This document shows, in pieces, positions 1 to 64,000 of a stretch of DNA of 64,000 nucleotides. Position 1 is the stretch's first letter, and each line of letters starts with the position of its first letter. Below the pieces are notes generated by a model. The model was not told where the DNA came from. It worked only from the letters and a program-made list of their open reading frames with translations, and did not search any database. The stretch is from contig CAIRTQ010000007.1 in assembly GCA_903881545.1 (NCBI GenBank), forward strand, positions 8,417-72,416. Reading direction: 5' to 3'. This DNA comes from an uncultured Elusimicrobia bacterium. GTDB lineage: Bacteria; Elusimicrobiota; Elusimicrobia; UBA1565; UBA9628. The position numbers were made by a program, and so were the translations under genes.

Positions 1-1056
1 TATCTCAATTCGCCGGAGTCTCCTGTCTTCTCCAAGGGGCGGGTCCTCTACGGCCTTTTCTCCGGTCTGCCGGCGGTGCGCAAGGAGAGGCGCGTGGTCC
101 TCATGGAAGGCTACATGGATGTGATGGCCGCGCACCAGCACGGCCTACCGACAGCCTGCGCGCCACTGGGCACGGCCTTGACCCTCGATCAGGTCGCGCT
201 GGTCAAGCGCTACGCCTCTGAGGCGGCGCTGGTCTTCGACGCCGACCGCGCCGGCGAGAACGCGGCCCTGCGCAGCGCGGAACTGCTCCTTTCGGCGGGG
301 CTGGAGGTGCGCATCGCCACCGTGCCCCAGGGCAAGGACCCAGACGAGTTCCTGCAGGCTCACGGCCTGGCGGCCTTCCAGAAATGCCTGGCCGCGGCGG
401 TGGACCTGGCCGAGTTCCAGACCGAGCTGGCGCTCAAGCGCCGCCCCGGGACGTTGGGCCCCGCGGATAAGTCCGCCGTGGCCAAGGAGGTCCTGGCGAC
501 CATAGCCCGGTGCCCGGACGAGATTATCAAGGACGAGTGGCTGCGGCGCCTATCACAGAGGCTCGATGTGGACGAGGCCTCTTTGCGCCGGCAGCTGTCC
601 AAGCACGCCGAGGTTCGGCCGCGGCCTGCGGCAGCCTTGCGCGCGGAGCCGGCGGCGCTGGCTGGAGGGGAAGAGGACCTGTTCATCTATGTCTTCATGC
701 AGTCCGGCCTTTTCAAATCCCTGCGCGAGGCTGACCTGGGCTCCGGTACGTCACTGCGGATCTGGCGCGCGCTGGCCGGGCTGCCGTTGCCATGGCCGGC
801 GGATTGGCCGACGCGCCTGCGCGATGGGCTGTCCCCGGAGGACAACTCCTTGGTTCAAAGCATGCTGCTCAAGGCCGACGAGCTCGACGGCAGTGAAGCC
901 GCGGCGCGGCTGGAGGAAGTCCTTTTCCGCCGCCGGGCCCGCACCCGCTATGAAGAGTTGCGTGGGATCATGACCCGCGACGGCCGGTTGGCCCCGGCCG
1001 AGCTGGAAGAATATCTGAAGCTGGCGACAGCATTGAAGGGGTCGCCGAAAAAGTGA
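1..1056 (+). CDS. dnaG: DNA primase DnaG, C-terminal part (5' end lies outside the window)
   Basis: Frame 1 is open from nt 1 ([19 protein letters not shown]...). TOPRIM-type motifs are present ([31 protein letters not shown]). It is followed by rpoD, the classical dnaG-rpoD arrangement. Confidence 0.9.
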
Positions 1057-1072
1057 ACTAGGGGAAAAGAAT

Positions 1073-2788
1073 ATGGCATTGCATACGAGTCAGGCGATGA
1101 GGAACCTCATCGAGTTAGGCAAGGAGCATGGTTACCTCACCCTGGAGGAGATCAGCCGCACGCTCTCCATGTCCAGCGTTAAGTCCGAGGAGGTCGACGA
1201 GCTTATGAGCACGCTCGAGGACCTTGGCATCGAGATCGTGGACCGCAAGAAGTCGGCGGTGGCCCCGGTCGTCGAGAAGGAGCGCTTCGCCGAGGAATGG
1301 AGCGCGGGTTCGGATATCTCCAACTCGATCCGCATGTACCTCTCCGAGATGGGGCGGGTCCCCCTGCTCAATCGCGAGGAGGAAGTGACCTTGGCCCGCA
1401 ATGTCCGGGAACGGGAGCGGGAACTGCGCCTGTTAGTCCTGGAGTCTCCCGTCACCCAGCGCGAGATTCGCTCCTGGGAAACCCTCATTGAAGCCCAGGA
1501 GATGACGCCCAAGGAGCTCATGCCCCGGGGCCGCAAGACCGCCTCCGAGCTCTCGGGCATGCGGCGGCGCATGAAGACGGTGGCGGACTTCATCGCAAAA
1601 TCCGAGGTCGTGATGGACCGGTTGCGCGAGAAGCTCAAGGATACCAAGCTTAATCCCCTGGCCCGCATCAAGCTGACCAAGGCGGTCGAGGCGCAAAACA
1701 AGTTGGTCATCGCGAAGATCGTGAGCCTCAACCTCAACCAGGACAAAATCAAGCGCCTCACCAACAAGATCAAGAACCTGGCCGCTAAGATCCACGAGTG
1801 CCAAGACGAGCTGGAGCGCTACCACCACCGCTTCGGGATGAGTTTCGTCGCCCTGCGCGGATATTACGGCCAGGTCAAGAAGGGCAAGCTCAAGGCTGAG
1901 GCCTTCCGGGTCAAGACCGGCTACTCCCCGACCGCTGTTGAGGCGGCCCTGGAGAACATGCAGGCCGTGACCGACCGCCTGGAGCGCACCCAGCACACCC
2001 TGCCCATCCCCATTGAGAAGTTCCTGGAGCTCGACGACAAGATCGTGTCCCTGGAAGATACCATCCTGGCCGACAAGCTCAAGCTCATCAAGGCCAACCT
2101 GCGCCTGGTGGTCTCCATCGCCAAGAAGCATGTCAACTCGAACCTGGAGCTCTCTGACCTCATTCAAGAAGGGGGCCTGGGGCTTATGAAGGCCGTGGAG
2201 AAGTTCGAATACAAGCGGGGCTTCAAATTCTCCACCTACGCCACCTGGTGGATCCGGCAGTCCATCAACAGGGCCATCGCGGACCAGGCCCGCACCATCC
2301 GTATCCCGGTGCACATGAAGGAGCTGATCTCCAAGCTCACCAAGGTGACCCGGCGCTACCGCCAGGAGTTCGGCCGCGACCCGAACCTCGAGGAATACAC
2401 GCGCAGCCTGCACATCTCCATGGACAAGGTCAAGAACGTCCTGAAGATCATGCAGGAGCCGGTGTCCTTGTCCACGCCCATCGGCGAGGACGATGATTCG
2501 TATCTCGAGGATTTTATCGAGGACCGCGCCGGGGCGGCTCCGTCGAATTCCGCGACCACCTTCCTGCGCCGCGGGGAGGTCGAGAAGGTGCTCTCGACCT
2601 TGACCGACCGGGAAGCCAAGATCATCAAGCTGCGTTTCGGGATCGACTCCGGCTACCCCCGGACCCTCGAGGAGGTGGGCCGCATCTTCCGGGTGACGCG
2701 CGAGCGCGTCCGGCAGATCGAGGCCAAGGCCATCCGGAAGCTGCGCCATCCCTCGCGCAGCCGATCTCTGCGGGACTACCTGGAATAG
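1073..2788 (+). CDS. rpoD: RNA polymerase primary sigma factor (sigma-70)
   Basis: 571 aa. Region 2 ([30 protein letters not shown]) and region 4 ([30 protein letters not shown]) are recognisable. A GGGGAAAAG-type RBS precedes the ATG. Confidence 0.95.
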
Positions 2789-2789
2789 C

Positions 2790-2805
2790 GAGCGGCGCGC
2801 CGCTC
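2790..2805. terminator. GC-rich perfect palindrome between convergent genes (possible bidirectional terminator)
   Basis: GAGCGGCG/CGCCGCTC lies between the rpoD stop (2786-2788) and the stop of the minus-strand gene (2805-2807). There is no clear U-tract. Confidence 0.35.
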
Positions 2806-3479
2806 TAGCTCTTTCGGTCCATCAGGTCGCGCAGGATTTCCGCCGCCATGTCCCGGCCGCCCAGCCCGAAGGCGATGGCCGCGGCGAGGCCTACCGAGCC
2901 CAGGATGATCTGCATGGCCGCGGAGATGAAGTTGAGTTTCATGCCCAACTGCTCCATGGCGGTCATGGCGGAGACCACCACCACGAAGATGTAGGCGGCG
3001 TGGGCGAGGATAGTACCCCCGCGCACGTGGTTGGCCGAGGCCGCGTTGAGCACGATCTCGTGAAGGAAGCGCGCGAAGAGCAGCCCGGCGAAGAGGATCA
3101 GCAGGGCGCCGATGAGGATGGGTAGGAACAGGGCGAATCGTTCTAGGAGTTCGGAAACCACATTGAGATTTACGGCGTTGGCCGCCGAGACGAAGAAGAC
3201 GAACAAGACGAACCAGTAGATCAGGAAGGTGAAGATGTAGACAGGGGACTTGCCCAGTCCCAGGCGGGCCAGGATCTCATTGATCCCGATCCGGCTCAAG
3301 TGCTCATCGAGCCGGGCGCGGCTGAGCAGGCGGTCGGCGACGGTGCGCAGGGCGCGGGCCGTGAACATGCCCGCGAGCAGAAGGAGCAGCGCCGCCGCCA
3401 CGCCCGGGATATGCTCAAGGCAGCGGCGGTACGCGTCCAGGAAGGGTTCCGGTAGCAGGGTGAGCGCTAGGTTTTTCAT
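2805..3479 (-). CDS. Polytopic membrane protein, possibly with conserved-TM-helix repeats of the MscS-associated type
   Basis: 224-aa ORF with several long hydrophobic segments. A TGcTAGAAT box (3500-3492, minus strand) lies 12 nt upstream of the ATG. Confidence 0.6.
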   Translation of the reverse strand: MKNLALTLLPEPFLDAYRRCLEHIPGVAAALLLLLAGMFTARALRTVADRLLSRARLDEHLSRIGINEILARLGLGKSPVYIFTFLIYWFVLFVFFVSAANAVNLNVVSELLERFALFLPILIGALLILFAGLLFARFLHEIVLNAASANHVRGGTILAHAAYIFVVVVSAMTAMEQLGMKLNFISAAMQIILGSVGLAAAIAFGLGGRDMAAEILRDLMDRKS

Positions 3480-3644
3480 GTTGGCGGTGCTATTCTAGCA
3501 AAAATGCCGTGGGTCTCCTGGGGGTGACGGGGCCGCGGCCGGCGCCGGGCTGAAAGCCCAGACAAATAGGACGCCGCGCGGGTATTTTTAGGCCGACTGC
3601 CGGGCGTTGCGTCGCGCGTTTTCTTATGCTACCATCACGGCCCA

Positions 3645-5120
3645 ATGATAAGGTTTGGCACAGGCGGTTGGAGAGGGCAGTTCTGCGACGAGTTCACCTT
3701 CGCGAACGTCAGGAAGGTGGCGCACACCATCTCGGCCTACGTCAAGGAGAACCCGGACTTCGGGGCGGCCTCCGTGGATTATCGGACTTGGGTGGGCGAG
3801 GGCAAGAGCAGCCCCGTCCCCGTGGTCGTGGTGGGTTACGACACCCGCTTTCTCTCCGAGGACTTCGCCCACGAGGTGGCGGGGGTCCTGGCCTTGGATG
3901 GCATCAAGACCATCCTCTCCGCCGCAGACCTGCCCACGCCGGCGGTGGCGGCCGCCGTCTTGGCGCGCAAGGCCGTCGGCGGCTTCATGATAACGGCCTC
4001 GCAGAGCCACAGCCATTACAACGGCGTCAAATGGATGCCTTATTGGGGCGGCGCGGCCACTCCGGCCGTCACCGAGGACATCGAGCGGCGCCTCGAACTG
4101 CTGGGCTCCCACGTTATCAAGACCATGTCTCTAGACCGGTCCTTGCGCGAGTCGTGGATCGAGACCGCAGACCTCCGGCCGATTTATTTTAAGCAGCTGG
4201 CCTCCCTCCTCGACGTCAAGGTCATCCGCAAGGCGAAACTGCGGGTCGGGGTGGACGCCATGTTCGGCTCCGCGCGCAACTATCTCCGCCCGTTTCTGGA
4301 GAGCCTGGGGGTCGAGGTCGTGGGGCTGCACGAGGGTCGCGACGTCCTTTTCGGCGGGCGCGCGCCGGAGCCCTCGCCGGAGTCTCTGGCCGAGCTCGCC
4401 CAGACGATGGCCAAGAAGAAGCTGAGCCTGGGGTTGGCCTGCGACGGGGACGGGGACCGGTTCGGCATCCTGGACGCTGGGGGGCGTTGGATGGCGCCCA
4501 ACGAGGTCCTGGCCCTGGCTTTGGAGCACTTGGCGGCCAACCGCGGCATGAAAGGCAAGGTGGCGCGCAGCGTGATGACCTCGCATTTTGTCGACGCCGT
4601 CGCCAAATCCCACGGCCTCGACATTCGCGAGACCCCGGTCGGATTTAAGTTCATCGGTGACCTGCTGCGTACCGGCCAGTTTTTGCTGGGAGGCGAGGAG
4701 TCCGGCGGACTCTCCATCCGCGGGCATGTCCCGGACAAGGACGGTATACTCGCCTGCCTGCTCATGCTCGAATTGGCGGCCTACGAGCGCAAGCCGTTGG
4801 CCGTTGTGCGCGACCGGCTGTTCAAGCGCGTCGGGGCTTTCCATAACCTCCGCCAGGACTTCGCCATGGCCCGGTCCCGGGAGATCCAGGAGCTAGAGGA
4901 TCGCTTGCGCGTGCGGCCGCCTCTGGAACTCGCGGGGGCTTCGGTGTGGCGCATCGACCAATCCGACGGCTTCAAGTTCATCCTGCGCGACGGGAGCTGG
5001 CTGGGTCTGCGATCCTCGGGCACGGCGCCTGTCTTCCGCCTCTACGCAGAGGCGCACGAGCCGCAGAAACTCGCGGCACTCGTGGATGCGGGGAAGAAAC
5101 TGCTGCAAGGGAGAATTTGA
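3645..5120 (+). CDS. Alpha-D-phosphohexomutase family protein (phosphoglucomutase/phosphomannomutase-like)
   Basis: 491 aa. The Mg loop CDGDGDRFG, sugar loop GGEESGG and phosphate loop RSSGTAPVFR are present. The catalytic loop reads ITASQSHSHYNG instead of the usual T/S-A-S-H-N-P. Confidence 0.85.
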   Translation: MIRFGTGGWRGQFCDEFTFANVRKVAHTISAYVKENPDFGAASVDYRTWVGEGKSSPVPVVVVGYDTRFLSEDFAHEVAGVLALDGIKTILSAADLPTPAVAAAVLARKAVGGFMITASQSHSHYNGVKWMPYWGGAATPAVTEDIERRLELLGSHVIKTMSLDRSLRESWIETADLRPIYFKQLASLLDVKVIRKAKLRVGVDAMFGSARNYLRPFLESLGVEVVGLHEGRDVLFGGRAPEPSPESLAELAQTMAKKKLSLGLACDGDGDRFGILDAGGRWMAPNEVLALALEHLAANRGMKGKVARSVMTSHFVDAVAKSHGLDIRETPVGFKFIGDLLRTGQFLLGGEESGGLSIRGHVPDKDGILACLLMLELAAYERKPLAVVRDRLFKRVGAFHNLRQDFAMARSREIQELEDRLRVRPPLELAGASVWRIDQSDGFKFILRDGSWLGLRSSGTAPVFRLYAEAHEPQKLAALVDAGKKLLQGRI

Positions 5121-6418
5121 TGGCTAAGATAGAATCCGTGCGCGCTCTGGAAATTCTTGATTCCCGCGGCTTTCCTACGGTGGAAGCCGAGGTTTGCCTC
5201 GACGACGGAACCGTTGCCTGCGCCGCGGTGCCCAGCGGGGCGTCCACGGGCGAGCATGAGGCCGTGGAACTGCGCGACGGAGATAAGGCCCGTTTCAACG
5301 GCAAGGGCGTCTTGAAAGCCGTCTCCCATGTGGAAGGCCCCCTACAGGCTCTTCTTAAAGGAAAGGACCCGCGGGAGCAGCAGGCCCTGGACCGGGCCAT
5401 GATCGCGGCGGACGGCACTCCCAGCAAAGGCAAATACGGAGCCAACGCCATTCTTTCCCTGTCCATGGCGGTCTGCCGGGCGGCCGCGGCGTCGGCCAAG
5501 CTGCCTCTCTACGTCTATCTGCGCAAGGCTTACGGGCTGCCGGAGAAGGAATGGCTGCTGCCCACGCCCATGCTCAATGTCATTAATGGCGGCAAGCACG
5601 CTGACAGCGGTTTAGACGTGCAGGAGTTCATGCTCGTCCCTATCGGGACGGCGTCCTTTCATGAGGGTCTGCGCGCTGGCGCCGAAATCTACCAAGTCCT
5701 CAAGAAGAGCCTGGCCGCGATGAAGATGACCGTGGCGGTGGGCGATGAGGGGGGATTCGCGCCCCAGCTTAAAGACCACGCGAGCGCCTTGGAGGTGCTG
5801 ACGGACGCCATCGCCAAGGCCGGCTACCAGGGCCAGGTCCGGCTCGGCCTCGATTCCGCGGCCAGCGAATTCTACGCGGACGGGGCCTACAAGTTCGAGG
5901 GTCAGCCCCGCAGCGCGGCGCAGATGGCGGACGTCTACGGCGCCTGGCGCAAGAAGTACGGCATTATCTCCTACGAGGACCCTCTGGCCGAGAACGACTG
6001 GGCCGGATGGAAGCAGATGACCGAAAAGATGGGCGCCGACGCGCGCATCATCGGCGACGACTTGTTTGTGACCAATCCCGAGCGCCTCAAGCGCGGCATT
6101 AAAGAGCGGACCGCCAACGCCATCCTCATCAAGCTCAATCAGATCGGCACCGTGACCGAGACCGTGGAGGCTATCCAGATTGCACATGAGGCCGGCTATT
6201 CCACTGTCATTTCCCATCGTTCCGGGGAGACCGAGGACGCATTCATTGCGGATTTCGCGGTGGCGACTAATGCCGGGGCCATCAAGACCGGGGCCCCTTG
6301 CCGTTCGGAGCGCCTGTGCAAGTACAACCAGCTCCTGCGTATTGAGCGGGCATTGGCCGGCAAGGCGCTCTACGCGGGGGCGGCCAGCTTCAAGACCGCG
6401 GCCGGGGCCGCGAACTAG
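5120..6418 (+). CDS. eno: Enolase
   Basis: MAKIESVRALEILDSRGFPTVEAEV..., SHRSGETED and other enolase signatures. The ATG at 5120 overlaps the upstream TGA (TGATG). The track start at 4946 is an in-frame upstream extension. Confidence 0.97.
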   Translation: MAKIESVRALEILDSRGFPTVEAEVCLDDGTVACAAVPSGASTGEHEAVELRDGDKARFNGKGVLKAVSHVEGPLQALLKGKDPREQQALDRAMIAADGTPSKGKYGANAILSLSMAVCRAAAASAKLPLYVYLRKAYGLPEKEWLLPTPMLNVINGGKHADSGLDVQEFMLVPIGTASFHEGLRAGAEIYQVLKKSLAAMKMTVAVGDEGGFAPQLKDHASALEVLTDAIAKAGYQGQVRLGLDSAASEFYADGAYKFEGQPRSAAQMADVYGAWRKKYGIISYEDPLAENDWAGWKQMTEKMGADARIIGDDLFVTNPERLKRGIKERTANAILIKLNQIGTVTETVEAIQIAHEAGYSTVISHRSGETEDAFIADFAVATNAGAIKTGAPCRSERLCKYNQLLRIERALAGKALYAGAASFKTAAGAAN

Positions 6419-6722
6419 ACTTACGCACATCGCCCTGGAAGCTTGGCTGCGCCGCAACTGGCTGCGTCTCTTGCTGACGGTCGGCTTGGCCGTTGCCTTC
6501 TTCGGCAACCAGGGATTCCGCGGACTGGTGGCTAACTGGTTGGAGCTGCGCAGCCTCTCCCGCGAGATGGCAGTCCTGGAGGCCGAGAACGCGGTGACCG
6601 CCGCACGCTTGCGCGAGATGCGTGAGAGCCCGGCCGCGCTGGAGCGCGAGGCTCGCAAGATTGGTTTCGGCAAGGCCGGCGAGATCGAATATCGTTTCGA
6701 TGCGCCACGGCCCCAGCGCTGA
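6342..6722 (+). CDS. ftsB: Septum formation initiator FtsB/DivIC-like protein (start codon unresolved)
   Basis: Short N-terminus, one TM helix (WLRLLLTVGLAVAFFG) and a coiled coil (LRSLSREMAVLEAENAVTAARLREM), directly after eno as in many bacteria. No ATG, GTG or TTG lies in frame between the eno stop and the TM helix. The nearest canonical start is TTG 6342, which overlaps eno. Confidence 0.6.
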   Translation: MSGHWPARRSTRGRPASRPRPGPRTRLTHIALEAWLRRNWLRLLLTVGLAVAFFGNQGFRGLVANWLELRSLSREMAVLEAENAVTAARLREMRESPAALEREARKIGFGKAGEIEYRFDAPRPQR

Positions 6723-6748
6723 GTCCTGGCGTAAAAAGGTAGAATGGA

Positions 6749-7393
6749 GTGGGACGAGCGATGGAAGATATCTACCTGAGGCAACTGGCCGTCGGGCCGA
6801 TGCAGAATTTTGCCTATCTCATAGGGGCTGTGCACGGGGCGGAATGCGCGGTCATAGACCCCGGCTGGGACGCGACGGCGCTGTCGGCCGCCGCACGCCA
6901 GGACGGACGCCGCATCTCGGCTGCGGTCCTCACCCACGGTCACTTCGACCATGTCGGCGGCCTACAGGACCTCCTGGGGCAGGCGGCTATCCCCGTGTAT
7001 GCGCATGAAGGAGACGCCGCCGACCTGGTCGCGGCGCTGCCGGACCTGCACCGCCTGCGCGACGCGGAGCGTGTCCTCTGGGGCGGCCTGGAAGTCCTCG
7101 TTCTGCACACGCCAGGCCACACCCCCGGCTCGATCTGCCTTCTGGCGGATGGGAATCTTTTGACCGGAGACACCTTGTTCCTGGATTGCTGCGGCCGCAC
7201 CGACCTGCCGGGCTCCGACCCGGTTGCCATGCACCGCAGCCTGCGGCGGCTGGCCGTTTTGCCCAAGGACACGAAGGTCTGGCCCGGACATAACTACGGG
7301 GACCGGCCGACCGCGGCCTTGAGTGAAGTGCTCAAGATGAACCCGTTCTTGGCCGCTTCGACCTCGGAAGAGTTCCTCCGCCTGCAAGGATGA
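6749..7393 (+). CDS. MBL-fold metallo-hydrolase (glyoxalase II-like)
   Basis: HGHFDHVGG and HTPGHTPGS motifs. The alternative start ATG 6761 (MEDIYL...) sits 15 nt after a TAGAAT box (6740-6745). Confidence 0.85.
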   Translation: MGRAMEDIYLRQLAVGPMQNFAYLIGAVHGAECAVIDPGWDATALSAAARQDGRRISAAVLTHGHFDHVGGLQDLLGQAAIPVYAHEGDAADLVAALPDLHRLRDAERVLWGGLEVLVLHTPGHTPGSICLLADGNLLTGDTLFLDCCGRTDLPGSDPVAMHRSLRRLAVLPKDTKVWPGHNYGDRPTAALSEVLKMNPFLAASTSEEFLRLQG

Positions 7394-7397
7394 AGTC

Positions 7398-8189
7398 ATG
7401 TATCCTGTGCTCTTCAGTTTCGGTCGGTTCGGGGTGTTCACCTACGGGGCGCTCGTCGCGCTGGGCGGGGCGCTTTCCTGTAGGCTCTGGTACGTCCGGC
7501 GGGATCGGATGGGCCTCCAGCGCCAGGACGACTTCTGGCTGCTCGTCAACGCCCTGTTGCTCGGCGGCTTCATCGGAGGCCGTGCCCTCTTCATCTTCGA
7601 ATACGTGCCCTTCAGGCCGGCTGAGCTGGTGGCCGCGGCCTGCTCCCTCAACAAAGGTTTTTCCGTCCTGGGCGCCTTCGTGGGGGTCGTCAGCGCCGTC
7701 TGGCTGGTGGCCCGCAGCCGGAAGATCGCCTTCCTGCGCCTGCTCGACTATGTCTGCTTGGTCGCGCCGCTCTGGCATGCCTTCGGCCGCCTGGGCTGCT
7801 TTGCGGCCGGCTGCTGCTTTGGCCGGCCCGCTAACCTCCCCTGGGCCGTGCGCTTCACGGACCACCTGAGCATGGTCGACCGGAACCTGCTCGGCGTGCC
7901 GCTCCACCCGACCCAGCTTTACGAGGCGGCCGGGAATCTGGGCCTCTTTCTGGCTTTGCGTAGTTTTGTCCTGCCGCTTTTGGAGGACCGCCGGCTTTCT
8001 TATGGGGTTCTCAGCGGCCTCTATTTCGCGGCCTACGGCGTCCTGCGCTTCGGCATCGAACTTTACCGGGGTGACGCCGTGCCGGGTCTCGTCGGCCTGA
8101 CCGCCGGACAGGGGCTTTGCTTGCTCCTGCTGGCGTGCGGACTCGCCCTCGTCGCGTGGGCAAGGCGCCAACCATGCATCCGGTATTGA
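7398..8189 (+). CDS. lgt: Prolipoprotein diacylglyceryl transferase (copy 1)
   Basis: 263 aa: MYPVLFSFGRFGVFTYG..., GRLGCFAAGCCFGRP, LHPTQLYEAAGN. Confidence 0.9.
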   Translation: MYPVLFSFGRFGVFTYGALVALGGALSCRLWYVRRDRMGLQRQDDFWLLVNALLLGGFIGGRALFIFEYVPFRPAELVAAACSLNKGFSVLGAFVGVVSAVWLVARSRKIAFLRLLDYVCLVAPLWHAFGRLGCFAAGCCFGRPANLPWAVRFTDHLSMVDRNLLGVPLHPTQLYEAAGNLGLFLALRSFVLPLLEDRRLSYGVLSGLYFAAYGVLRFGIELYRGDAVPGLVGLTAGQGLCLLLLACGLALVAWARRQPCIRY

Positions 8190-8959
8190 TTTCGCTGGGC
8201 GTTCTGCATCTTCCCACCTACGGCGTGGCCGTGGCGGCCGGCTATCTGACCGCCATCTTCTGGCTCAAGGCGCAGGCTAAATGGATGGGTTTTGATGAGG
8301 ACCGGTTTTGGCGCTTCATTTATTGCATCTTCTTCGGCGCGATCGCGGGCGGCAAGCTCCTCTATTGGGCGGTCTCCTACCGGGAGATACTGGACGGTCG
8401 GCTGCACATCATCGGCGACATCCGCTACGGTTTCGTATTCTTCGGCGGCGTGCTGGGGGTCTTGGCCATGGGCTGGGTCGCGCGGGCATGGCTGGACTTC
8501 GATTATTTGAACGTTGCCGATCATTGCGCGGTGGCCTTGCCTTTCGGCCATGCCATAGGCCGCTTGGGCTGTTTGGCGGCGGGCTGCTGCTATGGCCGGC
8601 CTACGAACCTGCCCTGGGGCATTGCCATGGGAGGCAATCTGGCCAGCGTCACGCCGCGCGAGCTCTGGGGCATCCCCCTGCATCCGACCCAGCTCTACGA
8701 ATCGGCGGCCGACGCGGCCATAGGGTTCATACTTCTGGCGACCCTGCTGCCGCGCGTCCGGCGCAAGGAGTTGGCGCCGGGCACCGTCTTTTTCTCGTAC
8801 TTGGTCCTTTATGGCGCGGCCCGGTTTATCATCGAGTTCTTCCGATTTGACGACCGGGGCGCCTCCTTGCCGCCGTTCTCGGTCTCCCAGTGGATGTCCT
8901 TGGCCGGGATAGCGGTCGCGGGCGCTCTTCTGGCCAGCCGTGGAGCGAGGGCGCGATGA
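8174..8959 (+). CDS. lgt: Prolipoprotein diacylglyceryl transferase (copy 2, tandem paralogue)
   Basis: MHPVLISLGVLHLPTYG..., GRLGCLAAGCCYGRP, LHPTQLYESAAD. The ATG at 8174 overlaps the end of copy 1 by 16 nt. Confidence 0.9.
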   Translation: MHPVLISLGVLHLPTYGVAVAAGYLTAIFWLKAQAKWMGFDEDRFWRFIYCIFFGAIAGGKLLYWAVSYREILDGRLHIIGDIRYGFVFFGGVLGVLAMGWVARAWLDFDYLNVADHCAVALPFGHAIGRLGCLAAGCCYGRPTNLPWGIAMGGNLASVTPRELWGIPLHPTQLYESAADAAIGFILLATLLPRVRRKELAPGTVFFSYLVLYGAARFIIEFFRFDDRGASLPPFSVSQWMSLAGIAVAGALLASRGARAR

Positions 8960-9888
8960 CTTCTGGGCGGGAGGATTTCGTCGTTGAATACCCGGGCCAG
9001 CGCCTGGACCAGTTCCTTGCCGACCGTCTGCCGCACTTGAGCCGCAGCCATCTTAAGAAGCTCATCGGCCAGGGGGCGGTGCTTGTGTCGGGCCGGCCCG
9101 TGGCGGCGGACCGGCGGCTGCGGGCCGGGGATGCTGTGGCGGTCGAATATCCCCGGCCGGAGTGGACGCCGGCCCTGGGGACCCTGGCGGATTGGGTCCT
9201 GCATGAGGACGGCAAACTCCTGGTCCTCGATAAGCCGGCGGGCCTGCTGATGCATCCCTTGGGGACGAGCTGGCTGGCCGCGCCCGAGGCTGCCCTCTCC
9301 GAGCCGGAGCCGAATCTGGCCGGGATCCTTCTGCGTGAGCGCCCGGGCATCGTCGCGGCTGGCACGCCGCGTTGCGGCATCGTACACCGGCTTGACAGGT
9401 TCACCAGCGGCGTGCTCCTCGTGGCCAAGACCCCAGCCGCTTCCGAGGCTTTGATCCGCGAGTTCAAGTCCAGGCGCGTGGCCAAGACCTATCGGGCCGT
9501 GGTGCGGGGGCAGTGGAGGGAGCGCCGCGCCAGCGTGGAGGCTCCGGTGGGCCGCAAGCCCGGGCACCGGCAGGTGGTCGCCACTCCTTACGGGAAGGAG
9601 GCTTCCACGGGATTTGTCGTAATCGAGGCAGGCGCGTCGGGCGCATTGGTGGAGGCGCTGCCTTTGACGGGGCGCACGCACCAGATCCGGGTGCACCTGA
9701 ACCTCCTCGGACATCCGGTGATGGGGGACCTCGAGTTCGACCGCCCCGGGACGGGGGAGGCGCTGCCGCCGCGGCTGATGCTGCACGCCTATCGCATCGA
9801 GTTCGCGCATCCCGGCACTGGCCACGCCGCGCGTTTCACCGCCAGGATACCCAAGGACATGCGGGATTTCTGGGCCTCCTGCCGCTGA
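8956..9888 (+). CDS. RluA-family 23S rRNA pseudouridine synthase (RluD-like, with N-terminal S4 domain)
   Basis: HRLDRFTSGVLLVAKT catalytic motif and S4-like LDQFLADRLPHLSRSHLKKLI. ATGA overlap with the lgt copy 2 stop. Confidence 0.9.
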   Translation: MTSGREDFVVEYPGQRLDQFLADRLPHLSRSHLKKLIGQGAVLVSGRPVAADRRLRAGDAVAVEYPRPEWTPALGTLADWVLHEDGKLLVLDKPAGLLMHPLGTSWLAAPEAALSEPEPNLAGILLRERPGIVAAGTPRCGIVHRLDRFTSGVLLVAKTPAASEALIREFKSRRVAKTYRAVVRGQWRERRASVEAPVGRKPGHRQVVATPYGKEASTGFVVIEAGASGALVEALPLTGRTHQIRVHLNLLGHPVMGDLEFDRPGTGEALPPRLMLHAYRIEFAHPGTGHAARFTARIPKDMRDFWASCR

Positions 9889-9905
9889 GCTCGGTCGGGC
9901 GTGGA

Positions 9906-10814
9906 TCAGGCCTGGAGCGCGGGGCGGTTCGAGGAGTTGTTCGCCTCGAGGTGCTTGAGGAAGGCCCGCACCGCCCGGTCCTCGCGCCGCACCTTGCGCA
10001 CTAGGACGCCCAGGGGCCGGGAAAGCTTCTGGTCCGCGAAGCGCCGCAGGCAAAGGCTCCCCGCCTTCGCCTCGGCCGCCACTGTCGCCACGGGCACGAT
10101 GGAGACCCCCATGCCGCTGGAGACCGCGTTTTTGATGGTCTCGATGTTGTCGAGCTCCATGAGCACCTTGGGCTTGACCCCCGCGCCGCGCAGGACCTTG
10201 TCCAGGGCCTTGCGCGTCGGAGTGCCGCGGTCGAAGGCGATGAACTGCTGGCCCGAGAGGGCGCCGAGGCCCAGACGCTCCTGGCGCGCCAGCGGGTGCC
10301 GTTTGGGCAGGATGAGGACCATCTCCTCCTCGCCTAAGGCGATGACCTGCAAGTCCCGTCGCTTGACCGGATAGGCCATGACACTCAGGTCGGAGCGGCC
10401 CCGCAGCAAATCGTCGCAGATGCGGCTCGCCTTCTGGTAGTCCACCTCCACCTTCACCTCGGGATGGAGCTTGATGAATCCCTTGAGGTAACGCTGTAGG
10501 AGGTAGGGCCCCACGCTGTAGATGGCCGCGATGCGCAGTCGCCGGGCGGATTCTGGGGCGGCGGACTGGATGCGCGCGGTCATGTCCTCGTAGGTGGCCA
10601 CGATGCGCTTGGCCGTCCGGTAGAATGTCTGGCCTGCGGGCGTCAGCTTGAGGCGCCGGCTGGCCCGGTCCAGCAGCGGCCGCCCCACGAAGCGCTCCAG
10701 GTGTTTGAGCTGCTGGCTGACCGCGGATTGGGTGAGATAGTTGAGGTCCGCCGCCTTGGAGAAGGTGCCGGTCTCGATGAGGTCTCGGAAGATGCGGAGG
10801 GATTCCAGATGCAT
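9906..10814 (-). CDS. LysR-family transcriptional regulator
   Basis: 302 aa. N-terminal wHTH (FSKAADLNYLTQSAVSQQLKHLE) followed by a LysR substrate-binding domain. Confidence 0.9.
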   Translation of the reverse strand: MHLESLRIFRDLIETGTFSKAADLNYLTQSAVSQQLKHLERFVGRPLLDRASRRLKLTPAGQTFYRTAKRIVATYEDMTARIQSAAPESARRLRIAAIYSVGPYLLQRYLKGFIKLHPEVKVEVDYQKASRICDDLLRGRSDLSVMAYPVKRRDLQVIALGEEEMVLILPKRHPLARQERLGLGALSGQQFIAFDRGTPTRKALDKVLRGAGVKPKVLMELDNIETIKNAVSSGMGVSIVPVATVAAEAKAGSLCLRRFADQKLSRPLGVLVRKVRREDRAVRAFLKHLEANNSSNRPALQA

Positions 10815-10831
10815 CGCTATGATGCTACAAA

Positions 10832-10852
10832 ATTATTAGACAGCCTAATAAT
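10832..10852. promoter_or_regulatory. Perfect palindrome ATTATTAG-N5-CTAATAAT, candidate LysR-type operator
   Basis: 8+5+8 bp inverted repeat 18 nt upstream of the lysR start, in the divergent lysR/hypA control region. LysR regulators typically bind AT-rich dyads (T-N11-A) at their own promoters. Confidence 0.5.
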
Positions 10853-10940
10853 CACATTAGCTAAAATTGTTTCGCCCCAGAGACGGCGAATGATATCATG
10901 AGGGTAGGTTTCAGCGGCGTCCCCCCCAGGAGGATAACGC

Positions 10941-11018
10941 ATGCCACTCGCGCAGAAGATCAAATACGAAGCGGAACACGACCAGGATTTTGCCCGATGG
11001 TCTTCATGGAGTCTTTGA
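10941..11018 (+). CDS. 25-codon upstream ORF (MPLAQKIKYEAEHDQDFARWSSWSL) in the hypA leader
   Basis: AGGAGG (10928-10933) lies 7 nt before the ATG. Too short for the ORF track. There is no homology evidence. Confidence 0.3.
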   Translation: MPLAQKIKYEAEHDQDFARWSSWSL

Positions 11019-11125
11019 CGCCTGTAACGCGTCAGGTTTTGACGCAGGAGTGGGGGCATAAGGCACCGCCCCTTCCGGGAGAGGAGGACGGCCGCCCTTC
11101 AGGGGCGGCGCGTCCTTAACGCGCC

Positions 11126-11503
11126 GTGCACGAGCAGGCCATAATCCAGAGCGTCATCGAATCCATCCGCAAAGACCTGGACTGCCGGGGCCTGAAGGGG
11201 AAGGTCAAGTCAGTTTCGCTGAAGGTGGGGGCTTTGGAGCTGCACGGCGTGGAGTCATTTAAGCAGATCTTCGCGATGTCGACCGCCGGGACCTGTTTGG
11301 AGGGCGCCGTCCTGGAACTGCAGGTCATCCCAGCGATCATCAAGTGCAATTGCGGCCACCAGGGCCCCGCAGGCGATGGCTTGGACCATCACTCGGACAT
11401 GCCCATCGCCGAGTGCCCGAGATGCGGAACGGTCTGCCGCGTGGAGGGGGGGCGGGGCGTTGAAGGGATCGATTTGCAGGTGGAAGAAATCCCCGTCAAG
11501 TAA
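11126..11503 (+). CDS. hypA: Hydrogenase nickel-insertion/maturation protein HypA
   Basis: GTG start giving the N-terminal MHE nickel motif. Zinc site KCNCGH...CPRCG. 125 aa. Confidence 0.8.
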   Translation: MHEQAIIQSVIESIRKDLDCRGLKGKVKSVSLKVGALELHGVESFKQIFAMSTAGTCLEGAVLELQVIPAIIKCNCGHQGPAGDGLDHHSDMPIAECPRCGTVCRVEGGRGVEGIDLQVEEIPVK

Positions 11504-11523
11504 GCCTGAAGCCCGTCCTTTGC

Positions 11524-12717
11524 CTACCTGCCTTGCAGCTTGCCCTTGAGGAGCTCCCCTAGCGTCCCCAGGCCCTGGGAAGCCGAGGACGACTGCTGCA
11601 TATAGGCCTTTATGTCCGCCTCTTCCTCTTCCTGAGCGCGACTGATTTCGGCCAAGGAGAGCGAAAGCTTCTTGTTGGTCCGGTCGACCGCTTCCACCCT
11701 CACCTCGACCCGCTGGCCCTCGTTGAGCACATCGCGCGGGTGGTTGATCCGCCGGTCGGCGCCCAGCCGGGAGATGTGGATGAGCCCTTCCACCCCGTCT
11801 CCCACCGCCACGAAGGCGCCAAAGGGCGCCAGGCGGGTGACGGTGCCATGATGGTAGGTGCCCATGGGCCAGGTCTGCTCGGCATTCTGCCAAGGGTCCG
11901 GTAAAGCGTCCTTGATGCTCAAGGAGATCCGGTTGCTTTCCCAGTCGATCTTCTTGACGATGATCTCGACCTGCTGACCGACCTTGAGCTTGTCGCCCAC
12001 GTTCTCAGTCCGGCCCCAAGCGATCTCCGAGACCGGGATGAGCCCTTCGATTCCGCCCACGTCGGCGAAGGCGCCGAACTTCTGAATCGAGGTGACGGTG
12101 GCCTGGAGGCGTTGGCCTTCCTTCAGCGTTTCCTTGAGGGCCTGGGCCATAACCTGCCGCTCGCCCTCCACGATTGATCTGCGGGAAAGCACCACGTTGC
12201 GCGCGGCGCATTCGGTGACCTTGAAGGTGAAGGACTTGCCCACCTGCTCGGCCGGGCTCTCCTCCCGCCGCAGGCCCATCTGCGAGTAGGGGCAGAAAGC
12301 GCGCATGCCGCCGCTGATCTTGACCTCGAAGCCGCCTTTCATCTCCTTGATGATCGTGCCTTCCACCGGGATGCCGCTTGTGCAGGCGCTGCGCAGCTGG
12401 GCCTGGCCCATGGGGCCCGAGCCCATCTTCGTCGTGAAATGCAGGTCGTGGCCCTGCGAGGGCAGGTAGTAGGCGCGCACATTGTCGCCCTCTTTGACGG
12501 TGAGGTTGCCGTCCGCGTCGATCATCTCCTTGCGGTCCAGGTAGCCCTCGCCCTTGCGGCCTACGTCGAGGAAGATCCAGGAGAGATCGATCTTGACGAT
12601 GGCCGCCTCGATCATCTGGCCCGGCGTGAACCGTGTCTGCTCCTGGAAGCTCTCCTCAAAGAGCGCCGCAAAATCGTCTTTTTCTTCGGGTGTGTCAGTA
12701 GGCTGGTTCTCTTTCAT
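11524..12717 (-). CDS. S1 RNA-binding domain protein (ribosomal protein S1-like, four S1 repeats)
   Basis: 397 aa with repeated S1 motifs (G..V.G.V..I..FGAFV.., GLIHISR / GLIPVSE). Confidence 0.85.
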   Translation of the reverse strand: MKENQPTDTPEEKDDFAALFEESFQEQTRFTPGQMIEAAIVKIDLSWIFLDVGRKGEGYLDRKEMIDADGNLTVKEGDNVRAYYLPSQGHDLHFTTKMGSGPMGQAQLRSACTSGIPVEGTIIKEMKGGFEVKISGGMRAFCPYSQMGLRREESPAEQVGKSFTFKVTECAARNVVLSRRSIVEGERQVMAQALKETLKEGQRLQATVTSIQKFGAFADVGGIEGLIPVSEIAWGRTENVGDKLKVGQQVEIIVKKIDWESNRISLSIKDALPDPWQNAEQTWPMGTYHHGTVTRLAPFGAFVAVGDGVEGLIHISRLGADRRINHPRDVLNEGQRVEVRVEAVDRTNKKLSLSLAEISRAQEEEEADIKAYMQQSSSASQGLGTLGELLKGKLQGR

Positions 12718-12817
12718 GTCTTCCTTTCCCTATGCTGCCGGAATCGCTGCGCGGCGGCGCCAACAGTATCATACCATTTGGGCCGCGCCTTGGGGCTGCT
12801 GTCTGCGCGGCGCGAGT

Positions 12818-14044
12818 TCAATGGGGAGGGGCCGCCAGCAGCCCCTGGATATTTCCCTTGACGTTCTGGTCGGCGCAGACATCCGCGATCGCTGCGATGG
12901 CTGCGGAGAGGGGAAGTTCATATCCCTCCCGCCAGGTCCCTTCGAAGAGCTGGGTCTGGGAGCTGAAGCCGCTCTGCAATAGGCGCGCCAGCCGCAGGGC
13001 CTCGGCATCTCGGCCTACCTTGGCTTCGGCCAGGGCCCGGCGATAATAGCATTGCGCCGACAGGGCGTCCTTGGGATAGAGCTTGAAGAGCTCGTCGCAT
13101 CGGGCCAACGCTTCCTTGGGCTGATTCTGTCGCTCGCGGATATCAAAGGCGAGGTAGAGGGCTATGGCTCCGGTCGGCCGGTGGGGCCGTTGGTAAGGCA
13201 GGGAATCGCGGCAATCGGAGGAGTCTTCGGTAGGATAGTCCTTGGCCGCCTGCTGGAGCTGCGCGACAGCGGCATCCGGTTGCCCTAATTCGTCGTAGTC
13301 GAGCCCTGTCATCACGCGGGCGGCACCGGCGACTTTGCTGCCGGGATAGCGCTTTATGAATTCCTGGTAGGTCGCGATGGATTGTTCCAGGCCTTCCTTG
13401 TGGACCACTGTGTCTTCCCATGTCCCCCAGTGGTGGTCGTCGGCTATCAGGAAATAGGCGTCCGGCACGATCTTGGCATCCGGATAACTAGCGGATAGGT
13501 CTTTTAAGATGGAGATAGACTTATTGAACGCCGCCTCGGTCTTCTTCGCGTCCGCGAATTCGGGTCCTTCCTCAAGGGTGTCAATGGCGATCTTGTGGGC
13601 CTGGAGGTACAGCTTCAGGGGGATCGCATCATGGTCGCGGCACTCAGCCAGCATCTTGACCTTGCCCCGGGGATATTCGGACAAGCGGTAGTTTGCGATG
13701 GCCTTATCGAACAAGGAGAGGTCTTCATAACAGCGGGCGATGCGGTTGTAGATGTCCCACCGGATGTTGAGCACTTCGTGGCCGCGGGTGAGGTCTTGGG
13801 GCACCGCGTCATGGCTGATGTTTTTCAGTTTAGCATCCGAGAGAGAGATGAATTGTTGGTAAGCCGCTATGGCTTGGGTGCATTTGCCGTCGCGGCGGAG
13901 TCGATCGGCGGTGTCGAGGATGCGGATGGCGTCCTTGAGGATGGCGGCTTTGTCATCCTGGGCCGAGATGTGGGCCGAGAGGCTGAACATGCAGGAGGCC
14001 AGCAGAAGGCAGCGCGGCAGCGTGCGAAGTTTTGATGGGTTCAT
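12818..14044 (-). CDS. Secreted TPR-like repeat protein
   Basis: Signal peptide (LLLASCMFSLSAHISAQ) and repeated A..Y..F...YP-type helical repeats. The 5' half has lower GC (about 48-52% on sampled lines). Confidence 0.6.
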   Translation of the reverse strand: MNPSKLRTLPRCLLLASCMFSLSAHISAQDDKAAILKDAIRILDTADRLRRDGKCTQAIAAYQQFISLSDAKLKNISHDAVPQDLTRGHEVLNIRWDIYNRIARCYEDLSLFDKAIANYRLSEYPRGKVKMLAECRDHDAIPLKLYLQAHKIAIDTLEEGPEFADAKKTEAAFNKSISILKDLSASYPDAKIVPDAYFLIADDHHWGTWEDTVVHKEGLEQSIATYQEFIKRYPGSKVAGAARVMTGLDYDELGQPDAAVAQLQQAAKDYPTEDSSDCRDSLPYQRPHRPTGAIALYLAFDIRERQNQPKEALARCDELFKLYPKDALSAQCYYRRALAEAKVGRDAEALRLARLLQSGFSSQTQLFEGTWREGYELPLSAAIAAIADVCADQNVKGNIQGLLAAPPH

Positions 14045-14051
14045 TCGGTGA

Positions 14052-14912
14052 TCATCCTTTTCTAAATCTGAACAAGTCGCTGATCCTCTTCCAGAAAGGC
14101 GGTCGGGAGGCAGGCTCGGCGCGCATCCGCGCTTCCAGGGCGGGGATGGCGTTGCCGGTCTGTAGGTGGCCTTGCTCCATTAGGAAATCCAGGCGACCGA
14201 AATCCAGGAAGGGGCAGTCCTTGAGATTTAGCTCGATGAGCGTGTCCTGCGGCTGTAGGTGTTGGGTGGCGATGAACTTCTGCATGATATAGAAGGAGCG
14301 GATCGTCAGTTCCGTGGTGGACAATTGACGAGGGTCGGTGGAAGGATGGGCGTAGCTGGGGTTGGCGCTGACCGCGAGCAAAACCCCGCAGCCGGCCTGG
14401 CGCGAGAGGTCTGCGGGCAAGGGATTGCTGACTCCGCCGTCTACGAGCAGGAGTTCCTCACCGGCCACGCGTCGCGCCACGGGGGTCAGCAGTCCCGGCA
14501 CGGCGAAGCTGGCGCACAGGGCGGAGACGAGGTCGCCGTCGCGCAGGACGACCGGCGTCCCTTTATGGATGTCCGTGGCGGTGACCGCGATGGGGATTTT
14601 GAGGTCGCTGAATTTTGCGTCGCCGAGATGGTGGCGCAGGAATTCCTCCAGATGGCGGCCGCTGGAGAGTCCACCCTTGGGAAGCTTCCAATCCCAGAAG
14701 ATGCGCAGTCCGCGGTTGGCGAAATCGCGCGCGACCAGCTCGACCCAAGCGACATCGAGGCGGGCGGCGTAGAGCGCCGCGATGACCGCGCCCATGCTGG
14801 TGGCGGAGATAAAATCGGGGCGCAGGCGTTGGTGCAGGGCGCGCAGGACTCCGATGTGGGCAAAGCCGCGCGCGCCGCCGCCGCTTAAAGCCAAGCCGAA
14901 TCTTCTACTCAT
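14052..14912 (-). CDS. Patatin-like phospholipase
   Basis: GGGARGFAHIGV oxyanion motif, ATSMGA (GxSxG) nucleophile and DGG aspartate motif. Confidence 0.85.
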   Translation of the reverse strand: MSRRFGLALSGGGARGFAHIGVLRALHQRLRPDFISATSMGAVIAALYAARLDVAWVELVARDFANRGLRIFWDWKLPKGGLSSGRHLEEFLRHHLGDAKFSDLKIPIAVTATDIHKGTPVVLRDGDLVSALCASFAVPGLLTPVARRVAGEELLLVDGGVSNPLPADLSRQAGCGVLLAVSANPSYAHPSTDPRQLSTTELTIRSFYIMQKFIATQHLQPQDTLIELNLKDCPFLDFGRLDFLMEQGHLQTGNAIPALEARMRAEPASRPPFWKRISDLFRFRKG

Positions 14913-15033
14913 CTGGTCGATGTCCCTCTAGAGGATGATGCCCTGTCCGCATAGGGCAGCCGCTGCCTAGGTGTTCTTTTCCCGTTCCGCGTATTGTATC
15001 ATAGCGGTTCTTGGTCCCCGGGAGAGAAGACGG

Positions 15034-16995
15034 ATGCTGAGCTGGATACGCCATTTGGTGTTCGGCAAGGCCTGCGACCTCAAAGACCCGCAGCTCTACC
15101 ATCGGGTCTCGCTCGTCGCTTTCATGGCCTGGATCGGGCTGGGCGCCGACGGGCTGACCTCTTCCTGCTACGGCCCGGACGAGGCCTTTCGGACCTTGGG
15201 CGTGCATTCTCACCTCGCCCTGCTGCTGGCGGTCATGACCGCGGTCACCATCTGCGTGATCGCCCTCGCCTATTCGAACCTCATCGAACATTTCCCCGGC
15301 GGCGGCGGCGGCTATCTGGTGGCCACCAAGCTCCTGGGCGAGAATGCCGGGGTCGTCTCCGGCTGCGCCCTCCTGGTCGACTATGTCCTGACCATCGCGG
15401 TCTCCATCGCCAGCGGCTGCGACGCCCTGTGGTCGTTTTTGCCGCACCACTGGGCGGCCTACAAGCTCGGGGCGGAGGTGGGCATCCTCCTCTTTTTGGT
15501 GGTCCTCAACATGCGCGGCGTGAAGGAATCCGTGACCCTGCTGGCGCCCATCTTCCTGATCTTCGTCGGCACCCATCTCTTCCTCATCCTCTATGCTGTG
15601 GGCAGCCATCTGACCGGACTGCCGCTCATCGTCCACGGCGCCGCATCGGACCTGCATGAATCGGTCCGTTCGCTGGGCCCCATGGCCGTGGGCCTCATCC
15701 TGCTACGCGCCTATTCCATGGGCGGCGGCACTTACACGGGCATCGAGGCCGTGTCCAACGGCATCAACATCCTGAGGGAGCCCCGGGTGCAGACCGGCAA
15801 GGCCACGATGGCGTTGATGGCGGGCTCTCTCGCCTTCACGGCAGGCGGCGTTTTAGTGGGCTACCTCCTGGTCGGCGCCGCGCCGGAGTTGGGCAAGACC
15901 ATGAACGCGGTCTTGTTGGAGCGGCTTTTCTCCTCCTGGCGGCTCGGCGCTTTCCCAATCGGACAGACCATCGTCATCGGGACCTTGGTCTCCGAGGCCG
16001 TACTCCTGTTCGTGGCGGCGCAGACCGGTTTCATCGACGGGCCGCGCGTGCTGGCCAATATGGCCGTGGACTCCTGGGTGCCGCGTCGCTTCTCCCAGCT
16101 CTCCGAGCGCCTGGTCACTAAGGACGGAGTCCTGCTCATGGCCGCGGCGGCCGCCGCAGTGCTCCTTTATACGCGAGGCGCCATTTCCGTGCTGGTGGTC
16201 ATGTACTCCATCAACGTGTTTCTGACCTTCTCGTTGACCGAGCTGGGCATGGCCCGCTACTGGATCCAGGAGCGGAAGCGGCAGCCGCGCTGGAAGAGCC
16301 AACTGGCCATACAGGGCACGGGCCTGGTCATGTGTCTGAGCATACTCATCGTGACCCTCTGCGAGAAGTTCCGGGAAGGAGGATGGGTCACGGCGGTCAT
16401 CACCGGCGCGGCCATAGGCATTTGCTTTCTCATCCGGCGTCACTACAATGCCGTGCGCTACGAGATGCGGCGGCTCGACTCTCTGTTGGATATCCCGATG
16501 CCGCCGGATCCGCCCGCCGTGCCCCCCTTGGACCAGAAGGCGCCTACGGCCGTGGTCATGGTGGGGGGGTTCTCGGGCTTCGGTCTGCACCAGATCCTCT
16601 CCATCCAGCGCCTTTTCCCCTACTATTTCAAGACCTTCGTCTTCATATCGGTCGGGGTGGTGGACTCCGGCGTATTCAAGGGCTCGGAGGAGATCAAGCG
16701 GCTTGAGGCGCGGACTGCCGCGGAGCTGGAGCGCTATGTGGACTGGTGCCGGGCCCACGGTTTCCAAGCCGTCAGTCGCTGCGTCGTGGATACGGAGACG
16801 GTCCCTGCCCTCGAAGGGCTCTGCCGCGGGGTCGCCCGCGATTTCCCGCGGGCCATTTTCTTCACGGGCAAGCTCATCTTCCAGGAGGAGAAGTTCAGCC
16901 AGCGCTTCCTGCACAACGAGACCGCCTTGTCCATACAGCGGCGCCTGCAGTTCGCCGGTCTACAGACCGTCGTGCTGCCCATCCGGGCCACCTAG
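15034..16995 (+). CDS. APC-superfamily permease with C-terminal cytoplasmic domain (KimA-like, possibly a K+ transporter)
   Basis: N-terminus IRHLVFGKACDL...GLGADGLTSSCYGPDEAF resembles the KimA-type N-terminus. About 12 TM segments and a C-terminal domain of about 200 aa. A GGGAGAGAAG RBS precedes the ATG at 15034. Confidence 0.75.
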   Translation: MLSWIRHLVFGKACDLKDPQLYHRVSLVAFMAWIGLGADGLTSSCYGPDEAFRTLGVHSHLALLLAVMTAVTICVIALAYSNLIEHFPGGGGGYLVATKLLGENAGVVSGCALLVDYVLTIAVSIASGCDALWSFLPHHWAAYKLGAEVGILLFLVVLNMRGVKESVTLLAPIFLIFVGTHLFLILYAVGSHLTGLPLIVHGAASDLHESVRSLGPMAVGLILLRAYSMGGGTYTGIEAVSNGINILREPRVQTGKATMALMAGSLAFTAGGVLVGYLLVGAAPELGKTMNAVLLERLFSSWRLGAFPIGQTIVIGTLVSEAVLLFVAAQTGFIDGPRVLANMAVDSWVPRRFSQLSERLVTKDGVLLMAAAAAAVLLYTRGAISVLVVMYSINVFLTFSLTELGMARYWIQERKRQPRWKSQLAIQGTGLVMCLSILIVTLCEKFREGGWVTAVITGAAIGICFLIRRHYNAVRYEMRRLDSLLDIPMPPDPPAVPPLDQKAPTAVVMVGGFSGFGLHQILSIQRLFPYYFKTFVFISVGVVDSGVFKGSEEIKRLEARTAAELERYVDWCRAHGFQAVSRCVVDTETVPALEGLCRGVARDFPRAIFFTGKLIFQEEKFSQRFLHNETALSIQRRLQFAGLQTVVLPIRAT

Positions 16996-17014
16996 GCGCG
17001 GTGCCGCGAATTCC

Positions 17015-17043
17015 TTGCCCGCAAATGGCGGATTGGATATAAT
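17015..17043 (+). promoter_or_regulatory. Sigma-70-type promoter TTGCCC-N17-TATAAT, 6 nt before the ATG (leaderless candidate)
   Basis: -35 at 17015-17020, -10 at 17038-17043, ATG at 17050. Confidence 0.5.
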
Positions 17044-17049
17044 GGCTCC

Positions 17050-17967
17050 ATGAGAAATCCCTTTGCGACTTGCCGGCTTGCGGCCGGTTGTTTTCTGACG
17101 CTGGTTTTGTCGGCCGGGGCTGCCCGCCGCGCGCGCGCCGAAGCGCAGGCCTCCCCGCTGCCGCTGAACTCCTGGGAAGTCAAGATGCTGCTCAACCCGG
17201 CCATGTTTGCCGAAGAAGACTCAGGGGCGGCGTCCTTCTGGCGGCTCGCGCGCTCGGTGGCGGCAGGCCAGGGCCTCATCGTCAATGGGAAGGCGGACGA
17301 CAAGACGGTCCGCCACCTGGCCTACTTGGATACCGCCGACTTCGCCTTTAACAAGAAGGGCTACATTCTGCGGTTGCGCCAAGCCGATCCGGTCGCCTAT
17401 CCGCAGGGCGCCTTGCCGAAGTCCGACCTCACCTTGAAGTTCCGCAGCGCGGACCAAGCGCTCTCCGCCTCCAAGGACGTCTCCCCCGCGCCGGGCATCA
17501 GCGGCAAGGGCAAGTTCGAAGACGACGTGGTCTTCCAGGACGGTGCGCTCAAGGACGTGTTCTCAAAGAGCGCCAAGATAGATGCTGCCGGCTTCTCCGG
17601 CAAGACAGTGGGGCAGTTCGCCGGACTTTATCCGGCCCTGGGCAACCTGTGGCTGGCCCCTGCCGCGGCGATCGGCGTGGTCAACGACAAGCGGGTGGAG
17701 GAACACGTCTTCGATCCCGGCACCATCACCCTGCCCGGCGGCGTGATGGCGGACGCCGCGCTGACGGTCTGGCGCTTCGACAAGGCCGGCGAGCCCTGCA
17801 TCGCCGAATTCTCGTTCGCTTTTGCCGCGGCCCCGGAACCGGCCGAGACGGCGGCGCGCGCTTACATGACCGCGCTGGCCAAGGCCGCCGGAGACTGGAC
17901 GTACCGCGGCGGCGGCACGAAGACGGAACTGATCTACGGCCCCGGCAATGGCGGCGGGGGAGACTAG
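17050..17967 (+). CDS. Secreted protein with CYTH-like (triphosphate tunnel) strand pattern
   Basis: Signal peptide. WEVKML, YLDTADFAFNKKGYILRLR, LTLKFR, KFEDDV, DKRVEEHVF and IAEFSF follow the order of CYTH beta-strand motifs, but ExExK is degenerate. Confidence 0.6.
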   Translation: MRNPFATCRLAAGCFLTLVLSAGAARRARAEAQASPLPLNSWEVKMLLNPAMFAEEDSGAASFWRLARSVAAGQGLIVNGKADDKTVRHLAYLDTADFAFNKKGYILRLRQADPVAYPQGALPKSDLTLKFRSADQALSASKDVSPAPGISGKGKFEDDVVFQDGALKDVFSKSAKIDAAGFSGKTVGQFAGLYPALGNLWLAPAAAIGVVNDKRVEEHVFDPGTITLPGGVMADAALTVWRFDKAGEPCIAEFSFAFAAAPEPAETAARAYMTALAKAAGDWTYRGGGTKTELIYGPGNGGGGD

Positions 17968-18009
17968 GGACGCGGCGGATCGCGCGCCGTTGAAATAGAG
18001 GGGGGCATC

Positions 18010-18612
18010 ATGGCTGAAGTGAAACCGAGATTCGAGTTCCGCACTTTTGCGCAGGACTTCGGGCTGGTGGAACAGAAGATGCGCAAGCTCGCCAAATGCG
18101 AGCAGATACGGGAAAGCTCCGAGATCTACATCATGTCCGCCGGCAACAGCGAGAACAACACCAAGGTCCGGGACGCCTTGATGGATATCAAGATCTTCGT
18201 GACCAAGGAGCAGGGGCTGGAGCAATGGAACCCGCGCATGAAGGGCTCCTTCCCCATGCCCGCCGCGACCCTTAAGAACGAGGTGTTCACGGCTTTCGGC
18301 GTGCCCTGCCCGGAACTGAGCCGGCAGGAATACACCTTGGACCAGTTCATCAACGAGCTGGTCCGGCCGCACAAGGACTTGGTGCCGGCTTACGTGATGA
18401 AGCGGCGCTTTGCCTTCACCGTGAACAACTGCATCACGGAATACGCCGAACTGCTCATCAACGGCGCGGCCATCAAGACCGTGGCCGTGGAATCCGTGAG
18501 CGTGCCCGACATCCTCAAGGCGGTGGAACTGCTGGGCCTGCGCGAATACGAGAACGTCAATTACCTTCGCGCCATCAAGCGGATCATCGGCATGGATCCC
18601 CTGCCCGCCTAA
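18010..18612 (+). CDS. CYTH-like protein (degenerate ExExK)
   Basis: RFEFRTF, EIYIMS, MDIKIF, VMKRRFAFTVNNCITEYAELLING and IKTVAVES match the CYTH strand pattern. 200 aa. Confidence 0.55.
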   Translation: MAEVKPRFEFRTFAQDFGLVEQKMRKLAKCEQIRESSEIYIMSAGNSENNTKVRDALMDIKIFVTKEQGLEQWNPRMKGSFPMPAATLKNEVFTAFGVPCPELSRQEYTLDQFINELVRPHKDLVPAYVMKRRFAFTVNNCITEYAELLINGAAIKTVAVESVSVPDILKAVELLGLREYENVNYLRAIKRIIGMDPLPA

Positions 18613-18668
18613 GGCAAGCGGGGGCGGCCGGCTTTCATCTTGACGCACTGATTCGACCGGAGGATATC

Positions 18669-19133
18669 ATGGGAAAGGAAATCGAGCGCAAATTTTTGGT
18701 TAACGGTGACGGCTGGCGCGCGCTGGCCGAGCCGGTGAAGTACCGCCAGGGCTATCTCTCCACCGTAAAAGAGCGCACCGTGCGGGTGCGCACCATCGAT
18801 GACAAAGGCTACCTGACCATCAAGGGCATCACCACCGGTGTCACCCGGGCCGAGTACGAATACGAAATACCGGCGGCGGACGCCGACCGCATGCTGACCG
18901 ACCTCTGCGAGAAGCCTCTCATCGAGAAGTCGCGCAGCACGATAGCCCTCGGCGGGCTTGACTGGGAAGTCGATGAGTTCTTCGGCGACAATCAGGGCCT
19001 GATCGTGGCCGAGGTGGAGCTCCAGAGCGCGGACCAGGCCGTCGCCAAACCCGCCTGGGTGGGCCAAGAAGTCTCGGGCGACTCCCGTTACTTCAACTCC
19101 AACCTCATCAAGAAGCCTTTCACTAGATGGTGA
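18669..19133 (+). CDS. CYTH domain protein (triphosphate tunnel metalloenzyme)
   Basis: Canonical EIERKFLV (ExExK), VRVRT, LTIKG, RAEYEYEI and LIVAEVEL. 154 aa. Confidence 0.85.
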   Translation: MGKEIERKFLVNGDGWRALAEPVKYRQGYLSTVKERTVRVRTIDDKGYLTIKGITTGVTRAEYEYEIPAADADRMLTDLCEKPLIEKSRSTIALGGLDWEVDEFFGDNQGLIVAEVELQSADQAVAKPAWVGQEVSGDSRYFNSNLIKKPFTRW

Positions 19134-20665
19134 CGCCGGCCGAAGCGCCGCGGTCGGAGAGCGGCCTTCACCTCGACGACTTCTCGCTGGCCAAGGCGCC
19201 GGCGCGCAAGCAGTCGGCCTCCGACCGGTGGCTGAAGTACCTGGGCGTGCCGGCCGCCGCCCTGGCGCTCATCGCCCTGCTGCTGATGCCCACCCCGGCC
19301 GGCCTCACCCTGTGCGGCCAGAAGGCGCTGGCGCTTTTCATCATGGCTTTGATCCTGTGGGTGGCCGAGCCGGTGCCCAACTACGTGGCTTCCTTGCTGC
19401 TCATGGTGATGCTGGTCACCATGGGCGTGTGGGAAGAGCGCAAGGTCCTGGGCGTGCTGGGGCTCGACGTGATTTGGCTCAATGTCACCGCCTTCGTGCT
19501 AAGTTCGGTGCTGGTCAAGACCAACCTCGCCAAGCGTCTGGCCCTGCAGATGGCGGTGAAGTTCGGGCGCAAAGCCATGCCGGTTCTGCTGGCTTTCGTG
19601 GCCCTGCAGCTGGGGCTGGCCGCGCTGGTGCCGGCCACGGCGGCGCGCTCGGTAATGACTCTGCCCATCATCATGATCGTGGCTGCGGTGTACGGCTCCA
19701 CGGTCAAGAACCCGAATAATTTCGGTAAGAACCTGGCCTTGCTCAACATCCAGGGGATCAATATTTTCTCTTCCGGCTTTCTCACGGGCAGCACCTGCAA
19801 CATCATGGCCGTAGCCTTTATCCTGCGGATGACCGCGCACAAGGTGTACTACTCCGAATGGCTGCTAGGCGCCCTGCCGGTGGTGACGGGCGCCATGCTG
19901 CTGTCGTGGTGGCTGGGCCCGCGGCTCTTCTTCCGGCTGGCCCCGGAGCAGGAGCGGCCTTCGGTGCCGGGCGGCATGGAGACCCTCACCGCCGAGCTGG
20001 GCAAGATGGGCGCGGTCACGCGCGCGGAGTGGCACGGCGCGCTGATCTTCGGGCTGGTGCTGCTACTGTGGGTTACTGACAGGTACCACAAGGCGCTCTT
20101 TGGTTTCGAGATTAGCCCCGTGATGGCGGCGCTCATCGGCTGCGTGATCGCGCTTTGCCCCCGCATCGGCCTGCTGAAGTGGAACGACGCCGACATCCCC
20201 TGGCACCTGCTCATCTTCAGCACCGGCGCCTACGCCGGCGGCCTGGCCCTTTCTGAGACGGGCGCGGCGCAATGGCTGGTGGATGCCGTCTTCGACCTGT
20301 TCTCCATCAAACCCGGCATCAGCTTCTGGGCGCTTTACTGCATCGTGATGGCGGTCAGCATGTTCTCGCACATCGTTTTCACCAGCAAGACCATCCGGAC
20401 CATCATCCTCATTCCCATGATCATCGCCATCGCCAACCGCCTGGGCTTCAACCCGGTGGCGCTGGCGCTGCCGGCGGCGTTCACCCTGAGCTGGGTGGTC
20501 ACCTTGCCCATCAGCGGCAAGCCCAACGTGCTGTTCTACGGCACTAACCAGTACAGCATATGCGACCATCTGGTTTCGGGCCTGGCCGTCTGCGCAATGG
20601 GCACGGCGTTGCTCATCCTGGCGGGGTTCACGCTCTACCGGGCCATGGGGATCGTGCCTTACTGA
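19127..20665 (+). CDS. SLC13/DASS-family anion permease
   Basis: 512 aa, polytopic, with the duplicated hairpin-type architecture typical of SLC13/CitT-like transporters. Overlaps the CYTH gene end by 7 nt. Confidence 0.8.
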   Translation: MVTPAEAPRSESGLHLDDFSLAKAPARKQSASDRWLKYLGVPAAALALIALLLMPTPAGLTLCGQKALALFIMALILWVAEPVPNYVASLLLMVMLVTMGVWEERKVLGVLGLDVIWLNVTAFVLSSVLVKTNLAKRLALQMAVKFGRKAMPVLLAFVALQLGLAALVPATAARSVMTLPIIMIVAAVYGSTVKNPNNFGKNLALLNIQGINIFSSGFLTGSTCNIMAVAFILRMTAHKVYYSEWLLGALPVVTGAMLLSWWLGPRLFFRLAPEQERPSVPGGMETLTAELGKMGAVTRAEWHGALIFGLVLLLWVTDRYHKALFGFEISPVMAALIGCVIALCPRIGLLKWNDADIPWHLLIFSTGAYAGGLALSETGAAQWLVDAVFDLFSIKPGISFWALYCIVMAVSMFSHIVFTSKTIRTIILIPMIIAIANRLGFNPVALALPAAFTLSWVVTLPISGKPNVLFYGTNQYSICDHLVSGLAVCAMGTALLILAGFTLYRAMGIVPY

Positions 20666-20669
20666 TTCT

Positions 20670-21386
20670 ATGAGAGTACCGTTGAAGATCATTCTTCTGA
20701 TGGCCGCGCTGTCCTGCGCTTGGCCCTGCGCCGGGGCGGCGCCGGTTGGTTTCACATCGGCCCACGAGACCGTGGCCATCCAGGCCGACGGCTCGGCGCG
20801 CGTGCGCTCGGAGCTGTCCTGGAAGGAGCGCGACAGCGGGTCGTTGCTCCTGCCCTTCAATTATACGGCGGCGGAAAACTTGCGGGTCACGCAGGGGGAA
20901 AAGGGCGCCGTGGTCGCGGCGCGGCTGGAGCAGGTGGAGGGGATGACCTATCTGCGGGTCGCGGCGGCGCGGCGCGCCGCGACAGTGGCCGCCGAGTTCA
21001 TCGTGCCGCGATACCTGGATTGGAACAAGGCGGGGCCGGGCGAATACGGCTATTACAGATGGAAGAGCGTGTACCGCAATAACATGCGCCGGCCTATCGA
21101 TTCCGTGACGCTGGAAATCGTCCTGCCGCCGGGATTCATCGCCGCCGGTTTCGGAAGGAGCGTGCCCTCCCCGGCCGCCGAAGAAGCCCTGCCTCCCTAC
21201 TGGGTGAAGAACGTCGACGGCGCCTCGCATCTGTTCATGAAAGCCGGGGATCTCGCGCTGGGCCGGGCCTGCTCGTTGGAGTATTCTTTCGTCCGGCGCG
21301 GGCGTTCGCCCTGGCTGCCGTTGGCCGCAGCCCTGGCCGCGCTATTGTGGCTGTTCTTTTGCCGCGACCTCATTTTCATAAAGTAG
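20670..21386 (+). CDS. Exported protein with C-terminal membrane anchor, unknown function
   Basis: Signal peptide (IILLMAALSCAWPCAGA) and a C-terminal TM helix (WLPLAAALAALLWLFF). Confidence 0.6.
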   Translation: MRVPLKIILLMAALSCAWPCAGAAPVGFTSAHETVAIQADGSARVRSELSWKERDSGSLLLPFNYTAAENLRVTQGEKGAVVAARLEQVEGMTYLRVAAARRAATVAAEFIVPRYLDWNKAGPGEYGYYRWKSVYRNNMRRPIDSVTLEIVLPPGFIAAGFGRSVPSPAAEEALPPYWVKNVDGASHLFMKAGDLALGRACSLEYSFVRRGRSPWLPLAAALAALLWLFFCRDLIFIK

Positions 21387-21396
21387 CTTCACCGCC

Positions 21397-21425
21397 TTGT
21401 GAGCGGCGTCTGCTTTCGCTACAAT
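21397..21425 (+). promoter_or_regulatory. Promoter TTGTGA-N17-TACAAT
   Basis: -35 at 21397-21402, -10 at 21420-21425, upstream of the 21430/21469 gene. Confidence 0.45.
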
Positions 21426-21429
21426 CTTA

Positions 21430-23022
21430 ATGCGGTCCTGCCGGGACGTCTCCGAAGGTCGCCCTCCCATGCGCGACGAGACCCACGAGCTGCTTGATTC
21501 GAAGATCACGCTGCATGACAAGCACCGCTTCGAGATCAAGCTTGACATAGAGCTTGCGCCCCGGCGCAAGAACGTCTACCGGGTCGATACCTATTTCTTC
21601 GTGCCCCGGGCGCTCAACATCAATCCGGGCACCTACACCAAGAGCGATTTCTACAACAGCGCGCAGAAGTATATCCGTTTCCGGACCCCGCACATGTCGC
21701 TGGCGATGCTGGCCGACTCGGCCAACCGGCTCTCGCCCCTGCACGGGGCACATCGCAAGTTGCTCCCGATCCTGACGGGCCAGCAGCTTGAGGGTCAGGT
21801 GCTGGCCGTGCTGGAGGAGATGAAGCTGATGGCCGCCATCGCGCGCGGCGCCATGCGCGATTCCGCGCGTTACATCCTCGTCGAGCTCGAACGGATCCGC
21901 AAGACCCCGGCCGGCAACAGCACACTCCTGGCGGCCGTGCAGGATAAGGGCGTGGAAGTCTTGGGCGAGGCTAAGGGCCTCATTGCGGCGATGCGCACCC
22001 TGCGGGGGCAGATCGACAGCCCGGTCGTGCCGACCAAGCTGCGCGAGGCTTTCCATTTCTGCGATGAGTACATGAGCATCATGCTGGAGGATTATCTTAC
22101 GGCCCTGCTTGACGGCGTGCGGGAGAGCGCCGAAGTCCGGGCCAAGCTCTCCACTCTCGACACGGAACTGACCCAGCTCATCCTGGCGCAGCGGGGCTAT
22201 CGCCGGGCCATGGGCTACCCTTCCGTGGTGCGCCACCGGGGCGTCAACGAGGTGCTGGTCTATCGCCGCAGCGTGCTCAAGAAGTTCGTCTCCAGCGTGC
22301 TGTATCTGCGGCTGGAGATCTCGGAATGGGAGGGCTGGAAGCAGTTCCTCTACGCCGTGGCGGCGGCGGTGGCCATGCTGTTCGCGGCGACCACGATCAT
22401 CTTCGCCCAGACCCGCTACGCCAATACGAGTCTGCCGTTCGTCATCATCGCGGTGGTAAGCTACAGCTTCAAGGACCGGATCAAGGACTGGATGAAGCTG
22501 ATCTTCTCCAAGGGCATGACGCGGTGGCTGGCGGACCGGAAAGCCGACATCTACGACCCGTTGACCAGCGCCAAGATCGGTTTTTATAAAGAGGCGTTCA
22601 GTTTCATCCCGGCGGACCAGGTGCCGCCGGAGGTGCAGAGTCGGCGCAACATCGACAATTTTACCTCGATCGAGGGCGAGGGCAAGCCAGAGCGCGTGAT
22701 GAAGTATGAGAAGGAGATCACGCTGTTCCCGGGCCCGATCTTCAAGGTCCACGAGCGGCGCAAGAGCCTTAACGACATCATGCGCTTCTCGATCGACGAT
22801 TTCTTGCGCCAGGCGGACGACCCGAAGGTGGACTACCTGCACCTCAGCGACGAGGGCGACCGGCTGGAGACCCTGCACTGCTCAAGGGTCTATCACGTCA
22901 ACATGATCGTGCGCTATACCTCCCATGATTCGGGGGGGATACTGCAGGTGAGTTACGAGCGCATACGGATCGTCTTTAATCACGACGGGATCATCAGGCT
23001 GGAAGAAGTGGCGGTGGCATAG
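21430..23022 (+). CDS. Membrane protein of unknown function (two central TM helices)
   Basis: 530-aa ORF. A TTGTGA-N17-TACAAT promoter ends 4 nt before the ATG at 21430, so ATG 21469 (MRDETHELL, GAAGG RBS) may be the real start. Confidence 0.65.
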   Translation: MRSCRDVSEGRPPMRDETHELLDSKITLHDKHRFEIKLDIELAPRRKNVYRVDTYFFVPRALNINPGTYTKSDFYNSAQKYIRFRTPHMSLAMLADSANRLSPLHGAHRKLLPILTGQQLEGQVLAVLEEMKLMAAIARGAMRDSARYILVELERIRKTPAGNSTLLAAVQDKGVEVLGEAKGLIAAMRTLRGQIDSPVVPTKLREAFHFCDEYMSIMLEDYLTALLDGVRESAEVRAKLSTLDTELTQLILAQRGYRRAMGYPSVVRHRGVNEVLVYRRSVLKKFVSSVLYLRLEISEWEGWKQFLYAVAAAVAMLFAATTIIFAQTRYANTSLPFVIIAVVSYSFKDRIKDWMKLIFSKGMTRWLADRKADIYDPLTSAKIGFYKEAFSFIPADQVPPEVQSRRNIDNFTSIEGEGKPERVMKYEKEITLFPGPIFKVHERRKSLNDIMRFSIDDFLRQADDPKVDYLHLSDEGDRLETLHCSRVYHVNMIVRYTSHDSGGILQVSYERIRIVFNHDGIIRLEEVAVA

Positions 23023-23074
23023 AAGCCATTCCTGCACTGCCAAAAGCGCCTGACTGCCTGCGACGGGATCTCGC

Positions 23075-24388
23075 CTAGTAGCGGTAGTTCTCGGCCTTGA
23101 ACGGCCCTTCCGGATTGATGCCGAGATAATCCGCTTGAGCCTTGCTCAGCCGTGTGAGCTTGACGCCCAGCTTGGCCAGATGTAGGCGAGCCACTTTCTC
23201 ATCCAACAGCTTGGGCAGGACATAAACCTCATTTTTATACTTGCCCTTGCCCCGGCTGGCCCACAGTTCGATCTGGGCCATGGTCTGGTTGGTGAAAGAA
23301 GCGCTCATCACGAAGCTCGGGTGCCCCGACGCGCAACCCAGGTTCACCAGCCGCCCCTCCGCCAGCACCGTCACCACCTTGCCGTTCGGCCAGACGAACT
23401 GGTCTACCTGAGGCTTCACGTTGATCTTCTTGATCTTCGCGTCGTTGGCGATAGAGGCCACGTCGATCTCCAGGTCGAAGTGCCCGATGTTGCACACAAT
23501 CGCCTGGCTCTTCATCGCGTCAAGATGCTGGCGCATGATGATGTCCCGGCAGCCGGTCGCGGTGATGAAGATATCCCCCACGGCCGCGGCCTCGTCCATG
23601 GTCACCACCTGGTAGCCCTCCATGGCGGCCTGCAAGGCCGTGATTGGGTCGATCTCGGTCACCAGCACCCGCGCGCCCATGCCCCGCAAAGACTGGCAGC
23701 AGCCCTTGCCCACATCGCCATAGCCCGCAACCACGCAGGTCTTGCCCGCAATCATCACGTCCGTGGCGCGCTTGATGCCGTCGAGCAATGACTCGCGGCA
23801 GCCGTAGAGGTTATCAAACTTGCTCTTGGTGCAGGAATCATTGACGTTGATGGCCGGACACTTCAAGGTGCCGGCGGCCTGGCGCTGGTAGAGCCGGTGT
23901 ACGCCCGTGGTCGTCTCCTCGGAGAGGCCCACCACGTCCTTGAGAAGTTCGGGCCGCAGGTCGTGGACCATGTTGGTCAGGTCGCCGCCGTCGTCGAGCA
24001 GCAAGGTCGGACCCTTGCCATCCGGCCAGAGCAAGGATTGCTCGATGCACCAGTCGTATTCCTTCAAAGACTCGCCCTTCCAGGCGAAAACGGGGGTTCC
24101 GGCCTTGGCCACGGCGGCCGCGGCATGGTCCTGGGTGGAGAAGATGTTGCAGGAGCTCCAGCGCACCGAGGCGCCGAGCTTGGCCAAGGTCTCGATCAAG
24201 ACCGCGGTCTCGATGGTCATGTGCAGGCAGCCCGCGATGCGGGCGCCGGCCAAGGGCTGCTTGGCGGCGTATTCCTCGCGCAGGGCCATGAGGCCCGGCA
24301 TCTCGGCTTCCGCGATGGTCACTTCCTTGCGGCCCCAGTCGGCGAGGCTGATATCTTTGACTTTATAATCCATGGTGGTCGTGTTCAT
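23075..24388 (-). CDS. ahcY: Adenosylhomocysteinase
   Basis: 437 aa, [16 protein letters not shown]..., NAD-binding [17 protein letters not shown] (24424-24419, minus strand) and a GGAGAAAGGGG RBS lie upstream. Confidence 0.97.
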
Positions 24389-24450
24389 TGTCCCCTTTCT
24401 CCGTCGTGATATTCAGGAATTATAGCTTAATTTGTTATCATCACATCAAT

Positions 24451-25515
24451 ATGCTCTCTCACGAGATTTTCGGCAACACCGCCGCCGCCCACCTGCTGGC
24501 CTTGGGCATTTTTGCGGTCGTCCTTTGGGGCGTCATCCTGGCGCGACGCCTGGGGGCGGCCCGCCTACATCAATTGGCCTTGCGTACCGGCGATGGTGTG
24601 GAGACGCTTTTTGGCAAACTCCTAGACCGCGTGCGCATGCCCGAGGTCGCCTTGGTCGCCTTGTACCTGGCCACCCGGCACCTCCACATGGCGCATCACC
24701 TCAACCGGCTCATTTACGCGGCCGCTTTGGCCGCGGTGGTTTATCGGGCCGTGACCTTGCTCCAGGTCGTCGCGGACTTCGCGCTGCGCAAGGCCTTGTC
24801 CGACAATAGCCGCCCTTCCGCGGATGACGAGGGCAAGGCGAAAGGGCTTTCCTATTTAGTTGGTTTCCTCCTGTGGATATTGGCCGTCCTTTTCGTCTTG
24901 AGCAATCTAGGATTCAACGTCACTTCCATGCTTGCCGGCCTGGGCATCGGCGGCGTAGCCGTGGCCTTGGCCGCCCAGGCCGTGCTGGGAGATTTTTTCA
25001 GCGCGCTGGCCATCTATTTGGACCGGCCTTTCGTCTTGGGTGATTTTATCGTGGCCGACGATATGCAGGGCACGGTGGAGGCCATCGGCATCAAGACCAC
25101 GCGGTTGCGCGCCTTGTCCGGAGAGATGCTGGTCATCCCGAATTCCAAGCTGACCTCGACCAAGATCCAGAACTTCCGGCACCTGCGCGAGCGGCGCATC
25201 GTGATCATCGTGGGTGTGCCGTACCAGACCTCGGCGGAGCAGGTCAAGAAGATACCGGAGCTCCTGCGTTCGGCGGTGGCGGCCTCGGCCAAGGCCCGCT
25301 TCGACCGGGCGCATCTGAAGGCATTCGAGCCGTCCGGATTCTCCTTCGAGCTGGTGTACTATGTCTTGGACCCGGTCTACGCGGTGTTCATGGATGTCAA
25401 CCAAGCCATCCACCTGGCCATTCTGGACGCTTTCCGCAAGGAAGGCATCTCCTTCGCGATGCCGGCCACCGTGTTCCATCAGGCGCCCGGCGTGGGCGCA
25501 CCCCAGCTTTGGTAA
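24451..25515 (+). CDS. MscS-family mechanosensitive channel
   Basis: TM3-beta domain signature (GLGIGGVAVALAAQAVLGDFFSALAIYLDRPFVLGDFI). ATG 24451 follows TGtTATCAT by 9 nt. Confidence 0.85.
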   Translation: MLSHEIFGNTAAAHLLALGIFAVVLWGVILARRLGAARLHQLALRTGDGVETLFGKLLDRVRMPEVALVALYLATRHLHMAHHLNRLIYAAALAAVVYRAVTLLQVVADFALRKALSDNSRPSADDEGKAKGLSYLVGFLLWILAVLFVLSNLGFNVTSMLAGLGIGGVAVALAAQAVLGDFFSALAIYLDRPFVLGDFIVADDMQGTVEAIGIKTTRLRALSGEMLVIPNSKLTSTKIQNFRHLRERRIVIIVGVPYQTSAEQVKKIPELLRSAVAASAKARFDRAHLKAFEPSGFSFELVYYVLDPVYAVFMDVNQAIHLAILDAFRKEGISFAMPATVFHQAPGVGAPQLW

Positions 25516-26075
25516 GAGAATCCGCCTGCCAGTGCTACCTTCTGGCCGCGGGTCGGGGCCGGCGCGCGGGGGGGGCTAAAGCCTGGCGCGATTGCGACGG
25601 CATGCCCTTGTTAGCTCGTCAGCTTGAGTTCTTGGGCGGCATCCTGCCTTTGGAGCGCGTGGCGGTCTCCATCCAGGCTGATTGGATAGAGCGATGCGGG
25701 TCCTTGTCGCCGCGAGCGCATTGGGTGGTGGTGGACCCTGACGCTCCGGCCTTGGATTCGGTCTTGGCCTTGGCGCGAGCTTTGCCCTTAGATCGTTGGA
25801 CCTACCTCTATCATGTGGACATGAGAGTTTGGGAACCGGGGATTTTTGAGTTATTGGCGCAAGGCATCCCGGCCGCGGAGGCCGTTGGAAATGAAGCTCT
25901 GATCCCGGTCCAAGGTGGCCGAGGGGGGCATCCGGTGCTGCTGTCTCCAGGGCTCAAAACCGCTTTGGCGGCCTTGGACCCGTCACGGGACCGGTTGGAT
26001 GTCTGGCTGCGCTCCCGCCGCGCGGCGCAGGCGCAGGTCCCCTATCCTTGCATCCACGACAATTGGAACACCTGA
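25509..26075 (+). CDS. MobA-like nucleotidyltransferase (NTP_transf_3 type)
   Basis: N-terminal LLAAGRGRRAGGAKAW...GMPLL resembles the MobA/CTP:molybdopterin cytidylyltransferase P-loop. TTG start, uncertain. Confidence 0.5.
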   Translation: MVRESACQCYLLAAGRGRRAGGAKAWRDCDGMPLLARQLEFLGGILPLERVAVSIQADWIERCGSLSPRAHWVVVDPDAPALDSVLALARALPLDRWTYLYHVDMRVWEPGIFELLAQGIPAAEAVGNEALIPVQGGRGGHPVLLSPGLKTALAALDPSRDRLDVWLRSRRAAQAQVPYPCIHDNWNT

Positions 26076-26081
26076 GGCTTT

Positions 26082-27410
26082 ATGATCATATCGCTGAAGA
26101 CTTCTCTCCCTGGCCCTCGTAGCCGAGCCCTTATGGCCGAGCGCCAAGCCGCGGTGGCGCGCGGCTTGTTCCATGTCACACCCATCTTCATCGCCGGCGG
26201 CTGCGGCGCCGTTATCGAGGACGTGGACGGCAACCGGCTCATTGATTTTGCGGCCGGCCTCGCGGTTCTCAACGTCGGCCATCTCGCCCCAGAAGTGGCC
26301 GAGGCCGTGCGCGGCCAATCCGAAAAGTTCCTGCACGCCTGCTTCCATGTCACTCCTTACGAGGGCTATGTCCGGCTTTGCGCGGCTTTGAACCGCTTGG
26401 CGCCCGGCGGCTTTCCCAAGAAGTCCTTCCTCGCCAACAGCGGAGCCGAGGCCGTGGAGAACGCGGTCAAGATCGCCCGCGCTTACACCGGCCGGCCTGG
26501 TGTGGTCTGCTTCGAGCACGCGTTCCACGGCCGTACCTACATGGCCATGACCATGACCGCCAAGGAAAAGCCTTATAAGATAGGCTTCGCCCCTTTCAAT
26601 CCGGGCGTCTACCGCGCGCCCTTTCCCTACTGCTACCGCTGGCCCACGGGCCAGGACCCGCTGCGGGTCTCGCGGGAGTGCTTTGCCGCTTTTGAGCGCC
26701 TGCTACGCGAGGAAATCAAGCCCGATCAGGTCGCGGCCGTCATCATCGAGCCGGTCCTGGGAGAAGGCGGCTTCGTGCCGGCGCCGGCGGAATTCTTGCG
26801 TCTGCTGCGCACCTTCTGCGGAGAGAACGGCATCGTCTTCATCGCCGACGAGGTCCAGACCGGCTTCGGCCGCACCGGCGGGCTTTTCGCCTGCTCGGAG
26901 CTCGGCATCGTGCCCGACCTTATGACCCTGGCTAAGGGTTTGGGCGGCGGCATGCCCATCTCGGCCGTGGTCGGCCGTGCCGAGATTATGGACGCGCCCA
27001 TGGCCGGCGGCATCGGCGGCACCTTCGGCGGCAATCCCGTCTCCTGCGCCGCGGCGTTGGCGGTCATCGATCTGTTCGAAAGCGGCGGGCTCCTGGGCCG
27101 CGCCCGCGCGTTGGCGGACAAACTGCCGGCTAGGCTTGCCGCCCTGAGGCGCTTTGCCAAGGTCGGAGACATACGGGGCCTGGGCGCCATGCAGGCCCTG
27201 GAGCTGGTCTTTGACCAGGCCGGCAAGGAGCCGGACCCGGAGACCACGGTCAAGCTCATCCGGCATTGCTACGAGCGCGGCCTTATCCTCATGAGCGCCG
27301 GCACCTACGGCAACGTCGTCCGCCTGCTCATGCCATTGGGCATCAGCGACGCCGAACTCGACGAGGGTTTGGCGGTGTTGGAAGGTGGGCTCAAGGCTCT
27401 GGCCGCCTAA
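26082..27410 (+). CDS. Class-III PLP aminotransferase (4-aminobutyrate aminotransferase-like)
   Basis: 442 aa. FANSGAEAVENAVKIAR, DEVQTGFGRTG and LAKGLGGGMP (PLP lysine). Confidence 0.88.
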   Translation: MIISLKTSLPGPRSRALMAERQAAVARGLFHVTPIFIAGGCGAVIEDVDGNRLIDFAAGLAVLNVGHLAPEVAEAVRGQSEKFLHACFHVTPYEGYVRLCAALNRLAPGGFPKKSFLANSGAEAVENAVKIARAYTGRPGVVCFEHAFHGRTYMAMTMTAKEKPYKIGFAPFNPGVYRAPFPYCYRWPTGQDPLRVSRECFAAFERLLREEIKPDQVAAVIIEPVLGEGGFVPAPAEFLRLLRTFCGENGIVFIADEVQTGFGRTGGLFACSELGIVPDLMTLAKGLGGGMPISAVVGRAEIMDAPMAGGIGGTFGGNPVSCAAALAVIDLFESGGLLGRARALADKLPARLAALRRFAKVGDIRGLGAMQALELVFDQAGKEPDPETTVKLIRHCYERGLILMSAGTYGNVVRLLMPLGISDAELDEGLAVLEGGLKALAA

Positions 27411-27483
27411 GGCGAGCTTAAACTGCTACAATAGAATCCTCGCTCCGCGCCGTAACCTACCCTCCACGAAGCGCGAACAAACC

Positions 27484-28764
27484 ATGGGCTTCTCCTCTTT
27501 TAATTTCGACCCTCGCATAACCGCCGGCATCCGCGCGCTCGGCTACTCCAAGCCGACGCCCATCCAACTGCAGTCCATGGCGCCCATCCTGCAGGGCCGC
27601 GATGTGATGGGCCTAGCGCAGACCGGCACCGGCAAGACTGCGGCATTCGCCCTGCCCATACTCCAGCGCCTGCTCTCCGGCCCCCGCGGCGCCACGCGCG
27701 CGCTCATACTGGCTCCGACACGCGAGCTGGCTGACCAGATCGAGCAGGCCTTCCGCGAACTCGGCCGGCAGACCGGCCAACGCAGCATGACCGTGTTCGG
27801 CGGCGTCGGCGCCGGGCCCCAGCTCAGCGGCCTGCGCAGCGGCGTCGAGATCGTAGTGGCCTGCCCGGGCCGTCTGCTCGACCATCTACAGCACGGGGCG
27901 TGCAACTTCTCGCGCCTGGAAGTCCTCGTGATCGACGAGGCCGACCGTATGTTCGACATGGGTTTCCTGCCCGACATCCGCCGCATCCTCAAGCATCTGC
28001 CGGCGCGTCGGCAGACCCTGCTTTTCTCCGCCACCATGCCGGACGACATCCGCAAACTCGCGCACGAGATCCTGCGCCAGCCGGTCACCGTGCAGGTCGA
28101 CCATACCGTGCCCCTGGCCACTGTGTCCCACGCGCTCTATCCCGTGGTCGAGCATTTGAAGTCCGCCTTGCTGGCCAAGCTCCTGGAGCAGACCGGCGGC
28201 TCCACCGTGCTGATCTTCACGCGCACCAAGCACCGCGCCAAGCGCCTGGCTGAGCGCCTGCGCGAGGATGGCCAGGACGTCACCAGCCTGCAGGGCAACC
28301 TCTCACAGAACCGGCGCAAGGCCGCGCTGGAGGGCTTCCGGGAGGGCAAGTTCAATATCCTCGTGGCCACCGACATTGCCTCGCGCGGCATCGACATCTC
28401 GCAGATCACGCATGTAATCAATTACGACATGCCCGACACGACCGACGCCTACACCCACCGCATCGGGCGCACCGGCCGCGCCGCCAAGACCGGCGACGCG
28501 TTCACCTTCGTTACCAGCGAGGACGAGCCCATGGTGCGCGACATCGAGCGCGTCCTGCGCTCCCGGCTGGAGCGCCGCAAGGTCGAGGGCTTCGACTATT
28601 CCGCGCGGCAGACCGCCACACCCGCGCGCGCAGCTGGTCATGCGCATCATCACGGATCGCCCACGCCGCATCGGTCAGGGCCGGCCGCTCTGGGCCAGAA
28701 GCCTGCGGGCAGTTTTCCGGGACGCTCCGGCCGGTTCAAGTTCCGTGCGCGCCGCCGTCGCTAA
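27484..28764 (+). CDS. DEAD-box ATP-dependent RNA helicase (RhlE-like)
   Basis: Q motif (GYSKPTPIQ), AQTGTGKT, DEAD, SAT, HRIGRTGRAG-type motif and a basic C-terminal tail. The track start 27385 is an upstream extension. Confidence 0.92.
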   Translation: MGFSSFNFDPRITAGIRALGYSKPTPIQLQSMAPILQGRDVMGLAQTGTGKTAAFALPILQRLLSGPRGATRALILAPTRELADQIEQAFRELGRQTGQRSMTVFGGVGAGPQLSGLRSGVEIVVACPGRLLDHLQHGACNFSRLEVLVIDEADRMFDMGFLPDIRRILKHLPARRQTLLFSATMPDDIRKLAHEILRQPVTVQVDHTVPLATVSHALYPVVEHLKSALLAKLLEQTGGSTVLIFTRTKHRAKRLAERLREDGQDVTSLQGNLSQNRRKAALEGFREGKFNILVATDIASRGIDISQITHVINYDMPDTTDAYTHRIGRTGRAAKTGDAFTFVTSEDEPMVRDIERVLRSRLERRKVEGFDYSARQTATPARAAGHAHHHGSPTPHRSGPAALGQKPAGSFPGRSGRFKFRARRRR

Positions 28765-28778
28765 GGCGCCGCTTCCGG

Positions 28779-29015
28779 TCAGCCAGCTTTTTTGATCGAG
28801 CTGCGGATGTATTTCTTGCTGGCGCCGGTCTCGCCCGCCACTTTGTCGACCAATTCGGATGCGCTTAGGCCGCGGCCTATGGAAAGGCCGTACTTGTTGT
28901 GACTCTGCCAGCGCTTCATGCTGGCCCTAATCACTTGTTGATTTGCGCTGGTCTGCGCGAGCGGGCCGTAAGACGAGGCGGCGCGCTCACGGTCCGGGGT
29001 CTTGCCGGTTTTCAT
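28779..29015 (-). CDS. Small basic protein, unknown function
   Basis: 78 aa, lies 4 nt after the preceding small gene. The C-terminus LSASELVDKVAGETGASKKYIRSSI has a Rho_N/SAP-like helix-loop-helix look (weak). Confidence 0.5.
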   Translation of the reverse strand: MKTGKTPDRERAASSYGPLAQTSANQQVIRASMKRWQSHNKYGLSIGRGLSASELVDKVAGETGASKKYIRSSIKKAG

Positions 29016-29019
29016 GAGC

Positions 29020-29259
29020 TCACTTCCGGCGCCCGCGCGCCGGATCTTCGGACGAGCCCTTGCTGCCTCGGAATATCGTCACCTGCTTCTTGTGCTGTAG
29101 CTGGGTATAGAGTTCGCAGAGGAGGTCTCCCAGGACGTCGAGGCGCCCCAGTTCCGCCTCGGCCGCGGCCGTGGAAAGTCTTTTGACCATGCGGATCTGG
29201 TCTTGGATGTCCGAAAGGCCCACGACGATGCGCTGGTGCGGTCCTTGGGGTTCGCTCAT
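29020..29259 (-). CDS. Small protein, unknown function
   Basis: 79 aa with its own TGgTATACT box (29300-29292, minus strand) and a CAGGAGG RBS 8 nt before the ATG. Confidence 0.55.
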   Translation of the reverse strand: MSEPQGPHQRIVVGLSDIQDQIRMVKRLSTAAAEAELGRLDVLGDLLCELYTQLQHKKQVTIFRGSKGSSEDPARGRRK

Positions 29260-29348
29260 TCTTGAGGCCTCCTGAACCAGAGTCCGTAATCAGTATACCA
29301 GTTTATGGCCGGAGCCGGAGGAGGAGTGCGACCGGTTCCCGGGCCGGT

Positions 29349-30206
29349 TCAGCCCAGCAGGAAGGCCGCGAGGATGTTCTGGGAGACGCGTAGCCGGTAC
29401 TCCGCAGTGGAGCGCACATCATCAATTGGGCAGACATCCTGGCTCATCAGGTTGCAGGCCTGCGCCGTGACCTCGGTCGTCAGGCGCTTGCCTCGCGCGA
29501 ATTCCTCGACCGCGCGCAGGCGCCGGACCGTTGGTGCCATGCTGCCCAGGGCAAAGCGCAGTTCCCGGACCCTGTGGTCGGGCCCCAGCCACAGCAGCCC
29601 CGCCGCAACGGTCTTGGAGATCGCCATGGCCGCGCGCGTGCCCACCTTGCGGAACAGCTGCCGGCGCGGACGGCTGGGCGGGAAGGGGAACTCGATCTCG
29701 GAGACCAGCTCGCCGGGCGCCAGGTTCGTCTTTTTGACTCCAGCGAAGAACTCTGAAAAAGGGATGACCCGTTCGCCTTTGGCGGAGACGACTCTGATCT
29801 GGGCTTCGTAGACGGCCAAAGCCGGGAAGGTGTCGCCCGCGGGAGAGGCGTTGGCGATGTTGCCGCCCAAGGTGCCGCGGTTCTGGATCTGCGCCGCGCC
29901 CACGGCCGCGGCGGCCTGGACCAGCAGCGGGAACTCCCGGCGCACGAAGGCGTCGTCGCGCAGCTCGGCATGGGTGGCCAAGGCGCCGACGCGCAACCCG
30001 GCGGCGGTTTTGCGCACCGCGCGCCACTCGGCCACTCCGGACAGGTCGAGGATGCGGCGGCCGTTGAGCTCCCCCATGTTCCAGAGCACCATCAGGTCGG
30101 TGCCGCCGGCCAGGGGCAGGCAGCCGGGATGTTTGGCGCACAGGATCACGGCCTCGGCCGCGCTGCGCGGCCGGAGCACGGTCATGCTCCCGGGAGAGCC
30201 CCTCAT
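29349..30206 (-). CDS. XDH/CoxM-family FAD-binding subunit
   Basis: LAGGTDLMV and GTLGGNIANASPAGD FAD-binding motifs. ATGA overlap with the upstream 2Fe-2S subunit. Confidence 0.85.
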   Translation of the reverse strand: MRGSPGSMTVLRPRSAAEAVILCAKHPGCLPLAGGTDLMVLWNMGELNGRRILDLSGVAEWRAVRKTAAGLRVGALATHAELRDDAFVRREFPLLVQAAAAVGAAQIQNRGTLGGNIANASPAGDTFPALAVYEAQIRVVSAKGERVIPFSEFFAGVKKTNLAPGELVSEIEFPFPPSRPRRQLFRKVGTRAAMAISKTVAAGLLWLGPDHRVRELRFALGSMAPTVRRLRAVEEFARGKRLTTEVTAQACNLMSQDVCPIDDVRSTAEYRLRVSQNILAAFLLG

Positions 30207-30673
30207 CGCTTCCGGCTCCTGGGCTTGGGCCGCGGCGCTTTGGCTACGGACTCCACGATGGTCTGATAGCCGGTGCAGCGGCAAAGATGGCCGGACAAGG
30301 CCCGGCGGATCGCCAGCGGGTCGCCGGCCGTGGACTTGGGCAAGACCGAGGCGGTCATGAGCACGCCCGGCGTGCAGAATCCGCATTGGGCGCCGCCGTG
30401 TTCCAGGAAGGAGGACTGCAAGGGGCCCAGGCGCTGCTCGCGCCCCAGGCTTTCCACGGTCTCGATCCGGCGGCCTTCCATTTGGCAGACCGGGACCAGG
30501 CAGCTGGTCACGGGCTTGCGGTCCACGAGCACGGTGCAGGCCCCGCATTCGCCCTCGCCGCAGCCTTCCTTGGTGCCGGTCAGGCCGAAGTCCTCGCGCA
30601 GCACGTCGATGAGGCGCTTGAATGGGGGGCCCTTGTAGGCGCGCTTGCGGCCGTTGACCGTGAAGGAGATCAT
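30203..30673 (-). CDS. XDH/CoxS-family [2Fe-2S] subunit
   Basis: 156 aa. CGEGECGACTV and QCGFCTPG...CRCTGY cluster motifs. This is only the 3' part of the 839-aa track ORF. Confidence 0.9.
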   Translation of the reverse strand: MISFTVNGRKRAYKGPPFKRLIDVLREDFGLTGTKEGCGEGECGACTVLVDRKPVTSCLVPVCQMEGRRIETVESLGREQRLGPLQSSFLEHGGAQCGFCTPGVLMTASVLPKSTAGDPLAIRRALSGHLCRCTGYQTIVESVAKAPRPKPRSRKR

Positions 30674-32901
30674 TTCGTTTTCTCCGCGTTCCGGAACTTC
30701 CCGCAGATGTTTTCGGGCAAGACCGGTATCTCGCTGAACCAGAAGCCCGTCGCGTCGTGGATCGCCGCCACCACGGCCGGGGCCGGGACGTCCATGGGCA
30801 TCTCGCCGAGCCCTTTGGCGCCGTGCGGGCCGCGCGAATAGGGCTCCTCGACCAGGAGGACCTCCATGGGCGGGGCGTCGGCGAAGCTCGGGATGATGTA
30901 GTTGGTGAACTGGGAGTTGCGCATCCAGCCGCCCTGGAACTCGGCGCGCTCGAAGAGCGCGTAGCCCAGGGCCTGTAGTGTGCCGCCCATGATCTGGCCC
31001 TTGGCCAGCGCGGGGTTGATGGCCTTGCCGATGTCCTGCGCCGTGGTGACCCGGCGCACGCGCACCTCGTAGGTGAGCCGGTCCACCTCCAGGTCCACCG
31101 CGACGGCGGCGTAGCTGAACACGCCGTAGGCCTCGCCGCGGTAGAGGCTGTCGTCCCAGGTGATGTCCGCGGGCTTCTCGTAGGCGACCTCGAAGCGCAG
31201 CTCCTGCCGGCCGCCGCAGAGGGCCGCGGCCGCCTTCTTCAAGGCGGCGCGGGTCCGGGGCGCACGGCCTCCGGCCTGGGCCAAAGCGTCCTTGAGCTGG
31301 CCGGCCGCGCGCTCGATCAGGCCGCCGATGACCATGGTGGTGCGGCTGGCGACCGTGGGGCCGCTGTTGGGGACCAGGGCCGTGTCCGGCACCTCGACCT
31401 CGATGAGCCCCGGGGGCAGGCCCAGGGCCTGGGCCGCGATCTGCGTGAAGATGGTGATGGCTCCCTGCCCCAGGTCCGTGGAGGCGGCTAGGATACGGAC
31501 GGCGCCGCTCTTGGTCAAGGCCACGGCGGCGCGGCTGGCGAGCGTTACCTCGCCGCTGCCCGTGAAGCCCGCGCCGTGCGGGCACAGGGCTATTCCGATG
31601 CCGCGCCAGGTGGGGTTGCCTTTCCGGGAGTTCCAGCGCGCGTAGAGCTGGCGCTTGCGCAGGTAGTGGCCCCTCCGGGCGCAGAGCTCCAGGCACTTGA
31701 GGGCGCCCACGCTCTCTTGGAGCTTCTGGCCCGTGGCGGTCACGGCACCCACGCGCCAGGCGTTGCGGCGGCGCAGTTCTAGAGAATCGAGGCTCAAGGC
31801 GGCCGCGATCTTCTCCATCTGGAGTTCCGCAGCGAAGATGGTCTGGGGCACTCCGAAGCCGCGGAAGGCGCCGTTGGGGGGAGTGTTGGTCGCGACCACC
31901 GAGGCGCGCACCCGCACGTTGGGGCACTCGTAAGCGCCGGTCGCGTGCAAGGTGCCGCGCGAGAGGACGACCCCGGAGCAGGTGGCGAAGGCTCCCCCGT
32001 CCATCACTACCTCGATGTCCTGGGCCAAAAGCCGGCCGTCCTTGGACACGCCGGTCTTGTGGCGCACCACGGCGGGGTGCCGTTTGGTGGTGGCGGACAT
32101 GTCCTCCTGGCGGTCGTAGATGAGCTTGACCGGCCGTCCGGACTTCAGCGCCAGCAGCGCGGCGTGGCCGGCGATGACCGAGGGATAGTCTTCCTTGCCG
32201 CCGAAGGCTCCGCCCGTGACCGCGTTGATGACCCGGACGCGCTCCGGGGGGAGGGCGAAGGTTTTGACCAGGGCCTTGTGCACGTAGTAGGGGCACTGCA
32301 GGGATCCGTGGACCACGATGGTGCCGTCGGGCTCCACCCAGGAGGCGATGCCGTGGTTCTCGATATAGGCCTGCTCCTGGTGGGGCACCCGGTATTCGCC
32401 CTCCACGATGCGGTCGGCCTGGGCGAATCCTTGCGCGAGGTCGCCCTTTTCGATGAGGTGCCTCTTGAAGACATTGTCCTCGCCGCGCAGGAGCTGTTTC
32501 TTGGCCAGGGAATCGGCGATGGACAGGACGGGCTCGCGCTCCTCGTATTCGACCTTGATGTGCTTGAGGGCCTCGTAGGCCCGCGCGCGGTCGGGATGGC
32601 CCACGATGAGGATGGCCTGCATGGGATGCATGACCAGGTCTTCGGTGAGCAGGGGCTGGTCGGCCTCGATAAAGAGGACATTGTTGGTCCCGGGGATGTC
32701 CGCGGCGCGGGCCACGACGCATTCGTCCCAGGGGAAGGTCGGCGCGAAGTTAATCTTGGTGATGCGCCCGTAGGCGATGGCGGTGCGCAGAGTGGCGCCG
32801 TGCAGACAGCCGGGCAGCCGGTAGTCATCGATGTACTTGGCCGTGCCGGAGAGTTTCTGGGGCGCGTCCGCGCGCTTGAGGCTGGCGCCAATCTGGAGCA
32901 T
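30670..32901 (-). CDS. XDH-family molybdopterin-binding large subunit
   Basis: GTAKYIDDY, GGAFGGKE and AFRGFGVPQ motifs. The likely start MLQIGASLKR is at 32901 (the track start is 32955). Confidence 0.9.
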   Translation of the reverse strand: MLQIGASLKRADAPQKLSGTAKYIDDYRLPGCLHGATLRTAIAYGRITKINFAPTFPWDECVVARAADIPGTNNVLFIEADQPLLTEDLVMHPMQAILIVGHPDRARAYEALKHIKVEYEEREPVLSIADSLAKKQLLRGEDNVFKRHLIEKGDLAQGFAQADRIVEGEYRVPHQEQAYIENHGIASWVEPDGTIVVHGSLQCPYYVHKALVKTFALPPERVRVINAVTGGAFGGKEDYPSVIAGHAALLALKSGRPVKLIYDRQEDMSATTKRHPAVVRHKTGVSKDGRLLAQDIEVVMDGGAFATCSGVVLSRGTLHATGAYECPNVRVRASVVATNTPPNGAFRGFGVPQTIFAAELQMEKIAAALSLDSLELRRRNAWRVGAVTATGQKLQESVGALKCLELCARRGHYLRKRQLYARWNSRKGNPTWRGIGIALCPHGAGFTGSGEVTLASRAAVALTKSGAVRILAASTDLGQGAITIFTQIAAQALGLPPGLIEVEVPDTALVPNSGPTVASRTTMVIGGLIERAAGQLKDALAQAGGRAPRTRAALKKAAAALCGGRQELRFEVAYEKPADITWDDSLYRGEAYGVFSYAAVAVDLEVDRLTYEVRVRRVTTAQDIGKAINPALAKGQIMGGTLQALGYALFERAEFQGGWMRNSQFTNYIIPSFADAPPMEVLLVEEPYSRGPHGAKGLGEMPMDVPAPAVVAAIHDATGFWFSEIPVLPENICGKFRNAEKTK

Positions 32902-32908
32902 GGCGGCC

Positions 32909-33685
32909 CTAGCCCCGGCAATAGTCCACGGCGTTGCGGAACAGCTCGAGGCCAACGCCGGCCTTGACGAAGGTCTGCCGAGTCCAGTTGGGATGCTGGA
33001 ACTTGGAGATGTAGCGCTCCGGGTGGGGCATCAGGCCCAGGCAGTTGCCCTCGGGGTTGCTCAGGGCCGCGATGTTGAAGACCGAGCCGTTGGGGTTGGC
33101 CGGATAGCCCGCGAGCTTGCCGTCGTCGGAGACATACTGCATGGCGATGGACTTGTTCTTCTTGAGGTCCTCGAGCTGGCGGGGGGAGCGCAGGACGAGC
33201 TTGCCCTCCCCGTGCGCCACCGGCAGTTCGATCATCTCGGGCAGGCCCTTGAAGAACAGGCACGAGCTCTGCGTGTTGAGGCGCAGATGGACCCAGCGCG
33301 CCTCGAAGAGTCCGGAGTCATTGGCGGTGAAGCCTGCGGTCTGCTCGCTGGCGTGCGCCACGGGCAGCAGCCCCGTCTTGACCAGGGCTTGGAAGCCGTT
33401 GCTGATGCCCAGCACGGGTCGGCCCAGGCGCACGAAATTGCGCAGCTCCTTGATATGGAGTTTGAGCTGGTTGGCGAGTATGCGGCCCGCGCCCAGGTCG
33501 TCGCCGTAGGAATAGCCGCCGGGCAGGACCAGGATGTCGTAATCCATGAGCCGCGCGCGGCCGGCGCGGATGAGGTCGATGTGGACGCGTTCGGGCGCTC
33601 CCCCGGCCTGAGTGCAGGCGTCAGCGGTCTCTAGGTCGCAGTTCGTGCCCGCGGCCCGCAGGACGAGTATGCGGGGCTTCTTCAC
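32909..33685 (-). CDS. purQ: Phosphoribosylformylglycinamidine synthase I (glutaminase subunit)
   Basis: VKKPRILVLRAAGTNCDLE..., PGGYSYGDD and MPHPER. The GTG start overlaps the purL stop (GTGA). Confidence 0.9.
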   Translation of the reverse strand: MKKPRILVLRAAGTNCDLETADACTQAGGAPERVHIDLIRAGRARLMDYDILVLPGGYSYGDDLGAGRILANQLKLHIKELRNFVRLGRPVLGISNGFQALVKTGLLPVAHASEQTAGFTANDSGLFEARWVHLRLNTQSSCLFFKGLPEMIELPVAHGEGKLVLRSPRQLEDLKKNKSIAMQYVSDDGKLAGYPANPNGSVFNIAALSNPEGNCLGLMPHPERYISKFQHPNWTRQTFVKAGVGLELFRNAVDYCRG

Positions 33686-36033
33686 CCGAGCCTCCCCGGT
33701 AAGGCGTCCTGCCAGGCGCTCTTGAGTGTGCTCAGGGCGGATTCCATGACTACGCGGCCGTCGAGGCCCGCGACCTTGAGCACGGGATTGGCCATGGTCG
33801 CTCCCACGCGCTTGGCCGGCAGCCCGCGCAGGGCCTTGAGCAAGGCCGCCTCGCGGTCCGGGGCGACTTCCAGCAGGATGCGGCTGGCGCTCTCCGAGAA
33901 GAGCAGGACCGCGTCTGAGTAGATGGCCGACCGGCGCGGCACCTTGTCCAGGTCCAGGGCCGCCCCGAATCCGCCGGTGAAGCACATTTCCGCGGCGGCG
34001 ACTCCTAGTCCCCCATCGGACAGGTCATGCGCGGATAGGGCCAGGCCCTTGGCCAGGGCCGCCTGGACGCCTTTGAACATGGCTGCGGCGGCGCGCGGGT
34101 CAGCCGCGGGAGCGGCGCAGCCGAAGCAGCGGCCGCAAATCTGATGGAACAGAGAGCCGCCGAGTTCCTCGGCGGTCGAGCCTACGAGGTAGAGGGCGTT
34201 GCCCGGCCCCTTGATGTCCATGGTCAGGGACTTGCGCACGTCGGCGACCGGGGCCAGGGCGCTGACCAGCAAGGTGCCGGGGATTGCCAGGGTCTTGCCC
34301 GAAGCGTCCGCGGACTGGTTGCGCAGGATTTCCTGGCATGAGATGAAGGGCACGCCGAGGCCCAGGGCAGCGTCGCGGCAGCCTTCCGCGGCGCGCACCA
34401 GGGCGCCCAGTTGTTCCGGGTCGTCCGGATCGGCCCAGCAGAAATTCCCCAGCAAGGCGGCGCGTGAGACGTCCGCACCCACGCAGAGCAGGTTGCGCAA
34501 GGCCTCGTCCGCGCAGGCCAGTGCCATGCGGTAGGGGTCAAGGCGTCCGTAGGCCGGATTGAGGCCATGGCCGACAGCGAAGCCCTGGAAATCGTCAGAG
34601 TCGCCGGTGGCGGCGTGGGGCCAGATGACGCAGGCGTCCCCCGGGCCGTCGTGGCGGCTGCCCTGTAGGGGCTTGACGACCGTGCCGCCCTGCACCTCGT
34701 GGTCGTACTGGCGGATGACCCATTCCCGGCTGCAGACGTTGAGATGGGCTAGGCCTTCGGTCAGAATCTGGTCCAAGCCCTTTTCGCGCGCCGGAGCTTT
34801 GGCGCCGGCCGGCTTGGGCGCGGTCCAGACCGCGGCCTTTTCCGCGCGGGGCAGACCGCGGCTGAGGAATCCTAGGTCCAAATCCACCACCGGGGTCCCG
34901 GCATGGGTCACCACGAGGCGGCCCGTGTCCGTGAATTCGCCCAGGACCGCGGTCTCGCAGCCTTCCGCCGCGCAGGCCTGCGCAAAGGCGTCGAGGCCGC
35001 GCGGCGGCACGGCGAAGAGCAATCGCTCCTGCGACTCGGAGAGCCATATCTCCAACGGCGCCAAGTCGGGGGCCTTGAGCGGGGCTTTTTCCAAGGAGAT
35101 GCGCGCCCCGCGCCCGCCCGCAAGCGCGGCGACGGCCGCGGCGAAGCCGCCAGCGCCGCAGGCGGTCACAGCCCGGAAGAGCTTGCGGTCGCGGGCGGCA
35201 AGCAGGGCGTCCAAGAGCCTCTTGCCGTTGAGCGCGTGCCCCACCTGGACGGCGGAAGCGTCGTTTCCGTCCGGGCCGGCGCCCGGCGTTCGGCGCAAGC
35301 CGTCTCGTCCGGTGCGGCCGCCGGCCGCCGCGATGAGGTCTCCGGCCTTGGCCTCCTTGCGCACTGCCCAAGCGGGCAGCAGGCCCACGGTGCCGCAGAA
35401 GACCAGGGGGTTGAGGCGGTAGGCGTCGTCGAACCACAGTCCGCCCGCAGCCGTGGGGATACCCATGCGGTTGCCGTAGTCGCGCACCCCGGAGACCACG
35501 CTGCCGAGGATGCGGCGCGGGTGCCGGACCGTGTCAGGCAGGGGGCCGGCATAGTCGGGAGGCGCGACGCAGAGGTGGTCGGTGTTGAGGACCGGCCGCG
35601 CGCCCAGGCCGGCGGCTATCACGTCGCGGATGACGCCGCCCACGCCGGTCTCGGCCCCGCCGTGGGGTTCGATGGCGCAGGAGTGGCTGTGGGCTTCTAC
35701 CTTGAAGGCCAGTGCCCATTTCGGGCCGAAGGCCACGATGCCCGCGCCGTCCTGGAAGGTGGAGAGGCACCAGGCCCGGTTGAGCCGGCGTGAGGCTTTG
35801 ACGATGGTCTCGTCGAGGAGGTTCTTGAAGCGGCGGGTCTTGCGGCCGTCGTTGAAGCGGACCGGGCCGGCGAAGGTCCGGCTCCGGCAGGGCTCGGACC
35901 AGGCGCGGGCCAAGGTCTCCAGCTCGGCCGGGGTGGGCTCGCGCCGCAGGGTGCGGAAATGGGCTTGCACCGCAGCAAGCTCGGCCGCATCGAGGGCGGC
36001 GGGTGCCCGGTTCTTCTGGGCGGGGGGGGGCAT
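33682..36033 (-). CDS. purL: Phosphoribosylformylglycinamidine synthase II
   Basis: About 783 aa with an AIR-synthase-like duplicated fold (ESHSH-type AHSHS motif, GVGGVIRD). The ATG overlaps the purS stop (TGATG) and is followed by a C9 tract. Confidence 0.9.
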   Translation of the reverse strand: MPPPAQKNRAPAALDAAELAAVQAHFRTLRREPTPAELETLARAWSEPCRSRTFAGPVRFNDGRKTRRFKNLLDETIVKASRRLNRAWCLSTFQDGAGIVAFGPKWALAFKVEAHSHSCAIEPHGGAETGVGGVIRDVIAAGLGARPVLNTDHLCVAPPDYAGPLPDTVRHPRRILGSVVSGVRDYGNRMGIPTAAGGLWFDDAYRLNPLVFCGTVGLLPAWAVRKEAKAGDLIAAAGGRTGRDGLRRTPGAGPDGNDASAVQVGHALNGKRLLDALLAARDRKLFRAVTACGAGGFAAAVAALAGGRGARISLEKAPLKAPDLAPLEIWLSESQERLLFAVPPRGLDAFAQACAAEGCETAVLGEFTDTGRLVVTHAGTPVVDLDLGFLSRGLPRAEKAAVWTAPKPAGAKAPAREKGLDQILTEGLAHLNVCSREWVIRQYDHEVQGGTVVKPLQGSRHDGPGDACVIWPHAATGDSDDFQGFAVGHGLNPAYGRLDPYRMALACADEALRNLLCVGADVSRAALLGNFCWADPDDPEQLGALVRAAEGCRDAALGLGVPFISCQEILRNQSADASGKTLAIPGTLLVSALAPVADVRKSLTMDIKGPGNALYLVGSTAEELGGSLFHQICGRCFGCAAPAADPRAAAAMFKGVQAALAKGLALSAHDLSDGGLGVAAAEMCFTGGFGAALDLDKVPRRSAIYSDAVLLFSESASRILLEVAPDREAALLKALRGLPAKRVGATMANPVLKVAGLDGRVVMESALSTLKSAWQDALPGRLG

Positions 36034-36554
36034 CAACGGTCCTCGTGCACGAGGATGAGGTGGATGGAGGGATTGGCCAGCGATCGGGCGACGGCCTTGT
36101 CCAGCTGGCCGCGGCCGCACTTGGCCGCGATGTGATAGGCCAGGCCGCAGCGCACTGCCACCTCAGGCATGCCCAGGTCGCCTAGGGCCGCGCGTACGCT
36201 TTCGGCGGCGGTGTCGGCGACCGCGGGCTTGAGCCACACCTCCACGCGCCAGCGCTCGGCGCTGTTGGGCGAGGCCGCCGCGGCGCCGTGGCAGAGCCGG
36301 AACTCCTGGGTCACGCAATCGCAGAGGAGCTCCCGGACGGCGACATGCACATGGCCGAGGTTGAGGGGGCCGCGCAGGTCGTAGAGCCGTCCCACGCGCA
36401 CGCCGCGGGCCGCGGCGATGCCGGCGTCGTGGAGCATCCGGAGGGCGGTCAAGCCGGCGGCATCGGCGAACTCGGGCTTGAGGTTGACCTCTACGACATA
36501 GCTGCCAAGGGAGGAGGGCGCTTTGGCGGCGAGAAGGCCAGGTTTATCGCTCAT
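36033..36554 (-). CDS. purS: PurS, tandem-duplicated (two PurS-like halves in one polypeptide)
   Basis: 173 aa, about twice the usual 80-aa PurS. Both halves carry the V.V.LKP.V.D..G pattern (VVEVNLKPEFADAAG and VEVWLKPAVADTAAE). Located upstream of purL. Confidence 0.7.
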   Translation of the reverse strand: MSDKPGLLAAKAPSSLGSYVVEVNLKPEFADAAGLTALRMLHDAGIAAARGVRVGRLYDLRGPLNLGHVHVAVRELLCDCVTQEFRLCHGAAAASPNSAERWRVEVWLKPAVADTAAESVRAALGDLGMPEVAVRCGLAYHIAAKCGRGQLDKAVARSLANPSIHLILVHEDR

Positions 36555-36719
36555 AGCTCAGAATCCTTTTGCCATCGCCTCCGCGTTCCGGCTAAGCGAA
36601 TTGGAACAATAGAGAATTTATCAATTTTAGAGTGAGGGCGCAACTAAATGGACTCGGTAATTCTGGAATATATCGAGCCAAGCGCCGTCTCGCGAATGAT
36701 ATGATAGTGTCAGATCGAA

Positions 36720-37652
36720 ATGGATATTACCAGAAAGGGATTGCTCAAGCTCGGCCTGTCGGCGGTGGCTGGCGGGCTGCTGCCTCCTTTGCTGCGCCGG
36801 CCTCTCCTGGGCCGGGAGAAAGAGACGCCCCGGCCGGCCTTCCCGGACCTGGTCGCGGTGCGCGACGATTCTCCGGCCCGGATGTTCGACGCCGGCATCC
36901 GGGCCTTGGGCGGGCTTGAGCGCTTCGTTAAGAAGGGCCAGAGCGTCCTGGTCAAGCCCAACATCGGCTGGGACAAGACTCCCAGCGAGGGCGCCACCAC
37001 CAATCCCGACCTTGTGGGGCGCATCGTGGCCGCGGCTTACGAAGCTGGCGCCCGGAAAGTCTATTGTTTTGACCATACCTGCAACCGCGAGGAAGACTGC
37101 TACTTGCGCTCCGGCATCGCCGCGGCCGTCAAGAAGAACGGCGGCGAGATGCGCTCGGGAGCCGACCGGAAGTCCTACCGCCAGGCCGCCATTCCCGGTG
37201 CGCAGGTGCTCAAGGGTGCCCTGGTCCACACCCTCTTTCTCGACTGTGACGTCGTCATCAACGCGCCCGTCCTCAAGAGTCATGGCGGGGGCCGTATGAC
37301 TGCGGCCTTGAAGAACCACATGGGAGTGGTCTGGGACCGCCGCTATTGGCACGGCAACGGCCTGCATCGTTGCATCGCGGAATTCCCGCTGCTACGCAAG
37401 CCTGACCTCAATGTGGTGGACGCTTTCCTGGTCATGATGGAGAACGGCCCCTACGGCGGCACCACCGACGACCTCGACATGAAGAAGATGCAGCTCTTGT
37501 CCGCGGACCCGGTGCTCGCGGACACCGCGGCCGCGAAAGTCCTGGGCCGGGCGCCCGAGAGCATCCCTTACCTGAAGTTGGCGGCGGAGCTGGGCTTGGG
37601 CAGCATGGATATCGACCGCGCCGCCGTCAAACGCGTCTCCTTGAAGGTCTAG
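36720..37652 (+). CDS. DUF362-like protein with Tat-like (RK variant) signal peptide
   Basis: MDITRKGLLKLGLSAVAGG... N-terminus. VLVKPNIGWD and VINAPVLKSHG are motifs typical of DUF362. Confidence 0.7.
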   Translation: MDITRKGLLKLGLSAVAGGLLPPLLRRPLLGREKETPRPAFPDLVAVRDDSPARMFDAGIRALGGLERFVKKGQSVLVKPNIGWDKTPSEGATTNPDLVGRIVAAAYEAGARKVYCFDHTCNREEDCYLRSGIAAAVKKNGGEMRSGADRKSYRQAAIPGAQVLKGALVHTLFLDCDVVINAPVLKSHGGGRMTAALKNHMGVVWDRRYWHGNGLHRCIAEFPLLRKPDLNVVDAFLVMMENGPYGGTTDDLDMKKMQLLSADPVLADTAAAKVLGRAPESIPYLKLAAELGLGSMDIDRAAVKRVSLKV

Positions 37653-37656
37653 AACC

Positions 37657-39114
37657 GTGGCCCCGCGCATCCGGCTCCTCTGCCAGGCTGCGTTCCTGTG
37701 TTTGAGTCTTGCTGTCTTCGCCGGTTTGGTGACAGACCGCCACGCCGTCTCGCTCTACCACGGCCTGCACTTGTTCCCCACCATGTCCTGCCTGCCCTGG
37801 TTCTCCCTGCCACCGTTGGGAACATTCACGCTGGGCGTGGCCGGCGTTCTGCTGGCGGCCACGCTCCTCTTCGGCAGGCTCTATTGCTCCTTCCTATGTC
37901 CGGTCGGCTTCCTGCAGGAACTCGCCCGACAAGCGGGCCAGGCCATGGGCTGGGCGGGACGGCCGTGCCGTGGGTGGACGATGGCGCGGCTTCTTATCCT
38001 GGGCCTCTGTCTGGGGCTTCTCGCGCGGCGATCCTCGGCGTATCTCTATTTCGACCATTTCAGCAACCTGGGCCGCGTCTACGGCCTGGCGAGCAGGCCG
38101 GGTGCGGTGGAAGGCCTCATGGGCCTGGCATTCCTGGCCATTATGGTCTTGCCGCCGTTGCGCTGGGCTCGTTGGTTCTGCGGCGCGCTATGTCCTTCCG
38201 GGACCCTATTCATGCTCATGCAGACCGTTGCTCCCGGCAAGGTCCGCAGTCGGGGGAATTGCGGGGGGGATTGCGGTAGATGCGCCGCCGCATGCCCGGC
38301 CCTGTGCATCTCGGGCGGACGCATCGACGCCAAGCTGTGCGTCAATTGTCTGGAATGTTCGGCGGCGTGCTCCAGCGGCGCCATGGCCTTCCGCTTCCGC
38401 CGTCCGGGCAGGACGGCCTCGGCCAAGAGCGAAGGCGATGTCCCGGCCGCCGCGGCCTTGAGCCGGCGGCAACTGCTGGCCGCGGCCGGCCTTTCCATCT
38501 TGGGCTGGTGCGGCGCCCCTTGGGTCAGGAAGAGTCTGGCCGCGGCCGGTCCGGCCCGGGCGGTGATCCCTCCGGGCGGCAAGGCTTACGCCGATTTTCT
38601 GGAACGCTGCGTCGCCTGCCAGACTTGCGTGGCCGTCTGCCCGAGCCGGGTCCTGGCCCCTGTCGGAATGGAACTCGGCGCGGGCGGCCTAGCCAAGGTG
38701 CGGCTTGATTACGGCGCCAGCTACTGCGCCTACGAATGCAACGCCTGCCTGGCCGTTTGCCCGAGCGGGGCCATCTCTTATTTTCCCCTCGAGGCCAAGA
38801 AGCGCATCCGCATTGGCAAGTCCCGCCTTATCAAGGAAATCTGCATCCCTTACGCTTTCGGGCGCGACTGCGGCGCCTGCCAGGAGCAGTGCCCGACCGG
38901 GGCCATCACCATGGAGCCTTACCGCGAGGTCTACGCGCCGGTGCAGCATGAGGACTACTGCATCGGCTGCGGGGCCTGCCAGTTCGCCTGCCCGACGCAA
39001 CCGCGCAAGGCCATCGTGGTCGATCCGCTGGATGTCCACGGCTTCGCGGCGGCGCCGCGGGCGGCCGCCCGCCGTAAGCAGTCGGCTGGCGGCCCCGTCG
39101 GATTCCCTTTCTGA
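37657..39114 (+). CDS. Membrane-bound polyferredoxin (multiple 4Fe-4S motifs, NapH-like N-terminus)
   Basis: TM-rich N-terminus, then CGRCAAACP, CVNCLECSAAC, CVACQTCVAVCP, CNACLAVCP, CGACQEQCP and CIGCGACQFACP. Confidence 0.8.
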   Translation: MAPRIRLLCQAAFLCLSLAVFAGLVTDRHAVSLYHGLHLFPTMSCLPWFSLPPLGTFTLGVAGVLLAATLLFGRLYCSFLCPVGFLQELARQAGQAMGWAGRPCRGWTMARLLILGLCLGLLARRSSAYLYFDHFSNLGRVYGLASRPGAVEGLMGLAFLAIMVLPPLRWARWFCGALCPSGTLFMLMQTVAPGKVRSRGNCGGDCGRCAAACPALCISGGRIDAKLCVNCLECSAACSSGAMAFRFRRPGRTASAKSEGDVPAAAALSRRQLLAAAGLSILGWCGAPWVRKSLAAAGPARAVIPPGGKAYADFLERCVACQTCVAVCPSRVLAPVGMELGAGGLAKVRLDYGASYCAYECNACLAVCPSGAISYFPLEAKKRIRIGKSRLIKEICIPYAFGRDCGACQEQCPTGAITMEPYREVYAPVQHEDYCIGCGACQFACPTQPRKAIVVDPLDVHGFAAAPRAAARRKQSAGGPVGFPF

Positions 39115-39126
39115 GGCAGGCGGGCT

Positions 39127-40365
39127 TCAGCCCGTCATCAGCTCGGCCAATTCCGGGAACACGTCGCTGAAGCGGCTGTTTCTTCTCCGGTCCAAGGCGT
39201 GGATGCGCTGTCTGAATTTGTCCAACAGGTATCCGGCATCCTGGGCCACCATGAACTTGACGGCATCTTGAAATTGGCGGGCCGCTGCCGTGGCCTCGCC
39301 GCCATAACGTTCGACCAGGAATTCGGCGTGTGCGTCATATCGGTCCGCCACGCGGCGTTTTAGGCGCTCTGGCAGGATCTGCACGCTGTATTCCGATGGT
39401 TGTAGGAGGATGTTCAGGTAGATGTCCGGAGGCTTGAGGTAGCCGATCTCCAGCCACTCCTTATGAAAATCGGGCAGATGCAGGGCGTTCATGGCCGTCA
39501 AGGTGGGCGCTATGGTGAAGCTGACTTTGGGACACGCGGCGAACATCCGCTGCCTGTTGCGCAGCACTTCTTCCCAGTCCTGGTTGATCCGGATATACTC
39601 TCCTCTCTGGCCGGAGGCATCCAGGCTCGCTGCGATATCGACCCTGTTGAACCGGTCCCATAGCCGCATCGCGTCCAAGTCCCGGAAAGTCGTGGCGGAG
39701 AAATTCGTGCTGTAGCTCAGAGGGACGTCGAATCGCCCTTGTGCGGTCAGCAGGTTGAGGATGCGATAGTGTTCTTCGCACAGCAGGGGCTCCCCGCCCG
39801 CGAAATAGAAATGCTCCACGTGCGGAATCAGGGGCTCCACCTGGCGCCAGAGTTGTTGCGGGTCGCGGGTCGCGGTCGAGACCGCCGAGCCGCCGATGCC
39901 CTCCCCTTCTCCCGGCCCCTTGTGCTCTGAGCACCAGGCGCTGCTGCGGTCCGCATCGCAATAGACGCAGGCGAAATTGCAGATGTTCGAGAATCGGATG
40001 TCCAGGAAAGGCATCTGGAATCTCGCGACGCTTCCGTCCGGCGCGGTCGAGTCCACGAGGGGAAAATGGCGGGAATACTCCTGGTTCTGGGCCAGGCGCG
40101 GGCTGGAGCAGCCGACCGCTTCCAGCACCAGGCAGTTCCGGCATTCCGGGCTCGGCCTTCCCTCCAGCATGTTACCCCGGATCGTCCTAAGACCGGGAGA
40201 ATTCCATATCTGCGCCAGCGTCGATTCCCTAACGGAGCCGACCGCCTGGTCCGGGGTCGCCCTGCAGCAATGGCAGACCTTGCCGTCGGCGCGGATATTG
40301 AGGTGCACCCAAGGCACCATGCAGAAGACCTTGGAGTCTTTCAGCAATGATTCCGCTGGGCGCAT
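39127..40365 (-). CDS. Radical SAM protein with N-terminal Cys-rich (twitch/SPASM-like) region
   Basis: CNFACVYCD (CxxxCxxC), plus CHCC and CRNC motifs near the N-terminus. Confidence 0.8.
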
Positions 40366-40415
40366 CTGCTGGAGATACTATCAATTCGGGCGCGCGGTTT
40401 TTTCCCGCAAAGAGC

Positions 40416-40445
40416 TTGCCCCGCGAGTCCCGGCCAGGATAGAAT
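40416..40445 (+). promoter_or_regulatory. Promoter TTGCCC-N18-TAGAAT upstream of sthA
   Basis: -35 at 40416-40421, -10 at 40440-40445. ATG 40456 lies 10 nt downstream, while the track start 40444 lies inside the -10 box. Confidence 0.45.
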
Positions 40446-41844
40446 GTCCAGGTCCATGGATTTCGACCTCTTCGTCATCGGCAGCGGCCCGGGTGGGGAA
40501 GGCGCGGCCATGCAGGCGGCCAAGTCGGGCAAGCGCGTGGCGGTGGCGGAGAAGTGCCAGGAGGTGGGCGGCGGGTGCCTGCATTGGTCCACCATCCCTT
40601 CCAAGTCCCTGCGCCATAGCATCACGCACCTGGCGGAGTTTCGTTCCAACCCTTTAACGGCCGAGTACGCGCGCGGGTTCAAGATCGATTTTCCGGCATT
40701 GGTGCGCCATGCCGAGGGCGTCATCCACCAGCAGGCCACCATGCGCCGCGGCTTCTACGATCGCAACCGGGTGCGCCTGCTCCAAGGCCGGGCCGCCTTT
40801 GTCGACCCGCACACGGTGGAGGTGGAAGGGCCCGACGGCGCGCGCGAGCGTTTCACCGCCGCCCATATCATCATCGCCTCGGGCTCGCGGCCTTATCGGC
40901 CGTCGGAGGTGGACTTCAGCCATCCCCGCGTGCGCGACAGCGACACCATCCTGGCCTTGGACCGCACCCCTGCATCCATCACCATCTACGGCGCCGGCGT
41001 GGTGGGCTGCGAGTACGCCTCGATGTTCTGTAGCCTGGGCCTCAAGGTCAATCTGGTCAACACCCGCGACAAGCTCTTGAGCTTCCTGGACGACGAGATC
41101 ATCGACGCCATCAAGTATCATTTGCGCGACCAGGGCGCCATCATGTGCCACAACGAGTCCTGCGCCCGCGTGGAGGCCCGCGACGACGGGGTGACCCTGC
41201 ACCTGAAGTCCGGGCAGAAACTCAAGACCGACGTCCTGCTCTGGGCCAACGGCCGCACCGGAAACACCGAGGGTTTGGGCCTGGACCGGGCCGGCCTGGC
41301 CGCGGACGGGCGCGGCAACATCGCGGTCAACGAGTTCTACCAGACCAGCGTCCCGCATATCTACGCGGTGGGTGACGTGTCCGGACCGCCCGCTTTGGCC
41401 AGCGCGGCCTACGACCAGGGCCGCGTGGCCGCGACCCATGTCCTGCAAGGCGTCAGCGACGAGCGCTTGGCGCGCTTCATCCCCACCGGCATCTACACCT
41501 CCCCCGAGATTAGCTCGCTGGGCCGCACCGAGGCTGAACTCATCGCGGCCCGAGTGCCTTATGAGGTGGGGCATTCTTTATTCCGCAACCTGGCGCGGGC
41601 CCAGATCAGCGGGCATCCGGTGGGCATGCTCAAGATCCTGTTCCACCGGGAGACCATGGAGATCCTGGGCATCCATTGCTTCGGCGCCCAGGCCGCGGAG
41701 ATCATCCATATCGGCCAGGCCGTCATGATGCAGACCAACGGCGGCAACGACCTGCGCTTCTTCGTCAACACGACCTTCAACTACCCGACCATGGCCGAGG
41801 CTTACCGGGTGGCGGCGCTCAACGGCCTCAATCGGCTGGTGTGA
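40444..41844 (+). CDS. sthA: Soluble pyridine nucleotide transhydrogenase (Si-specific)
   Basis: [14 protein letters not shown] and [16 protein letters not shown], with flavoprotein disulfide-reductase architecture. The alternative start ATG 40456 fits the TAGAAT box at 40440-40445 better. Confidence 0.88.
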
Positions 41845-41909
41845 GCCGTCATGGAATCACTTCTGTCCGGGGAACATTCTCCGATGGCGGCTTCCTATCG
41901 CGCGCTTTG

Positions 41910-41918
41910 TGATATGAT
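41910..41918 (+). promoter_or_regulatory. Extended -10 TGaTATGAT, 6 nt before the tlpA-like ATG
   Basis: TG at 41910-41911, TATGAT at 41913-41918, ATG at 41925. Confidence 0.4.
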
Positions 41919-41924
41919 TAAGTC

Positions 41925-42434
41925 ATGGGGCGGCGTCTTGCTGTCGTCGTGCTCTCGGTTGCGGCCGCTTGCTGGCCGCCGTCCGGCTGCGGCCCGACTG
42001 CGCCTGCCGAACGCCAAGCCGCTCCAGCCATCAGGCTTAAACTCTTGCAGGCGCCCGCGACGGCGCTGGACGGCTGGGGAAGTCTGCGCGGCCAAGCCGT
42101 GGTGCTGGAGTTCTGGGCCACTTGGTGCGACGACTGCGTGGCCGCCATCCCACACCTGAACGGATTAGCCGAGCGGCTCCAGGGCCGGCCGGTGCGGTTC
42201 ATCTTCATCACGAACGAGGACCCGGCCGTCGTCAAGAAATTCCTGAAGACCCATCCCCTGCGCGGCTGGATCGGCCTCGACGCTGACAGTTCCGCCTTCG
42301 CTGCGTTCGGGGTGCGCGGCATTCCCCATACCGTGGTCCTGGATCCCGAGGGCCGCGTCGCGGGACAGACCTATCCCGAACTGCTGACCCCAGGGATGCT
42401 GGAAGCCGTCCTGAACCGGCCGCTAGCCCGCTAA
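41925..42434 (+). CDS. TlpA-like thiol:disulfide oxidoreductase lipoprotein
   Basis: Lipobox-like VAAACW/SGCG and the thioredoxin motif WATWCDDC. Confidence 0.85.
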   Translation: MGRRLAVVVLSVAAACWPPSGCGPTAPAERQAAPAIRLKLLQAPATALDGWGSLRGQAVVLEFWATWCDDCVAAIPHLNGLAERLQGRPVRFIFITNEDPAVVKKFLKTHPLRGWIGLDADSSAFAAFGVRGIPHTVVLDPEGRVAGQTYPELLTPGMLEAVLNRPLAR

Positions 42435-44351
42435 GAGTCCGGTTGCGGCCAAGAGCGCTATGGCCACGCCCAACAGCGACTCGCCCGCGATGAAGCCCGA
42501 GGCCACGGTGACTACGTATTTGTCGGCGAGCTGAGGCTTCTTCTTCTCCAGGACCGTGGTGATGGCCGCGCCGATGAACATGGACAGCGCGTTGAAGAAG
42601 GGGATGACGAAGGCCAGTCCCAGGCCCATGGCCGAGGGGATGAACCTGTGGTACTTGGGGGCCATCCTCTCCAAGGTGGGGATGAGTATTCCCAGCAGCG
42701 CGCCGACCAGCAGCCCCCACCGCGCCGTGGGGTGCAAGGCCTCGAAGCCGTTGGCCAGCAGGCGCGCCACCGCGGCCCAGACCTGGGCGGAGGGGGCGGG
42801 CCATTTGTCCGTTCCGAGCGCCGTGGCGTCGGGGACCAGGATGTAGAAGGCGGGGACGACCACCACCAGGCCCGCGATAATGCCCAGGAGCTGGGCCAAG
42901 AACTGCTTACGTGGGTTGGCACCCAGCAGATAACCGGTCTTGAGGCTGGTCAGCAGGTCTGCGGAGGCCCCGGCCGCGCCGGCCGTGACGCTGGCGGTCA
43001 TGAGGTTGGTGGTGATGTTGGAGGGGGCGAGCACGCCGAACATGAGCTGGGTGATCTTGCCCATGGCTCCGATGGGCACGGTATCCGTTTCTCCCGTGGC
43101 GCGGCAGGCCACGATGGAGAGGAAGAAGGTCATGGCCACAGCTACGAATCCCATCCAGAGGGTGGTCCCAAAATAGTACTTGAGCACCGCCATGCAGCCC
43201 AGTCCGGAGATGGCGAGCCCGGTCAGGAACCACGACGCGGGCACCTCTATGTGCGCGAGCTGGTCCGCCGTCTTGGAGGCCCGGGGCAGGAATATGCCGG
43301 TGATGCCGGAAAGGGCGCGCAGCACGGTGCGCCACTGCAGGGCGAACATAAAGAGCCCCGAGGTGGCCATGAGCGAGGCGCCGGTCCAGGTGCTCCAGCG
43401 CACGATCTCGCGGTAGCCCAGCTTGGGGTCGATGGCGCCCAGCTTGGCCATCCAGGGCGCGAGCACGCCGTAGTTGATGCACGCACCCAGGAGCATGGAC
43501 CAGCCCACCTTCCAGCCGATGATGGCGCCGGCCGCGACCATGATGGTGGAGAGCTCCACGGAGATGGTCAGCTTGTCCAGGGGATAGCCGTTGATGGTCC
43601 CCGGGAATTTGAGCATGCCGGGGATGGCTAGGGCTTTTGGGATGCCGGCGTCGCGCAGCCAGGCCACGGCCGCGCCGAGCAGGCCGGCCGATCCCAGGGA
43701 CTTGGCCTTGTCCGCAGCGTCGGCGCCCTTGGTGTGCAGGCTCTTTAAGACCTCGGCCGCCGCGATGCCGCTAGGGAACTTGAGTTGCTCGACGTTGATC
43801 ATCTGGCGCTTCATGGGGATGGACATGAAACAGCCCAGGCCGGAGAGGAAGATGGTCCAGCAGGTCAGTGGGAACCAAGGGATGTGGTGACCGGTGACCA
43901 GGAGGTAGGCCGCGATGGCCGAGGTCATGGTGCCGCCGGTGGAATAGCCCGCGGAGGACGCCGTGGTCTGCATGCAGGTGTTTTCCAGGATGGTGAACTC
44001 TCCCATTGCGGGCAGCACGGCGCTCAAGGTGCGGCAGATGGCGAAGGAGAGGATACAGGCCGTGATGGCCACGCCCAGGCCCCAGCCGGTCTTGAGGCCG
44101 ACGTAGAGGTTGGAAAGGGACATGAAGGCGCCCAGCAAGGAGCCCATGATGACGGCGCGCCAGGTCAGCTGGGGCATGTCGCCCCGGTAGACGTTCTTGA
44201 GCCAGTCCGCCTCGATCTGCTCCGGTGTGAGCTTTGGCCCTTGGGATGCGCGTGCGGGTTCGCCCGTCTCGGGAAGCTCCGTGAATTCTTCGCCTCTCGT
44301 TTCCACGAGGGGCTCGCGGTGCTGGTGCGGTTCGGGCTGCTGGTCTTTCAT
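42423..44351 (-). CDS. OPT-family oligopeptide transporter
   Basis: 642 aa, polytopic. N-terminal QLTWRAVIMGSLLGAFMSLSNLYVGLKTGW is typical of the OPT family. Confidence 0.88.
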   Translation of the reverse strand: MKDQQPEPHQHREPLVETRGEEFTELPETGEPARASQGPKLTPEQIEADWLKNVYRGDMPQLTWRAVIMGSLLGAFMSLSNLYVGLKTGWGLGVAITACILSFAICRTLSAVLPAMGEFTILENTCMQTTASSAGYSTGGTMTSAIAAYLLVTGHHIPWFPLTCWTIFLSGLGCFMSIPMKRQMINVEQLKFPSGIAAAEVLKSLHTKGADAADKAKSLGSAGLLGAAVAWLRDAGIPKALAIPGMLKFPGTINGYPLDKLTISVELSTIMVAAGAIIGWKVGWSMLLGACINYGVLAPWMAKLGAIDPKLGYREIVRWSTWTGASLMATSGLFMFALQWRTVLRALSGITGIFLPRASKTADQLAHIEVPASWFLTGLAISGLGCMAVLKYYFGTTLWMGFVAVAMTFFLSIVACRATGETDTVPIGAMGKITQLMFGVLAPSNITTNLMTASVTAGAAGASADLLTSLKTGYLLGANPRKQFLAQLLGIIAGLVVVVPAFYILVPDATALGTDKWPAPSAQVWAAVARLLANGFEALHPTARWGLLVGALLGILIPTLERMAPKYHRFIPSAMGLGLAFVIPFFNALSMFIGAAITTVLEKKKPQLADKYVVTVASGFIAGESLLGVAIALLAATGLLAG

Positions 44352-44419
44352 GGGCTCTCCTGTCGACAGACGCTCCGCGGCGAGGCGGGTAGATTATAAT
44401 TGTTTTTTTGCAGAGCCGT

Positions 44420-44448
44420 TTCACCAACGGCGCGGGACTTGGTATAAT
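44420..44448 (+). promoter_or_regulatory. Promoter TTCACC-N17-(TGg)TATAAT for the ferredoxin gene
   Basis: -35-like at 44420-44425, extended -10 at 44440-44448, and a leader of about 30 nt with a GGAGGG RBS. Confidence 0.45.
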
Positions 44449-44484
44449 AAGGATGTCGCTTTAGAAGCATCCCGGAGGGACTTC

Positions 44485-44658
44485 ATGGCCTACAAGATCA
44501 GCGAAAAGTGCAACGCGTGCGGCACCTGCTTCGAAACCTGCCCGTCGGAAGCCATCGTCAAGGGCGCGCCTCAGTACCAGATCGATGCGGAGAAGTGCAT
44601 CGACTGCGCCGCCTGCGAAGCGGCCTGCCCCGAAGGCGCCATCTCAGCGGGCAGCTGA
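44485..44658 (+). CDS. 2x[4Fe-4S] ferredoxin
   Basis: 57 aa. CNACGTCFETCP and CIDCAACEAACP. GGAGGG RBS. The track start 44197 is an upstream extension. Confidence 0.88.
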   Translation: MAYKISEKCNACGTCFETCPSEAIVKGAPQYQIDAEKCIDCAACEAACPEGAISAGS

Positions 44659-44680
44659 AGCCGCCGTTCGTCGAGGCTCA

Positions 44681-44720
44681 CAACGTCCCTCAGGCTCGGC
44701 CTGGGGGACGTTGCCGTTTG
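44681..44720 (+). terminator. Hairpin after the ferredoxin gene (candidate intrinsic terminator)
   Basis: CAACGTCCC(44681-44689)/GGGACGTTG(44705-44713) with an inner CAGG/CCTG pairing, followed by CCGTTTGT (weak U-tract). Confidence 0.4.
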
Positions 44721-44731
44721 TGGTATGATTT

Positions 44732-44953
44732 TTGGGCTTGGACTTCGACTTCACCGCCGGCAACATCATCGCGGGCCTGCTCTTCTCGGGCGTGGGCTTC
44801 TGGGCGCTCATGCGAGGCAAGAAGCTGGGGAACTTCCGGATGATGGTCTTGGGCGGCCTGCTGTTGCTCTATCCTTACTTCGTCTCCACCACCTGGCTGA
44901 TGTGGGCCATCGGCTCGGCGCTGACCGCCGCCCTGTTCTTCTGGCGCGATTGA
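44732..44953 (+). CDS. Small two-TM membrane protein
   Basis: 73-aa hydrophobic ORF. The TTG start is uncertain because TGgTATGAT (44721-44729) lies immediately upstream. Confidence 0.45.
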   Translation: MGLDFDFTAGNIIAGLLFSGVGFWALMRGKKLGNFRMMVLGGLLLLYPYFVSTTWLMWAIGSALTAALFFWRD

Positions 44954-44972
44954 GGCGGCGCCCGCCGCACGG

Positions 44973-46652
44973 TCAAGGCCTTTCCGGCCGTCCCCAACCC
45001 TGGGTCAGGATGCGATGCTGGCGCGCGCGCTGCGCGTCCGTGCGCGCGACCGCGATCGGCCGGCCCTCTGGGTCTATGCCCGTGTAGAACATGGCCGTCG
45101 CGACGGTCCCAGGCGCGGGGATGAAGCACTGCGCCTGCTTCGGCTGCCAGCCGCGGGACTGGAGCCATTGCGCCAGCGCGCGCATGTCCGCTTCCGTGCA
45201 GCCGGGAAATGCGCTCATGAGGTAGGGCACCACGAACTGCTCTTTGCCCGCGGCGCGGGACTCGCTTTCAAAGAGCGCCAGGAAGCGTTCGAAGTGCTTG
45301 AACTCCGGCTTGCGCATGAGCGCGAGCACCTTGGCGCTGTAGTGTTCCGGGGCGAGCTTGAGCTGCCCGCCCGTGAATTCCCGGATCAAGGCGCGCGCGT
45401 AGGCCGGGCTCCTGAGGGCGAGGTCGTAGCGCACCCCGCTGGCGACGCGCAGGTGCTTGACTCCGGGCAGGCCGCGCAGTTCGCGCAGCAGTGCCGCGAG
45501 ACCTTCCTGGTCGTCCTGAAAATGCGGGCAGATCGCCGGCGCGAGGCAGCTCGGCCTCCGGCAGGCTTTGGGATCGGCGGAGCAGCGCGCGCCCCACATG
45601 TTGGCGCTGGGCCCGCCCACGTCCGTGAGCGCGCCGTCCCAATCCGCGCGGCGGGCGAGGCCGCGCACCTCTTGAATCAGCGAAGCCCGGCTGCGCGAGG
45701 CGATGTGGCGGCCTTGATGCAGGCCGAGCGCGCAGAAGGAACAGCCTCCGGCGCAGCCGCGGTGGGCGGTGATGCTGGATTTGATCATCTCGACTGCGGG
45801 GATGGTCTGCCGGTAAGAGGGATGCGGCTGCCGGGTGAAGGGAAGTCCGTAGAGGCGGTCGAGTTCTGGGGTGGTCAGGTGTTCGGCCGGAGGCGCGAAT
45901 ACTACGGTCCGGCCGGCATGGGCCTGGGCCAGCCAGGAGCACGAGAGCATCTGCTTTTCCAGTGCCAAGGTTGCGGCCATGAGCTTTTTGGGATCGGCCA
46001 GGATGTCCTCGTAAGAGGGCAGGTTTTGGCAGTCCGCCGGCGCGGCCTGGGAGACATAGGCGGTGCCGGGAATGCCTTGCAGATTTTCCTGGCCGGCCAG
46101 CCGCCGGACGATTTCCAGCACGGCGCGCTCGGCCATGCCGTAGACCAGGAGGTCGGCTTTGGAGTCGAGAAGGATGGAGCGGCGCAAGGAGTCGCCCCAG
46201 AAGTCGTAGTGCGCGGCCCTTCTTAAGGATGCCTCGATGCCGCCAAGCACCACGGGTAGGCCGGGGAAGGCTTGCTTGACGAGGCCGGTGTAGACCATGC
46301 TGGCGCGGTTGGGCCGGCCGCCGGCGCGGCCTCCGGGGGTGTAGGCGTCGTCCGAGCGCTTCTTGCGGAAAGCGGTGTAGTGTGCGAGCATGGAGTCGAG
46401 GGCGCCGGCGCCGACCCCGGCGAAGAGGCGGGGCCGGCCGAGGCGCAATACGTCCTGGGGCGAGTCCCAGCGCGGCTGGGCCACGATGCCGACGCGCCAG
46501 CCGTGCGCGACGAGCCAGCGGCCGAGGAGGGCGGAGGCAAAGGAGGGATGGTCGACATAGGCGTCGCCGCTGACAAGCAGGATGTCGAGCTCGGGCCAGC
46601 CGAGGCGGTCCATCTCGGCGCGGGTGGTGGGGAGAAAGAGGGGGGAGTCCAT
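44973..46652 (-). CDS. YgiQ-family (UPF0313) radical SAM protein
   Basis: N-terminal LPTTRAEMDRLGWPELDILLVSGDAYVDHPSF and CAGGCSFC cluster motif. 559 aa. Confidence 0.9.
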   Translation of the reverse strand: MDSPLFLPTTRAEMDRLGWPELDILLVSGDAYVDHPSFASALLGRWLVAHGWRVGIVAQPRWDSPQDVLRLGRPRLFAGVGAGALDSMLAHYTAFRKKRSDDAYTPGGRAGGRPNRASMVYTGLVKQAFPGLPVVLGGIEASLRRAAHYDFWGDSLRRSILLDSKADLLVYGMAERAVLEIVRRLAGQENLQGIPGTAYVSQAAPADCQNLPSYEDILADPKKLMAATLALEKQMLSCSWLAQAHAGRTVVFAPPAEHLTTPELDRLYGLPFTRQPHPSYRQTIPAVEMIKSSITAHRGCAGGCSFCALGLHQGRHIASRSRASLIQEVRGLARRADWDGALTDVGGPSANMWGARCSADPKACRRPSCLAPAICPHFQDDQEGLAALLRELRGLPGVKHLRVASGVRYDLALRSPAYARALIREFTGGQLKLAPEHYSAKVLALMRKPEFKHFERFLALFESESRAAGKEQFVVPYLMSAFPGCTEADMRALAQWLQSRGWQPKQAQCFIPAPGTVATAMFYTGIDPEGRPIAVARTDAQRARQHRILTQGWGRPERP

Positions 46653-46695
46653 CCAGGAAGATTTTATCAGTTACGGGGGACGGGAGCGTTCTTCG

Positions 46696-46724
46696 TTGTA
46701 AGTCTCAGGGCGAAGCAATATAAT
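46696..46724 (+). promoter_or_regulatory. Promoter TTGTAA-N17-TATAAT, 6 nt before the ATG (leaderless candidate)
   Basis: -35 at 46696-46701, -10 at 46719-46724, ATG at 46731. Confidence 0.5.
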
Positions 46725-46730
46725 CCTGCA

Positions 46731-47351
46731 ATGATATTCTCTAAGGCCAGACTCCTTCTGTTATCGTTGGTCTCCTCGGCTTTGCTGGTCTTCGCCGCGG
46801 AGCAGGGGTGCTCTGGCAGGTCCGCGCCCAGAACGTATTCCAGCGATAAGAACGGGTTCTCATTGCAATATCCGCGGTTCTCCAGTATCGCCGATGGCGC
46901 CGACGTCAGGACTCAAGCCTACATGGCGTGTGAAGGCTGTGGCGAGAAGTTGGCTAGGGTCTTTCAGCGATCGCGGAAAGCGGATCAGATCAGCGACTAT
47001 GAGGTCAGCGTTTGGAAGTCAACGGCCGCGGCCGATAACGGCCAATGCGGGTCGGATGCCCAGGGGCGAGGACAGGATGGTTTCCCAGCGGTGATGAAGG
47101 TCGGGGGGCTCGAATTTATTCTGCACACGGCGTCGGACGCCGGCATGAGCCATTTCGCGGACACGACGGAGTACCGAGCCGTACGCGATGGCGCTTGCTG
47201 GCAGGTACAGCTCTGCGAGTATGGGTCGTTAGCCGCGCCCTACAAAGACACGGGCCGCACGGTTTCGAATTTTAGCAAGAAGGAAGCTCGCGAGGTCTTT
47301 AGGGCAGTGCTGCGGAGTTTTCGCTTTGAAGAGAATCGGAGGTCGCGATGA
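46731..47351 (+). CDS. Putative lipoprotein, unknown function
   Basis: MIFSKARLLLLSLVSSALLVFAAEQGCSG lipobox. TTGTAA-N17-TATAAT ends 6 nt before the ATG. The track start 46272 is an extension. Confidence 0.6.
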   Translation: MIFSKARLLLLSLVSSALLVFAAEQGCSGRSAPRTYSSDKNGFSLQYPRFSSIADGADVRTQAYMACEGCGEKLARVFQRSRKADQISDYEVSVWKSTAAADNGQCGSDAQGRGQDGFPAVMKVGGLEFILHTASDAGMSHFADTTEYRAVRDGACWQVQLCEYGSLAAPYKDTGRTVSNFSKKEAREVFRAVLRSFRFEENRRSR

Positions 47352-49309
47352 GAAAAAGTCTGATCTATTCGTTGTCGCTTTGCGTTCTGGCGGTCAGCCT
47401 CGCCGGCGCGCAGACAGCCTTGCCCAGCACGGCGACGTACTCCGGCCACGGCGCGGCCAGTGTCTCCAAGGACATTCTGGAAAAGTTCGCGCCCAAGCCT
47501 CTGGCCGACACCCTTTCGCGCAAGATCCAGACCATGCTCGACGTGCGCGCCCCCGGCGCCGGCGCCTTGGCCCCGGACGGCAAGGCTCTTTATTTTAGCT
47601 GGCGCGTCACCGGCGTGCCCCAGGTCTGGCGCATCGACGGCCCCATGCGCTTCCCCATCCAACTGACCGGCGGCCAGGATGCGACCTTGCTCAAGGACAT
47701 CGCGCCGGACGGCAGCTTCCTGGTCATCTCCCGCGACCGCAAGGGCGAGGAGAATCCCGGCCTCTACCTCCAGGACCCGCAAGGCGGGCCGCTTCAGGTC
47801 ATCCAGCACAAGCCCGGCATCCAGACGGAGTTCCAATTCGTCAGCGACGACAGCCGCTGGGTCTATTTCCGCTCCAACGACAAGAAGCTCTACGCCTACG
47901 CCCTCTACCGCTACGACCGCGCCCAGAAGCGCATCGAGGAAGTCTTCACGCAGGACGGGCTCTGGGATATCGCCGACCACAAGGGCGGCCGCCTGCTCCT
48001 GGCAAAGGAAGTCGGCTCCAACATGGCCGAGTTTTACGAACTGGACGAAGCGAGCAAGGCCCTGACGCCCCTGTTCGGGCAGGGCGAGCGCGAGGACTAC
48101 TCGGCCATGTACGGGCCGGGCCAAGGCGAGGTCCTGGTCAACACCCCGCATTTCGGCGAGTTCCGGCGGCTCTACTCTTGGCGGCGCGGCAAGTTCACTC
48201 CCATCTCCCCCGATATCAAGCATGACGTTTCGAACTGGTCCATCGACCACCCGCGCCGGCGGGTCCTCTACACCGTCAATGAAAGCGGCTATACCAGGCT
48301 CCACGCCATTGACGCGCGCATCCACGCGGAACTCAAGCTGCCGGCCTTGCCGTCCGGAGCCGACCATGTCTTCTTCGGCGCGACGACTCAAGATGGGCGG
48401 TTCTCCGTGCTCGCCGTCGATCCCGGGACGCGGCCTCTGGAAAGTTATGTCCTGGATTGGCGCAGCGGAAGTTTGAGCCGCTGGCATGCGGGCAGCGCCC
48501 CGGAGGTGGACCTCTCCGGGTTCGTGCGCGCCAAACTGGAAAGCTACCCCGCCCGCGACGGCACTGCGATCCCGGTCTTCGTGCGGGAGCCTAAGGATTG
48601 CGCCAAGCCCTGCCCCGTCATCGTGGAGTTCCACGGCGGGCCGGAGGGCCAGGCCAAGCCTGGCTTCTCGCCCTACGCGCAGATATTCCTGGACGCAGGC
48701 TTCGTCTTCGTGGAGCCCAACGTGCGCGGCAGCGACGGCTACGGCAAGACCTGGATCCATGCCGACGACGGTCCCAAGCGCCTGAACATCATCACTGATA
48801 TCGAGGACGCGGCCCTCTGGGCGCGCAAGCGTTTCGCCGACAACGGCGTCGCGCCCAAGGTCGGCATCGCCGGCGGCAGCTACGGCGGGTACTCGAGCTT
48901 GGCCGGCATGACCATGTTCGCGGGCGCCTATGACGCGGGCGCGGAAGTGGTGGGCATATCCAACCTGGTCACCTTCCTGCGGAACACCGCGCCGTACCGC
49001 CGCATCCTGAGGGCCAGCGAGTACGGAGACGTGGACAAGGACCGCGAGGCCCTCGTCAAGCTTTCGCCGATCACCTACCTCGACCGGCTCAAGGGGCCGA
49101 TGCTCTTGATCCAGGGCGCCAGCGATCCGCGCGTGCCCGTAGGCGAGGCCCTGCAATTCTACGACGCGCTGCAGGCCCGCGGGGTGGACTCGGAACTGCT
49201 CATCTTCCCCGACGAGGGCCACGGCGCGCAAAAACGCGACAACCGCGTCTTCCAGATCGGCTATACCTTGCGCTTCTTCGAGAAGCACCTGCAAAGCAAG
49301 GCGAGCTAG
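47348..49309 (+). CDS. S9-family serine peptidase (prolyl oligopeptidase/dipeptidyl peptidase-like) with beta-propeller N-domain
   Basis: Signal peptide, GGSYGGY nucleophile elbow, and C-terminal D...H (FPDEGHG). Confidence 0.9.
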   Translation: MRKSLIYSLSLCVLAVSLAGAQTALPSTATYSGHGAASVSKDILEKFAPKPLADTLSRKIQTMLDVRAPGAGALAPDGKALYFSWRVTGVPQVWRIDGPMRFPIQLTGGQDATLLKDIAPDGSFLVISRDRKGEENPGLYLQDPQGGPLQVIQHKPGIQTEFQFVSDDSRWVYFRSNDKKLYAYALYRYDRAQKRIEEVFTQDGLWDIADHKGGRLLLAKEVGSNMAEFYELDEASKALTPLFGQGEREDYSAMYGPGQGEVLVNTPHFGEFRRLYSWRRGKFTPISPDIKHDVSNWSIDHPRRRVLYTVNESGYTRLHAIDARIHAELKLPALPSGADHVFFGATTQDGRFSVLAVDPGTRPLESYVLDWRSGSLSRWHAGSAPEVDLSGFVRAKLESYPARDGTAIPVFVREPKDCAKPCPVIVEFHGGPEGQAKPGFSPYAQIFLDAGFVFVEPNVRGSDGYGKTWIHADDGPKRLNIITDIEDAALWARKRFADNGVAPKVGIAGGSYGGYSSLAGMTMFAGAYDAGAEVVGISNLVTFLRNTAPYRRILRASEYGDVDKDREALVKLSPITYLDRLKGPMLLIQGASDPRVPVGEALQFYDALQARGVDSELLIFPDEGHGAQKRDNRVFQIGYTLRFFEKHLQSKAS

Positions 49310-49398
49310 GCGCTTCCGGGCTGGGCCCAAAGAACCCTGCCTTCAGGGTCCGTCGGCTCATGCGGCGCTTGAGACGGGATTGCTATACTCGAAGCGAC

Positions 49399-50472
49399 AT
49401 GGCGATTCCGGCTCGAGTCTTTGGCCTCGCGCTTCTCCTGCTCGCCGCGGCCTTGCGGCCTGGCGCGGCGCTGGACCCCATGGACATTCCCTTTGACGGC
49501 CCGGGCCTCTCCGCGAGCCGGATCCTCTCCGAGTTGCGCGCCGACATCGCCTCGCCGGCCGGGCGCGCGGCCTTCCCCATCGGGCCCGCGCGGGCGGTCC
49601 GGCCCGTGGTGGTCGCGGTCAGCGGGCTGGCCATGGATGATATCGGGCTCTGCGGGGTGGAACTCAGGGACATCGTCAAGATCTGGAAGGAACTCTTTCC
49701 CAACCAGCCTCCGGACGTGGCGCGCATCAGCCGGGCCCTGGCCGCCTTGCAGGACACTTTGCGCGACGCCGGGGGCGACAAGCCGCGGCCGCAGGACTAC
49801 CTGGCAGAGTCGCTACGCGAGGCGGCGCAAAAATACCGCCTCGATGTGGAGATCGTGGATTTCCCCTGGTCCCGCGACCCCAAGGACTCGGACCGCGCCG
49901 CCGACGAGTTCACGCGGCGCCTGCTGGCACTGCGTGACGGCCCGGCCACGCGCGGCCAGCCCCTCTACATCGTGGCCCATAGCTGGGGCGGGGTCCTCAT
50001 CCATGAGGCCCTCATGCGCCTGGAGCGCCAGGGCCGGCCGGTCGTAGTCGAGCGCCTGGTCACCCTGGGCGCGCCCTTGGTCCCGGACAAGCTCTGGCTC
50101 CGGATATTCAAGAAGATCGGCGGCGGCGAGGCCCACCTGCAAAGCCGCGTGGCCAAGCCGCGCGGCGTGCGGCGCTGGGTGAATTTCTGGGCGGATTTCG
50201 ACCCCGTGTCCAACTCCGTCTCCGCCGCGGACGAGAACGTCCGCGTGGACTTGCCCGCCCGGCCCTACGAGTTCAGGCTCCAGGCCCTGCTGGATACCCC
50301 CGCGCGGCGGGCCGCGCGCAAGGACCTGGCCCTGCTGCGCAGCGCCGGGCTCTGGCACTTTTCATATCTGGACGGGTTTCAGGCCGAGTTCCCCGCGCTC
50401 CACGAATCGGTGTTCTGGAATATCCCGGAGATGGAACTGCCCATCGCCCTGCCGGTCTGGCCCAGGAGTTGA
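49399..50472 (+). CDS. Secreted alpha/beta-hydrolase-like protein (lipase/esterase-type AHSWGG elbow)
   Basis: Signal peptide MAIPARVFGLALLLLAAAL and YIVAHSWGGVL (GxSxG-like). Confidence 0.6.
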   Translation: MAIPARVFGLALLLLAAALRPGAALDPMDIPFDGPGLSASRILSELRADIASPAGRAAFPIGPARAVRPVVVAVSGLAMDDIGLCGVELRDIVKIWKELFPNQPPDVARISRALAALQDTLRDAGGDKPRPQDYLAESLREAAQKYRLDVEIVDFPWSRDPKDSDRAADEFTRRLLALRDGPATRGQPLYIVAHSWGGVLIHEALMRLERQGRPVVVERLVTLGAPLVPDKLWLRIFKKIGGGEAHLQSRVAKPRGVRRWVNFWADFDPVSNSVSAADENVRVDLPARPYEFRLQALLDTPARRAARKDLALLRSAGLWHFSYLDGFQAEFPALHESVFWNIPEMELPIALPVWPRS

Positions 50473-50481
50473 GGCCCAGTT

Positions 50482-51195
50482 ATGAATGACCTTGTGACTA
50501 GTCGCGGACTTCGGGACTGCGCCCTCCTGCTCGGCGCGGCGTTGGCGGCGGCCATCTTGGGGCCGGCCGCGGTCGGCTGGTGGATGGACTTTTCGGACGC
50601 GCCGGTCCGCTCCGACGCCATGGTCGTCCTGGGCGGCAGCTACGAGCGGCCCTTATATGCCGCCGAGCTCTACCGTCGCGGCTTGGCGCCCGAGGTCTGG
50701 CTCAGCCGCCCGTTCCGCGCGCCGGAGGAATCGAGGATCGAGGCCTTGGGCATCCCTCTGTTCGCCGAGGAGAAAGTCAATCGCGCCATCCTGATCAAGT
50801 CAGGCGTCCCGGCGTCCCGTATCCGGTTCTACGGGCAAGGAGTCCTGAGCACCGCGGACGAAGCCCGCTCTTTCGCGCGCGCCTATGACGCCCGGGGCAA
50901 GAAGGTGCTGGTGGTTACCTCGCGCTACCACGCGCGGCGCGCCCGCCTGGAGTTCCGGCGCCTGGTCCTAGCCGACGATGTCCGCGTCGCGGCGCCGCCG
51001 GGCGGCGATTACCGGCATTGGTGGCGCGACCGTCACCTGGCGGAATGCGGAGTCACCGAGGCCATCAAGACCGTGCATTTCTTGCTGGGGGGGATGTTCC
51101 TATCCCAGCCGGCTACGGAAGCCGGTGCGCCGCCGCCAGACAGATCCGGTCCAGAGCCTCGTCTACCGCAGGCCGGTCCAGGTTCGCGCCGTTGA
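50482..51195 (+). CDS. DUF218/YdcF(ElyC)-family protein
   Basis: N-terminal TM helix, DAMVVLGG and VVTSRYHARRA motifs. Confidence 0.8.
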   Translation: MNDLVTSRGLRDCALLLGAALAAAILGPAAVGWWMDFSDAPVRSDAMVVLGGSYERPLYAAELYRRGLAPEVWLSRPFRAPEESRIEALGIPLFAEEKVNRAILIKSGVPASRIRFYGQGVLSTADEARSFARAYDARGKKVLVVTSRYHARRARLEFRRLVLADDVRVAAPPGGDYRHWWRDRHLAECGVTEAIKTVHFLLGGMFLSQPATEAGAPPPDRSGPEPRLPQAGPGSRR

Positions 51196-52531
51196 CCAAT
51201 ATCGCGAAGGCGTAGAGCTTCCCGCTCTTCGATTTGAGATAGCCCGCCAGGTTGCGGGCATTGCCCACGGTGCCGCGCTTGAGGCGCATGCCCGCGGCCA
51301 AAGGGTCCGCCTTCATGCGGCCCTTGGCCGCCCGGTCCACGCCCGGGGCCGCCAAGGACTCGTAGTACACGGTGAAATACGGCGTCGCCCGCATATGGCG
51401 CAGCACGCGCACCAAGCCATCAGCGGTGAAGCGGTCCTGCTCGGACAGGCCGCAGCCGTCGACCAGATGGAACGATGACTCGGCCAGCCCCGCCTCGCGC
51501 AGGAACGCCGCGACCACCCCCAGGCCCGCCTCGAAGCTGCCGCGGCCGGCCGCTTCCTTGCCTAAGGTCCTGAGCAGTTGCTCCGCGTAGAAGTTCTGGC
51601 TGTTCTTGTTGATGATCTTGATGATCTCCGCCAAAGGCTGGGACCGCCAAGTCAGGATGGGGGCCAGGCTCTCCTCGCGCAGGCCCGCGTCCTCCCAGGA
51701 GACGATCTTGCCCACGCGCAGGCCCTTGCGCTTCCAGACGCGGCGCAAGGCCTCGGCCGCGAAGCGCGCCGGGTCATGCACGGAGACGAAATCGCGGTAC
51801 GGCGGGCCCGGCGGGATGTAGCCGAAGAACCGCACCGTGTTGGTCCCGGGCTCGCGGCGATAATCCAAGTGGGGCAGGCCCCGGCCGGTGACGGCTTGGT
51901 TCAAGACTCGGATGTATCCGAAGTCCGGCGTCAGTTTGATGGCCGGCAGGCGCCCTGACCGGCTCGCGGGCCGGACCTCCAGGTCCACGCAGTTGTCGTT
52001 GAAGGAGATGGCCGAGGTCTGCGCCTGGTACCAGTAGGAAAGCTCCTGGTCCGGCCAAGCGGGCACGGTGACCGGGCCCTCGAAATACCGCCCGTCGAGC
52101 ACCAGGCGCTTGACCCGGCGCACCCCCGCGGCGGTCAGCGAGTCGGCCCAGATTTCGAAGATCTCGTCGAGGCTCGCGCGGCCGCGGCCTGAGATGGACG
52201 GGTCGCCCTGGCCGCGCCAGATGAGCGTTGCAAGCGAGCGTTTGCCCTGGTCTTTCTTCTCGGTGAGCAAGATGGTGGTGAAACGGAAATCGGGCTTAAG
52301 CCGCATCAAGGCGGCCGCGGAGGATGCCAGCTTGGCCGTGGAGGCGGGGACCAAGGCCAGGTCGGGATTGCGGGAATAGGCCGCGGTGCCGTCGGCGACC
52401 GCCACGAACTGGGCCCCGACCACAGCGTTGGCGAAAGGCCTTTCGGCGAAGACCGCGTCGGCCTGGTTGGGGAAATCCTGGGCCCGCAGAAGCCCGGCCG
52501 CGGCCAGAGCCAGCCACGCCAGGATGGGCAT
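51113..52531 (-). CDS. dacB: D-alanyl-D-alanine carboxypeptidase/endopeptidase (PBP4, S13 family)
   Basis: Signal peptide, PASTAKL (SxxK), and GCGLS / KRGTV(KTG-like) motifs. 472 aa. Confidence 0.85.
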   Translation of the reverse strand: MPILAWLALAAAGLLRAQDFPNQADAVFAERPFANAVVGAQFVAVADGTAAYSRNPDLALVPASTAKLASSAAALMRLKPDFRFTTILLTEKKDQGKRSLATLIWRGQGDPSISGRGRASLDEIFEIWADSLTAAGVRRVKRLVLDGRYFEGPVTVPAWPDQELSYWYQAQTSAISFNDNCVDLEVRPASRSGRLPAIKLTPDFGYIRVLNQAVTGRGLPHLDYRREPGTNTVRFFGYIPPGPPYRDFVSVHDPARFAAEALRRVWKRKGLRVGKIVSWEDAGLREESLAPILTWRSQPLAEIIKIINKNSQNFYAEQLLRTLGKEAAGRGSFEAGLGVVAAFLREAGLAESSFHLVDGCGLSEQDRFTADGLVRVLRHMRATPYFTVYYESLAAPGVDRAAKGRMKADPLAAGMRLKRGTVGNARNLAGYLKSKSGKLYAFAILVNGANLDRPAVDEALDRICLAAAHRLP

Positions 52532-52536
52532 CGTGC

Positions 52537-53577
52537 TTAACAGATGCGCGGCAACTGCTCGCCGCTGAGCATGTCAAGCGCGCGCTCGACGCCGATGCGG
52601 GTCGTCAGCCGCACCTCGCCGCGGGGCTCGGCTAAGACCTCGCCGATGACCACCGGGGCTGCGCCCGCGTCTTGCAGGGCGGCCAGTGCCCGCTCGCAAT
52701 CGTGCTGCGGCACGAAGGCCGCGAAGCGGCCCTCGCAGGCCATGTAGAGCGGGTCGAGGCCGAACATCTCGCAGGCCCCTGCCACCGCCGGGCGCACCGG
52801 TATGCTGGATTCGTCTGCGCGCACGCAGAGGCCGGCTGTCTGGGCGATCTCGTTTAAAGCCGTGGCCAGGCCGCCGCGGGTCAGGTCGCGCAGACAGTGC
52901 ACGTCGGCCTCGGATTCGAGCAGCGCGCGCACCTGGGGCCACAGGTGGCAGGCGTCGCTCTTAAGCTCGGTCTCGAACTTGAGCCCCTCGCGCACGGAGA
53001 GCACGGCCGCGCCGTGCGCGCCCACGTCGCCGCTGACGATGACGGCGTCGCCGGGCCGCACCCGGTCGGGCCGGATGGGTTGCGCCGCTATCACGCGGCC
53101 CACGCCCGCGGTGTTGAGGTATATCCCGTCGCCCTTGCCGCGCTCGACCACCTTGGTGTCGCCGGTCACGATGCGCAGGCCGATCTCGGCGGCGGCGGCG
53201 GCCATGGAGCGGGCCACTGTCGCCAGGGCTTCCAGGCTCAGGCCTTCCTCCAGGATGCAGCCGCAGCTCAAATACAACGGTTGTGCCCCGCACATGGCCA
53301 GGTCGTTGGCCGTGCCGTGCACGGCTAAAGAGCCGATGTCTCCGCCCGGAAAGAAGATAGGCCGGATGACGAATGAATCCGTGGTGAATGCCAGCCGGTC
53401 CTGGCTGGGGTCGAGGATGGCGCCGTCATGCGCCTCGCGCAAGGCCGGGTCCGGGAAAGCGGCCAGAAAAATATCGCGGATGAGCCGGTGCATCAGCCTC
53501 CCGCCGCTGCCGTGGGCCAAGGTCACGGTGCCGCCCGGCTCGTGCGGGACAGGGCAAGTCAGGCCGGGCTCTTTCAT
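52537..53577 (-). CDS. hypE: Hydrogenase maturation carbamoyl dehydratase HypE
   Basis: AIR-synthase-like fold and the C-terminal PRIC motif. The start MKEPGLTCP directly abuts the hypD stop. Confidence 0.92.
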
Positions 53578-54677
53578 GCGGAAACCTTCTCCCCGCCGCG
53601 GTGATAGCGATGATACGCGGCGCAGGCGCCTTCGGATGAGACCATGGGCGCTCCCAGCGGATGCTCGGGCGTGCAAAGGGCGCCGAAGGCCGGGCACTCA
53701 TGCGGCTTGCGCAGGCCGCGCAAAACCTCCCCGGCCAGGCAATCCTTGGGCTCCGCGGCCGCGATCTGCGCGACCTCGAATCGTTGTTCCGCGTCGAGAT
53801 CAGCGAAAGCCTCGCGCAGGCGCAGTCCGCTGGCGGGTATGGGGCCGATGCCGCGCCATTGCCTGAGGCAGGGCTCATAGACCTCGTGCAGCAAAGTCTG
53901 GGCCGCGGCATTGCCGCCAGCCCGGACCGAGCGGGCATATTGGTTCTGCACCTCGCACTGCCCGCGTTCCAGTTGACGCACGAGCATGGCCAGGCCTTGG
54001 AGTATGTCGAGCGGCTCGAAGCCGGTCACCACGATGGGCACGCGGTACTTGGCGGCTAAGGGGGCGTATTCAGCACAGCCGGAGATGGTGCAGACGTGGC
54101 CAGCGGCTAAAAAGCCCTGGACCTTGTTGTCAGGAGAGGAGAGGATGGCTTCCATGGCCGGGGGCACCAGCACATGGGCGACGAGCAGGGAGAAATTCTT
54201 CAGCCCCGATCGGCGGGCAAGGCTTGCGGCCATGGCGCTCATGGGCGCGGTGGTTTCAAAGCCTACGGCGAAGAACACCACCTGGCGCTCCGGCGCGCGG
54301 CGGGCCAGCTCGACGGCGTCGAGGGGGGAGTAGACCACGCGCACATCCGCGCCCTGGGCCCGGGCTTCCTGCAGACTGCTTTGCGAGCCGGGCACGCGGA
54401 GCATGTCGCCGAAAGAACAGAAGATGACCTCGGGCTTGCGCGCGATGGCGATGGCGCGGTCGATGAGTTCCAGGGGGGTCACGCAGACCGGACAGCCGGG
54501 GCCGTGCACCAAGGAGATGGTCTTGGGGATGAGCTGGTCGAGGCCGAAGCGGACGATGGCATGGGTCTGTCCGCCGCAGATCTCCATGACGGTCCAGGGG
54601 TTTTTGGCTAGAGTTTGCAGGATGCGGGCATAGCGTTCGGCGGCGCGGCGGTCGCGGTATTCGTCGAGGTATTTCAC
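53574..54677 (-). CDS. hypD: Hydrogenase maturation protein HypD
   Basis: MKYLDEYRD..., [18 protein letters not shown] and FETTAP. Confidence 0.95.
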
Positions 54678-54922
54678 TTGGGTTCTGAGGCTACGGCCTG
54701 GTCGAGTTCTTCGAGATATTGGAAAGTTTGGCGGGCCTCTTGTTCGTCAAGGACGCTGATGGCGAAGCCGGCGTGCACGATGACGTAGTCGCCGATCTTT
54801 GCTTCGGGGACGTAGGCGAGGCAGGCTTGCTTGGAGATGCCGTCGAAGTCAATCTTGCCGAAGGGGAGGCCGCCGTCAGAGGAGGAGATGCTGATGAGTT
54901 TGCCGGGGATCGCGAGGCACAT
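54674..54922 (-). CDS. hypC: Hydrogenase maturation chaperone HypC
   Basis: [12 protein letters not shown]. The essential Cys2 fixes the start at 54922 rather than the track TTG at 54943. Confidence 0.9.
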
Positions 54923-55060
54923 GGGTTGGTTATAGTTTACCAAAATGGATTATGAATCCGGTGCTCGGATGCGCATTGCCGTGACGAGCGCCCGGCGGCC
55001 GTATGCCGGGCGCAACCCATGGCAGCATTCGTGTCCCGGCAACTTGCTAGAATATGCAGG

Positions 55061-55066
55061 TATAAT
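55061..55066 (+). promoter_or_regulatory. TATAAT box upstream of the SNF2 helicase operon
   Basis: TATAAT lies 29 nt before ATG 55096. There is no good -35 (TTGCTA is only 11 nt away). A second TAGAAT is at 55048-55053. Confidence 0.3.
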
Positions 55067-55095
55067 CTGTCCGATTTGTATCTTGGTCTCGGTTT

Positions 55096-58017
55096 ATGAG
55101 CACCCCTTTCCACTCGAAGTATTACGCACATGAACTCACCAAGCGTTGTTCGTCTGACAACCTGGAAAAGCTTTCGCAGTCGCTTAACAACGCGACCATT
55201 GACCTGAACCCCCATCAGGTCGACGCCGCCCTCTTTGCCTTCCAATCCCCTCTTTCCCGGGGAGCCTTGCTGGCGGACGAAGTTGGACTCGGTAAAACCA
55301 TCGAGGCAGGCCTTGTCATCAGCCAGCTTTGGGCGGAGCGCAAACGCCGAATTCTCTGCATCCTGCCCGCTGCGCTCCGCCAGCAGTGGGAGCGCGAGCT
55401 GGCGGAAAAGTTTTTCATCGACTCCTTAATCCTGGAGTCGGCCAACCATAAGGTTCTCCTGGCCCAGGGGCAGGCGAGTCCCTTTGAACAGAAGGACAAA
55501 GTCGTGCTCTGTTCCTTCCAGTTTGCCCGGCGCGAGGCCGCGGCCATCCAAAGGACGGCCTGGGACCTTGTGGTTGTCGACGAGGCCCATCGCTTGCGCA
55601 ATGTTTATAGAACCGGGAACAAGATCGCGCGCGCCATTCGTGACTCCATTGCCGGCAGGCCGAAGATACTCCTCACCGCCACGCCGCTTCAAAACTCGCT
55701 CATGGAGCTCTATGGGCTGCTCAGCTTCGTAGACCCCCATCTTTTTGGGAGTGACGACTCGTTTCGGGAGCAGTTCGCCAAGAAAGCCGGGGATGAATCC
55801 GCCGATGAGTATTCTGTATTGCGGCGTAGGATCGCGCCGGTGTGCCAGCGGACTTTGAGGCGGCAGGTCTCGGAATATATCCGCTTCACCAACCGTATTT
55901 CCCTGACTCAGGACTTCACTCCCAGCGCTGAGGAGTGGCAGCTTTATGAGCACGTCTCCGCTTATCTCCAAAGGCCGCAATCCTACGCGCTGCCGGTCGG
56001 GCAGCGGGCCCTGATCACCTTGGTCCTGCGCAAGATATTAGCCTCGTCCTCGTTTGCCATCTCAGCCACTCTTGGCACTCTGATTGAGCGATTGGAGGCC
56101 AGGGAAAACCAACTGAAGCCTCATCAGGCTGATCCAACTTCTTCGTTGGCAACGGATTACGAGTCCCTCCCGGAGACCCAAGAAGAGTGGGAGGCGGAAT
56201 CCGACAATAATGCCGCCGCGACGCCGGCCGAGGCCCCGGCTAATCCCAACGCGGCCGACCTGGCCGCCCTCCAGAAGGAATTGGAGGACCTCAAAAACTA
56301 TAAGAAGCTGGCCGAATCCATTAAGCTCAACGAAAAGGGCAACGCCCTGACCATCGCCTTGAAGACAGGACTGGAGCGAGCATCCCAGCTCGGCGCAAAG
56401 CGAAAAGCCCTCATCTTCACGGAGTCCCGCCGCACCCAGGCTTATCTTAAGGAGATGCTCCAGGCCAACGGCTATGCGGGTGAAGTCGTCACTTTCAATG
56501 GCACCAACCAGGACCCCGACTCACAGCGGGTCTATAAATCCTGGTTATCCCGCCATGCGGGCCAGGATTGCGTCACGGGGTCGCCTAGCGCGGATATCCG
56601 TTCGGCTCTGGTAGAGGAATTCCGCGACCGCGCCCCCATTATGATCGCAACGGAATCCGCCGCGGAAGGCATCAATCTCCAGTTCTGCAGCCTGGTCGTC
56701 AACTATGACCTTCCATGGAACCCCCAGCGAATCGAGCAGCGCATCGGACGCTGTCATCGCTACGGCCAGGAGCACGATGTCGTCGTCATCAACTTCATCA
56801 ATAGGAAGAACGCCGCCGACCGCCGGGTCTTCGAACTCCTGGCTCAGAAATTCAAGCTTTTTGAGGGGATTTTTGGTGCGTCTGATCAAGTGCTCGGCGC
56901 GCTGGAGTCCGGGGTGGACTTCGAGAAACGGGTCAACGACATATACCAGTCCTGCCGAACAACGGAAGAAATCGACGCGGCCTTCGACAGGCTCCAGGTT
57001 GAGCTGGACCTCCAAATTCAATCAAGGCTCGAAACAGCCAAAACCCAACTGATGGAGCACTTCGACGCCGAAGTCCAGGACCGGCTGCGGCTCCAGAAGG
57101 ATAAAACGAGCCAGCAAAGAAACCGCTTCCACTCTTTGCTCTGGCGGCTGGCCAAGGGGGAACTGCGGGACTGCGCGGATTTTTCCTCCGATGAGGTTCT
57201 TGAGTTCGACTTAAAAAAACTGCCGGACTCCATCCAGGCGGACGCAATTCCCAACGGACGATATGCGCTGCTTTCCTCGGTCGCGACGCAAGGCATCCAC
57301 CACTTTCGCATCGGCCATCCACTCGCGGAGAGGATGATCGCCGGAGCCCGCGCCCGCGAACTTAAACCGCATGCTCTCACTTTCAACTACAATCCCCGAC
57401 ACGGGAAAATCAGTCTGGTCGAAGCGCTCCAGGGCTTCTCGGGCTGGATTCAACTGCGGCTGGTCTCGCTCAATTCCCTGGAGCCTGAAGACCATCTGGT
57501 CTTCTCGGGACTACGCGACGACGGGAGGCCGCTCACCGCGGATGCTTGCGCGAAACTTTTTGAGGTTCCCGCCGAGTCATCGGGTCCGGTTGAGCTTCCC
57601 ACTGCCGTGGCCGACAAGCTCGCAGAAGCCGCCAAGGAGGGCGTTCAGGAGACCCTTAACGCCGCCGAGGAGCGGAATAAGAATTTTTTTGACGCGGAGA
57701 TGGAGAAGCTGGAAAATTGGGCGTACGACCTTAAGGATGGACTTGAAGCCGAGCTTCGCGAACTCCAGAGGACGATCACTATCGCGAAGCGCGAAGCCAG
57801 GCAAGCGGCCGACTTGAATACCAAGCTTGAGCTGCACAAGAAGGTCATTGAACTGGAACGCAAGCGGAACGAAAAAAGGCGCAGCCTCTTTGAGGAGCAG
57901 GATCGGATTGAAAAGCAAAAAGACGATATTCTCTCGACGGTGGAGGCGAAACTTAAGTTGGATGTGACTCAAGAGGTGCTATTCACGATTCGCTGGCGGG
58001 TAGCGGCAGCATCCTGA
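55096..58017 (+). CDS. SNF2-family helicase/translocase with a C-terminal extension of about 400 aa
   Basis: 973 aa. Motifs: I LADEVGLGKTIEAG, II VVVDEAHRLRN, III LLTATPLQNS, V-VI IATESAAEGINLQ...QRIGRCHRYGQ. A charged coiled coil lies at about 57661-57950. Confidence 0.9.
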   Translation: MSTPFHSKYYAHELTKRCSSDNLEKLSQSLNNATIDLNPHQVDAALFAFQSPLSRGALLADEVGLGKTIEAGLVISQLWAERKRRILCILPAALRQQWERELAEKFFIDSLILESANHKVLLAQGQASPFEQKDKVVLCSFQFARREAAAIQRTAWDLVVVDEAHRLRNVYRTGNKIARAIRDSIAGRPKILLTATPLQNSLMELYGLLSFVDPHLFGSDDSFREQFAKKAGDESADEYSVLRRRIAPVCQRTLRRQVSEYIRFTNRISLTQDFTPSAEEWQLYEHVSAYLQRPQSYALPVGQRALITLVLRKILASSSFAISATLGTLIERLEARENQLKPHQADPTSSLATDYESLPETQEEWEAESDNNAAATPAEAPANPNAADLAALQKELEDLKNYKKLAESIKLNEKGNALTIALKTGLERASQLGAKRKALIFTESRRTQAYLKEMLQANGYAGEVVTFNGTNQDPDSQRVYKSWLSRHAGQDCVTGSPSADIRSALVEEFRDRAPIMIATESAAEGINLQFCSLVVNYDLPWNPQRIEQRIGRCHRYGQEHDVVVINFINRKNAADRRVFELLAQKFKLFEGIFGASDQVLGALESGVDFEKRVNDIYQSCRTTEEIDAAFDRLQVELDLQIQSRLETAKTQLMEHFDAEVQDRLRLQKDKTSQQRNRFHSLLWRLAKGELRDCADFSSDEVLEFDLKKLPDSIQADAIPNGRYALLSSVATQGIHHFRIGHPLAERMIAGARARELKPHALTFNYNPRHGKISLVEALQGFSGWIQLRLVSLNSLEPEDHLVFSGLRDDGRPLTADACAKLFEVPAESSGPVELPTAVADKLAEAAKEGVQETLNAAEERNKNFFDAEMEKLENWAYDLKDGLEAELRELQRTITIAKREARQAADLNTKLELHKKVIELERKRNEKRRSLFEEQDRIEKQKDDILSTVEAKLKLDVTQEVLFTIRWRVAAAS

Positions 58018-58022
58018 TTCCC

Positions 58023-58220
58023 ATGGAACAGAACCCCGGCAGCCTGTTGGCCCAAAAGGTCGTCGCAGACCTGCGCAAGGAGCGCCTTCTCAGCGCCAAG
58101 CAGCTTGATGAGCTGACGGACAAACTGGTATCGGGCAGCCTCAAGGCCGAGGACTGGCATCTGATCGTCGAAATCGCTGTTGAAGCAGAGCAGGCCAAGA
58201 AAAATGCCGAAGCGAATTGA
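58023..58220 (+). CDS. 65-aa acidic helical protein, unknown function
   Basis: Starts 5 nt after the helicase stop, and its last 17 nt overlap the next gene start. I recognise no homology. Confidence 0.45.
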   Translation: MEQNPGSLLAQKVVADLRKERLLSAKQLDELTDKLVSGSLKAEDWHLIVEIAVEAEQAKKNAEAN

Positions 58221-60543
58221 AAGGCTCTCATTAACCGGTTTTCGCGGTGCCTCGACCGCGGTGGACATCCCTTTCGATGCTTCCAAGCCCATAGCCCTGG
58301 TGTTTGGGGAAAATGGCACAGGCAAATCGTCCATCATCGATGCGATCGACTTTGTTTGCAACAAGCAATACGGGTCGGTCGAGGATCGGAGCGGAACGAC
58401 TCCGAAGGAACACATCGTTGCCCTGAAATTTGCGTCAAAGGACCTCCGCGTCGCTCTCCAGGCAGATGGTCAGACCTGGGTGGGCAAGCTGGATAAGGGC
58501 TCTCCATCGGTTTCGGGGACGGGCAACCCACCGCGCGCGATAATCCTCCGCAGAAGCCATATTCTAAAGGTCATTGATGACCAGCCGGCGAATCGATACA
58601 AGGTTGTGCAACCCTTCATCGCCCTCCCCTGCATAGATTCTTCCGAAAAGTCCCTGAGAGACTGCATCCTATTATTAGAGAAGGACCTGGACAGGGCCGC
58701 TCACGCGAAGGTCCAGGCCGAGAAATCTTTGTCGGACTCCTGGGCAGCAGAGGGCAGCCATGGGACCGGCTTCCTCGTCTGGGCCAAGGAGCGATCCCAG
58801 GGAGACGCGGTCGCCATGAAGGCCAGCGCTGCTCATGCCAAGGAGTTTCAGACTTATCATGAGAAAGCCCAGAGCACTGTTGACGCGATGGGCAACTCGA
58901 TCAAGGCTAGAATTGACGCGGATGGCAAGCTCCAAAAGGCTGAGCAAGCCGTCAAAGACCTGGATCAGGCCGCGCAGGAATCGGATCTCATTGATCTCCT
59001 GACCCAGGCCCAGAAATATCTCCCAAAGTACTCTCACCCGGATGAATGCCCTCTTTGCGAGAGGCCCGGCATCACGGTCGCGGCCCTGCTTGCGCGGATC
59101 ACTGCCCGCCTCAGCGCCATGAACCGGACGATCTTGCTCAAAAAAGAACTTGATTCCATTCGGAAGATGCAGCACAGCGCCGTTGTGATTGCAGAGACAG
59201 ACCGTGCCGGCGTGATTCAGTCAGTCCGATCCCTCGCGGGAGCCTTGAGCAAGTCGAATCTGGCCGAGGTGATGACTCTGCGGCTGGATTGGTCTCAGTA
59301 CCCCAACATGCGAACAGAGGCAGCTCCTCCCGTCAACGATGAAATCGTGCGGGAAGCGCAGAAACTCCAGCTCGCCGCCAAGGCATCTCTGGCCTCAATA
59401 AGGATTAAACACGACACCGAAGTGCGGGCCCTGAATCAATTGGGAATGATTCAGCGGGCGGTTAAAGAGGTCGAGGAGAATACCAAGAAGGCGCTTGATC
59501 TGGAGAAGAACTGCAAGCGTGCTCAGGCGATCCTAACGATCATCGAGAAACACCGCAAGGAATACGTGGACGGCATTCTGACCGGCATTTCCACGGAAGT
59601 GGGGAATTTGTGCGAGAAGATACATCCAGGCGAGGGCATAAAAGTCCGGTTCTTCCTGGACTCCAAAAAACGCGGCTCGCTTGAGTCTCTTGGGGAGTTC
59701 GGGGGCGAGAAGGATATCCTCCCGCAAGCCTATTACAGCGAATCTCATCTAGACACGCTGGGGGTCTGCGTCTTTTTGGCGCTGGCGAAGCAATTCCGGG
59801 ACGAAAACACCGTTGTCGTCCTCGATGATGTTGTCACCTCGGTTGATGCGCCGCACATGGAGCGCTTCATGGCGATGCTCATGGATGAGGCGGCTCATTT
59901 CAGCCAGCTCATCGTGGCCACGCATTACCGTCCTTGGCTGGAACGGTTCCGTCATGCGCGAGGACCAAGCGCCAATGTTCAATTGATCCACTTGGCTCCG
60001 TGGACCCTCGCGCGCGGAATTCGCCCAGGGGGGGCCAAGCTTGCTGTTCAAGAGTTGAGGGAGGCTGCGGCGGCGGTTCCGTTTGACAGGCAGGTGGTGG
60101 CGTCTAAGGCTGGGGTATTTTTGGAAAGCCTTTTGGATCAGTTGGCGCTTCTCTATGGGTGTAAGGTGGCGCGAAAGGCTGATCCGAGTTATACCTTGGG
60201 CGAATTGCTGGACTGCTTCGGAAAGAAGCTTCGACCTGCTTTGAAATGCATCACCAACGTCGCTGGGGGGCCTCCCAAGGAAGCGCCGATTGGGCCGATG
60301 CTGGACGGCGTCACTGCCTTTACGTGGATTCGTAATCAGCTCGGGGCCCACTGGAACCCTTCCGGGTTTGATATTCCGGATGCTGACGTGCTGAAGTTTG
60401 CGCAGAAGACCATCGAGCTGGCCGAGGCATTGATCTGCGCCAAGTGCGGAGCGTTGCCGATCAAGAACAAGACGGGGACGCATTGGCAGTGCCGGTGTGC
60501 TGGCGAGGGCCTAAGGCTCTATCCTCTGGAGAACCCGGACTAA
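58204..60543 (+). CDS. Rad50/SMC-like ABC ATPase (PrrC/RloC-like architecture) with CxxC hook, HEPN-like Rx5H tail and C-terminal zinc ribbon
   Basis: 779 aa from ATG 58204. Walker A GENGTGKSS (58306-58332). Coiled-coil insert of about 330 aa with ECPLCE (C282/C285, 59047-59058). Signature-like YYSESHLDTLG. Walker B VVVLDDV. H-loop IVATHY. WIRNQLGAHW (R710-H716, 60331-60351). CAKC...CRC (60436-60498). Confidence 0.85.
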   Translation: MPKRIERLSLTGFRGASTAVDIPFDASKPIALVFGENGTGKSSIIDAIDFVCNKQYGSVEDRSGTTPKEHIVALKFASKDLRVALQADGQTWVGKLDKGSPSVSGTGNPPRAIILRRSHILKVIDDQPANRYKVVQPFIALPCIDSSEKSLRDCILLLEKDLDRAAHAKVQAEKSLSDSWAAEGSHGTGFLVWAKERSQGDAVAMKASAAHAKEFQTYHEKAQSTVDAMGNSIKARIDADGKLQKAEQAVKDLDQAAQESDLIDLLTQAQKYLPKYSHPDECPLCERPGITVAALLARITARLSAMNRTILLKKELDSIRKMQHSAVVIAETDRAGVIQSVRSLAGALSKSNLAEVMTLRLDWSQYPNMRTEAAPPVNDEIVREAQKLQLAAKASLASIRIKHDTEVRALNQLGMIQRAVKEVEENTKKALDLEKNCKRAQAILTIIEKHRKEYVDGILTGISTEVGNLCEKIHPGEGIKVRFFLDSKKRGSLESLGEFGGEKDILPQAYYSESHLDTLGVCVFLALAKQFRDENTVVVLDDVVTSVDAPHMERFMAMLMDEAAHFSQLIVATHYRPWLERFRHARGPSANVQLIHLAPWTLARGIRPGGAKLAVQELREAAAAVPFDRQVVASKAGVFLESLLDQLALLYGCKVARKADPSYTLGELLDCFGKKLRPALKCITNVAGGPPKEAPIGPMLDGVTAFTWIRNQLGAHWNPSGFDIPDADVLKFAQKTIELAEALICAKCGALPIKNKTGTHWQCRCAGEGLRLYPLENPD

Positions 60544-60548
60544 CCGAT

Positions 60549-62414
60549 ATGCGCCTAATCCGAGCGAAGATAAAGAACTTCCGCTGCTATCAGGACGAAG
60601 TGGTCATAGAGTTCGAGGACCTGACTGTGTTTGTCGGCCGGAATGACTCCGGGAAATCGGCAATCCTGGACGCTCTGGACATCTTCTTTAATGAGAAGGT
60701 ACCCGAAGCCGACGATCGATGTGTCCATGGGGCGGACCGAGATATTCGCATCACCTGCGAATTCGACCAACTTCCTCGGGAACTGGTCATCGATGTTCAG
60801 CATCCGACCAGTCTCGAACAAGAATATCTCCTCAATGGAAGCCGAAACCTTGAGATTTTGCGCATATACTCCTGCCCTGCTGCTGGAAAGCCAAAACTTC
60901 AAGGAATCTACTCGCGGGCACAACATCCCACTGCGGAGGCCTATAGCGATCTCCTCTCTTTGACGAACGCAAAACTTAAGCAACGGGCGCGGGAACTGGG
61001 CGTTGACCTCAGCGGGGCTGATCAGACGGTAAACACTGATTTACGACGAGCTATATGGGCGCACGCGGCCGGAGGCCTGAACCTGCAAGGGACAGACTTG
61101 GAGCTGAAGGCGGAAGCAACCGGCAAGGTATGGGAACAACTGAAGAAGTGCCTGCCCGTCTTTGCCCTCTTCAAGGCAGATCGTTCAAGCACAGACCAAG
61201 ACGACGAAGCACAGGACCCGATGAAGGCGGCAATCAAGGAAGCTATCCGGTCTCAAGAAGTAACCCTCGAACAAATCGCCGCTACAGTGAAGAGACAGGT
61301 TCAGGAAATCGCGAACCGCACGGTCGCCAAAATTCGCGAGATGAGCCCGGAGTTAGCCAGTCAGTTGACGCCTCGTGTGTCAAACAAGAGTTGGGATAGC
61401 CTATTTTCTGTTAGCCTCACTGGAGATGCAGAAATTCCGATTAACAAGCGTGGTAGCGGGACGCGGCGGCTTATCCTCCTCAACTTTTTCCGGGCAAAAG
61501 CGGAGCAGGATGCGGAAACAAAGGGTGCCAACGTAATCTATGCCATCGAAGAGCCTGAGACGAGTCAGCACCCTCACAACCAGAGGATGTTAATCGATGC
61601 CTTCGAGGACATCGCAGAGCGGCCGGGATGCCAGGTATTGCTCACCACCCATACGCCAGTCTTGGCACGCCGATTCTCGCAGAGTTCCCTGCGGCATGTC
61701 GCTAAGGCAAATGGTCAGCCTGCGGTCCTGAACGGACGCGATGAGGCGACATTGCGAACAATCGTCGACTCGCTCGGCGTCTTGCCCGACCACAACATCA
61801 AGGTCTTTTTTGGGGTTGAGGGGCGGCACGACATCACCTTCCTCAAGATACTTTCGAAACTGTTGCGGGACGGGGGAGAAGATATTCCCGACCTAGGTCT
61901 AGCTGAAGATTCCGGCCATCTCCTATTCGTACCGCTTGGCGGTAGTTGCCTAGATCTCTGGGTCGCCCGTTTAAGAGAGTTCCATCGTCCTGAGTTCTAC
62001 GTCCTTGATCGGGACAATCCCCCGCCAGCTCAGCCAAAATACCAAGCAATCGCAGCCCAGCTTCAAGCTCGCCCGAACTGCACTGTCTGGACCACAGGGA
62101 AGCGAGAGTTGGAAAACTACATTCACCCGGACGCAATTAGACCGGGCGTGCCAGGCTATGCGGGCACCGGTGCGGACTTTGAAGATGTCCCGGCACTCGT
62201 GGCTCGGGCACTACATGAAGCTGACGGTAGAGGTGCCGCCTGGGCCGAGGTGGAGGCCGACACGGAGAAGCTCGGGAAGAAGGTTTCCCGAGCGAAGCAA
62301 CGTCTGAACTCGGAATTCGCAGGAAGAATGACGCCCGACCTGCTTCGGCAGGCGGATAGAACTGATGAGGTCCGAGGATGGCTCCGCGCGGTTGGGGCAG
62401 CCTTGCGAGCATAG
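60549..62414 (+). CDS. OLD-family nuclease (ABC ATPase + TOPRIM), GajA-like
   Basis: 621 aa. MRLIRAKIKNFRCY..., Walker A GRNDSGKS, signature KRGSGTRRL, Walker B IYAIEEPETSQHP, H-loop LLTTHTP. TOPRIM GVEGRHD (E424), VLDRD (D487/D489) and KRELENY. Confidence 0.88.
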   Translation: MRLIRAKIKNFRCYQDEVVIEFEDLTVFVGRNDSGKSAILDALDIFFNEKVPEADDRCVHGADRDIRITCEFDQLPRELVIDVQHPTSLEQEYLLNGSRNLEILRIYSCPAAGKPKLQGIYSRAQHPTAEAYSDLLSLTNAKLKQRARELGVDLSGADQTVNTDLRRAIWAHAAGGLNLQGTDLELKAEATGKVWEQLKKCLPVFALFKADRSSTDQDDEAQDPMKAAIKEAIRSQEVTLEQIAATVKRQVQEIANRTVAKIREMSPELASQLTPRVSNKSWDSLFSVSLTGDAEIPINKRGSGTRRLILLNFFRAKAEQDAETKGANVIYAIEEPETSQHPHNQRMLIDAFEDIAERPGCQVLLTTHTPVLARRFSQSSLRHVAKANGQPAVLNGRDEATLRTIVDSLGVLPDHNIKVFFGVEGRHDITFLKILSKLLRDGGEDIPDLGLAEDSGHLLFVPLGGSCLDLWVARLREFHRPEFYVLDRDNPPPAQPKYQAIAAQLQARPNCTVWTTGKRELENYIHPDAIRPGVPGYAGTGADFEDVPALVARALHEADGRGAAWAEVEADTEKLGKKVSRAKQRLNSEFAGRMTPDLLRQADRTDEVRGWLRAVGAALRA

Positions 62415-62416
62415 CC

Positions 62417-64000
62417 ATGGCCAACCACAAGACAAAACTTGAGCTCACCTGGATCGGCAAGGAAAATCGGCCCAAGCTGGAGCCTCGGATTTTCATCGAA
62501 GATCCGGCCAAGTCCCAGCACGCTCCGTTCCGTGTCGGCAAGAACGACATCTTTGATAACCGCCTCGTCTTTGGGGACAACCTGCTGGCGCTTAAGGCGG
62601 TGGAACAGGAATTTTCCGGAAAAATCAAATGTATTTACGTTGATCCCCCGTTCAATACGCAGCAGGCCTTTGAGCATTACGATGACGGAATCGAACACTC
62701 CCTCTGGCTTTCTCTCATGCGGGACCGCTTCGAGTTGCTGCGCGATCTGCTCGCGGAGGATGGATCACTTTTCGTCCATATCGACGATAACGAGCTGGGG
62801 TATCTGATCGTCTTACTCGATGAGGTTTTCGGCCGCAAAAACCGTGGATATGTTGTGACTTTCAAGCAAGGGTCGGCGACTGGACATAAATCAATCAATC
62901 CCGGCTGTGTGAACACGACGAACTATGTCGTCCTCTACACAAAAAACAGGACGGCCTGGAAGCCAAACCGTCTTTTCACAGGCAGAGAGCGCGATACAAG
63001 ATACGGTCAGTTTATCCCCAACAGAGACCAACATCATGATGGCTGGAAGATAACGACCTTAATGAAGGCATTCGCGGCCAATCTCGGCGTCATTGAGAAG
63101 GAGGCCAGAAAACTTACCAAGGATCAGCCTGAGTTGATAGACCAGTTTGTTCTTGAAAATGCAAAGAGCGTAATTAGGCTCGCTCGACCCGATTACGACA
63201 GCGTCAGTGCGGATGCGAAGAAGCTAATTGATGCTTCCGCTGCAAAACCTGATCGGATTCTTAGATTGGAACGGGAAGGCTATTCGGACATCTATTTGAT
63301 CGGTGGCGAAAGAATTCTATTCTATTCGGACAAGCTCAAATTGATTGATGGAGAGCATGTCGCGGGTGAACCACTTACAACGCTATGGGACGACATCCTG
63401 TCCAATAACCTTCATGCGGAGGGCGGGATCGAATTCCCGAAGGGCAAGAAGCCAGAAGCTCTAATCAAGCGAGTCTTAGAACTTGCAACCAATCCCGGCG
63501 ATTGGGTCCTCGACTCCTTCGCCGGCTCCGGCACCACCGGCGCCGTCGCCCACAAAATGGGCCGCCGCTGGATCATGGTCGAGCTCGGCGAACACTGCCA
63601 CACCCACATCATCCCCCGCCTAAAAAAAGTCATCGATGGCCAAGACCCCGGCGGCATCACCGAGTCCGTCAACTGGAAAGGCGGCGGCGGCTTCCGCTAC
63701 TATCACCTAGCGCCTTCCCTTCTGGAGAAAGACCAGTTCGACAACTGGGTCATTAGCAAAAAGTACAATCCCCCAATGCTGACCGAAGCCATCTGCAAAT
63801 TGGAAGGCTTCATCTACGCCCCAAGCGATACGGTCTACTGGCAGCACGGCCGCTCAACCGAGAGGGACTTCATCTACGTGACCACCCAGACCCTCTCCCG
63901 CGAGCAATTTCAGAAGCTATCGGACGAGGCCGGCGAGGGCCGCAGCCTCCTCGTCATGTGCGGGGCTTTTCGCGTCAAGAATCTCGATGAGTTCCCGAAT
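62417..64000 (+). CDS. Beta-class N6-adenine (N6_N4 type) DNA methyltransferase, Type III Mod-like (3' end outside the window)
   Basis: Not in the ORF track because no stop occurs before 64000. My own translation gives MANHKTKLELTWIGKENRPKLEP..., motif IV YVDPPFN (62642-62653), motif I DSFAGSGTT (about 63512-63538) and GGGGFRYY. 528 codons are open to the window end. Confidence 0.9.
   Translation, partial: MANHKTKLELTWIGKENRPKLEPRIFIEDPAKSQHAPFRVGKNDIFDNRLVFGDNLLALKAVEQEFSGKIKCIYVDPPFNTQQAFEHYDDGIEHSLWLSLMRDRFELLRDLLAEDGSLFVHIDDNELGYLIVLLDEVFGRKNRGYVVTFKQGSATGHKSINPGCVNTTNYVVLYTKNRTAWKPNRLFTGRERDTRYGQFIPNRDQHHDGWKITTLMKAFAANLGVIEKEARKLTKDQPELIDQFVLENAKSVIRLARPDYDSVSADAKKLIDASAAKPDRILRLEREGYSDIYLIGGERILFYSDKLKLIDGEHVAGEPLTTLWDDILSNNLHAEGGIEFPKGKKPEALIKRVLELATNPGDWVLDSFAGSGTTGAVAHKMGRRWIMVELGEHCHTHIIPRLKKVIDGQDPGGITESVNWKGGGGFRYYHLAPSLLEKDQFDNWVISKKYNPPMLTEAICKLEGFIYAPSDTVYWQHGRSTERDFIYVTTQTLSREQFQKLSDEAGEGRSLLVMCGAFRVKNLDEFPN

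What the first reader, a model, noticed from the sequence alone, without database searches (positions are those of the whole stretch)
58204..60543. 779-aa ABC ATPase with a coiled-coil CxxC 'zinc hook', a C-terminal HEPN-like Rx5H motif and a terminal zinc ribbon (RloC-like anticodon-nuclease candidate)
Seen: Walker A GENGTGKSS, then a predicted coiled-coil insert of about 330 aa containing ECPLCE (C282/C285) near its middle. After that come a signature-like SESHLDTLG, Walker B VVVLDD and H-loop ATHY. The tail of about 200 aa carries WIRNQLGAHW (R710...H716) and CAKC-N14-CRC. Established: RloC is described as a Rad50-like ATPase with a CxxC zinc hook in a coiled-coil insert and a C-terminal anticodon nuclease. 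PrrC/RloC nuclease domains have been assigned to the HEPN superfamily, whose hallmark is Rx4-6H, often RN...H. These enzymes are typically embedded in R-M loci and fire when the R-M is disabled. Inference: this protein is an RloC-like, damage- or inhibitor-sensing RNase. The extra C-terminal zinc ribbon is not something I associate with RloC.
Basis: partly seen in the sequence, partly recalled or inferred. Interest (0 to 1): 0.7.

Follow-up and report, generated by a model that had tools for sequence, protein, structure and literature searches.

The report
Rad50-like ATPase guarding a restriction cassette
This gene encodes a Rad50-like ATPase with a zinc hook and an uncharacterised C-terminal domain that may be a nuclease; with a tiny partner gene it sits inside a horizontally acquired SNF2 helicase plus Type III restriction-modification cassette found in many bacterial phyla, and it looks like an unnamed relative-by-design of the anticodon nuclease RloC, not a member of that family.

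Summary
The hook cysteines (C282, C285) and R710, G714 and H716 are invariant in 45 homologues down to 28% identity.

The protein is an SMC/Rad50-type ABC ATPase. A confident AlphaFold2 model shows a 330-residue coiled coil with CPLC at its apex, a helical C-terminal domain and a zinc ribbon.

It is not RloC. The RloC catalytic triad R-x3-E-x36-52-H is absent, and Pfam AAA_13 scores below threshold.

The HEPN idea fits the motif and the helix topology. However, no Pfam, PADLOC, PDB-sequence or Foldseek search matched any HEPN domain, so the RNase role is inference.

The main new finding is context. In 32 of 40 loci with enough flank, across more than ten phyla, the gene lies in a tight cassette: SNF2 helicase, 65-residue ORF, this ATPase, Type III Mod, Res. 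Other defence genes are inserted between these. Distant relatives keep the small ORF but sit beside McrBC, Mrr or PLD-helicase restriction genes.

Best reading: a portable sensor-effector module linked to restriction systems. I found no description of it in the literature I could search. Novelty: new variant of a known kind. Interest 0.6.

The parts
55096..58017 (+). SNF2-family helicase (973 aa), first gene of the cassette
   Evidence: Pfam SNF2-rel_dom 7e-37 and Helicase_C. NCBIfam DISARM_DrmD_b scores 710 bits, below its cut-off of 950. PADLOC DrmD 1.7e-213. The best solved relatives are RapA and ISWI. A homologue lies upstream of the ATPase in 34 of 40 loci with enough flank.
58023..58220 (+). 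Conserved 65-aa ORF: a helical, acidic small protein that overlaps the ATPase start by 17 nt
   Evidence: Starts 5 nt after the SNF2 stop. An ORF of comparable size ends at the ATPase start in 66 of 70 loci, and 46 of these carry a G-x(3-7)-x-[DEN]-[WF] motif. It is also present with distant relatives in McrBC, Mrr and PLD-helicase contexts. No Pfam family; sources name it only 'hypothetical protein'.
58204..60543 (+). The 779-aa SMC/Rad50-type ABC ATPase of the finding
58306..58332 (+). Walker A GENGTGKSS (residues 35-43)
   Evidence: G35, N37, G38, G40 and K41 are invariant.
58633..59622 (+). Coiled-coil insert (residues 144-473)
   Evidence: Long helices 144-182, 202-251, 292-350 and 396-473 in the AlphaFold2 model.
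59044..59061 (+). ECPLCE zinc-hook motif (C282, C285) at the turn of the coiled coil
   Evidence: C282, P283 and C285 are invariant in 45 homologues. The motif lies in the loop between helices 261-275 and 292-350.
59737..59829 (+). Signature-like SESHLDTLG (512-520) and Walker B VVVLDD (537-542)
   Evidence: S512, H515, D517, T518, G520, D541 and D542 are invariant; D-loop residues S546 and D548, just downstream of this part, are also invariant.
59917..59928 (+). H-loop ATHY (572-575)
   Evidence: H574 is invariant.
60034..60432 (+). C-terminal helical domain (residues 611-743), a candidate HEPN-like effector with no detectable homologue of known function
   Evidence: Confident model of residues 586-779, which contain this domain and the zinc ribbon (pLDDT 86.5, pTM 0.81). 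Invariant E641 lies in helix 629-650. There is an insert with a beta-hairpin at 681-695. R710, N711, G714 and H716 lie at the end of helix 697-714, followed by helix 726-743. No Pfam, PADLOC, PDB or Foldseek match. A profile of residues 611-779 found 877 representative clusters; the best 150 all carry the domain at the C-terminus of proteins of about 780 aa or of fragments.
60325..60354 (+). WIRNQLGAHW (708-717): the Rx5H motif
   Evidence: R710, G714 and H716 are invariant and N711 is present in 44 of 45. R is lost but N and H are kept in distant relatives P0069-P0075.
60433..60540 (+). Terminal zinc ribbon CAKC-x14-CRC (residues 744-779)
   Evidence: Cysteines are kept in 37-38 of 45 homologues and lost together in the P0056-P0063 clade. 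Distant relatives give weak zinc-ribbon Pfam hits.
60549..62414 (+). OLD-family / AriA-like ABC ATPase (621 aa): cargo inserted between the ATPase and Mod, not part of the conserved core
   Evidence: Pfam AAA_15 4e-74. PADLOC AriA 1e-62, plus Old and GajA. PDB OLD-family nuclease 6p74 at 1e-11. No other locus has a homologue at this position; the same slot elsewhere holds AIPR, KwaB-like, HTH-M78 or GIY-YIG genes.
62378..64000 (+). Type III Mod methyltransferase, which runs off the window end
   Evidence: Called as a 607-aa N6_N4_Mtase gene on the window's own contig. tblastn gives 50% identity over residues 1-539 of the L001 Mod, which itself scores 7.6e-182 on PADLOC MTase_III.

Best explanation
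The gene encodes the sensor-effector subunit of a restriction-linked defence module.

**Shown**
- It is an SMC/Rad50-type ABC ATPase with intact ATP-binding and hydrolysis motifs.
- It has an antiparallel coiled coil capped by an invariant CP[LV]C hook.
- It has a conserved helical C-terminal domain with invariant E641, R710, G714 and H716, followed by a zinc ribbon.
- It is co-transcribed, probably with translational coupling, with a conserved partner of about 65 residues.
- In most genomes it lies between an SNF2 helicase and a Type III Mod/Res pair, on a horizontally acquired island.

**Inferred**
- Like RloC and PrrC, the ATPase/coiled-coil part reads a DNA-level or restriction-complex-level signal. 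That signal could be DNA ends, unmodified DNA, or loss or inhibition of the linked restriction enzyme.
- The hook mediates zinc-dependent dimerisation.
- ATP-driven rearrangement then frees the C-terminal domain, which acts as a metal-independent, HEPN-like RNase. This shuts down translation as a second line of defence.
- The small protein is a stoichiometric regulator or adaptor.
For: **ATPase class.** Pfam SMC_N scores 47.3 against a cut-off of 40. Foldseek matches the full model to SMC, Rad50 and LmuB heads at E down to 7e-13. All nucleotide-binding motifs are invariant.

**Hook.** CPLC is invariant and sits at the helix turn.

**C-terminal domain.** The model is confident. Invariant E641 lies in the long helix. 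The invariant RN-x2-G-x-H lies at the end of the next core helix, after an insert. This matches the published HEPN description: motif at the end of helix 3, a polar residue after R, an acidic residue in helix 2, and an insert between helices 2 and 3 (PMC3710099).

**Design parallel to RloC.** G. kaustophilus RloC is 804 aa, has a hook cysteine at C291 and catalytic residues at 692-737.

**Context.**
- 32 of 40 loci with enough flank carry SNF2 upstream and Type III Mod plus Res downstream.
- Mod and Res score 7.6e-182 and 6.7e-243 on the PADLOC Type III models.
- Genes in the window are 5 nt apart or overlapping.
- Distant relatives keep the small ORF but sit next to McrBC, Mrr or PLD-helicase/NERD/HNH genes. 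The constant partner is therefore 'a restriction system', as for PrrC and RloC.
- GC content drops from 0.69 to 0.56 at the island edge.
Against: - No statistical support for HEPN homology. Pfam and PADLOC give nothing for the domain in 27 family members or in 7 distant relatives.
- A profile search against PDB sequences gives nothing.
- The best Foldseek hits are generic helical bundles, at E = 0.35 against PDB and 0.24 against BFVD.
- R710 is replaced by I, V or other residues in the distant clade, which keeps only N...H.
- The RloC triad is absent.
- The strict synteny with SNF2, Mod and Res would fit equally well if the protein were a structural or motor subunit of the restriction complex itself.
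- No activity data exist.
Confidence: 0.42

Rival explanations
1. The ATPase is an integral motor or tethering subunit of an enlarged Type III-like restriction machine, comparable to DndD/PbeC in phosphorothioate systems or JetC in Wadjet. Together with the SNF2 translocase it captures, bridges or loads foreign DNA for cleavage by Res. The C-terminal domain and zinc ribbon bind DNA or another subunit and are not catalytic.
For: The gene order SNF2, small ORF, ATPase, Mod, Res is fixed in 32 of 40 loci across many phyla, with overlapping or near-abutting genes. The fold is SMC/Rad50/JetC/LmuB-like. No nuclease fold was detected in the tail. Zinc ribbons commonly bind nucleic acid.
Against: Distant relatives with the same tail and small ORF occur without SNF2 or Type III genes, next to McrBC, Mrr or PLD-helicase genes. 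Hymenobacter plasmid copies have no restriction genes nearby. An invariant E/R/N/H constellation is more typical of catalysis than of an interface. Unrelated defence genes are freely inserted between the ATPase and Mod, which argues against tight co-evolution with Mod and Res.
Confidence: 0.3
2. It is a Lamassu-like or Rad50-like DNA-end sensor whose effector is a DNase. The C-terminal domain, or a partner such as the YhcG/DUF1016 PD-(D/E)XK nuclease or Res, degrades DNA once the ATPase recognises phage DNA ends or replication intermediates.
For: The best defence-model hits are LmuB at 1.5e-21 and 3.5e-16. Foldseek matches the Lamassu LmuACB structures 9hqx and 9uxh. A YhcG-type nuclease recurs between Mod and Res in the window's contig and in L004, L018 and L023.
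Against: No LmuA or LmuC homologues are present. The tail has no PD-(D/E)XK, HNH, Toprim or other DNase signature. The YhcG insertion is present in only a minority of loci.
Confidence: 0.15
3. The small ORF and the ATPase form a toxin-antitoxin-like pair that merely hitch-hikes in defence islands. Its function is unrelated to the flanking restriction genes.
For: The pair is the only constant unit across all contexts. Some copies stand alone beside integrases on plasmids.
Against: Its position inside the operon, between SNF2 and Mod, is conserved in 32 of 40 loci. Every alternative context examined for distant relatives is also a restriction system.
Confidence: 0.1

Closest known systems
RloC (wobble-nucleotide-excising anticodon nuclease; Geobacillus kaustophilus, Campylobacter rlo genes; Pfam AAA_13 / COG4694)
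   Same: N-terminal ABC ATPase split by a coiled coil with a CxxC zinc hook at almost the same position (C282/C285 here; C291 named in RloC). Effector-like C-terminal domain. Similar length (779 against 804 aa). Occurrence in restriction-modification loci. One homologue (P0049) is even auto-named 'wobble nucleotide-excising tRNase' by JGI.
   Different: The catalytic triad R-x3-E-x36-52-H is absent. AAA_13 scores below threshold and over 60 residues only. The E-to-H spacing is 64-85 residues, against 41 in G. kaustophilus RloC. There is an extra terminal zinc ribbon, an obligatory small upstream ORF, and fixed synteny with SNF2 and Type III Mod/Res.
PrrC (E. coli anticodon nuclease silenced by the Type Ic EcoprrI system)
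   Same: An ABC ATPase plus a C-terminal HEPN-class RNase, embedded inside a restriction-modification operon and acting as a back-up when restriction is inhibited. This is the functional model proposed here.
   Different: PrrC has no coiled coil or hook, is half the size, is linked to Type I systems, and its triad is not matched here.
Other ABC-ATPase-HEPN fusions (APECO1_4465 and ERFG_01251 families, Anantharaman et al. 2013)
   Same: An ABC ATPase with a C-terminal Rx4-6H domain, in defence or mobile contexts.
   Different: Homology could not be tested because no sequences were at hand. No HEPN profile detects the present tail.
Lamassu LmuB, and Rad50/SbcC/SMC heads
   Same: These are the best HMM hits (LmuB 1.5e-21) and the best structural hits (SMC, Rad50, LmuB and JetC heads, E down to 7e-13). 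The hook is Rad50-like.
   Different: There are no LmuA/LmuC or Mre11/SbcD partners. The coiled coil is much shorter than in Rad50. The C-terminal domain is absent from those proteins.
Class 1 DISARM (DrmD SNF2 plus DrmMI methylase) and canonical Type III restriction-modification (EcoP15I-like Mod/Res)
   Same: The cassette combines a DrmD-like SNF2 helicase with an N6-adenine-type methylase and a helicase-nuclease. Mod and Res are bona fide Type III by HMM.
   Different: DrmA, DrmB and DrmC are absent. The SNF2 scores below the DrmD_b cut-off (710 against 950). Canonical Type III systems have neither the SNF2, the small ORF nor the SMC-like ATPase.

Membership tests
RloC (PMC2610378) | ABC ATPase motifs (Walker A, signature, Walker B/D-loop, H-loop) | tested here: met
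   All are present and invariant in 45 homologues.
RloC (PMC2610378) | Coiled-coil insert with a central CxxC zinc hook | tested here: met
   Helices span residues 144-473, with invariant CPLC at 282-285 in the turn.
RloC (PMC2610378) | C-terminal ACNase triad Arg-x3-Glu-x36-52-His | tested here: not met
   A regex over the tails of 45 homologues gives 2 unaligned chance matches. Four residues after R710 is the invariant G714, and four residues before E641 is G637.
RloC (PMC2610378) | Membership of Pfam AAA_13 (PF13166) at the gathering score | tested here: not met
   24.4 bits against a cut-off of 36, covering residues 522-575 only. No RloC or PrrC model is among the 25 best PADLOC hits, and no PADLOC model matches the tail.
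RloC (PMC2610378) | Excision of the tRNA wobble nucleotide; zinc-responsive activity | not testable with these tools
   Needs biochemistry.
HEPN superfamily (PMC3710099) | Rx4-6H motif with a polar residue after R | tested here: met
   R710-N711-x2-G714-x-H716. R, G and H are invariant and N is present in 44 of 45. R is lost in distant relatives.
HEPN superfamily (PMC3710099) | Motif at the end of core helix 3; conserved acidic residue in helix 2; insert between helices 2 and 3 | tested here: inconclusive
   The secondary structure of the model fits: E641 in helix 629-650, an insert at 651-696, and the motif at the end of helix 697-714.
HEPN superfamily (PMC3710099) | Significant profile or structural similarity to a known HEPN domain | tested here: not met
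   Pfam gave no HEPN family for the window tail, 27 family members and 7 distant relatives. PADLOC gave nothing relevant. The PDB sequence profile gave nothing. Best Foldseek hits were E = 0.35 (PDB) and 0.24 (BFVD), all generic helical bundles.
SMC/Rad50-type ABC ATPase | SMC_N head fold with a coiled-coil insertion | tested here: met
   Pfam SMC_N scores 47.3 against a cut-off of 40. Foldseek matches the SMC head 5xei at 7e-13 and Rad50 7zr1 at 1e-11.
Lamassu (LmuB) | LmuB accompanied by an LmuA effector and LmuC | tested here: not met
   There is a partial LmuB HMM hit at 1.5e-21. The neighbours are SNF2, the small ORF, Mod and Res, with no LmuA or LmuC.
Type III restriction-modification (neighbouring genes) | A Mod methyltransferase plus a Res helicase-nuclease | tested here: met
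   L001 Mod scores 7.6e-182 and Res 6.7e-243 on the PADLOC Type III models. Both are present in 32 of 40 loci. In the window only Mod is visible (62378 to the end). Res is inferred to lie beyond the window, as in the closest genome L004.
Class 1 DISARM | DrmD at equivalog score, plus DrmA, DrmB and DrmC | tested here: not met
   NF038318 scores 710, below its cut-off of 950. No DrmA, DrmB or DrmC genes are in the loci.

The most novel reading that the evidence does not exclude
The 65-residue ORF and the hook-bearing ATPase, with its unclassified E/RN-G-H domain and zinc ribbon, form a previously undescribed portable 'restriction guard'. This module plugs into Type III, McrBC, Mrr and PLD-helicase restriction systems. 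It fires an RNase (or a new kind of nuclease) when the linked restriction system is inhibited or when DNA ends accumulate. On this reading the five-gene cassette SNF2, small ORF, ATPase, Mod, Res is an unnamed multi-component defence system widespread across bacterial phyla.
Probability: 0.35. Interest if true: 0.75.

Novelty: new variant of a known kind. Interest (0 to 1): 0.6.

Why it matters
ABC ATPases fused or paired with effectors (PrrC, RloC, OLD, Gabija, PARIS, Lamassu) are a major theme in phage defence. How they sense infection, and how they talk to restriction systems, is still poorly understood.

This family offers a clean case for study:
- It is a large family. A profile of the tail (residues 611-779) matches 877 clusters at 50% identity.
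- It has a fixed partner gene and an invariant candidate active site.
- It is physically wired into Type III restriction cassettes in organisms ranging from Akkermansia to Nitrospira.

Current annotation would label the Mod and Res genes as ordinary Type III restriction-modification and leave the other three genes as 'AAA family ATPase', 'hypothetical' and 'helicase'. Showing what the module does would add a system to defence catalogues. It would also test whether the RloC/PrrC 'guard the restriction enzyme' logic is general.

Tried and rejected
**Profile and structure searches of the tail**
- Pfam search of the tail alone, of 27 family members and of 7 distant relatives: no HEPN or nuclease family, only weak zinc-ribbon hits.
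- PADLOC on five tails: nothing relevant.
- Profile search of PDB sequences with the tail: only noise.
- Foldseek of a separate, confident model of residues 586-779 against PDB and BFVD: no hit at E <= 0.001. The best hits were vinculin-tail, M2-1, FAT and talin-type helical bundles.

**Searches for the domain in other architectures**
- Profile search of 1.84 billion representatives with the tail: all listed hits have the same architecture. Only the best 150 of 877 are shown, so the weak end of the list could not be inspected.
- Word-indexed search with the tail profile: only fragments of the same family, and no Pfam annotation for the tail.

**Attempts to compare directly with RloC**
- I tried to obtain an RloC sequence or HEPN alignments from paper supplements. 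The RloC supplement holds only a machine-read (OCR) copy of residues 121-540. The HEPN supplement is an index page.
- The ABC ATPase classification of Krishnan et al. 2020, which may already list this clade, is not in the library.

**Interpretations rejected**
- Hma/BREX-related (DUF499) systems, CoCoNuTs and Dnd were read about and rejected as descriptions of this cassette.
- His-Me/HNH reading of 'H-N ... CxxC': rejected because the conserved residues lie in helices, not in a beta-beta-alpha unit.

**Uninformative**
- The promoter and terminator scan of the cassette was at chance level.
Full report
**Observation**

The ORF at 58204-60543 (+) encodes 779 residues.
- Walker A, residues 35-43
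- ECPLCE, 281-286
- SESHLDTLG, 512-520
- VVVLDD, 537-542
- ATHY, 572-575
- WIRNQLGAHW, 708-717
- CAKC, 14 residues, then CRC, 745-765

An Rx4-6H motif by itself means little: 35% of shuffled tails contain one, and 1.4% contain an RN-type one. Conservation is what makes it real. A database search found about 65 full-length homologues of about 780 aa. In an alignment of 45 of them, at 28-76% identity, C282, P283, C285, E641, R710, G714 and H716 are invariant. N711 is present in 44 of 45. All nucleotide-binding residues are invariant. The four zinc-ribbon cysteines are kept in 37-38 of 45 and are lost together in one alphaproteobacterial clade.

**The protein**

Pfam recognises only the ATPase head: SMC_N at 47.3 bits (cut-off 40), plus AAA_23 and AAA_21. 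AAA_13, the RloC/PrrC family, reaches 24.4 bits against a cut-off of 36, and only over residues 522-575. The best defence-specific model is Lamassu LmuB at 1.5e-21.

An AlphaFold2 model built on the 45-sequence alignment is confident (mean pLDDT 87). It shows:
- a split ABC head (residues 1-143 and 474-610);
- long antiparallel helices at 144-473, with CPLC in the loop between helices 261-275 and 292-350, which is the geometry of a Rad50-type hook;
- a helical C-terminal domain at 611-743;
- a small beta-rich terminal unit at 744-779.

Foldseek places the whole model with SMC, Rad50, LmuB and JetC heads, at E down to 7e-13.

**Is the tail a HEPN RNase?**

The published description of HEPN domains (PMC3710099) has four elements:
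- a four-helix up-down core;
- the Rx4-6H motif at the end of helix 3, with a polar residue after R;
- a conserved acidic residue in helix 2;
- a variable insert between helices 2 and 3.

The model's secondary structure fits this. There is a short helix at 614-623. The long helix 629-650 carries the invariant E641. An insert at 651-696 includes a beta-hairpin. Helix 697-714 ends in R710-N711-x2-G714-x-H716, and helix 726-743 follows.

None of the searches I could run gives statistical support:
- Pfam finds nothing in the tail of the window protein, of 27 family members, or of 7 distant relatives.
- PADLOC finds nothing.
- A profile search of PDB sequences finds nothing.
- Foldseek with a separate confident model of residues 586-779 (pLDDT 86.5, pTM 0.81) finds nothing better than E = 0.35 in the PDB and 0.24 in BFVD. 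The hits are generic helical bundles.

Distant relatives at 22-25% identity keep W-x-[IV]-N-x-x-V-H-[YF]-N but have lost the arginine.

HEPN is therefore a reasonable hypothesis from motif and topology. It is not a demonstrated homology.

**Is it RloC?**

RloC is defined by ABC motifs, a coiled coil with a CxxC hook, and the catalytic triad R-x3-E-x36-52-H (R692, E696 and H737 in the 804-aa G. kaustophilus protein; PMC2610378). The first two features are met. The third is not. A regex over 45 tails gives two unaligned chance matches. The residue four after R710 is the invariant G714, and the residue four before E641 is G637. Together with the sub-threshold AAA_13 score, this rules out membership. 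The design is nevertheless strikingly parallel in length, hook position and position of the candidate catalytic residues.

**Context: the main new result**

The window's own contig and loci fetched through homologues show one recurring cassette:
- an SNF2 helicase of about 950-975 aa;
- an ORF of about 65 aa;
- this ATPase;
- a Type III Mod methyltransferase;
- a Type III Res enzyme.

The L001 Mod and Res score 7.6e-182 and 6.7e-243 on the PADLOC Type III models. In 77 loci from GTDB species genomes, plus those fetched earlier, 40 have enough flank to judge. Of these, 34 have the SNF2 upstream and 32 have SNF2, Mod and Res together.

Carriers span Elusimicrobiota, Nitrospirota, Acidobacteriota, Spirochaetota, Synergistota, Bacteroidota, Alpha- and Gammaproteobacteria, Verrucomicrobiota (including Akkermansia muciniphila), Planctomycetota, Deinococcota, Chloroflexota, Myxococcota and others.

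In the window the genes are packed tightly. The SNF2 stop is at 58017 and the small ORF starts at 58023. The small ORF overlaps the ATPase start by 17 nt. The next gene starts 5 nt after the ATPase stop. GC content falls from about 0.69 in the flanking hydrogenase-maturation genes to about 0.56 from 54.9 kb onward, so the cassette is an acquired island. The SNF2 resembles DISARM DrmD_b but scores below that model's cut-off (710 against 950), and no DrmA, DrmB or DrmC genes are present.

**Cargo slots**

The gap between the ATPase and Mod is either a few bases or holds an unrelated defence gene:
- an OLD/AriA-like ABC ATPase in the window (60549-62414);
- an AIPR protein of about 600 aa in a group of alphaproteobacterial loci;
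- a KwaB-like protein;
- an HTH-M78 peptidase pair;
- a GIY-YIG protein.

A YhcG/DUF1016 PD-(D/E)XK nuclease recurs between Mod and Res. It is seen in L004, L018 and L023, and it follows Mod on the window's own contig. This matches the 'embedded defence gene' pattern described for other multi-gene systems (bioRxiv 10.1101/2024.01.29.577857).

**The small ORF and the portable pair**

An ORF of 40-130 codons ends at the ATPase start in 66 of 70 loci. The products align as one family, with a hydrophobic-periodic N-terminal half, a G-x-[LMIV]-x-x-[ED]-D-W-x-L signature and a polar acidic tail. Of the 66, 46 carry a G-x(3-7)-x-[DEN]-[WF] form of the motif. The family has no Pfam entry, and sources name it only 'hypothetical protein'.

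Distant relatives of the ATPase (P0074, P0071, P0065) also have a 64-67-codon ORF overlapping their start. Their neighbours differ: a PLD-helicase with NERD and a ScoMcrA-like HNH, an Mrr, and an EVE-McrB/McrC pair. Copies on Hymenobacter plasmids lie beside an integrase, without restriction genes.

The constant unit is therefore the small protein plus the ATPase, and its usual neighbour is a restriction system of one type or another. This is the pattern known for PrrC and RloC.

**Mechanism**

*Shown:* an intact SMC/Rad50-type ATPase, a hook, a conserved tail with a candidate active site, a zinc ribbon, a co-translated partner, and operonic linkage to SNF2 and Type III Mod/Res on a mobile island.

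*Inferred, at about 0.4 confidence:*
- The ATPase/coiled-coil part senses DNA ends, unmodified DNA, or the state of the linked restriction complex.
- The hook mediates zinc-dependent dimerisation.
- ATP-driven rearrangement exposes the tail, which cleaves RNA without metal, HEPN-style, as a back-up abortive response.
- The small protein regulates or adapts this step.

*Rivals:*
- An integral motor or tether of an enlarged Type III machine, with a non-catalytic tail (0.3).
- A Lamassu-like DNA-end sensor with a DNase output (0.15).
- A hitch-hiking toxin-antitoxin-like pair (0.1).

**Novelty and verdict**

Searches of the held literature found no description of this cassette or of the tail domain. 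The papers read on HEPN, Dnd, BREX/Hma, CoCoNuTs and embedded defences do not cover it.

I rate this a new variant of a known kind: an effector-bearing ABC ATPase linked to restriction systems. Interest 0.6.

Noticed in passing
window 60549-62414 (+): A 621-aa OLD-family / PARIS AriA-like ABC ATPase is wedged between the hook ATPase and Mod (Pfam AAA_15 4e-74, PADLOC AriA 1e-62, PDB OLD nuclease 6p74 at 1e-11). Its last 221 residues scanned have no Pfam match but contain a 'LDRDN' stretch that could be a degenerate Toprim. No other locus has a homologue of this gene in that slot.
   Followed up: partly
window 58023-58220 (+); also L082 7811-8014, L083 7810-8004, L084 5208-5405: A conserved, unannotated protein of about 65 aa always overlaps the start of the ATPase gene, even in distant relatives that sit next to McrBC, Mrr or PLD-helicase restriction genes. 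It has no Pfam family.
   Followed up: yes
L022 12315-14108, L037, L044, L045, L046, L065 (same slot, between the ATPase and Mod): An AIPR-domain protein of about 600 aa (abortive-infection family PF10592, E = 2e-33 in L022) is inserted at the same position in a group of alphaproteobacterial cassettes. At least three of these genomes (L022, L045, L046) have ATPases matching the clade that lost the zinc-ribbon cysteines. Other loci carry KwaB-like, HTH-M78 or GIY-YIG genes in this slot.
   Followed up: partly
L004 14167-15291, L023 15661-16725, L018 14038-15006; the window's own contig just beyond the window end: A YhcG/DUF1016 PD-(D/E)XK nuclease gene recurs between Type III Mod and Res, forming a second cargo slot in the cassette.
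   Followed up: partly
window about 54900: There is a sharp GC drop from about 0.69 (the hypC/hypD and AIRS-domain (hypE-like) hydrogenase-maturation genes on the minus strand, and upstream genes) to about 0.56. This marks the left edge of the acquired defence island. No integrase or tRNA was looked for at the junction.
   Followed up: no
P0065 (L084 5392-8301): A 969-aa relative carries the tail domain twice: a WRLRNWSGAH motif plus zinc ribbon, followed by a degenerate second copy that has its own CxxC...CxxC.
   Followed up: no
L081 (Hymenobacter monticola plasmid NZ_CP094536.1) 9001-14793: On Hymenobacter and Fibrella plasmids the ATPase is not in the SNF2/Type III cassette. It follows a tyrosine recombinase and precedes a 642-aa protein with no Pfam match and a 477-aa metallo-beta-lactamase-fold protein. 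This may be an alternative partner set.
   Followed up: partly
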